Shown in pieces: positions 1-34,124 of a DNA stretch of 34,124 nt (the stretch's first letter is position 1; each line of letters starts with the position of its first letter). The notes under the pieces were generated by a model. It searched no databases and was not told the origin of the DNA. It worked only from the letters and a program-made list of their open reading frames with translations. This DNA comes from a virus. Lineage: Duplodnaviria; Caudoviricetes. A program made the position numbers and the translations under genes. The stretch covers positions 1 through 34,124 of IMG/VR virus record IMGVR_UViG_3300030376_000574; one strand, 5' to 3'.

Positions 1-1
1 T

Positions 2-1159
2 AGAATGGGAGATGGTATATTAGATGGTTATCCTATCATACAAGACCAAACAAGTCCTAATCTTGCACATATACCCACTACTAATTTAGTTCCTAATAGC
101 AAAACTGTAAGTTCTACAACAGGAACAACTGCCGAATATAATCAATTAGCTCCTGATGGTACTAATACCGCTTTAAAATTATCAGAAACTGCTGCAAATA
201 GCCAACACTATTCTTCTGTTAGCACTATACCTGTTGTTAATGGAGAAATATATACTATGTCTTTTCATATTAAAAAAGGTAATATAGATGAAGTTACGGT
301 TTTTACACAAAGTTCAAAAATAGCTGCAAATTTAAAATTTAAGTTTAGCACAAAAACTGTCTTATCAAATTCTGGTGCTGCTTATCCTGCAGTTGTTAAA
401 GAATTAGATAATGATTGGTTCAGAATAAGTTTTACAGGAACTTGTATAGCTACAGGAGAAATGGTATTATATCTACCTGTTGAAAATTTAAATACATATA
501 CAGGAGATACTGCTAACCATACATTTTATTGGGGGTGGCAAGTTGAAAAACAAAACCAACCAACACCTTATCTAAAGTCAGATGGTATAGCAGCAGTAAG
601 AAAATCATCTACTACTAACTTAATTTCTTATAGTGAAGATTTTAGTCAAGCTAGTCAATTACAAAATGTTACTTTAACTGCTAATGCTATTACAAGTCCA
701 ACAGGTACAAGTAATGGTACAAAAGTATTAAGTTCAGATAATAATAGTAAAGTATCTTATACAGGAATATCATTTACAAATGGCACTACTTATACTTTAA
801 GTGTATATTGTAGAAATATAGATGCTACTGCTTTAAAATTCTTTGTATTTAATGCAGGTGGTGGTGATATAACTGATGATTTTACAAGTCAAGTAAACAC
901 TACTTCTTGGACAAGAGTAAGTACAACATTTACTGCTAGTCAAACTACATCAAGTGGACAAGTACAATTTGCTAGAAACTTACCTAATGGAGAGTCTGCA
1001 TATTTTTGGGGCTTTCAGTTAGAAGAACAAACACAAGCAGAAACGTATGCTAAAACAACAGGATTACCTGTAACAATAGATTTATTTACAGAAAATAATT
1101 ACGGAACAATGACAAATATGAGTGCTTCTGATATAGTAGAAGATACTCCAAACAATTAA
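2..1159 (+). CDS. Tail fibre/adhesin-like protein, C-terminal part (5'-truncated), two carbohydrate-binding-like repeats
   Basis: Frame is open to the window edge (aga atg gga = RMGDG). Two repeats of the form TTNL..S...(S/A)P.GT....K...(F/Y)WG.Q.E...Y.K..G; Thr/Ser/Asn-rich beta composition. Confidence 0.7.
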   Translation, partial: RMGDGILDGYPIIQDQTSPNLAHIPTTNLVPNSKTVSSTTGTTAEYNQLAPDGTNTALKLSETAANSQHYSSVSTIPVVNGEIYTMSFHIKKGNIDEVTVFTQSSKIAANLKFKFSTKTVLSNSGAAYPAVVKELDNDWFRISFTGTCIATGEMVLYLPVENLNTYTGDTANHTFYWGWQVEKQNQPTPYLKSDGIAAVRKSSTTNLISYSEDFSQASQLQNVTLTANAITSPTGTSNGTKVLSSDNNSKVSYTGISFTNGTTYTLSVYCRNIDATALKFFVFNAGGGDITDDFTSQVNTTSWTRVSTTFTASQTTSSGQVQFARNLPNGESAYFWGFQLEEQTQAETYAKTTGLPVTIDLFTENNYGTMTNMSASDIVEDTPNN

Positions 1160-1163
1160 AATT

Positions 1164-1342
1164 ATGATATATACAACACCAATTCTCCTGCAACTGTAAG
1201 AAAGTCATTAGATGGTACATTATTTATTGCTAAATTTATGGGCGAAACTCCATCTTTTTTAGAAGGGTTAGACCAATATACTCACGAGGAGATATTAGCA
1301 ATAGTAAGAGGTTCTGATTGGACACCTGAAAATCCTGAGTAA
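1164..1342 (+). pseudogene. Small phage protein, frameshifted or internally deleted
   Basis: ATG1164 gives MIYTTPILLQL* (stop 1197-1199). The -1 frame from 1181 gives NSPATVRKSLDGTLFIAKFMGETPSFLEGLDQYTHEEILAIVRGSDWTPENPE*, which resembles small proteins found after LamG fibres in related phages. Confidence 0.6.
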
Positions 1343-1343
1343 T

Positions 1344-2033
1344 ATGCCTTGTTTAGAATGTGAAAACGGATTATGGAGGTTTGGAGAAAGTGGCAAGTGC
1401 CAATATTCTTCAAAAGCTGAGTGCGAAAGTGCTAATGCAGATTATTATGCAGAAGAAACGTATAGTGATTATCCTCAATCAGCAACTAACAATGCTAAGA
1501 AAGCAATAAAGTACAAAGAAGAAAACGGTAGTTCTTGTGGGACTAACGTGGGGTGGACAAGAGCTAGACAGCTCGCTAATAGAGAAAAACTTACAAGAAG
1601 CACTATTGCTCGTATGGCTTCTTTTAAGAGACACCAACAACACAAAGACGTGCCTTATGATGAAGGCTGTGGAGGACTAATGTGGGATTGTTGGGGAGGA
1701 ACAAGTGGTATAGAGTGGGCAATAAGAAAATTAGAGCAAATAGATAAAAATAATAATATGGCAGAAAAGAAAAAGTATTACGGAGACGAAGAACACGATT
1801 ATCATTTTAACTTTACTACTGATATGATGGAAAAATTACATTCAGAAGGAGAGTTAGAAGTAAGAGTTGAAGAAGATGGTAGAGAAATGTTAATCTTATT
1901 TACCTTTGAAGGTGGTCGTAAAGAAGAAGAAGTTATCATAGATAAAAATGATGATAAAATGATTGCATCTATGTTGGACGAAGAATTAGATGAGTATATC
2001 AATAAATTAACTGATTCTATTAAAAAACTGTAA
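1344..2033 (+). CDS. Conserved phage protein (head-morphogenesis-associated domain, function unknown)
   Basis: GTNVGWTRARQLANRE...RMASFKRH...WDCWGG...W motif block; Cys-rich N-terminus; acidic C-terminus. Confidence 0.6.
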   Translation: MPCLECENGLWRFGESGKCQYSSKAECESANADYYAEETYSDYPQSATNNAKKAIKYKEENGSSCGTNVGWTRARQLANREKLTRSTIARMASFKRHQQHKDVPYDEGCGGLMWDCWGGTSGIEWAIRKLEQIDKNNNMAEKKKYYGDEEHDYHFNFTTDMMEKLHSEGELEVRVEEDGREMLILFTFEGGRKEEEVIIDKNDDKMIASMLDEELDEYINKLTDSIKKL

Positions 2034-2437
2034 TGTCAGACGAAAAAAGAAAAAAGCTACAAGAAAAAAATATTAATAAACTCAATCCATACAAGGAAAG
2101 AGTAAAGAAGTATTTTCCTAATGGTGGTGAGATTTGTACTGAAGGTAGAAAAAAAGGAACAAAAATAGTTAGAAAAACTACAGAAATTAGCAGAAATGCC
2201 TTAACTTGGGCATTGGAAGGACATTCAACAAAAATAAAGATGGCTTTAGATTCTTTATTTGCTGAAAATCCTGAAGCATATATTAACGCTATATCTAAAT
2301 TGCTTAATTATACAGTTCCTAAACTTTCTTCATCAGAGATAAACGATAATACTACAAAGAAAGTCAAGATTGAACTTAATGATGATGTAAGCATTGAAGA
2401 TTTAAGAGCAAAAATTGACGAAATTGACAACAACTGA
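2033..2437 (+). CDS. Putative terminase small subunit
   Basis: 134 aa, directly upstream of and overlapping terL; GRKKG motif. Confidence 0.55.
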   Translation: MSDEKRKKLQEKNINKLNPYKERVKKYFPNGGEICTEGRKKGTKIVRKTTEISRNALTWALEGHSTKIKMALDSLFAENPEAYINAISKLLNYTVPKLSSSEINDNTTKKVKIELNDDVSIEDLRAKIDEIDNN

Positions 2438-3869
2438 TAATGCCTTAAAGTTTGCACTAGAAAAAAAACTTTGCGAACTATCTTTCTACGAATTTTTTAA
2501 ACAAGCTTGGCACGTTGTAGAACCTTCTATTGAGCTATCTACTAATTGGCATCACAAATACCTATGTGACATCTTGCAAAAAGAAGCTGAAAGAATTATA
2601 GCTAACAAGCCAAAAACAAAGGACATTGTAATTAACATACCTTTCCGTTCTACTAAATCACTTTTAGTAACTGTTATGTTTCCTGTATGGGCTTGGATTA
2701 AGAATCCTAAGTTTAGATTTATAACAGCATCATATTCTGCGGAGCTATCAATAGAACACGCTACAAGAAGTAGAGATGTAATAAATTCAGAATGGTTTAA
2801 AGACAGATGGGGTGAGGTGTTTCATATTAAGAAAGACCAAAACTTAAAAGCAAGATACGAGAACAACTTCTTAGGTGTAAGGAGAGCAACATCTGTTGGG
2901 GGTACGGTAACAGGGCAGGGGGGAGATTTTTTGTTGGTAGATGACCCTGTATCACCCCAACACGCAGCATCAGAAGTAGAAAGAGAAAATGCTAACGAAT
3001 GGTACAGAACAACATTTTATTCTCGTTTAAATAATCCGTTAACAGGAATAAGGATTGTTATTATGCAGAGAATACACGATAACGATTTAAGTGGGTTTTT
3101 ATTAAGTGGTGGTGAAAGCAGATTAAAATATAAACACATTTGTATACCTGCTGAATTATCAGATGATGTAAAGCCAAAAATGCTAAAAGATAATTATGAT
3201 GAAGATGGATTATTTTGGACAGACAGATTTAGCAAATCTATTTTAGCAGATTACAAACAAGCATTAGGTAGTTATGGTTATGCAGGTCAGCTTATGCAAA
3301 CGCCTACACCTCTAAACTCAGGTATGATTAGAGCAGATTGGTTTAAGATTGACCAATTTAAGCACACTACAGAGCATACAACAGTAGATTTTGTTATAGA
3401 CCCTGCATATACAGCAAATGAAAAGAATGACCCCTCAGCTATGCTTGCATATACATTTAAAGATAATAAATGGCAAATAATAGATTGTGTAAATGTATAC
3501 AAAGAGTTTCCTGATTTAGTTAGGTTTATACCTCAATGGGTAGCTAAGAATGGTTATACAAACAGAAGTAGGGTATATGTAGAACCTAAAGCATCAGGAA
3601 AATCTATTGTGCAAACACTAAAAAAAGAAACAGGATTAAATGTTAGAGAAGATAAGCCGCCTTCTAAAGATAAAGTAGCTAGAGTTCAAGATATTAGTGC
3701 TTCTTTAGAAACAGGAAGGGTAAGTTTATTGAAAGGAGATTGGAATGAAGAATTTTTACAACAATTAGTTAAGTTCCCATCAGCCAAACACGACGATATG
3801 GTAGATTGTTTAGTAATGGCTATTAATAAACATATGTGGAACAACTCTAAAATATTATATTTTTCCTAA
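2415..3869 (+). CDS. terL: Terminase large subunit
   Basis: Walker A-like INIPFRSTKS, Walker B LLVDDP, IVIMQRIH, RNase H-like nuclease VIDPA...EPKASG...HDDMVD. Confidence 0.95.
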   Translation: MTKLTTTDNALKFALEKKLCELSFYEFFKQAWHVVEPSIELSTNWHHKYLCDILQKEAERIIANKPKTKDIVINIPFRSTKSLLVTVMFPVWAWIKNPKFRFITASYSAELSIEHATRSRDVINSEWFKDRWGEVFHIKKDQNLKARYENNFLGVRRATSVGGTVTGQGGDFLLVDDPVSPQHAASEVERENANEWYRTTFYSRLNNPLTGIRIVIMQRIHDNDLSGFLLSGGESRLKYKHICIPAELSDDVKPKMLKDNYDEDGLFWTDRFSKSILADYKQALGSYGYAGQLMQTPTPLNSGMIRADWFKIDQFKHTTEHTTVDFVIDPAYTANEKNDPSAMLAYTFKDNKWQIIDCVNVYKEFPDLVRFIPQWVAKNGYTNRSRVYVEPKASGKSIVQTLKKETGLNVREDKPPSKDKVARVQDISASLETGRVSLLKGDWNEEFLQQLVKFPSAKHDDMVDCLVMAINKHMWNNSKILYFS

Positions 3870-3920
3870 AATTTCTTGGATTTCCAAAAACTTCTAGTAT
3901 TGCGAAATTATAAGGATAAT

Positions 3921-4349
3921 ATGAAGTTGCAAAGTATAAATGAAGAACACGAAGTCCTAATTAGGCGTTATGTAAACTTTATTAAAGGTGTGGCATACGA
4001 AGCAACAGAAGATTGTGAGTATGGCAAGTTTGAAGATTATAATAATATACTTAATAACATAATTAAGTATACAAATGAGTTTCAAGAGATAATAGAAAAT
4101 AATCATCAAACAAAAGAATGGGTGTTTATGTCACCTAATCTTATGCTATATTCGTGTATGGGTTTTTTAAATGGTATAAAAAACAAAGACAATAATGATA
4201 AAATAGAACATTTATCAGAAATATTGTTTGAAAAAACAATAGAAGTTGTAGAGAGAACTGCAACAATAGTAGAAAATATTGAGTACGAGCAATCTAAAAA
4301 AGAAAAAATAGAACTTATAAAAATAAAAAGAAATGAGCATAGTAATTAG
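3921..4349 (+). CDS. Hypothetical protein
   Basis: ORF; ATG3921 preferred over the track's TTG3876. Confidence 0.6.
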   Translation: MKLQSINEEHEVLIRRYVNFIKGVAYEATEDCEYGKFEDYNNILNNIIKYTNEFQEIIENNHQTKEWVFMSPNLMLYSCMGFLNGIKNKDNNDKIEHLSEILFEKTIEVVERTATIVENIEYEQSKKEKIELIKIKRNEHSN

Positions 4350-5034
4350 TCTTAAACAAGGTGACGAAAAAAGAGATATCACTATTCCAACTGAGTGGAA
4401 AGATATGACATTAGAATATTGGTGTGGTATGACAACAATAATAAAATCACATTTTGACAAAGCTAAACTAAGAAGAAATGCAAAAAACGACAAACAAGAA
4501 GAAATAGACCATACTTTAGAATATTTAGAGTTTACAGAAAATCAGTTAGAAGATTTTCAAAATATACAAATGAACAGAGACCTGTTTGGTTATATGACAG
4601 GCTTAGATAAAGATTCTATGAAACTTGTAGATATTTATAGTGTAAATCAAGTCATTAGCGTTTTAGATGGTCTTGTAGAAGAATACAAGCCAAAAGGTAT
4701 ACGTTCTTTTGAATGTGAGGGAGAAACATATTATTTTCCATCAGAATTTTTAAGACAAAACACTTATGGTGATTATATAGAAACTACACAATTAGAAATG
4801 TATATAGAGTCAATGAAACACGGTAGATTTGATGTACTACCTGAACAAATGGCTATACTATGCAGAAAGTTAGAAGAAGAATATGATGATGATGTTATAC
4901 CTGAAAAAACAAAAATGTTTAAAAAATTAACAATGGACGTCGTATGGGAGTTCGCTTTTTTTTTGACTCAGCAAAACATAAAATTAGCCAAACTTTCAAA
5001 TATGTATTCGGAGAAAAAAGAGCTAGTGAAATGA
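4333..5034 (+). CDS. Putative tail assembly chaperone (G-like)
   Basis: Acidic protein with IPTEWKDMTL N-terminus; ends shortly after EFAFFL encoded over a T9 slippery run. Confidence 0.6.
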   Translation: MSIVISLKQGDEKRDITIPTEWKDMTLEYWCGMTTIIKSHFDKAKLRRNAKNDKQEEIDHTLEYLEFTENQLEDFQNIQMNRDLFGYMTGLDKDSMKLVDIYSVNQVISVLDGLVEEYKPKGIRSFECEGETYYFPSEFLRQNTYGDYIETTQLEMYIESMKHGRFDVLPEQMAILCRKLEEEYDDDVIPEKTKMFKKLTMDVVWEFAFFLTQQNIKLAKLSNMYSEKKELVK

Positions 5035-5267
5035 TAGTAAAAACTAAAAGTTTATATGATGTTTATGTAAAGCCATTTGGTTGGCTTAACAGCCTTTATA
5101 TGCTTGCTGAGAAGGGTGTATTCAAACAAGATGGAATGAATGGCGTAGACAGCGTTAAAAACACTAATTTATATAAAGTTTTAAGCTATTTGAGTTGGAT
5201 AACAGCTAAAAACGAATACGAATCTAAAGTACAAGAAAAAATACACAATCCAAATAAAATAACTTAA
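4956..5267 (+). CDS. -1 frameshift extension (GT-like) of the chaperone
   Basis: Overlapping ORF in the -1 frame, open across T TTT TTT (4956-4962); contains FGWLNSLYMLA...VLSYLSW. Confidence 0.6.
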   Translation, partial: FFFDSAKHKISQTFKYVFGEKRASEMIVKTKSLYDVYVKPFGWLNSLYMLAEKGVFKQDGMNGVDSVKNTNLYKVLSYLSWITAKNEYESKVQEKIHNPNKIT

Positions 5268-6406
5268 TGGCAATACGATTAACAGACATAGTAACAGTAA
5301 TGAAAAGCAAGTGGACTTATGGAGATAAGTTTTTTGGCTATACAGAGGAATTTAACGATAATCATAATACACAATATCCATCAATATTAATAACACCTCC
5401 TGATTCAGTATTTCCTGAAGTATCTTTAAATAACGGTTGGGAGCTGTATACTTTTGAGATATATTTTTCTGATTTATATAATAGAACAGCACAAGCTAAT
5501 GTAAGTATAGAACAAAGGTGGGATAATTTGCAAGACTTAGCAAATGAGTGGTTAGATATGTTTTTAAAAAATTATCAAGATGGTATAGTAACAGGATTTT
5601 TAGAAGGTGAAGATGTAACTGTAGAAAGAGTTAAAGAAGTTGCTAATGACCAACTTTTACAAATTAGAATGAACTTTACTTGGAAGGTGTTTAGTAAGTG
5701 CTTTAGACCTCAATCTGTATATCCTACAGACATAGCTAATCTTGTAACTTGGTTAAGAGCAGATAGTGGATTGACATTTGACATACCTACTAAAAAGATT
5801 TCAGCTTGGGCAGATTATTCAGGTAACAATAATGGCTTAGAACAAGAAACTAAATCTAAACAGCCTTTAAGATATACATATGATGGTGCTAACGACAAAT
5901 CAAGAGTAGAATTTAATGGCACAACTGATATATTTGATTCAGTTAACAATTTACCTATAACATCACAATTTACAATATTTCAAGTAAGTAAAAACAATGG
6001 AAATACAGCAGCAAATATTTTAAGTTATGCAAATGCAGGTAAAAGCATAAAATTATCTTATACAAGTGATTCTGAATTGATAGCTTCAGTAAGTGACGGA
6101 ACAACTGTAATAAACGCAATATTAACAGGTTCTAATGCTTCTAATTATCATATTGGCACATACAGGCTACACAACAAAAGGTTGTATGTAGATTACGATT
6201 CTTTAGGCAGTTCTCTTTCTACAAGTGTGCAAGAATCTTCATATGATAATACAACAACATTTAATGATGCGATATATACAATAAGTAGCACATCACAATA
6301 TTTAAAAGCTAATTTACAAGAGTTTATAATTTTTAACACATCATTAGACGACTATACTATAGGACAAATAAAATCATACTTAAACAAAAAATATAATATT
6401 TATTAA
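5267..6406 (+). CDS. Tail terminator-like protein fused to a LamG-like domain
   Basis: N-terminal ~145 aa acidic with YPSILI; C-terminal LVTWLRADSG..ISAWADYSGNNN...LQEFIIFN...IKSYLNKKY typical of concanavalin-A/LamG folds. Confidence 0.6.
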   Translation: MAIRLTDIVTVMKSKWTYGDKFFGYTEEFNDNHNTQYPSILITPPDSVFPEVSLNNGWELYTFEIYFSDLYNRTAQANVSIEQRWDNLQDLANEWLDMFLKNYQDGIVTGFLEGEDVTVERVKEVANDQLLQIRMNFTWKVFSKCFRPQSVYPTDIANLVTWLRADSGLTFDIPTKKISAWADYSGNNNGLEQETKSKQPLRYTYDGANDKSRVEFNGTTDIFDSVNNLPITSQFTIFQVSKNNGNTAANILSYANAGKSIKLSYTSDSELIASVSDGTTVINAILTGSNASNYHIGTYRLHNKRLYVDYDSLGSSLSTSVQESSYDNTTTFNDAIYTISSTSQYLKANLQEFIIFNTSLDDYTIGQIKSYLNKKYNIY

Positions 6407-6408
6407 TT

Positions 6409-8559
6409 ATGGCAAAATATAAAGGAACTATTATAGCAGGCATACAACCTTTTGACGTAAACACTTCTAATTTAGCTAATATGAGTTATGGTTGGAGGGC
6501 GAACTATGTAAAAAGTGCTAATACACAAATGCGATATCAAGTAATATGGAATGGTTTAAATGAAAATCAAACTCCTTCAGCTAGTGGTTTTAATGCGCAA
6601 AACAATAAAGGAGAAATTGTAAATATGGTTTTCAGAGTATATGCTTCTACTCAATTTCCTTATCCTGTTTCTATTGCAAGTTGGGATTTAGTGGCGACAA
6701 TAAAAAAATCAAGAGATTTAGCAAACAAAAGTTATATATCAGGTCAACCTCCACTTTCAAACCAAAGATTTACTATAGACATTAGTGCGTTGTGTCAAGA
6801 TTTACTTTCCTATAGTTTAGTTCCTATAAACAAAGGAACTTGGCAAAGCTCTCAATGGGGTGGTATGAATGGCGGAACTACCGCCCAAGACAATGTTACA
6901 GAAACAATAAGCAATTATAATGTAACACCAAACGGAACTTATAGGCATATTTTAGTAAAAGCTATTCCTGAAGTTATTTTAGCTAATGGTACTATTAGTG
7001 AGGTTACAGGTCAAAGCCCTATACTTTTTAACAAAATAGCTGTTATAAATTCTGTAGCTCAATATGAGCAACAAGATATTTATTATAATTTAAAATATAT
7101 AGTTCAAAGATATGGAGCAAGTACAAACTTTCCTAGAGGATTTATGAGCTTATGTCCGAACTATACTGTAACAACTAGCGTTCCATTTTTAAAACAAGTA
7201 AGAGAAGATGAAGAAGCTGAGTGGCTATATTGGTGGCAAAGAGATATGGGTATCCCAGAAGATGTAAATGCAGGAATAGCAAATCAACAAACAACAAAAG
7301 CAAGATTAAAGGTAGAAACATATTTAAGTAACGGTTCTTTACAAAATACTATGTATATGTCTGATTTTAATTCTAATTTAGATACTGAACCACAAAACGC
7401 TTTAGATGTTTTTAAATTAAGACAGAAAAGAATATGTGTGCAAAATGTTTCTCCTGTTTACATAAATGCTAATGCTAAAGATGATGCAGGTAATGCGCTT
7501 ACTAATCAAATAGACAGTAACACTTCATATTACAAAACACATTTAGAATATTTAAATGCTGAAGATAACTTTATAATAAATGGTGATTTTCTTAATGGTT
7601 CTAGTGGTTGGGTTGGCACATCAACATATCCTATTGTAATAAGTGGAGGGGTAGCTACATTTACAATAACAGGTGGTAGTTATGCTAAACTAAACCCATC
7701 AGTACAACCAACTTATGTGTCAGGTACAGTTTATAAGCTAATGGCAACTGTAAATGGCACAGCAGGACAAAGTATGAGGTTTAGAGATGATACAGCTAAT
7801 AATGGTGGTCTTACTTCATCTAATGGTCAAGTTCTTATGACAGGTTCAGAACAAAAAGTAGAATTTACTTGGACTGCAAATGCAAATTCTGATGAAATAG
7901 TTATAGAAAGACAAACATCAAGTGGTAATTATAGTTTTACTGTAACTAATATATCTTTACAGGCTAATCCAACAACAGTAAGAGCAACAGAATATAGATA
8001 TTTTGGTATTGATAGAGAAACTGCTAATGTTCCTTTTGGTTTTGTAAGGTTTCATTGGTTAAATAGAATAGGTGGCATAGATAGCTATACAGCTAAAAGA
8101 AATGTAACAGAAGGTTTAAAAGTAAAAAAATCTACAATAGAAACAAAATCTGCAGATAGAACTTGGTATCAAGACGACCAACTATCAGGGGGTACTGCTG
8201 TTAATAATGAAAATTATGTTTCTAATACAATGAGAGGTGGTAATTTGTATAAAGGTGGTAGAGAGGTTCTTAATGTAACAGCAGAAAGAAACAATAGCGT
8301 TTTTACAGAACCTTTAAATAAACAAACTGCAGAATGGTTAGAAGAAATAATTACTTCACCAAATGTATGGATAGAAATGGATACAGATGCAACAGCAAGA
8401 GGTAATACTGTAAACCCTTATCAAAGACCTTCTACTAAAGAATATATTCCTGTTGTTATAACTAACAATGAGATAGAAACTTTAAATCAAGATTCAGGAT
8501 TGGTCAAGTTTAATTTAGAATATACTTTGTCTCATAAAGTACAAACACAAAGAAACTAA
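6409..8559 (+). CDS. Tail structural protein with inserted carbohydrate-binding-like module
   Basis: C-terminal RFHWLNRIGGIDSY...WLEEIITSPNVW motif of Bacteroidota phage tail proteins; internal NFIINGDF...W module. Confidence 0.65.
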   Translation: MAKYKGTIIAGIQPFDVNTSNLANMSYGWRANYVKSANTQMRYQVIWNGLNENQTPSASGFNAQNNKGEIVNMVFRVYASTQFPYPVSIASWDLVATIKKSRDLANKSYISGQPPLSNQRFTIDISALCQDLLSYSLVPINKGTWQSSQWGGMNGGTTAQDNVTETISNYNVTPNGTYRHILVKAIPEVILANGTISEVTGQSPILFNKIAVINSVAQYEQQDIYYNLKYIVQRYGASTNFPRGFMSLCPNYTVTTSVPFLKQVREDEEAEWLYWWQRDMGIPEDVNAGIANQQTTKARLKVETYLSNGSLQNTMYMSDFNSNLDTEPQNALDVFKLRQKRICVQNVSPVYINANAKDDAGNALTNQIDSNTSYYKTHLEYLNAEDNFIINGDFLNGSSGWVGTSTYPIVISGGVATFTITGGSYAKLNPSVQPTYVSGTVYKLMATVNGTAGQSMRFRDDTANNGGLTSSNGQVLMTGSEQKVEFTWTANANSDEIVIERQTSSGNYSFTVTNISLQANPTTVRATEYRYFGIDRETANVPFGFVRFHWLNRIGGIDSYTAKRNVTEGLKVKKSTIETKSADRTWYQDDQLSGGTAVNNENYVSNTMRGGNLYKGGREVLNVTAERNNSVFTEPLNKQTAEWLEEIITSPNVWIEMDTDATARGNTVNPYQRPSTKEYIPVVITNNEIETLNQDSGLVKFNLEYTLSHKVQTQRN

Positions 8560-11366
8560 TGAATGTAGTTAACATAGAATTATTAGATTACAAGTATGAC
8601 GGTAATAACATAGATTGGGATTCTAGTGTTGTTGGTTCTTTAGATGTGTCTTTAAATTCTGAATTTCCTTTAGCGTTAACTTTTTCTATTGCAGACATAA
8701 AAGATATAGAAGCTCGTAAAGGTACTTTTAGTAAAACCTTTAAAATACCTGCTACTAAAAATAATAATTTACTTTACAAAAGTATATATTTATCTGAAAC
8801 ATATTCATCAAATAATTTAACAAACAAAAAGCCTTGTAGAATAATTTTTAATAATTTATTTTCAATAGAAGGTTTTTTACAATTAACTTCTGTAGGTCTT
8901 ACAGACAAACCTAATTACTATTCTTGTGTTTTTTATGGAGACAATATTGGTTGGACTTCTGTTATAGGAGACTCTCTTTTAAAAGATTTAGGATATGACG
9001 GTTCTGATGAGGCTACTAAAGGAGCTGCTTGGGCGTCTTTAAATGGCAAAGATAATAGCGGTATAAATTTACAAATTAATAAAGCAGGTATAAAATCTAC
9101 TTGGGATAATGATGATGCTGAATATAAAAATAGGTCTACATCTACAGCGTCTACAACTCCTATTGTATATCCTATTACTACCTATGGTGATTTTAATTCT
9201 TCAGGAGATGATTTTACAATACAATTATTAGACACTTGGCACTCATATTTTACTGATTACACTTTTTTATCACCTCCTTCAACTTATACTTGTTATACAG
9301 GTATTGTAGGTGGTAATTCTATTGGTAATCCTGAGCCTGTTTGTGATTGGAGACCTTGTATATGGGTGTATGATGTATTTAAAGAAATATTTACACAAGC
9401 AGGATATACAATAAGTTCTGTATTTATAGAAAGCGAAACATTTAAAAGGTTATTATTTGCTTTACCAAACTTTAGATATAATAATGGAGATGACAGATAT
9501 AATGCTTTTTCTCTACAGCTATATTGGAATTTAGACCCTACTGTAAATGCTTCTAGCCAATTAGTTTACAAGAATCAATATACACAAACCGTCAGCAATA
9601 ATAATGCAGATATTATTAATGAAGATATAGTTTTAGGTACGCCTTCAGGATTTAATTTATTTTTAAATGGAACAGGTATTCCATCAGACCCTGCAAATGG
9701 TTGGAATTCTACTAATAACAAAGAGTTTACTGTTTCAGAATATGGTAAATACATTATAAGTATAAATAATTTTTGTGTTCATTTAGCTGCTTTTTCAACT
9801 ACAGGAACAAGCATAGGTAACCTTCAATATATAACAAAATTTGCTAGGGTAGACATTATGGTTAAAACTGTAGGAGACAACCAATTTCATTCTGTAGGTG
9901 GTTCTGAAGGTATGGTGGATTTTGCTTTTAATGTTGGAAGCACAAATGGTGGTTCTAGTTTAAATTTAACAAAAGAGTTAGAAGATTCAGAGACTACTTT
10001 ATATCTTAACAAAGGAGATGTTGTTAAATTTAGATTAAGAGTAAAAGGTAAAACTACTGTAGTTGTAAACCAAGGAACAACACTAACAGGGGATTGGTAT
10101 TTGTTTGCAGATAAAAACATTAGTTCAGGTAGGTCACACAATGGTAATATAAATATTTCAATAGACCCTGTTCACGCACAATATGGACAGACATATGATT
10201 TAAAAAACGTAATAAATAAAGATTACAAGCAATTAGATTTTATTAAGGGAGTAGCACACGCTTTTAATTTACAATTTCAAACAGATGAAATGACTAAGAT
10301 TGTAACTATAGAACCTTTTAATGATTTTTACAGACCTCTACAAGAGTCTGTAGATTGGACATATAAAATAGACAGGTCAGTAGAATATTCAGATAAGTGG
10401 GTAAAACAATCTTTTAAAAGAGATATGGTTTTTAAATACAAAACTGATAGTGCAGATATAAACGTAGAACAAAGAGGTAAAAATTATTTTAATGGAATAT
10501 TAGACAACTATCCTTATTACGAAACACTTTCAGATGAATTTGAAAGAGGTACAACAACATTTGAAAATCCATTTTTTGCAGGTACTTTAAATGCTAAAGA
10601 TAGAGATTCAGTTACAGCACAAACAGACCCTCCTTATATTGGTGCATTATGGCAAGAAAAAGAATCAGGAGGTACTACAAGTCAAAATGATTGGGAAAGA
10701 CCTGTTAAAGGTTATAATTTTTTACCTAGACTTTTATATTGGAAAAAATATTCTCCTGATGCACAATATGATTCAGGTACACAAAACAGTATTTCACCAA
10801 AAAGAGCTACAATACAAAATTGGTCTGTAAATACAGAAACTATAATAGCTAACAATAATATGCCTGTTCATATAGGATATAACAACCCTCCAGGTGGTGG
10901 GGTTTTGTCTAACGTATACCCACAAGCTACTTCAATAAACAGAGATGATAGCAATACTTTGTTGTTAAGTTATGGTAATGTATGGGTTAGGGATTATAAT
11001 GAGTCTTCATCTAGTATTGGTGTTTACACTTCATATTCAATAGGTATGGGCTTGTACCACAGGTATTATAAACAAATGATTGAGATGATTGTAAACAATC
11101 CTAGAGTAAGAACAGCACAAATAAATTTAAAAATTTCTGATATTGTAAATTTAGATATAAGAAAGTTAATATATATAGATGGTTGTTATTGGAGAATTAA
11201 TAAAGTTATAGATTATATGCCGCAGGCAAACAAAAGTACAAAAGTAGAATTAGTTGAATGGACAGATATAGGAGAATCAGCACCATCAACTCCTAGAATA
11301 AATGAAAATGACGGAGATTGGAATCCTGGCGGTGCGCAAACATACGACCCAAATCGTGGTTGGTAA
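8559..11366 (+). CDS. Tail tip/hub-like structural protein
   Basis: LTFSIADIKDIEARKGTFSKTFKIPATKNNN N-terminus; C-terminal IYIDGCYWRINKVIDY...TKVELV. Confidence 0.7.
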   Translation: MNVVNIELLDYKYDGNNIDWDSSVVGSLDVSLNSEFPLALTFSIADIKDIEARKGTFSKTFKIPATKNNNLLYKSIYLSETYSSNNLTNKKPCRIIFNNLFSIEGFLQLTSVGLTDKPNYYSCVFYGDNIGWTSVIGDSLLKDLGYDGSDEATKGAAWASLNGKDNSGINLQINKAGIKSTWDNDDAEYKNRSTSTASTTPIVYPITTYGDFNSSGDDFTIQLLDTWHSYFTDYTFLSPPSTYTCYTGIVGGNSIGNPEPVCDWRPCIWVYDVFKEIFTQAGYTISSVFIESETFKRLLFALPNFRYNNGDDRYNAFSLQLYWNLDPTVNASSQLVYKNQYTQTVSNNNADIINEDIVLGTPSGFNLFLNGTGIPSDPANGWNSTNNKEFTVSEYGKYIISINNFCVHLAAFSTTGTSIGNLQYITKFARVDIMVKTVGDNQFHSVGGSEGMVDFAFNVGSTNGGSSLNLTKELEDSETTLYLNKGDVVKFRLRVKGKTTVVVNQGTTLTGDWYLFADKNISSGRSHNGNINISIDPVHAQYGQTYDLKNVINKDYKQLDFIKGVAHAFNLQFQTDEMTKIVTIEPFNDFYRPLQESVDWTYKIDRSVEYSDKWVKQSFKRDMVFKYKTDSADINVEQRGKNYFNGILDNYPYYETLSDEFERGTTTFENPFFAGTLNAKDRDSVTAQTDPPYIGALWQEKESGGTTSQNDWERPVKGYNFLPRLLYWKKYSPDAQYDSGTQNSISPKRATIQNWSVNTETIIANNNMPVHIGYNNPPGGGVLSNVYPQATSINRDDSNTLLLSYGNVWVRDYNESSSSIGVYTSYSIGMGLYHRYYKQMIEMIVNNPRVRTAQINLKISDIVNLDIRKLIYIDGCYWRINKVIDYMPQANKSTKVELVEWTDIGESAPSTPRINENDGDWNPGGAQTYDPNRGW

Positions 11367-11378
11367 AAAAAATATAAT

Positions 11379-11561
11379 ATGCCTAATATAGAAAATGAAA
11401 TAAGTGATTCAGGAATTGCAGCTACAAGCGGCTTAGAAGTTTATATGACAATAACCATAGACTCTGTTGATTATTTAATTGATATTGTAGCTAATGACAA
11501 GTTTGGTAATTCTCATAAAGTTTTAAGACGAGCTATTAACGATACAATAGAAGAAGATTAG
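11379..11561 (+). CDS. Hypothetical protein
   Basis: 60-aa ORF with A-rich leader that fills the gap in the operon. Confidence 0.6.
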   Translation: MPNIENEISDSGIAATSGLEVYMTITIDSVDYLIDIVANDKFGNSHKVLRRAINDTIEED

Positions 11562-11562
11562 T

Positions 11563-12087
11563 ATGGCAGAAAAATTACCTATAGTTGAAGAAGCTTTAAG
11601 AAAAGCAGGAGGTCTTTATATAGAATATTTGAAAGACGAATTAGATTATCAAAAGCACGTTGCATCAGGTAATCTAAAAAATGGTTTCTATGTAAGAGTA
11701 CATTATGCAGGTGGTGGCTTAAGAATGGACGTTATGAACAAGTATTCTTATATGGATATTGTAAATAACGGAGCTTCAGGTGTTACTGCTTCTTTTGCAG
11801 AATTAGACGCTTGGACAAGTCAAAAAGAAGCTAGAGGTGAGTTAAGTTTTTCTAGTCGTAGTAGAAGAAATTATTTTATACAAAAAGTAAAAGCAGAATT
11901 AGAACAAAAATATTTAACTAAAGGTGGAGATAAAGTTGCTCCTAGAAGATACTTTTTTATAGAAACAGCTTATGATACTGCTAATGCACAAGGAGTAGAA
12001 GACAATATAACAAATGGTGTTTCTAATGAAATAGAAGCTATACTAAATAAATATGGAACTTATAAAGCAATACAATTAACAATATAA
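11563..12087 (+). CDS. Putative neck/tail-completion protein
   Basis: ASGNLKNG...Y..IVNNG...G..PRRYFFIE pattern reminiscent of tail-completion proteins. Confidence 0.55.
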   Translation: MAEKLPIVEEALRKAGGLYIEYLKDELDYQKHVASGNLKNGFYVRVHYAGGGLRMDVMNKYSYMDIVNNGASGVTASFAELDAWTSQKEARGELSFSSRSRRNYFIQKVKAELEQKYLTKGGDKVAPRRYFFIETAYDTANAQGVEDNITNGVSNEIEAILNKYGTYKAIQLTI

Positions 12088-12097
12088 CAAGAAGAAA

Positions 12098-14839
12098 ATG
12101 GCAAAAAAAATAGCAATAGAAGTAGAAATAAAAAATATTAAAAGAGTTGCAGATTTAAAAGCTGAATTAAAATCTTTGCGTAAAGAACAAGTTGAATTAG
12201 AAAAATTTTCTAAGACAGGTAGGTTTACGTCAAAAAAACAAGAAGAACAATATTTAAAAAATGCTAGAGCAATAAAAGAAAAGTCTACCCAACTTAGAAA
12301 TTTAAATAAAAATTTAAAAGAATCTACTACTAATACCACTAAGACTACTAAAGCGTCTAATGGTATGGCTAAACAAATAGTAAAAGGAGCTGCTGCTATT
12401 GGTGTTCTTGTTACTGCTTTTAGAACTGTTAATAGAGCTATATCATCTGTACTTACAACATTTACAGAATTTGAATTTGTAATGGCTAAAGTAAATGCTG
12501 TTTCAGGAGCAACAAATGAAGAATTTACTGCATTAACTGCATCTGCTGAAGAATTAGGTAGAACAACTTTCTTTACAGCAGAGCAAGTAGGTCAGTTACA
12601 ATTAAATTTCTCAAAATTAGGTTTTACTGCAGAAGAAATAATGAACGCACAACAAGCTACTCTAAACTTAGCAACAGCAACAGGTAGTGATTTGGCTAGG
12701 AGTGCAACAGTTGCAGGTGCAGCGATACGAGGTTTTGGATTAGATGCAAGCGAAACAGAAAGAGTTGTTGACGTTATGGCTGTGTCTTTTGCAAGTTCTG
12801 CTATGGATATAGAAAAGTTCCAAACATCTATGACTAAAGTTGCTCCTATTGCAAAATCAGCAGGGTTTTCATTAGAAGATACTACAGCAATAATGTCTAA
12901 ATTAACTGATTCAGGTATTGAAGCGTCTATTGCAGGTACATCTTTAAGAAATATTTTACTAAAAATGCAAGACCCATCTTCTGATTTAACTAAAGCATTT
13001 GGTAGAACAATACACGGATTAGATGATTTAGTACCTGCTATGAAAGCTTTTGTAGAACAAGGAGGAAGTATGGCTGATGTAATGGAAGTAGTAGATTTAA
13101 GACAAGCTGCTGCGTTTGAACAAATGTTAACTACTGCAGATGGTACAGTAGAATTAAGAAATGCTTTATTAGATGCTAGTGGCGAAGGTCAAAGAATGGC
13201 AGATATAGTTGGTGATACTTTACAAGGTGCTTTTCTAAAATTTAGGTCTGCATTAGAAGGTTTGTCAATATCAATAATGAAAGACTTTGCAGGAGGATTA
13301 CAGTCTGCTGTAGAACGTGCTGCTGAGTTTTTTAATATGTTAGCAGAAAACAGCAAAACAATAGTTTCTTTAATAACAGGTGTAGCAAAATTAGCTAAAG
13401 TTATTGGTATATATAAAACTGTTCAATTAGCTGCAAACATAGCTACAGGTGCTTTTGCTGTAGCAACAGGAACAGCAGGTATGGCTACCAAAAGATTTAT
13501 AGTAAGACTAAGAACTCTATATACAACTATGTTGGCTAACCCATACGTTGCTGTAGGAGCTTTATTATTAACTTTAGCTACAGATGTTTTAGGGTTGAGA
13601 CAAGAGGTAGAAGAAACAACAGATAGTTGGGACGAAATGAATAAAACTATTTTTGGTGAAGCAAAACAATATAGCAAAAGACAAGAGGTTATTGAGGCTT
13701 TAAAAAGTGAATTAGCTACAGTACAAGATTTACAAAGAGCTAAAATAGAAAGCAATAGATTAGAACAAGAAATAGCTGCTGCAGAAAAATCAAGAGAAGC
13801 TACAAGATTACAAGCTCAACAAAATGCAAATAAAATGTATGGCGAAAATGAAGATTTATTAAAAGAGCGTTATGTGTTTTTAGCTATGCAAGATTTTGAA
13901 AGAGGCATAACTTTGAAAAAAAGACAACAGGCTGAAATAAAAGCAGCAATAACAAGCAGTAATATTGTTGATGATGAATTAGAAGGAACACAAGCTTTAA
14001 TAAATAAGAAAAAACAACTTAATGATGTAGAAAGAGAGTTGTTGGCTTTTAAAGTACAACAAATGGTTGCAGGTTTGACGACTGAAAAAGAAAATGCAGA
14101 AATAAGGCGTCAATTAATACAGCAAGAAATTAATGACATTAAAGAGCTTTTAAGAACACAATCAGGTTATGTTATAGATAGAGAAGCTATGTTAAAAAAA
14201 CTTGCTCAATTAGAAGAAAAATTAATTAAAGAAAACGAAAAAGACAAAACAGAGGCTTTTAAGGCTGATGTAAAAAGAGCTATGCTTTCAGGTCAAACTG
14301 CAGAAGAAGCTATGAAATCTGTAGTAAGAGCGCAAATTATGGAGGCTGTTGCAGGATTTATAGCTTCTATATTTGAAAGCGTACCATTTCCTCTTAATTT
14401 AGTTTTAGCTGCAGGAGCTTCTGCTGTGGTTGGAAGGCTTATTGACCAACAAATTGGTAAGTTTGAAAAAGGTGGTGTGGTAGAGGCTTATGCAAATGGT
14501 GGTATGGTACAAGGCAAGTCACACGCACAAGGAGGTGAGAAATTTGCAGTAGGAGGTAGAGTTGTTGAGTTAGAAGGTGGTGAGGCTGTGATAAATAAAC
14601 GTAGTACAGCTATGTTTAAAAATCAATTATCAGCTATGAACGCAGCAGGAGGAGGTGTAAAATTTGCTGATGGTGGTTTAATGAATATGCCATCTTTTGC
14701 ACAATCACAATTTAATGCTGTAGGGCAAGAAAATATGATGGGAGCAATAGGGCAAAACAGTAGAGTAGTAGTGGTTGAGGCTGACATAACAGACAGTCAA
14801 AATACTGTAGGTTTAATAGAGGCGGAAGCCACATTTTAA
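12098..14839 (+). CDS. Tape measure protein
   Basis: TP901-type core (FEFVMAKVNAVSGAT...LGRTTFFTAEQV...AGTSLRN); Ala-rich/coiled-coil; C-terminal GKSHAQGG...EGGEAVINK. Confidence 0.93.
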   Translation: MAKKIAIEVEIKNIKRVADLKAELKSLRKEQVELEKFSKTGRFTSKKQEEQYLKNARAIKEKSTQLRNLNKNLKESTTNTTKTTKASNGMAKQIVKGAAAIGVLVTAFRTVNRAISSVLTTFTEFEFVMAKVNAVSGATNEEFTALTASAEELGRTTFFTAEQVGQLQLNFSKLGFTAEEIMNAQQATLNLATATGSDLARSATVAGAAIRGFGLDASETERVVDVMAVSFASSAMDIEKFQTSMTKVAPIAKSAGFSLEDTTAIMSKLTDSGIEASIAGTSLRNILLKMQDPSSDLTKAFGRTIHGLDDLVPAMKAFVEQGGSMADVMEVVDLRQAAAFEQMLTTADGTVELRNALLDASGEGQRMADIVGDTLQGAFLKFRSALEGLSISIMKDFAGGLQSAVERAAEFFNMLAENSKTIVSLITGVAKLAKVIGIYKTVQLAANIATGAFAVATGTAGMATKRFIVRLRTLYTTMLANPYVAVGALLLTLATDVLGLRQEVEETTDSWDEMNKTIFGEAKQYSKRQEVIEALKSELATVQDLQRAKIESNRLEQEIAAAEKSREATRLQAQQNANKMYGENEDLLKERYVFLAMQDFERGITLKKRQQAEIKAAITSSNIVDDELEGTQALINKKKQLNDVERELLAFKVQQMVAGLTTEKENAEIRRQLIQQEINDIKELLRTQSGYVIDREAMLKKLAQLEEKLIKENEKDKTEAFKADVKRAMLSGQTAEEAMKSVVRAQIMEAVAGFIASIFESVPFPLNLVLAAGASAVVGRLIDQQIGKFEKGGVVEAYANGGMVQGKSHAQGGEKFAVGGRVVELEGGEAVINKRSTAMFKNQLSAMNAAGGGVKFADGGLMNMPSFAQSQFNAVGQENMMGAIGQNSRVVVVEADITDSQNTVGLIEAEATF

Positions 14840-14850
14840 AATATAAACAT

Positions 14851-15051
14851 ATGTTTGTTAGTAAAAAAGTAAAGCAAGATAGATTAGATACGTGCAAAAA
14901 GTGCGATTTTTATAGAAACTTCTTAATGTTAAGATATCCAAGGTGGGATAAAGGAGCAAGATGTGCTAAGTGTACTTGTTTTTTAGATGCAAAAGCATCT
15001 TTAACAAAAGAGTACCAAGGCAAATGCCCTTTACACAAATGGGAGGAGTAA
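14851..15051 (+). CDS. Small Cys-rich putative metal-binding protein
   Basis: RLDTCKKC...CAKCTC...K...CPLHKW. Confidence 0.7.
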   Translation: MFVSKKVKQDRLDTCKKCDFYRNFLMLRYPRWDKGARCAKCTCFLDAKASLTKEYQGKCPLHKWEE

Positions 15052-15066
15052 ACTAAAAATTATTAT

Positions 15067-15315
15067 ATGAGTGTTGAAGCTATAGCTAGTAAAATTGACG
15101 AAGAAAAAAAACAAGAAATTATAGAAGCTGTAAAAATTAACAGGAATTATATGGATACCGTTGGTAAATATCACCCTGACGGTTTAACTTTTTTGTTTAA
15201 AGAATGGCATAGGCATTTTCCACAGATAAAACAAAGAATGGGTTGTATAGGCTGTAGAAAAGCAGTTACTCTTTTTTGGGAAAATGTAAATAAATATTGG
15301 CAATCTAATAATTAA
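15067..15315 (+). CDS. Hypothetical protein (CxxC)
   Basis: ORF containing CIGC. Confidence 0.6.
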   Translation: MSVEAIASKIDEEKKQEIIEAVKINRNYMDTVGKYHPDGLTFLFKEWHRHFPQIKQRMGCIGCRKAVTLFWENVNKYWQSNN

Positions 15316-15316
15316 T

Positions 15317-15637
15317 ATGGCGTCAAGACAAAATAAAGCTGATATTATTTACAATTATATAGATATTGCTGAAAAAGAAATCAGCAAAAGATGGCACGAC
15401 CCAACTACAAAAGACATATTAAGACACTTAATTGAAAGAGGTATAGTTGAGCCAAAGAGGCTAAGAAATTATATGATTATACACGATTTTGATTGTATGT
15501 TAAAATTTAATGATGGCAATAGAACTTATACTTTTATGGATTTGTCAATAAAATATAACATAAGCGAAAGACAAGCTCAAAGCATAGTATACAAAGAAAG
15601 AAAAAAGCAGTATCCTTCTCAAAATATTACATACTAA
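15317..15637 (+). CDS. Putative HTH DNA-binding protein
   Basis: C-terminal DLSIKYNISERQAQSIV helix-turn-helix. Confidence 0.6.
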   Translation: MASRQNKADIIYNYIDIAEKEISKRWHDPTTKDILRHLIERGIVEPKRLRNYMIIHDFDCMLKFNDGNRTYTFMDLSIKYNISERQAQSIVYKERKKQYPSQNITY

Positions 15638-15692
15638 ATTTTTTTCCTAAAACTGCGCAACTTTTTGAAAACTAAAAAATAGTTTTGCGTTT

Positions 15693-16688
15693 ATGAATAA
15701 AAATTGGTATAACATTAAAGCAGAAGCGTCTAGCAAGTCTGCAGACGTTTACATTTTTGATGAAATAGGTACTTTTGGCTTAACAGCACAAAGTTTCATT
15801 GAAGAAATTAAGTCGTACAAAGATACACCAATGAGCTTACACATTAACTGTGTAGGTGGTGATGTGTTTGAAGGTATGGCAATCTACAATGTTCTTAAAA
15901 AAAGAACAGCAAAAACAACAGTATATATAGAAGGTATAGCTGCAAGTATGGGTAGTGTAATAGCATTAGCAGGTGATGAGGTTATTATGGCTGAAAACTC
16001 ACTATTTATGATACATAATGCTTGGGGTGGTGCTATGGGTGAGGCTACTGAAATTAGAAAGACTGCTGCATTACTAGATAAAATAAGCGGTGAAATTGCT
16101 GATATATATACTAAAAAAACTAATCTACCTTATAATAGGGTAAAAGAAATGATGGACGAGGAAACTTGGTTATCTGCTGATGAGGCTTATAATTTAGGAT
16201 TCATTGACTCTATCTCTGACGCTATAAAAGTAGCGGCTAAATATGACGTTTCTAAGTTTAAAAATATTACAGACAAGGAAATTCAAAATAAACTAAGTGT
16301 TAATTTAAAAAGTAAAAAAATGACCGAAGAATTGAAAAATTGGTTTAACGCTAAAGTTGAAGAAATTATTGCTAAAGTAAAAGCTAGTGATGAGTCTGAG
16401 GCTTCTGACGTTAAAGAGGTAGAGGTGATGATGGCTGATGAAAAAGAAGTTTCTGAAAAACTTTCAGGATTTGAGGCTAAAGTTACTGAGCTGAATAGTT
16501 TTGTTACTGATTTAGAAGGAGAAAAAGAAACTCTGACTCAAGAAGTAGAAAGACTAAATGCTTTATTAAGTAAAGCAGATGCTAAAGGGACTGAGCTATC
16601 AACTGATAGTGACCCTGTAGTTATTGAAAACAAAGTGGAGGACAAAGAAAATAAGTTCTTCTCTGCATTAGCAGATAAATTAAAATAA
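15693..16688 (+). CDS. ClpP-type head maturation protease with C-terminal scaffold
   Basis: HINCVGGDVFEG, GIAASMGS (catalytic Ser), FMIHNAW, ETWLSADEA; acidic coiled-coil tail. Confidence 0.92.
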   Translation: MNKNWYNIKAEASSKSADVYIFDEIGTFGLTAQSFIEEIKSYKDTPMSLHINCVGGDVFEGMAIYNVLKKRTAKTTVYIEGIAASMGSVIALAGDEVIMAENSLFMIHNAWGGAMGEATEIRKTAALLDKISGEIADIYTKKTNLPYNRVKEMMDEETWLSADEAYNLGFIDSISDAIKVAAKYDVSKFKNITDKEIQNKLSVNLKSKKMTEELKNWFNAKVEEIIAKVKASDESEASDVKEVEVMMADEKEVSEKLSGFEAKVTELNSFVTDLEGEKETLTQEVERLNALLSKADAKGTELSTDSDPVVIENKVEDKENKFFSALADKLK

Positions 16689-16714
16689 GTATAAATTAAT
16701 AAATAATATAAAAA

Positions 16715-17812
16715 ATGGCAAATATAGCTTTAGACGGATTAGGCGCAAATTACCAAGGAACTTATGCTTCAAAAATTTTATTAGAACCAATGTTTCGTTC
16801 TGATGATATTATGCGTAACTACACGGTTTACCCTAATGTAAAATATAAACAAAACTTAATGCTAGCACCTAAATTACAAGGTATTACAGCATTAAACACA
16901 GGTTGTTCTTCAACTAATACTTGTGACCCTGCAGGTTTCACTATTGAACCTAAAGTGATTACAGTAAACAATGTATCTGTAAAACAAGTACAATGTTGGG
17001 ACGAGTTCAAAGACCAATTTATCGTTGAGTCTTACAAAGCAGGTATCAATATGCCTGACTTAACAGGAACACAATTAGCAGATGTAATTTTAAACAGAGT
17101 TAGACACGGTATCCAATCAGATGTTGTAAGAAATATGTGGGCAGGAGATACTTCAGTAGCAGCAGGTGGAGCAACTTGTTCTTATGCTTGGGCTGATGGT
17201 CTATGGAAATCATTATCTGCAGCAAACGCAATAAATGGTACTCAAATGGTTGAGGTAACAGCTACAGGAACTAGCAAAGCTAATACTGAAGCAGTTGGTG
17301 GTACTATTGCTTCAGCAGATGCAATAACTTTATTAACTACTATTTTTGATGGTGCGCCTGCTGAATTACAGCAAATTCCAGCATCAGAAAAAAGAATGTT
17401 TGTAACACCTAACTTATACAACGCTTACTACGGTGCTTTAACAGCAGTTGCAGTAGCAGGTGCGGTTGATTTTGGACATTCAGAAGCTCAATCAGGTGTA
17501 AACTACGCTAGATTAAGTTTTAGAGGTGTAGAATTAGTTCCTATGTACGAGTGGGATACAGCTTTAACAGCTTTAAACCCTGCATTATTTAACTGCGCAG
17601 GTGTTACAGGTGGTGCTGCTGATATTAAAAATGGTGTTATTTACGCTGCAAAAGACAATTTAATGATTGGTTCTAACGTAAACGACCCTGAAACACAGCT
17701 TAAAATGTTCTATGATGAAGTTTCTGATAATATGTATATCCGTTCTAACTTTACAATGGGATACCAATTTGGTTGGAATTCTTTAGTAACAGGAGGGGCA
17801 TTAATAGTATAA
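16715..17812 (+). CDS. Major capsid protein
   Basis: 365 aa directly after the protease/scaffold; size and composition fit an HK97-fold capsid; codon choice typical of highly expressed genes. Confidence 0.8.
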   Translation: MANIALDGLGANYQGTYASKILLEPMFRSDDIMRNYTVYPNVKYKQNLMLAPKLQGITALNTGCSSTNTCDPAGFTIEPKVITVNNVSVKQVQCWDEFKDQFIVESYKAGINMPDLTGTQLADVILNRVRHGIQSDVVRNMWAGDTSVAAGGATCSYAWADGLWKSLSAANAINGTQMVEVTATGTSKANTEAVGGTIASADAITLLTTIFDGAPAELQQIPASEKRMFVTPNLYNAYYGALTAVAVAGAVDFGHSEAQSGVNYARLSFRGVELVPMYEWDTALTALNPALFNCAGVTGGAADIKNGVIYAAKDNLMIGSNVNDPETQLKMFYDEVSDNMYIRSNFTMGYQFGWNSLVTGGALIV

Positions 17813-17842
17813 CATAATATTAACTTTAAAAAATAGAATAAA

Positions 17843-18430
17843 ATGGCAATAGATTCAGGATTAATTATACAATGTGCAGACTTAAACGCTGTAGGAGGCG
17901 TAAAGCAAATATTACTAACAGACATTAGTAGTGTTGCTACTGTTACTCCTGCAATTACTGCTCCACCTGCCGACCATACCGTTACAAGTATGACAACAAG
18001 TGCTGATTGGGCAAGATTTGAGTTTAAGGCTGAAACTGCTGCTTTATCTATAAATGCAACAAAAGAGAATGGAACAACAGCTTATGAGTGTTCAATTTCT
18101 TTTCACGTTCCAAATATGGAAGCAGCTCATTCAGTAGCTATAGAAAAACTATCAACAGGTTGTCCTGTAGGAATAGTTGAATTACATAGCGGCAAAGCTT
18201 TCTTAGTAGGTTTTTCTTACCTATATGAAAATGTAGGGGGAGGTACAACTCCTTGGATAAGAAATCAAACTACAGCTAACCTTACAAGTATTGAAGGTGG
18301 TAGTGGTGCGGCTTACCAAGATGAAAATGGCTTGACTGTAACTTTAATGGCTAGACAGTATGAATTACCTTTGGAATATACAGGGGCAATTACACCGTCT
18401 TCTGATGGATTAACAGCAGCTACAGCTTAA
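17843..18430 (+). CDS. Major tail (tube) protein
   Basis: C...VGGVKQI N-terminus, GSGAAYQDENGLTVTL...E C-terminus; followed by a terminator. Confidence 0.7.
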   Translation: MAIDSGLIIQCADLNAVGGVKQILLTDISSVATVTPAITAPPADHTVTSMTTSADWARFEFKAETAALSINATKENGTTAYECSISFHVPNMEAAHSVAIEKLSTGCPVGIVELHSGKAFLVGFSYLYENVGGGTTPWIRNQTTANLTSIEGGSGAAYQDENGLTVTLMARQYELPLEYTGAITPSSDGLTAATA

Positions 18431-18443
18431 TAATTATAGATTT

Positions 18444-18482
18444 AGCAGGGAGTTATCAAAAGCTCCCTGCTTATATCTTTTT
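18444..18482 (+). terminator. Intrinsic terminator
   Basis: AGCAGGGAGT-loop-GCTCCCTGCT stem followed by a T-rich tail. Confidence 0.75.
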
Positions 18483-18485
18483 AAT

Positions 18486-18764
18486 ATGTGTGATTGTAAA
18501 GAAATAAATATATTATCTTTACCTTCATATTTAAAAACTTATACAATTATGGCAAAATATAAAATTAAAGATAAATATAAAGGTCTTAGTTCTAGTGTAA
18601 TGAATTTTGGCTTGGTTGATTGGGATAATGCTTCACAAGAAATTTTAGCATATTTGTACGAAGACAGAAAATTAACATCTATAATTATTAAAAATTCATC
18701 TAATGAGGAAAGCAGTATCAAAAAGACAAACAAAAAAGACAAGTCAGTTAAGAAAGACGACTAA
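18486..18764 (+). CDS. Hypothetical protein
   Basis: ORF; alternative start at ATG18549. Confidence 0.55.
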   Translation: MCDCKEINILSLPSYLKTYTIMAKYKIKDKYKGLSSSVMNFGLVDWDNASQEILAYLYEDRKLTSIIIKNSSNEESSIKKTNKKDKSVKKDD

Positions 18765-20025
18765 AAAAAATACATTTGAGTTTGGAGTATTTGATTTAGC
18801 TGTTCCGCCAAATATTACTGAACCAAAGAATTTAAATAACATATCTACTAAGTGGATTCCATTTGGTAATGATAATTTATTTCCTCAATATTTAGCAGAA
18901 TTAAAAAGAAAATCTTCTACACATAGAAGCGTATTAGCACAAAAAACTGTATTTACAAGTGGTGCTAAATTTGTATGTGATAACGAACCATTAAAAGAGT
19001 TTATAGAAGATGTAAACGCTAACCAAGAATCATTAAGAGACGTATTTAAAAAATTAGCAGACGATTATTATACGTTTGGTAATGCTTATATGGAGTGCGT
19101 AAGATATGATGGCGGTATAAATATATATCATTTAGACGCTACAACAGTTAGAATGTCTAAATCAAAAAAAGAAGTTTATGTAAATCCTGATTGGTGTAAG
19201 TATTGGAACAATGAGGATAAGATGTACAGGTTACCTATATATCCAAGAGTAGCACATAATAAATTTGTAATACATTTTAAAGATTATGAGCCTACATTTA
19301 ATTTTTATGGATTGCCTGATTATGTAGCTGCATTAGAGCATATTGCAGTAGATTACGAAATAGGTAAATGGAATCATACTAAATTCCAAAATGGCTTTCA
19401 ACCTTCTGCTATTGTAGAAATATCAGGTGATATGGGTGAAGAAGAAGCTCAAAAAATGGTTAAGGAAGCACAAAGAAAATTTGTTGGTGAAGGAAACAAT
19501 GGTAAAATATTATTTATTGTTAAGAATGGTGATACAACACCTGCTAACGTACAAGTAATAAAAGACGACCAAGATGGTAGTTGGCTAGATTTACAACAAA
19601 TTACAGACCAAAATATAATTACCGCTAATAGATGGCAGCCATCTTTATCAGGTATAGTAAGTTCAGGAAAAATGAACAATACAGGAAGTGAAATTAGAAT
19701 AGCATACGACTTAGTTATGACTACTGTAATTAGAGATACTTCTGAGTTATTGTTAAATGGTATTAGAACGGTTCTTTATAATGAAATGGGCTATGAGCCT
19801 AGAGATTTAAAAATTCATTATGAGCCGCCAATTTCTTATGCTAATGACGTAGACATTAGAGAGGTATTAACTATCAATGAACAAAGAATGTTGATAGATG
19901 AAGATTTACCAATGTTAGAAGATGGCGATATGTTTGTTGCAGATAGAGAAATCATTGTAACAGAAAAAGATGGAGATGGAGATGGTGAAGTAGATGAATC
20001 AAAAGAAATAACAGTAGAACAATAA
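18703..20025 (+). CDS. Portal protein
   Basis: WIPFGNDNLFPQYL...SSTH...FGNAY...FYGLPDY...NGFQPS; 440 aa. Confidence 0.88.
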   Translation: MRKAVSKRQTKKTSQLRKTTKKNTFEFGVFDLAVPPNITEPKNLNNISTKWIPFGNDNLFPQYLAELKRKSSTHRSVLAQKTVFTSGAKFVCDNEPLKEFIEDVNANQESLRDVFKKLADDYYTFGNAYMECVRYDGGINIYHLDATTVRMSKSKKEVYVNPDWCKYWNNEDKMYRLPIYPRVAHNKFVIHFKDYEPTFNFYGLPDYVAALEHIAVDYEIGKWNHTKFQNGFQPSAIVEISGDMGEEEAQKMVKEAQRKFVGEGNNGKILFIVKNGDTTPANVQVIKDDQDGSWLDLQQITDQNIITANRWQPSLSGIVSSGKMNNTGSEIRIAYDLVMTTVIRDTSELLLNGIRTVLYNEMGYEPRDLKIHYEPPISYANDVDIREVLTINEQRMLIDEDLPMLEDGDMFVADREIIVTEKDGDGDGEVDESKEITVEQ

Positions 20026-20026
20026 A

Positions 20027-20638
20027 ATGGCAAACACAAAACAATATACAACATTAGTTACAGCAGGAGAAGTTATAAGTAAAACATTTACTAATAAAAA
20101 TACTGACCCTGTTTTAGTATCTGAAAACACTATTGTTTTAGCAGAGCTTGCTCATATAAGGTCGCTATTAGGCGATAAGTTCTATGCAGAATTAAAACTA
20201 CAACACAACAACGGTACTTTAACTGTTAATAATCAAACATTTATGGATTATTATTTAGAAGATACTTTATGTTGGTTTGTAAGATTTGAAGTAGTAAATG
20301 ACATAATGAGTAATATAACTTCTAGTGGTATTGTTCATAATGTAGATGAGTTTTCTAATGTAATTACACCAAGTGATTATAATGCGTTTAAACAAGATAC
20401 ATATAGAAAAGCAGAAATTTTTGCTAATGATATGATTGATTATTTAAATGGCACAGACCAAGCAGGTATGTTTCCAACTTATGAAGCTAACAAGCCTAAC
20501 AAAGGACTTAAAACATATAAAAACCACGGTATGATATTTTATGATAGTATATATAAATACAATGGCATAGAAGGTTGTTTTACTTGTGGTTCTGATTATA
20601 ATAATGGCAGGTGTAATTGTGATTGTGTAGATTGTTAA
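20027..20638 (+). CDS. Putative head-tail adaptor
   Basis: Follows the portal; HIRSLLGDKFY...MIDYL...FPTY helical pattern; Cys-rich tail. Confidence 0.6.
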   Translation: MANTKQYTTLVTAGEVISKTFTNKNTDPVLVSENTIVLAELAHIRSLLGDKFYAELKLQHNNGTLTVNNQTFMDYYLEDTLCWFVRFEVVNDIMSNITSSGIVHNVDEFSNVITPSDYNAFKQDTYRKAEIFANDMIDYLNGTDQAGMFPTYEANKPNKGLKTYKNHGMIFYDSIYKYNGIEGCFTCGSDYNNGRCNCDCVDC

Positions 20639-20648
20639 AAATAAATAA

Positions 20649-21284
20649 ATGGCGGCTAACGAACATAAAAATTTAACTGATGTAAACAGGCATAACCCTA
20701 AGGGTTTTGAGTCTGCAAACAATGATACGTTACTTAGCAAAACTGTTGGAACAGGTACAGCTAATACAGATGGTAGTTTACAATGGGTAGAAAAAAATCA
20801 AATAAAAACTGAGAGCTTTGACATTCAAGGATATGTAACAGCAGCTAATGCAAATTATTATTTTGGAGCTAATATGACTGACGGTCAATCTCCAAATGAA
20901 TATAATCAAGGATATGGAGCTTCTACTATTGGTAATGCTACTTTAGATGTAGGTGATTTTTTTAAAGTAAAATCAATAATAATTAATAATGCTTGTACTT
21001 TAAAAAGAATTTATTTATTAGCAAATGCTACAACAGGTGCTTCAGTAACAGTTGCTTTGTGTAAAGTAACTTTTGTTTCAGGAATAGAAGACCCTGTAAC
21101 ACCTGTACTTTTAAATGAATTAACCATAGAAGGTTTATCAAGTAATGATAAAGTAGTAGTAACAAGAAATTTAACACCTGAAAGCTCTTTAGCTGCAGGT
21201 GATGTGTTGTTTGCTATGGTAAAATGTAGTTTAGCAGCAACAGCATTTTTTAAAGTAGGAATAGAAGTCGGATATGACAATTAA
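20649..21284 (+). CDS. Hypothetical virion protein
   Basis: H..L....HNPKGF N-terminus; beta-rich C-terminus. Confidence 0.55.
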   Translation: MAANEHKNLTDVNRHNPKGFESANNDTLLSKTVGTGTANTDGSLQWVEKNQIKTESFDIQGYVTAANANYYFGANMTDGQSPNEYNQGYGASTIGNATLDVGDFFKVKSIIINNACTLKRIYLLANATTGASVTVALCKVTFVSGIEDPVTPVLLNELTIEGLSSNDKVVVTRNLTPESSLAAGDVLFAMVKCSLAATAFFKVGIEVGYDN

Positions 21285-21297
21285 TAAAAAATATAAA

Positions 21298-21453
21298 ATG
21301 AGAGATACAATAGAAGATACGATACAAGTGGGAGTGGCTAATGCAGGAGCGATAAGTATATCTTTAGCAGAAATTAATGAGGTGCTTACTACAGTATCTT
21401 TAGTTATAGCAATATCATTCTCTATTTACAAATTTATAAAAACAAAAAAATAA
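21298..21453 (+). CDS. Small membrane protein, holin-like (not in ORF track)
   Basis: MRDTIEDTIQVGVANAGAISISLAEINEVLTTVSLVIAISFSIYKFIKTKK*: hydrophobic helix and basic tail; in-frame upstream ATG at 21274. Confidence 0.65.
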   Translation: MRDTIEDTIQVGVANAGAISISLAEINEVLTTVSLVIAISFSIYKFIKTKK

Positions 21454-21454
21454 T

Positions 21455-21901
21455 ATGGCAAGTACAGTAACAGCATCAGATTTAACAGTAACAATAACAG
21501 AATCATATACATTAAATAATGTTGCTTATGGTAACACAACAAATAAAGTATTTAGTTCTAAGGGGCAAGTTGACCAAAGAATTATGAGTGTAATGCATGC
21601 TGACCCAATAACTTTATTTATGTTTGGCGAGGCTGACGGCGCAGGAACAGGAGTTGCAGCAGATTATGTTTATTTTAGAATTACAAATTTAGATGATACA
21701 AATTTTGTAACTTTGAGATTGTATAATGGAGCAGATAGTTTTTGGTTAAAAATAGCGGCAGGAGAAAGTTTATTATTAATGAATAATGAAATGGACGCTG
21801 TAACAGGAAGTACGTTTGGTGCATTAGCAGACATAACACATATATACGCACAAGCAAATACTGCAGCCTGTGATGTAGAATTTATGGTTGTAACAGCATA
21901 A
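21455..21901 (+). CDS. Hypothetical structural protein
   Basis: YFRITNLDDTNFVTL motif; beta-rich. Confidence 0.6.
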   Translation: MASTVTASDLTVTITESYTLNNVAYGNTTNKVFSSKGQVDQRIMSVMHADPITLFMFGEADGAGTGVAADYVYFRITNLDDTNFVTLRLYNGADSFWLKIAAGESLLLMNNEMDAVTGSTFGALADITHIYAQANTAACDVEFMVVTA

Positions 21902-21902
21902 T

Positions 21903-22031
21903 ATGCCTAAAAAAAGAAAACTAAACTCTAAGAATCCAAAGTATATGGATAAAGTAGAAGAAGTTAAAGCAACTAAAAAGCTTATAGCTGAGGTAAAAGG
22001 AGTACGAATTTACGCAGTATTTAATGAATAG
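21903..22031 (+). CDS. Small basic protein (not in ORF track)
   Basis: MPKKRKLNSKNPKY...RIYAVFNE*, 42 aa, fills the gap. Confidence 0.5.
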   Translation: MPKKRKLNSKNPKYMDKVEEVKATKKLIAEVKGVRIYAVFNE

Positions 22032-22437
22032 TTGTAATCTTTTTCTTATAAGAGATACATTTAGCGACAAATCTATAATAGGTAAGCTTTACCTTAATGG
22101 AGAGTTTATATCACATACATTAGAACTTCCTTGGAAAAACAATGAAAAAGGTATATCTTGCGTGCCTAAAGGCGTGTATAATTGTAGGGTTAGATATGCT
22201 GAAGAAAGTGCTAGCAGAGATTATACACACTTAATTGTAGAAGATGTACCTGATAGAACATACATATTGTTTCATCGTGGTAATTCTGCAAAAGATAGTA
22301 GAGGTTGTATATTAACAGGTATGATGAGAGGTGATGATGTTATTTACCAAAGTACAAATGCTCATAACCTTTTAATGAAAACAATCTTAGATAATAAGAT
22401 GGAAAATAAAATTGAATTAGTAATTAAAAATAGATAA
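22024..22437 (+). CDS. DUF5675-like protein, probable endolysin
   Basis: TLELPW...SCVPKGVY...ILFHRGN...DSRGCIL; flanked by holin-like genes. Confidence 0.75.
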   Translation: MNSCNLFLIRDTFSDKSIIGKLYLNGEFISHTLELPWKNNEKGISCVPKGVYNCRVRYAEESASRDYTHLIVEDVPDRTYILFHRGNSAKDSRGCILTGMMRGDDVIYQSTNAHNLLMKTILDNKMENKIELVIKNR

Positions 22438-22438
22438 A

Positions 22439-22639
22439 ATGAATAAATTTTTTGAAAAGTTTTTGATAGGTACAATGTTTAAAAGTAAGAAATTTTGGTA
22501 TACAATAATTGGTTGTCTTACAACGCTTTTAAGTGAGCAGTTTGGCTTAAACGAAGCAGAAGTAAACAATATACTTATGAGTATTGCAGCTTTAGTTTTA
22601 GGACAAGGTATTGCTGATACCGCAAAAGCAAAGAAATAA
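22439..22639 (+). CDS. Putative holin
   Basis: FKSKKFW followed by two hydrophobic helices and GQGIAD. Confidence 0.7.
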   Translation: MNKFFEKFLIGTMFKSKKFWYTIIGCLTTLLSEQFGLNEAEVNNILMSIAALVLGQGIADTAKAKK

Positions 22640-22670
22640 TTTGCTTTTTAAATAAATATAGTTAACTTTG
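22640..22670 (+). promoter_or_regulatory. Bacteroidota sigma-A-type promoter
   Basis: TTTG (22640-43), 19 nt, TAACTTTG (22663-70). Confidence 0.75.
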
Positions 22671-22674
22671 TAAT

Positions 22675-22756
22675 CCTTCTCTGAGTGTTTTCATAGTGGG
22701 TTTTAGTTAGCAGTAATTAAGAGTGAGAGGTTAATAACTTCTCACTCTTTCTTTTT
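22675..22756 (+). ncRNA. Candidate antisense sRNA
   Basis: Lies between a consensus promoter and an intrinsic terminator; no ATG on the + strand; complementary to the leaders at 26445-26477 and 31284-31293. Confidence 0.5.
22719..22756 (+). terminator. Intrinsic terminator
   Basis: AAGAGTGAGAGGTT-aat-AACTTCTCACTCTT then TCTTTTT. Confidence 0.8.
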
Positions 22757-22803
22757 ATAAGTTATTTTTTCCTTTATATTTACTTTAACTAAAATTATAA
22801 ATT

Positions 22804-23895
22804 ATGCTTGAAAAATTAAAAGGTAAAAGATTAAGACTTTCTGCCGAAGAAGTTGAGCTTATTAATGAGTTCAGAGGCAATAATTTAGAAAACATTAATG
22901 GAAATACTGCGCTAGACCTACACTTAAAAGAAAGAGGAATTGATAAGAATGATGTCGTTAGTGTAAAGCATTGGCAAAGTATGAGTGGAGAATTAAGATT
23001 CTCTATCGTCACAAAGGAAGATTATGGTCTAAGTGAGAACCAAATCTTTAAAAAAATAAATAGCTTCATAGAAGAATATTCTCCTGCTTATACTCCTATA
23101 AAAAGAAAAAAAGGTAATCATCTTCTTGTCATAAATCCTGCTGACATACATATAGGTAAGTATGCTAGTGAGTTAGAAACAGGAGAGAAATATGACTGTG
23201 AAACTGCTGTGATGCGTGTTTTAGAAGGCATAGAAGGTCTTATAGAAAAAGCACAAGGATTTAATATTGACAGGGTAATGTTTTGTATAGGTAATGATGT
23301 CTTACATATTGATAATGTGTATAATACAACAACCAAAGGAACACATCAAGACACAGATGGTAAGTGGTGGGAACACTACGAAATAGCATTGATGCTCTAT
23401 GTTAAGTGTATAGAAACCCTTAGGCAAATAGCTCCTGTAGATGTTATACATAGTATGAGTAATCACGATTATCAATCAGGCTTTCATTTAGCACACACTT
23501 TAAAAAGTTGGTTTAGAAAAGCTGAAGATGTAGAGTTTGATATAAGCGTAGCTAACAGAAAGTATTATGCTTATGGTGATAACCTTATTGGTTTAGAACA
23601 CGGAGACGGAGCCAAGATGGATAAGCTACCTCTTTTAATGGCGCAAGAAAGACCTGAAATGTGGAGTAAAAGTAAATATAGATATTGGTATTTACATCAC
23701 TTACATCACAAAATAAAACACAAATGGTTAGACGCTAAAGATTATATTGGTGTAACTGTTGAGTATATGAGAAGCCCTTCGTCAGCAGATAGTTGGCACT
23801 CACGCAAAGGATTTTGCGGCGCATACAAAGCCTGCGAAGCTTTTGTTCACGATAAACAAAGTGGTCAGGTAGCAAGACTAACACATTATTTTTAA
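22804..23895 (+). CDS. Calcineurin-like metallophosphoesterase
   Basis: ADIHIG, GND, SNHD, EHGD and HHLHH motifs. Confidence 0.85.
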   Translation: MLEKLKGKRLRLSAEEVELINEFRGNNLENINGNTALDLHLKERGIDKNDVVSVKHWQSMSGELRFSIVTKEDYGLSENQIFKKINSFIEEYSPAYTPIKRKKGNHLLVINPADIHIGKYASELETGEKYDCETAVMRVLEGIEGLIEKAQGFNIDRVMFCIGNDVLHIDNVYNTTTKGTHQDTDGKWWEHYEIALMLYVKCIETLRQIAPVDVIHSMSNHDYQSGFHLAHTLKSWFRKAEDVEFDISVANRKYYAYGDNLIGLEHGDGAKMDKLPLLMAQERPEMWSKSKYRYWYLHHLHHKIKHKWLDAKDYIGVTVEYMRSPSSADSWHSRKGFCGAYKACEAFVHDKQSGQVARLTHYF

Positions 23896-23985
23896 CCCTT
23901 AAGTAACCCTTTACATAGGGTATTTAATACCCTTATATATAAAGATAAAGATAAATATAAAGATAAGGATAAAGATAAATACTAG
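23893..23985. repeat. Putative replication origin: ACCCT iterons plus AAAGAT hexamer tract
   Basis: TAACCCTT at 23893 and 23904; inverted pair AGGGTATT/AATACCCT 23917-23933; about 6.5 AAAGAT-like units 23941-23980. Confidence 0.55.
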
Positions 23986-24022
23986 AGTAAATCCCATTTT
24001 TTTAAAAAAAACTTACAAATTA

Positions 24023-24053
24023 TTTGGTATTTAAAAAAAAAGCTGTATCTTTG
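24023..24053 (+). promoter_or_regulatory. Bacteroidota sigma-A-type promoter
   Basis: TTTG, 19 nt, TATCTTTG. Confidence 0.8.
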
Positions 24054-24097
24054 CTAAAAATTAACTAACTAAGTATTAACGAAAACACACATTAGCT

Positions 24098-24415
24098 ATG
24101 ACAGAACGTAAAGCGTTTAACGAGTACACACTAACCAAAGAAAAAACAATAGAAAAAGCAATAGAGATTTGCGAAGAAACTTTGCACGTTATGAGTTTTT
24201 CTAAAGAAAAAAGGCAAATAATAATATCAATATTACTAGACAACGTAAATTACTGTGACGATTTAGTAGATTGGTATTATGGTAATGAAATTGATATAGA
24301 AGATAATGTTTATTCTCTTAAAATATTTGAGGATTCATTAGCACACGATTTATCAGGGCTATACAGAAAAGACGAGCATTTTGTTCCAAGAATTAATAAC
24401 ATAACACACCCTTAA
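24098..24415 (+). CDS. Hypothetical protein
   Basis: First ORF after the promoter. Confidence 0.65.
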   Translation: MTERKAFNEYTLTKEKTIEKAIEICEETLHVMSFSKEKRQIIISILLDNVNYCDDLVDWYYGNEIDIEDNVYSLKIFEDSLAHDLSGLYRKDEHFVPRINNITHP

Positions 24416-24417
24416 AT

Positions 24418-24627
24418 ATGGCATACCAAGTAAGTAGTTGTTGCGGCACAGATTACGAAGAACGTGAAGATTTTGATAGATTTTGTTTTTACGTTTGTTG
24501 TAGATGTAACGAAGAATTTGATGAACCTATTATGGATTATGATTACAGAAATCTTATGATAGATGATAGGAAAGAAGCGGAAGCAGATGAGTACAGAACT
24601 AAAATGGCTAACATACCATTTGGTTAA
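24418..24627 (+). CDS. Small Cys-rich protein
   Basis: SSCCG...CCRC. Confidence 0.6.
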   Translation: MAYQVSSCCGTDYEEREDFDRFCFYVCCRCNEEFDEPIMDYDYRNLMIDDRKEAEADEYRTKMANIPFG

Positions 24628-24654
24628 AATTAATTAAATAAAACTAAAACTAAT

Positions 24655-25074
24655 ATGAAGAAAATAAAAAACACGCAACCTGAAGTTAAAGAAACTAAAA
24701 AAGACGCATTAAGAAGATTATTCTTAGAAAACAATCTTGTTGAAGAAGATGTATACAAAGATAAAAGAGGCTTTGTTATTATTACAAGAACAGGTATAGA
24801 CAAGATAGTAAGCAAACAAAATATACAAGTAGCTTACGAGCCTGTTGTAATGGAAAAAGATTGGGTAGTTATGAGAGCTACTGCAAGTTTACAACAAGGT
24901 AAACTAACTAGAAATATGATGTCATTTGGCGAAGCATCTGATTCTAACCTAATGGGAGGTGGTAAAAAGTTTCCTGTTGCTATGGCAGAAAAGAGAGCTA
25001 TGTCAAGAGTTGTTCTTAAGATAGCAGGATTCTATGAGCAAGGTGTCTTTGGTCAGGACGAAATGGTTGATTAA
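24655..25074 (+). CDS. Possible single-strand annealing (Rad52/Sak-like) protein
   Basis: IITRTGIDKI...SFGEA...MAEKRAMSRVVLK; lies upstream of the SSB-like gene. Confidence 0.4.
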   Translation: MKKIKNTQPEVKETKKDALRRLFLENNLVEEDVYKDKRGFVIITRTGIDKIVSKQNIQVAYEPVVMEKDWVVMRATASLQQGKLTRNMMSFGEASDSNLMGGGKKFPVAMAEKRAMSRVVLKIAGFYEQGVFGQDEMVD

Positions 25075-25337
25075 TGAATGATGATTGGTTTGATGAGGTT
25101 GTTGATGGAAAACCTAAGCTAGCAGAATATTGGCAGATAGATTTCATTGACGACCTCTTACGAAGAACACCTTTGTCAATGTCACAACAACAAGAAATAT
25201 CAAGTAGAATTTACGATAAAGATTTTAGCGAGATAGAAGCAGAGGAACTAATCATATATCTAAAAGAAAATGAAATTAAAAGAGACCCCAAAGACCAATA
25301 CAAACAGTTCGTCAAGAACGGAATGTTTAGTAGTTAG
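25074..25337 (+). CDS. Hypothetical protein
   Basis: Translationally coupled ORF. Confidence 0.6.
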   Translation: MNDDWFDEVVDGKPKLAEYWQIDFIDDLLRRTPLSMSQQQEISSRIYDKDFSEIEAEELIIYLKENEIKRDPKDQYKQFVKNGMFSS

Positions 25338-25533
25338 CATAATCAGAAACCCTTCAAGAGCTTTTACATATTCAGTATGGTATGGAGAAAAGTATTTAGG
25401 AGAGCTAATAGAAGATGATATTATGAGATTGCTAGGTAATGATACTAAAAAGTTTTATAAAGACAATCAAACTAATTTTTTAGTACCAAAAAATAAAATT
25501 AAAACGATTATAAATAAAAAAAAATACTTGTAA
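25270..25533 (+). CDS. Hypothetical protein
   Basis: ORF overlapping the upstream gene; start uncertain. Confidence 0.5.
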   Translation: MKLKETPKTNTNSSSRTECLVVSIIRNPSRAFTYSVWYGEKYLGELIEDDIMRLLGNDTKKFYKDNQTNFLVPKNKIKTIINKKKYL

Positions 25534-25534
25534 G

Positions 25535-25840
25535 ATGAAAAACAATTATGAAAAAGTAAGGGCTTCACGCAACGAGCTAGAAGCTATACTAAGAATCAGA
25601 GGAATATCTAAACAAAAGTTTGGAAGAATATTAAACATTAAAGGCTCAACTATAGAAAAGTATGTAGAGAAGCCATATTACTTAAGATATTATCAAATGC
25701 AAAGGCTAGCTAATTATCTTAATATTGACGTCAAAGATGTTGTTGACATTGTAGAGGTTGACTTAGAATCTAATCCTATAATAGTAGAAGGAGAAGAAAA
25801 CTTTAAGGCAATAGGTTCTCTAATTTCTAAAAATGAATAA
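25535..25840 (+). CDS. XRE-type HTH regulator
   Basis: LRIRGISKQKFGRILNIKGSTIEKY...RLANYLNI. Confidence 0.7.
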   Translation: MKNNYEKVRASRNELEAILRIRGISKQKFGRILNIKGSTIEKYVEKPYYLRYYQMQRLANYLNIDVKDVVDIVEVDLESNPIIVEGEENFKAIGSLISKNE

Positions 25841-25845
25841 CATAG

Positions 25846-26058
25846 ATGACAGAGGAAGGAAAGAGTGTAATAAGGGAACTTATGGCTCAAAAAGAAGAAG
25901 ATAAAATAAATAAAAAAAACCTAATAAACTTAGAAAATTATTTTAAAAATAGCGGCTTAATAGAATATAAAAAGAGGTTAAAGAAACCTACAGATGAGAT
26001 TAAGATTAGAGAAAAAGTTATTATAAGAAATGATATGTCTAAATATAAATTCAAATAA
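25846..26058 (+). CDS. Hypothetical protein
   Basis: ORF within the operon. Confidence 0.55.
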   Translation: MTEEGKSVIRELMAQKEEDKINKKNLINLENYFKNSGLIEYKKRLKKPTDEIKIREKVIIRNDMSKYKFK

Positions 26059-26061
26059 ATT

Positions 26062-26313
26062 ATGTCAGAAAAAAATTATGTAGCAAGTAGTATCAAAAAA
26101 GTTACTACACAATATGGAGACTTGTTTAATGCAAGCTTTAAAGTAGAAGATTTGCAAAAGATTGCAAAGAGAGGTTGGGTAAATATTACAATAGCAGAAC
26201 GTAGAGAGGTTTCTGAGAAGGGAGCAACGCACTATGCTTATGAAAATACTTACGAGCCACCAAAACCTACTTCAATAGATAATTCAAATACAGAAGAAGA
26301 TTTACCATTTTAA
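26062..26313 (+). CDS. SSB-like protein
   Basis: Small beta-rich protein ending in acidic EEDLPF. Confidence 0.65.
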   Translation: MSEKNYVASSIKKVTTQYGDLFNASFKVEDLQKIAKRGWVNITIAERREVSEKGATHYAYENTYEPPKPTSIDNSNTEEDLPF

Positions 26314-26380
26314 TTAGGAGGGGGTTGGCACGACGCCGAACAATAACCGATTATTAAATGTTTTACCCCCTCTTAAATTA
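26311..26380 (+). other. Branched stem-loop element A
   Basis: AGGAGGGGGT/ACCCCCTCTT outer stem enclosing two small hairpins. Confidence 0.55.
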
Positions 26381-26402
26381 TCTAAAAATAACATATAAAT
26401 TA

Positions 26403-26434
26403 TTTGTTATTAACGTATATTTTTCTTATATTTG
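26403..26434 (+). promoter_or_regulatory. Bacteroidota sigma-A-type promoter
   Basis: TTTG, 20 nt, TATATTTG. Confidence 0.8.
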
Positions 26435-26474
26435 TATGACTAACTAATTACTAACTAATACCCACAAAAACACT

Positions 26475-27536
26475 ATGACAAAAAAACTATACAAGCGCAA
26501 GCAATTACTCATTGACACTCTATCAGTACAAACATCTAGCGGTCAAGAGGAGCAGATGATACGATACATTATTAACTTTTGTATTACCAATGTTCCTTCA
26601 GCTAAGATAGAAATAGACAGCAACAACATCTATGTAACCAAAGGTAGCTCAGATGTGTATCCTTGTATTGTTGCACATACCGATACCGTACACGACATTC
26701 ACAAATCATTCAAGGTTTATGACGACAACAACTGTTTGTTTGCTTTCAGCACAGACACAGGCACACAAGTAGGTGTAGGTGGTGACGACAAGGTAGGTGT
26801 ATGGCTTGCATTACAAATGTTACTTACACAAGATGTTATCAAGTGCGTCTTCTTTCATTCAGAAGAAATAGGTTGTGTAGGTAGCTCACAAGCTAATATG
26901 TCTTGGTTCAAAGACGTAGGCTATTGCCTGCAAGGTGACAGGCGAGGTAACACAGATTTTGTTAACTCTATTAGTGGCGAGCTATACAGTATGTGCTTTG
27001 CAGAAGATGTTGCACCTATTATTTCCAAGTACGGTTACAAAGAGTCATCAGGTGCTATCACAGATGTAGGTCAGCTTGCCGAGAACGGTATAGGTGTATC
27101 TGTAGCTAATATGTCTTGCGGTTACTATGCTCCACATTCAGACAAAGAGGTTGTGCATTTTCACGACGCTAACAACTGCCTTGATATGATTATGCACATT
27201 GTCAACGACTTAGGCTGTACTACGTATAAACACGTATACAAAAACGCTTGGCAAGATACTTATAATAACTATTGGTTTGATGATAGAGACAGAGAGTCAG
27301 AAGTTATATTAGATGAGTATGGTGATGAGGCTTGTTACTATTGTAATGGCAAACTAAAAGAAAGTGAGTATGGTGAAGAATTTAGGTTTTGCGCAGACTG
27401 TAACAGCGACGTGATTGTACATTGTCAAGAAGATTACTTTGATGACTATGAAGATGTATCAGATAACTATGATGGTTCTATGGCTCACAGACAAATAGTA
27501 AACCAACATTTATTAAGTCACTATAAAAATAAATAA
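26475..27536 (+). CDS. Zn-dependent exopeptidase-fold protein (M20/M28/M42-like) with C-terminal zinc ribbon
   Basis: AHTDTV, GGDDKVG, SEEIG, GDRRG, YYAPHS; CYYC...CADC in an acidic tail. Confidence 0.85.
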   Translation: MTKKLYKRKQLLIDTLSVQTSSGQEEQMIRYIINFCITNVPSAKIEIDSNNIYVTKGSSDVYPCIVAHTDTVHDIHKSFKVYDDNNCLFAFSTDTGTQVGVGGDDKVGVWLALQMLLTQDVIKCVFFHSEEIGCVGSSQANMSWFKDVGYCLQGDRRGNTDFVNSISGELYSMCFAEDVAPIISKYGYKESSGAITDVGQLAENGIGVSVANMSCGYYAPHSDKEVVHFHDANNCLDMIMHIVNDLGCTTYKHVYKNAWQDTYNNYWFDDRDRESEVILDEYGDEACYYCNGKLKESEYGEEFRFCADCNSDVIVHCQEDYFDDYEDVSDNYDGSMAHRQIVNQHLLSHYKNK

Positions 27537-27537
27537 T

Positions 27538-28182
27538 ATGGCTAAGAGATTTACAGACACAGATAAGTGGAAGAAAGGTTTTATGAGAAACCTACCCACT
27601 AAATATAAACTGCTATGGTTATATATACTAGACGATTGTAACCACGCAGGAGTATGGGAAACAGACTTTGAGGTAGCCTCAATAAGAATAGGTAGTAAGA
27701 TTAGCGAGAAAGAAGCTATAAAACATTTTGCATCTCAGATAAGAATCTTTGACGAAGGCGACAGATGGTTTGTTCCAAAGTTTATAGAGTTTCAGTATGG
27801 TGAGTTAAACGCTAACTCAAGACCTCATCAAGCAGTTATTAAGTTAATTGAGAAATATGACTTATACAACTTAAAAGGCGTAAACCTTACTGAGACATCT
27901 GAAACTGCTAAACCTGCCTTAAAACGCTTTAAAAAGCCATCTATGGAAGAATTAGAGCTATATTGTCAGGAGAGACAAAATAAGGTAGATATATTTAAGT
28001 TCTATAACTTTTATGAAAGTAATGGTTGGAAGGTTGGTAAGAATCCTATGAAAGATTGGAGAGCATCTATAAGGACGTGGGAGTCTAACACTAAAAGCAA
28101 AACCACAGAAGGTAAACTGCAGAGCCAAATAAATGCTTGGCAAGGAGCTAAAGAGATAATTAAAAAACAAATGAATAAATAA
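27538..28182 (+). CDS. Replication initiator/replisome organiser
   Basis: MAKRFTDTDKW...WLYILDDCNHAGVW wHTH-like N-terminus; FKKPS...FYNFYESNGWKVGKNPMKDWRASIRTWE C-terminal domain. Confidence 0.8.
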   Translation: MAKRFTDTDKWKKGFMRNLPTKYKLLWLYILDDCNHAGVWETDFEVASIRIGSKISEKEAIKHFASQIRIFDEGDRWFVPKFIEFQYGELNANSRPHQAVIKLIEKYDLYNLKGVNLTETSETAKPALKRFKKPSMEELELYCQERQNKVDIFKFYNFYESNGWKVGKNPMKDWRASIRTWESNTKSKTTEGKLQSQINAWQGAKEIIKKQMNK

Positions 28183-28189
28183 AACAAGT

Positions 28190-28256
28190 TATTACGATTG
28201 AGGGCATAAAGGCGATTTTGCCATAACAGTTAATACTCTTGCTCTCTTTCGTAATA
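28190..28256 (+). other. Branched stem-loop element B
   Basis: TATTACGA/TCGTAATA and GAGGGCA/TGCTCTC stems enclosing GGC..GCC and TAAC/GTTA inverted repeats. Confidence 0.55.
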
Positions 28257-28271
28257 TTAAAAATAAATAAT

Positions 28272-28541
28272 ATGAAAGCACAATTAGTAAGTACAAATGG
28301 TGACGTTAAAAGCGTAAAACCAAAAAACAATAAAACATTTAGTCTTAAGGAGTTACAGTCATATGTAGATGGTTACATACAGATTTTAAAAACAAGAGAC
28401 GAAAGGATAATGATAATAAATGAAGAAGGTAAATTAAATAACTTGCCCTACAATGAAATTGCTAGTAGCCTATACATATATGGTATGCAAGACCCTGTAG
28501 TTGGTGATGTTTTAGTTATGGACAAACAAATGATTAACTAA
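28272..28541 (+). CDS. DUF3846-like protein
   Basis: LKELQSYVDGYIQ...INEEGKL..LPYN..AS...VVGDVL; ATG28272 preferred. Confidence 0.75.
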   Translation: MKAQLVSTNGDVKSVKPKNNKTFSLKELQSYVDGYIQILKTRDERIMIINEEGKLNNLPYNEIASSLYIYGMQDPVVGDVLVMDKQMIN

Positions 28542-28903
28542 TGCTTATACAACAAGAAAATAAAGAAGATTTAACTTATAAATGCGTAGACTTGATAAGT
28601 AAAACATTTGTAGAGTTAGGACAATCTAAACCACAAGAGGAAATAGCATTACTTGCACAATCTTTAGCAGAAGATTTAAAAAGAGATTTTAAATCATTAA
28701 TGTATAAAGACATAGAAAATGCCTTTAGAAATGGTGTGCGTAATACAGATTTATTTGCTCTTAATGTAAAGACATACTATACTTGGATAAAGTCTTGGAG
28801 AGCTATTATATGGGACGCTGAGTACCAAGTAAAAAGTCAAGGGAAAGACCCTAAAACTGTATTACATTACAGACCTCAACCTAAATTATTAACTAATAAA
28901 TAA
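28541..28903 (+). CDS. Hypothetical protein (possible helicase-loader-like)
   Basis: Downstream of the initiator; IENAFRNG motif. Function inferred from position only. Confidence 0.5.
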   Translation: MLIQQENKEDLTYKCVDLISKTFVELGQSKPQEEIALLAQSLAEDLKRDFKSLMYKDIENAFRNGVRNTDLFALNVKTYYTWIKSWRAIIWDAEYQVKSQGKDPKTVLHYRPQPKLLTNK

Positions 28904-28906
28904 ATT

Positions 28907-29131
28907 ATGATATTCTTAGACATTATACAACCAATACTAATGATAATAACTTGCATAGGAGCAGGTTTCTTTTTAGGATTTTTTTCTTTTATGTTTACCT
29001 TTAAACACGAAAGAAACAACTTAGAAGATAACATTAAAAAGTTTGATAAGAAAATAAAAAAAATGAGTACATTAACAGGAGGATTAGAAAATGATAGAAT
29101 TAATGAGAGACCACGAAGACCTTCTAAATAA
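28907..29131 (+). CDS. Membrane protein
   Basis: N-terminal hydrophobic helix. Confidence 0.6.
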   Translation: MIFLDIIQPILMIITCIGAGFFLGFFSFMFTFKHERNNLEDNIKKFDKKIKKMSTLTGGLENDRINERPRRPSK

Positions 29132-29309
29132 AAATTATAAAGACAAAATTCACTTGCTAAAAGTTTTGTTAAAAGATGATTTTTCTACATTTTTGTTTGT
29201 TGCAAATATGTATATAACAAATAAAAGTGTAGACATAAAAGCCTTTAACAGCTTGTTAAACAAGGGTTTAAAAAATAATTATAAATATAATAAACAACAA
29301 AATGACTGA
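29091..29309 (+). CDS. Hypothetical protein
   Basis: Overlapping ORF in the operon. Confidence 0.5.
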   Translation: MIELMRDHEDLLNKNYKDKIHLLKVLLKDDFSTFLFVANMYITNKSVDIKAFNSLLNKGLKNNYKYNKQQND

Positions 29310-29565
29310 ACACAATAAATATTACTACCAATACGATAGAAACATAGACACTACAAAAGAAGATAGTAGAATACCTAATTACTATGTAGGTAAACATCAC
29401 GGTTACGAAGCACGTAAAGTTGTTGAAGATTTTGAACTTTCATACAATATTGGTACAGCCACGACTTACTTGCTTAGAAGTTCTAACAAGCATAAGTCAC
29501 CTGAAGAATGTATAAAGAAGGCAATAGCTCATTTAGAATTTGAGCTTGAAAGACTAAAATTATAA
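29302..29565 (+). CDS. DUF3310-like (T7 gp1.7 nucleotide-kinase-like) protein
   Basis: PNYY...EA...YNIGTATTYLLRS..K...IKKAIAHL. Confidence 0.7.
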   Translation: MTEHNKYYYQYDRNIDTTKEDSRIPNYYVGKHHGYEARKVVEDFELSYNIGTATTYLLRSSNKHKSPEECIKKAIAHLEFELERLKL

Positions 29566-29804
29566 TGGTAAGCCCTATCTATAGAGTTATTATAGAGTAT
29601 GGATACCGTAAAAAAGGTAGCACAAGACGTCATCAATTCAAAATAATTGATACATTTGTTACAACTAAAGATGTTGAGTTAATTAAAAAAAACGAAACAA
29701 TAAGACAGAGAATACTAAGAGATACTAAAACTAAACATAAAGACCTAGACATATTGTTCAAAAATATATATATAGAAGGTCAATATGGAAACACAAACTA
29801 TTAA
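29565..29804 (+). CDS. Hypothetical protein
   Basis: Coupled ORF. Confidence 0.6.
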   Translation: MVSPIYRVIIEYGYRKKGSTRRHQFKIIDTFVTTKDVELIKKNETIRQRILRDTKTKHKDLDILFKNIYIEGQYGNTNY

Positions 29805-29807
29805 ATT

Positions 29808-30047
29808 ATGATTATATTTATACTAATTATTACATTTTACACAATTTATTTAAACATAAAAATCAGAGAATTTGAGCAATATGTTGAAGATGAATTAGAT
29901 GACCTACATTTACAACAAGAGGATAACAAATTAAAGTTATACAACAAGATGATGGAATGGAGGAAAGAATTAAAGAATGAGAAACCAAGAAGAAGAAGTA
30001 CAAAAAGCAGTCGTTCAGTATCTAAAACTAAAGTATCCAAAGATTAG
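29808..30047 (+). CDS. Membrane-anchored coiled-coil protein
   Basis: N-terminal hydrophobic segment. Confidence 0.55.
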   Translation: MIIFILIITFYTIYLNIKIREFEQYVEDELDDLHLQQEDNKLKLYNKMMEWRKELKNEKPRRRSTKSSRSVSKTKVSKD

Positions 30048-30351
30048 GTACTGTGCTAGCTTAGGAGGTATTAGAACGTCTTTTAAACAGGCTGTTAAGG
30101 CTAAAGCCACAGGCTATGTTAAAGGATTCCCTGATTTACAGATATGTATGCCCACTAGGGAGGGGGGTATAGGAGGGGGGGGGTATCACGGACTTTTTCT
30201 TGAAATAAAAAAGGACAAAAAATCATACCCTACAAAAGAACAGAAAGAATGGATAGCATACTTAAACGACGTAGGGTATTGTGCAAGAGTAACAAAAGGT
30301 GTAGATGAATCCATTCAAGTTATTGACGACTATTTAAACAACAAACTATGA
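29977..30351 (+). CDS. VRR-NUC family nuclease
   Basis: EEEVQ...GYVKGFPDL...GLFLEIK...QKEWI..L...GY PD-(D/E)xK pattern. Confidence 0.85.
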   Translation: MRNQEEEVQKAVVQYLKLKYPKIRYCASLGGIRTSFKQAVKAKATGYVKGFPDLQICMPTREGGIGGGGYHGLFLEIKKDKKSYPTKEQKEWIAYLNDVGYCARVTKGVDESIQVIDDYLNNKL

Positions 30352-30548
30352 GTATTAACGTATACGAAAGAAAAGACAGACGAGGTGGTGGATATGCTAA
30401 ACGTAAGTTTACATACGAAGAAGCCCAACAAATAAGATTAGATTACGAAACAGGTACATATACGCAAGAGCAGATAGCTATTAAGTATGACGTAAGCCAA
30501 TCGTTAATAAATAAGATATTAAGACGCAAGACATATGTAAAAGAATAA
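30348..30548 (+). CDS. HTH DNA-binding protein
   Basis: YTQEQIAIKYDVSQSLINKI. Confidence 0.75.
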   Translation: MSINVYERKDRRGGGYAKRKFTYEEAQQIRLDYETGTYTQEQIAIKYDVSQSLINKILRRKTYVKE

Positions 30549-30572
30549 AGATTTGTTTTTTGTTTTTGTGTG

Positions 30573-30611
30573 AAAAAAAGTCAGGAGCTAAAAAGTTTTT
30601 GGCTTTTTTTT
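30573..30611 (+). terminator. Intrinsic terminator
   Basis: AAGTCAGGAGCT/AGTTTTTGGCTT stem that needs G-U pairs on the + strand, followed by a T tract. Confidence 0.65.
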
Positions 30612-30622
30612 ATTTTTTATTT

Positions 30623-30659
30623 TGAAACTGCTCTGAAACTGCCAACCCCTTGAAACTGC
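30623..30659. repeat. Three TGAAACTGC direct repeats
   Basis: Copies at 30623, 30634 and 30651. Confidence 0.8.
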
Positions 30660-30712
30660 TAGGTATGCTTACTAGCCCTATATGGGTAATTTTTCCTCAA
30701 ATTTTTTTACTG

Positions 30713-30789
30713 TGCGTGCATAATATATGCGTGCATAATATATGCGTGCATAGTATTTAGAGCTGTTTTTATTATGCGTGCATAGTATT
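30713..30789. repeat. 15-bp repeat TGCGTGCATARTATW, four copies
   Basis: Tandem at 30713, 30728 and 30743; fourth copy at 30775. Confidence 0.9.
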
Positions 30790-30968
30790 TTATAAAATTT
30801 AACATAATAATAATAATTTCCATTTTAAAGCCTTTTAAAGCTATTTCATATAGCTATAATATATAGACATTAAAAGTTTTTGTTATTGCAATAGGCAAAT
30901 TTTACTAGAGAAGAATTTTTGACTTTTTTACTAATTAACAAAATATTGTTAAAAAAGTATATAAATAA

Positions 30969-31000
30969 TTTTATTATATCAAATAAAAAACTTACATTTG
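30969..31000 (+). promoter_or_regulatory. Probable early promoter
   Basis: TACATTTG (30993-31000) with an imperfect -33 box (AAATAATTTT). Confidence 0.6.
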
Positions 31001-31027
31001 TGTATTATTTAACTAAAAAATTATATT

Positions 31028-31258
31028 ATGAAAAATTATATTTTAACTAACAAATTAACAGGGGTTAAGGAGTTAATGAATTACGCAGATTTGCAAAACA
31101 GAATAAGCAGAAATAGAAAAGATTTTTTCAAAACTTATTTTGTAGAAGTAGAAACAAAAACGCCACTAATAGAAAAACTTTTGCTAGCTCTTTTTATAGG
31201 CGTGTCATCTATTGCGCTAGGTTCTTTATTTCTTGAAGGGTTTATTTACTTTATTTGA
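31028..31258 (+). CDS. Small protein with C-terminal transmembrane helix
   Basis: LLLALFIGVSSIALGSLFL. Confidence 0.65.
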   Translation: MKNYILTNKLTGVKELMNYADLQNRISRNRKDFFKTYFVEVETKTPLIEKLLLALFIGVSSIALGSLFLEGFIYFI

Positions 31259-31283
31259 TTACTAATTAAAACACATTAAAAAA

Positions 31284-32447
31284 ATGAAAACACAGAATAT
31301 AATATTAGATTCAATTAACTATCTTAAAAACTTTGTGCCTACTCATAAAGAGTTTAACACATATAAACATATAGGGCGTGCGGTCTCTAATCCTTTGAAC
31401 GTCTCTTATATATCACAGGGTAAAATAAATGCAATAAAAGAGCATACAGGCGGCATAATAGGCAACAGACCTACAAAGGAGCAGCGCAAAAAATACTTCA
31501 CGCAAACAAGTATAAACAAACTATTAAAAAAATTGTTTGTTATTAATACAAGTGAAGAAAGCAAAAAACTAGAGACAATATCGCAAGAAGTGGACGACTT
31601 TTTAAAGTCTTCATTAGATTATGAATTTAAAATTTTTGATAATGTTCCAGAATTTTATGCTAATGAAGCCGCAAATTATAACGGCTCATGCATGGCTGGT
31701 AAACCTATTGAATATTTTGAAATTTATGATTTGATTAATCAGAGTAAAAAAGTTAACGTAAAAATGGCGGCTTTTGTTAGTGGTGACGAGATATTAGCAA
31801 GGGCGTTAATTTGGTGCGATACTACCAGAATTAACAAAGTATGCGAGGATAGCGGCGATATATTAGAGACAAACGAAACAAAAATTTATTATTTAGATAG
31901 AATATATATAAACAATAAGTTGCAAAATGTTTGTTTTTCTGAGATGCAATATAAACTTTTTAAAGCAGTTAAAAGAGCATATAAAACAGATTATTTACCT
32001 TGCTACAATAAAAGCCACATTGAAAGCTATATATTAAATAAATACCAGCACACAGACACAGAAAAATTCAAATTTATGTGTAATAGGTCAACACCAAAAT
32101 TTGTCATTTCTTTAGATTATGACGAAGTAATGAATTGTCACGCTTTCCCATATTTAGATACTTTTCGTTATATGGACGAAGATGGTTATCTAGGTTATAC
32201 AGAAGACGACGTAAGAATAATATTTGACCAAACAAACGGAGATTATACCGAGGCGGGCAAATGCTGTGATAATTGCGGCGACACTATGCACAGAGAAGAC
32301 GAAATATATTCAGACCTAGACGATGAATATTTATGTAATGACTGCGCAATATATATTGATGAAAGGGGCGAATATTGCAACGAATCTAACGCTGTTTATA
32401 ATGATTATAGCGGTCAATATCATTACGCCCACGACTTAGACCGATAA
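31284..32447 (+). CDS. Uncharacterised early phage protein (SCM...ARALIW...DRIY...FPYLDTF) with zinc-ribbon tail
   Basis: Motifs visible in the translation; CDNC...CNDC in an acidic C-terminus. Confidence 0.7.
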   Translation: MKTQNIILDSINYLKNFVPTHKEFNTYKHIGRAVSNPLNVSYISQGKINAIKEHTGGIIGNRPTKEQRKKYFTQTSINKLLKKLFVINTSEESKKLETISQEVDDFLKSSLDYEFKIFDNVPEFYANEAANYNGSCMAGKPIEYFEIYDLINQSKKVNVKMAAFVSGDEILARALIWCDTTRINKVCEDSGDILETNETKIYYLDRIYINNKLQNVCFSEMQYKLFKAVKRAYKTDYLPCYNKSHIESYILNKYQHTDTEKFKFMCNRSTPKFVISLDYDEVMNCHAFPYLDTFRYMDEDGYLGYTEDDVRIIFDQTNGDYTEAGKCCDNCGDTMHREDEIYSDLDDEYLCNDCAIYIDERGEYCNESNAVYNDYSGQYHYAHDLDR

Positions 32448-32480
32448 ACAAAAAACGAATACTAACCAAACCACACGCCT

Positions 32481-32567
32481 ATGAGCAAAAGCAATTTTGA
32501 CAGCATACCATTTAACGATTATACTATCTCTTTGATATTTATATTATTCTTGTTATTTGGTTGTTAA
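32481..32567 (+). CDS. 28-aa hydrophobic peptide (not in ORF track)
   Basis: MSKSNFDSIPFNDYTISLIFILFLLFGC*; has an ACTAAC leader and is followed by a hairpin. Confidence 0.45.
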   Translation: MSKSNFDSIPFNDYTISLIFILFLLFGC

Positions 32568-32574
32568 ATAATAA

Positions 32575-32610
32575 GCGGCAGGTGTTAAAAGCCTGCTGCA
32601 AATTATTTTA
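32575..32610 (+). terminator. Probable terminator hairpin
   Basis: GCGGCAGGT/GCCTGCTGC stem; weak U-tract. Confidence 0.5.
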
Positions 32611-33177
32611 ATTTGTTGAAATTAATTTGTAAGAAAAGTTATTATTTGATTGCTTTTTCTTTTGATTTACACAAGTTTTTAGCCACAAACTTATTAAAAA
32701 ACAAAAAAAAGTTATTAAAAAAAGATTTTTAGCAAGATTTGCATAAAATTTCTGTGATTTTGGAGTAAAAAAAGGAGTTTTTGCAAATTCCGTAATTTTT
32801 ATATATATACCTCTTTATACCAACACACGCCCACACAAGAAACCCAAATCCAATTTCATAATTAGATATTATATGTTATTTTTGGTGGGAGTAGTTGTAT
32901 GGTTAGTTTACCTATTTTAAATTTGAACATAATGTTGATTTTTATGGGAAGGTTATCAAATATGCTAGTTGCGATATGAGCAACAGCGTATTCTATAGGA
33001 ATCCAAAGGTATAGTAAAATATTTTAAATATTCAGCAGTTTTTGGAAGTGAGTTTATAATAAAATGTAGTATTTCAATTTCATAATATAGATTGGATTAA
33101 AATTTCTTTAAATTTCTTGTTGTAATTCAATTAAATTGTTTTATTTGTGTTCTTAACAGAAAAAATATACATATACA

Positions 33178-33480
33178 ATGGGAGAACCAATCGTTAACAA
33201 TCAGACCGCACCATCATTAGAAGCAATAGCAGGAATAGAAAGTTTAGGACAAGCAGATAATGTAGAGGTATTTACAACTACTGCTCAGACAGGAAAAGAT
33301 TTTTATGCAATATATTTTGTAACAGAAAGTGTGATATCTTCAATTTCATCAGACCAAGCAACAGGAGAAGATGCACTTGTAACAACAATACCTGCAGGAA
33401 TGACATTATTTATGAGAGTGCAAAGCATTACATTAACTTCAGGATTAGCAATAGGATATAACAAATATACATTAGGATAA
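33178..33480 (+). CDS. Hypothetical virion protein
   Basis: TIPAGMTLF...SITLTSG.AIGY small beta protein directly before the fibre gene. Confidence 0.65.
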   Translation: MGEPIVNNQTAPSLEAIAGIESLGQADNVEVFTTTAQTGKDFYAIYFVTESVISSISSDQATGEDALVTTIPAGMTLFMRVQSITLTSGLAIGYNKYTLG

Positions 33481-34124
33481 ATGCTAACATTAGGCAACAA
33501 GCTTACTCTTAACAGTCAGCCTATATACAAATTTGTCAACGAACATTCTATTGACTTTGATGGAGTAGATGATAGGATTATTACTGATGGTGCAGATACA
33601 GTTGCACAACCTACTACTTATTCTTTTTGGTGTAAGTCAAGTGATACAGGTGTAAATAATGGTGTGTTTGGACACGGAAGCGACAGAATAGGTGCTTTTC
33701 ATTTCAATAGAAATGCAGATAGACCTCAATTATTTTTAGGTACAAATTATTTGGTTATTTGGAATGATACATCTGCACAAGATGATGGAGAGTGGCATCA
33801 TTGGGTAGTTTATGCAGATACTAACGACATAACTAATTCTAAGTTGTATGTAGATGGTGTATTGCAATCACAAAGTTTTGTTACTTCATCAGGAAGTTTA
33901 AATGCTTACACAGAATCATTAACTATAGGTTCAGACAGACAAGTAGGTGGTAATAGTTTTGAAGGGCAGATAGATGAGTTTGCTGTTTACGATAGAGAAC
34001 TCACACAAGCAGAGATTACTCGTATGTATAATACTTACTACTCTCCAAACAGAGTAGCTAATGGTAACTTTAGTCAGATAGGAAACGAAGAAGTAACTAA
34101 TGGAGATTTTAGTCAGATAGGTTC
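33481..34124 (+). CDS. LamG-domain tail fibre protein, N-terminal part (3'-truncated; not in ORF track)
   Basis: MLTLGNKL...SIDFDGVDD...DGEWHHWVV...KLYVDG...FEGQIDEFAVYDRELTQAEI, open to the window end. Confidence 0.85.
   Translation, partial: MLTLGNKLTLNSQPIYKFVNEHSIDFDGVDDRIITDGADTVAQPTTYSFWCKSSDTGVNNGVFGHGSDRIGAFHFNRNADRPQLFLGTNYLVIWNDTSAQDDGEWHHWVVYADTNDITNSKLYVDGVLQSQSFVTSSGSLNAYTESLTIGSDRQVGGNSFEGQIDEFAVYDRELTQAEITRMYNTYYSPNRVANGNFSQIGNEEVTNGDFSQIG

Follow-up and report, generated by a model that had tools for sequence, protein, structure and literature searches.

The segment at positions 22640 to 22756 is a real, conserved non-coding unit, and it probably encodes a trans-acting small RNA (sRNA) of the phage that would repress translation of the genes heading its early operons. 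We put the probability of this reading, which is drawn from sequence comparison, at roughly 0.7. The first-pass annotation had proposed an sRNA acting in trans, with antisense matches to the start regions of scattered early genes, and that proposal is now backed by covariation across related phages and by shuffle tests of the predicted pairing. The comparative evidence that the unit would pair with the phage's own early leaders is strong. The evidence from the genome of the window alone is modest to moderate, the window being the whole stretch of DNA that was analysed, a single phage contig of 34,124 bases.

The window comes from an uncultured phage, and all of its substantial genes lie on the + strand. 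The left side carries the terminase, a Clp-type protease, the portal and the tape measure, followed by a DUF5675 protein at 22024, a holin-like gene at 22439, a phosphoesterase/exonuclease-like gene at 22804 and the early block; the lysis labels in the 22024/22439 region are putative and were assigned by position and size. Promoters across the window fit the TTTG/TAnnTTTG consensus described for Bacteroidota (PMC6847099, PMC7366714), which suggests that the phage host probably belongs to this group. The capsid protein had no match in 50,697 phage records and no close cultivated phage was found; the phosphoesterase reached at most 48.6% identity to cultivated phages among the matches listed, and the unit itself gave short matches alone to such phages, with E values of 0.3 or worse. 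A match to the crAss-like cr3_1 was set aside, as it falls at an unannotated minus-strand start. None of 22 genomes of one order had a match to the capsid protein, and model R1 of the unit matched 0 of 5 Bacteroidota-labelled genomes, results from which neither a host assignment nor absence follows. The exact pattern of the unit is present in 19 metagenome contigs of up to 31.4 kb, Tara Oceans scaffolds among them.

The promoter of the unit begins right after the stop codon that ends the holin-like gene (22439-22639). The consensus promoter, the following stretch of about 45 nt free of a + strand ATG (none occurs in 22671-22718) and the strong + strand terminator that were first described here were all recovered, with the boxes, spacer, stem and T run listed in Table 1. 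The fold of the unit has a z score of -3.9, and 0 of 200 shuffles folded as well. The predicted 5' end follows the spacing rule between the -7 box and the transcript start given in PMC6847099. The hairpin is the first + strand terminator-like site downstream of the lysis genes, and it probably also ends the late/lysis operon. Model R1 has a single full match in the window, indicating that the unit is single-copy.

Table 1. Features of the unit and of its predicted targets in the window
Feature	Position	Strand	Description
Bacteroidota sigma(ABfr)-type promoter	22640-22670	+	TTTG at 22640-43, 19-nt spacer, TAACTTTG at 22663-70
Predicted sRNA, about 80-82 nt	22675-22756	+	Start inferred 4-5 nt past the -7 box
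Seed B, GAGUGUUUUCAU	22683-22694	+	Complementary to AAAAC(A/G)C immediately ahead of start codons, and to AUGAAAACAC at the start of 31284
Type-specific linker and seed A, GUGGGUUUUAGUUAGCAGUAAUUAA	22695-22720	+	Complementary to ACUAAYUA boxes
Intrinsic-terminator-like hairpin and U tract	22719-22756	+	14 pairs (22719-22749), conserved top GUUAAUAAC, then T run
Main predicted target	26445-26474	+	Leader, -30 to -1, of peptidase gene 26475, head of the replication operon; promoter 26403-26434
Second predicted target	31256-31296	+	Leader and first codons of the 387-aa gene 31284
Third, weaker predicted target	24059-24088	+	Leader of 24098, first gene past promoter 24023-24053
Probable replication initiator	27538-28182	+	Directly after the peptidase; boxes present only in relatives without the peptidase

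Two boxes in the unit, GUGUUUU and UUAGUUAG, are complementary to AAAACAC and to ACUAACUA or ACUAAUUA in the leaders of genes 26475, 31284 and 24098. The matches listed earlier at 26445-65, at 26471-77, at the start of 31284 and at 24065 are all as described. An AAAACAC box that the first reading overlooked lies inside all three leaders (24082, 26467 and 31268), in addition to the match at the start of 31284; thus each target carries two boxes, in the order needed to pair with the unit. The first reading had spoken of two distant early genes. Both stand as predicted targets, and the number did not hold, as the target set is wider and consists of early-operon heads. The peptidase has no relative among solved structures, the product of 31284 belongs to no named family (a PcfJ lead stands at 0.77 only), and gene 27538-28182 has a Phg_2220_C lead with a score of only 0.93.

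When compared with 300 dinucleotide shuffles of the unit, the predicted pairing reached -30.2 kcal/mol for 26475 and -26.2 kcal/mol for 31284, each matched by 0 of 300. With no folding counted, the best value among 51 start regions was equalled by 8 of 300 dinucleotide shuffles. Sliding windows elsewhere in the genome, mostly within genes, pair equally strongly when accessibility is ignored, because the RNA of the unit is rich in G and U. With folding counted, the top three of the 51 start regions were 26475 (-22.7 kcal/mol), 31284 (-18.0) and 24098 (-12.9). Of 150 shuffles, 2 then equalled the best of the 51 and none equalled the sum of the best two, which answers the earlier concern that the energies might be no better than those of shuffled controls; 24098 by itself is weak and not significant, with 10 of 150 shuffles as low. 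Genome-wide counts of single boxes are near expectation (9 against 9.1 expected, and 14 against 11.1 expected). The target leaders are nearly unstructured, at 0 to -2 kcal/mol, and the predicted duplexes are long, up to about 28 pairs.

When the 80 nearest relatives of the downstream gene were compared, 72 had the unit at the matching place, and a TAnnTTT(G/A) box, variable at the nn positions, stands at the correct spacing in 72 of 72 hairpin-bearing loci. In a wider set, 104 of 137 loci that are distinct in the neighbouring gene carry the unit, with 49 distinct 5' versions that were sorted by eye into eight types, A to H. In many loci without the unit, the holin-like gene directly adjoins the phosphoesterase gene. 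Among 41 variants of types A to D and H, 8 of the 14 hairpin pairs have changed on both sides, 99% of the cells are paired, and the GTGTTTT columns of seed B are invariant or almost so; types E, F and G were excluded from this alignment (A1). The first-pass annotation had also named a contrary explanation, in which the segment would be an inverted leader expressing the minus-strand minigene MKTLREGLQS. That frame exists in the window with a leader-like stretch upstream, but no minus-strand promoter of consensus form is directed at it, and a minus-strand ATG occurs in only 18 of the 49 distinct versions, with frames of 4 to 50 codons. The minigene is therefore not a conserved feature, and this explanation is barely credible.

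Several further observations concern the unit and its surroundings. Types A, C and H share a conserved UCCUUCU-like 5' end (22675-22681 in the window) that leader pairing does not account for; it resembles an anti-Shine-Dalgarno word, and in silico it pairs with purine-rich early codons, for example in gene 25846. The hairpin top GGTTAATAAC (22730-22738) is near-invariant in types A to D and H though the stem varies, reads GTAGTT in types E, F and G, and is a possible protein-binding site. Non-coding repeats at 30622-30790, which comprise two copies of TTGAAACTGCT and four 18-nt copies with 15-nt spacing, may be an origin or an array of protein-binding sites; in types E and F, triplets of TTGAAACTGCT recur in the gap that separates the unit from the phosphoesterase gene. 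An ATAAAG-type tandem repeat occupies 23934-23975, downstream of the phosphoesterase gene and ahead of the first early promoter. After 31284, a 28-codon hydrophobic frame (32481-32567) has a partial two-box leader that pairs weakly with the unit, and a terminator-like hairpin follows at 32575-32599. The phosphoesterase gene (22804-23895 and its relatives) has been exchanged between phage groups with and without the unit. It has its own -7-like box at 22775-22782; in many type C relatives (e.g., L043 and L068) this box is only 4-5 nt upstream of the ATG, suggesting a leaderless phosphoesterase mRNA.

The main evidence for the sRNA comes from the way in which the unit and the leaders of the same phage change together. 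In type G, the unit gains a long U run and GGGU, and its own leaders read ACCCUUAAAAACUA. In type E, GUGUUUUC is replaced by CAUAGUCGU, and its own leader ends ACGAUUAUG. Type D has a seed B short by one U and a leader short by one A, and a single locus, L054, has a one-base deletion in seed A with a matching leader. When seven unit types were set against seven peptidase-leader types, using 38 of 39 loci (L118, with a mis-called start, was dropped), the same-genome assignment was the best of 5040 permutations, as expected from the earlier proposal that the sRNA and its target leaders would co-vary in related genomes. The signal holds inside type C alone (p=0.017). Two sets of leaders outside the peptidase matrix gave a cognate matching of 135 of 40320 for the first early gene, where the cognate type ranked first in 3 of 8 columns only, and of 1 of 24 for initiator leaders without a preceding peptidase. 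The slot of the 24098 type, that of the first early gene, thus co-varies with the unit in relatives. Type B pairs weakly (28 of 200 shuffles for L014 and 25 of 200 for L017, two of its three loci), and its row ranks 5 of 7. A negative control, the initiator leader behind the peptidase, also reached 237 of 5040, and a small part of the signal may therefore reflect shared composition or ancestry. The loci are related strains, so that there are about seven independent events, namely the type switches, and not hundreds.

The position of the boxes is also informative. The mean cognate energy of the initiator leader is -20.0 when the initiator heads the operon and -11.9 when it stands behind the peptidase, and where the peptidase is absent, the boxes precede the gene that occupies its slot. 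In these comparisons the boxes belong to the operon-head slot and not to a particular gene. Among the 46-61 start regions of each near-complete relative (types C, E and G), the peptidase leader came first in 8 of 8 cases, with early-operon heads making up most of the other high ranks. Where the unit is present, 66 of 673 start regions on the early side have the two boxes together and 0 of 586 on the late side do; where it is missing, the figure is 1 of 528. These counts include near-identical strains and some spurious frames. Of the first-gene leaders, 45 of 58 contain ACTAACT when the locus has the unit, as against 0 of 18 when it does not. L250 was removed from the no-unit set because its contig cut runs through the unit, and L018 was kept in the no-unit set of the leader comparison despite its contig ending before the site.

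The same boxes could instead be DNA operators for a phage protein, for example the product of the Cro/C1-type HTH gene 25535, with the unit as an inverted operator behind a host promoter. The boxes lie just 3' of several early promoters, an HTH_26 protein is encoded in the window, and the C/T and A/G degeneracy is compatible with a DNA motif. However, the end of box B is 0-9 nt upstream of the ATG in all 47 box-containing leaders among 55 of type C, and this position is tied to the ATG also in internal genes with no nearby promoter box. Furthermore, the spacing of the boxes is unequal in the unit and in the leaders, which would need bulges in the RNA, and the inverted copy is always flanked by a promoter box and a terminator-like hairpin. 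At the positions of box A opposite a G of the sRNA, 38 of 39 departures from an exact match are compatible with G-U pairing, although 34 of the 38 fall at a single position and may be one ancestral state. The ATG-tied box B and the G-U compatible departures favour predicted RNA pairing over a DNA operator, which we consider quite unlikely.

About equally unlikely is that the hairpin serves only as a late-operon terminator and that the preceding stretch, a leader copied in inverted orientation, is neutral and has stayed similar through ancestry or recombination. The place of the hairpin just past the lysis genes would agree with this, as would the reverse complement of the stretch, which looks like a leader with a start codon. 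Recombination is frequent, as seen from the neighbouring phosphoesterase gene: its tree is mosaic, with types E, F and C interleaved, and hence the order of the type switches is unreadable from it. Yet the unit and the leaders remain matched across swaps of this gene, which lies between them, and their complementarity survives about seven type switches. The -7 box also keeps its TA and TTT while the nn positions change, and the seeds are conserved while the linker varies, a pattern that speaks against a neutral copy.

A further alternative accepts that the RNA is made but has it act chiefly on host mRNAs, or as a decoy for an RbpB-like RRM protein through its UAGUU repeats. Types F and C contain three to five UAGUU words, RbpB is described as binding FopS sRNAs and AU-rich 5' regions (PMC11697453), and two Flavobacteriaceae-type genomes (L087 and L100) contain the two boxes ahead of an ATG, oriented as in a target. 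On the other hand, type G has fewer UAGUU words and still matches its own ACCCUUAAAAACUA leaders, each unit type follows the leaders of its own phage, and the two-box pattern has 35 matches in 185,579 species genomes, spread over unrelated phyla as by chance. This alternative is improbable. A possible host-side look-alike of the unit is seen at L093:245-349 in a Roseivirgaceae genome, where both antisense boxes are followed by a terminator-like hairpin; the model score is weak (E 0.73).

Units with a promoter box and a terminator, of unrelated sequence and at other genome positions, occur in neighbouring phage groups (L242:8620-8706, L228:6522-6607, L316:11624-11700 and L323:11129-11200, +). 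In 3 of 33 loci of these groups (L242, L316 and L323), such units are complementary to leaders of their own locus. The L316 seed is an exact 15-nt complement of the leader at L316:16142, the L242 seed matches leaders at 2651, 7635 and 2823, and the L323 match is weaker.

From the promoter motif, the hairpin, the complementarity and its covariation, we infer transcription, pairing in the cell and repression by the sRNA. The host housekeeping sigma factor would transcribe the unit from 22675-76 to give an RNA of about 80 nt with two exposed boxes. The two seeds would then pair with early-operon leaders over about -30 to -1, sometimes including the AUG, and the duplex would mask the A-rich, unstructured stretch needed by Bacteroidota ribosomes and block ribosome loading. 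Such a block of initiation is suggested by reports that adenines at -3, -6, -12 and -13 and low structure promote initiation in Flavobacterium (PMC6847099), and that GibS (PMC7366714) and FopS (PMC11697453) repress by covering the start region with no need of a Shine-Dalgarno sequence. Repression is more likely than activation, since the target leaders hold almost no structure for pairing to open. When the lead gene is silenced, coupled downstream genes, including the probable replication initiator, would be reduced as well. The RNA may also pair with the leaders and act primarily through mRNA stabilisation, guided cleavage or Rho-dependent termination: the long duplexes lie near the mRNA 5' ends in types A and B, and there is a precedent in the P4 CI RNA, which works through premature termination. 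This outcome is highly unlikely, as the box position is fixed relative to the start codon and the AUG itself is covered in several types.

Compared to known RNAs, the putative sRNA would act like the c4 RNA of P1/P7 and is built like GibS and FopS, and it is probably a member of neither class. First, c4, an antisense RNA of about 77 nt from the immI region, targets an mRNA of its own phage in trans. It uses two boxes, of which one covers the ribosome-binding region and the other confers specificity, and the seed and the target change together between kin phages (PMC5320573, PMC12197685). The unit is likewise phage-encoded and type-specific, with targets in its own phage and two antisense boxes, one of them over the ribosome-binding region according to the predicted pairing. 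However, c4 has three stem-loops and is released from a longer precursor by RNase P, whereas the unit has one conserved hairpin, largely unstructured seeds and a promoter box of its own where the 5' end is predicted. While c4 targets an antirepressor mRNA, the unit would target several dispersed early-operon heads (the peptidase, a 387-aa unknown protein and variable small genes). Scans of 28 proteins in PHROGs and 48 in Pfam gave no antirepressor family, and no antirepressor, repressor-immunity region or partition gene was recognised. In Rfam, no family reached its gathering score in the window, and the 17 sub-threshold matches (E<=10), treated as chance, include no C4. With no match to the C4 covariance model and a different structure and target, the unit lies outside the C4 class.

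Second, the unit resembles GibS and FopS of Bacteroides in its sigma(ABfr) promoter, single-stranded 5' seed region and Rho-independent terminator, as read from the sequence, and in predicted extended pairing over start regions without a Shine-Dalgarno sequence; GibS is likewise described as two-seeded (PMC7366714, PMC11697453). GibS and FopS are multicopy chromosomal RNAs reported to repress host metabolic genes, whereas the unit is single-copy and tracks the phage's own leaders. A FopS sequence has been noted in one phage (PMC11697453); the unit has no match in the Rfam set used, which may or may not include a FopS model. Third, P22 sar, lambda OOP and aQ, VP882 VpdS and lambda PreS steer phage development by base pairing (PMC12197685). 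As described there, sar, OOP and aQ each hit one gene, whereas the unit has several early-operon leaders as predicted targets, and VpdS and PreS are Hfq-dependent and act largely on host RNAs, unlike the unit with its predicted own-leader targets. That review credits none of the five with shutting several early operons by means of a common leader address, and neither "bacteroid" nor "flavobact" occurs in it. The literature that was searched, with subscription papers outside it, gave no description of such an RNA in Bacteroidota phages. Taken as a trans-encoded base-pairing sRNA in the general sense, the unit has its own transcription-unit layout, as judged from sequence motifs, no conserved reading frame, and imperfect complementarity to distant mRNAs that is beyond chance and kept by covariation.

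The most likely role, which we put forward tentatively, is a delayed shut-off of early functions. It is favoured because the RNA of the unit and its targets have one promoter type in common. Early proteins would be made first, the hairpin-protected RNA would build up, and late-operon transcripts ending at the hairpin of the unit would supply extra antisense late in infection. A doubtful alternative is that the sRNA provides RNA-only immunity, with kin exclusion or a carrier state, in an integrase-free phage lineage. One small RNA would then shut every early operon by way of the leader address they have in common. The seed/address types, eight or more in number, would be exclusion groups in which kin of the same type are silenced and other types are not. 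The diversification into types fits kin exclusion, and nothing else backs a quiescent state. The integrase profile PF00589 matched 0 of 29 related records, including 0 of 16 with at least 90% completeness (5 of the 29 lack the unit), in agreement with the first-pass remark that no integrase is recognisable. A lysogeny switch therefore has no support beyond analogy.

Papers that describe early-gene timing or shut-off in Bacteroidota phages without a recognisable repressor or integrase were not found. One RNA of 80 nt, co-evolving with an address that several early leaders carry, would serve as a master switch that is compact and needs no protein. If the units of L242, L316 and L323 act likewise, an RNA-immunity design would be recurrent in Bacteroidota phages. 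Furthermore, the natural seed/leader pairs are ready cognate and non-cognate combinations, and they would provide orthogonal translational repressors for a phylum without Shine-Dalgarno sequences and Hfq.
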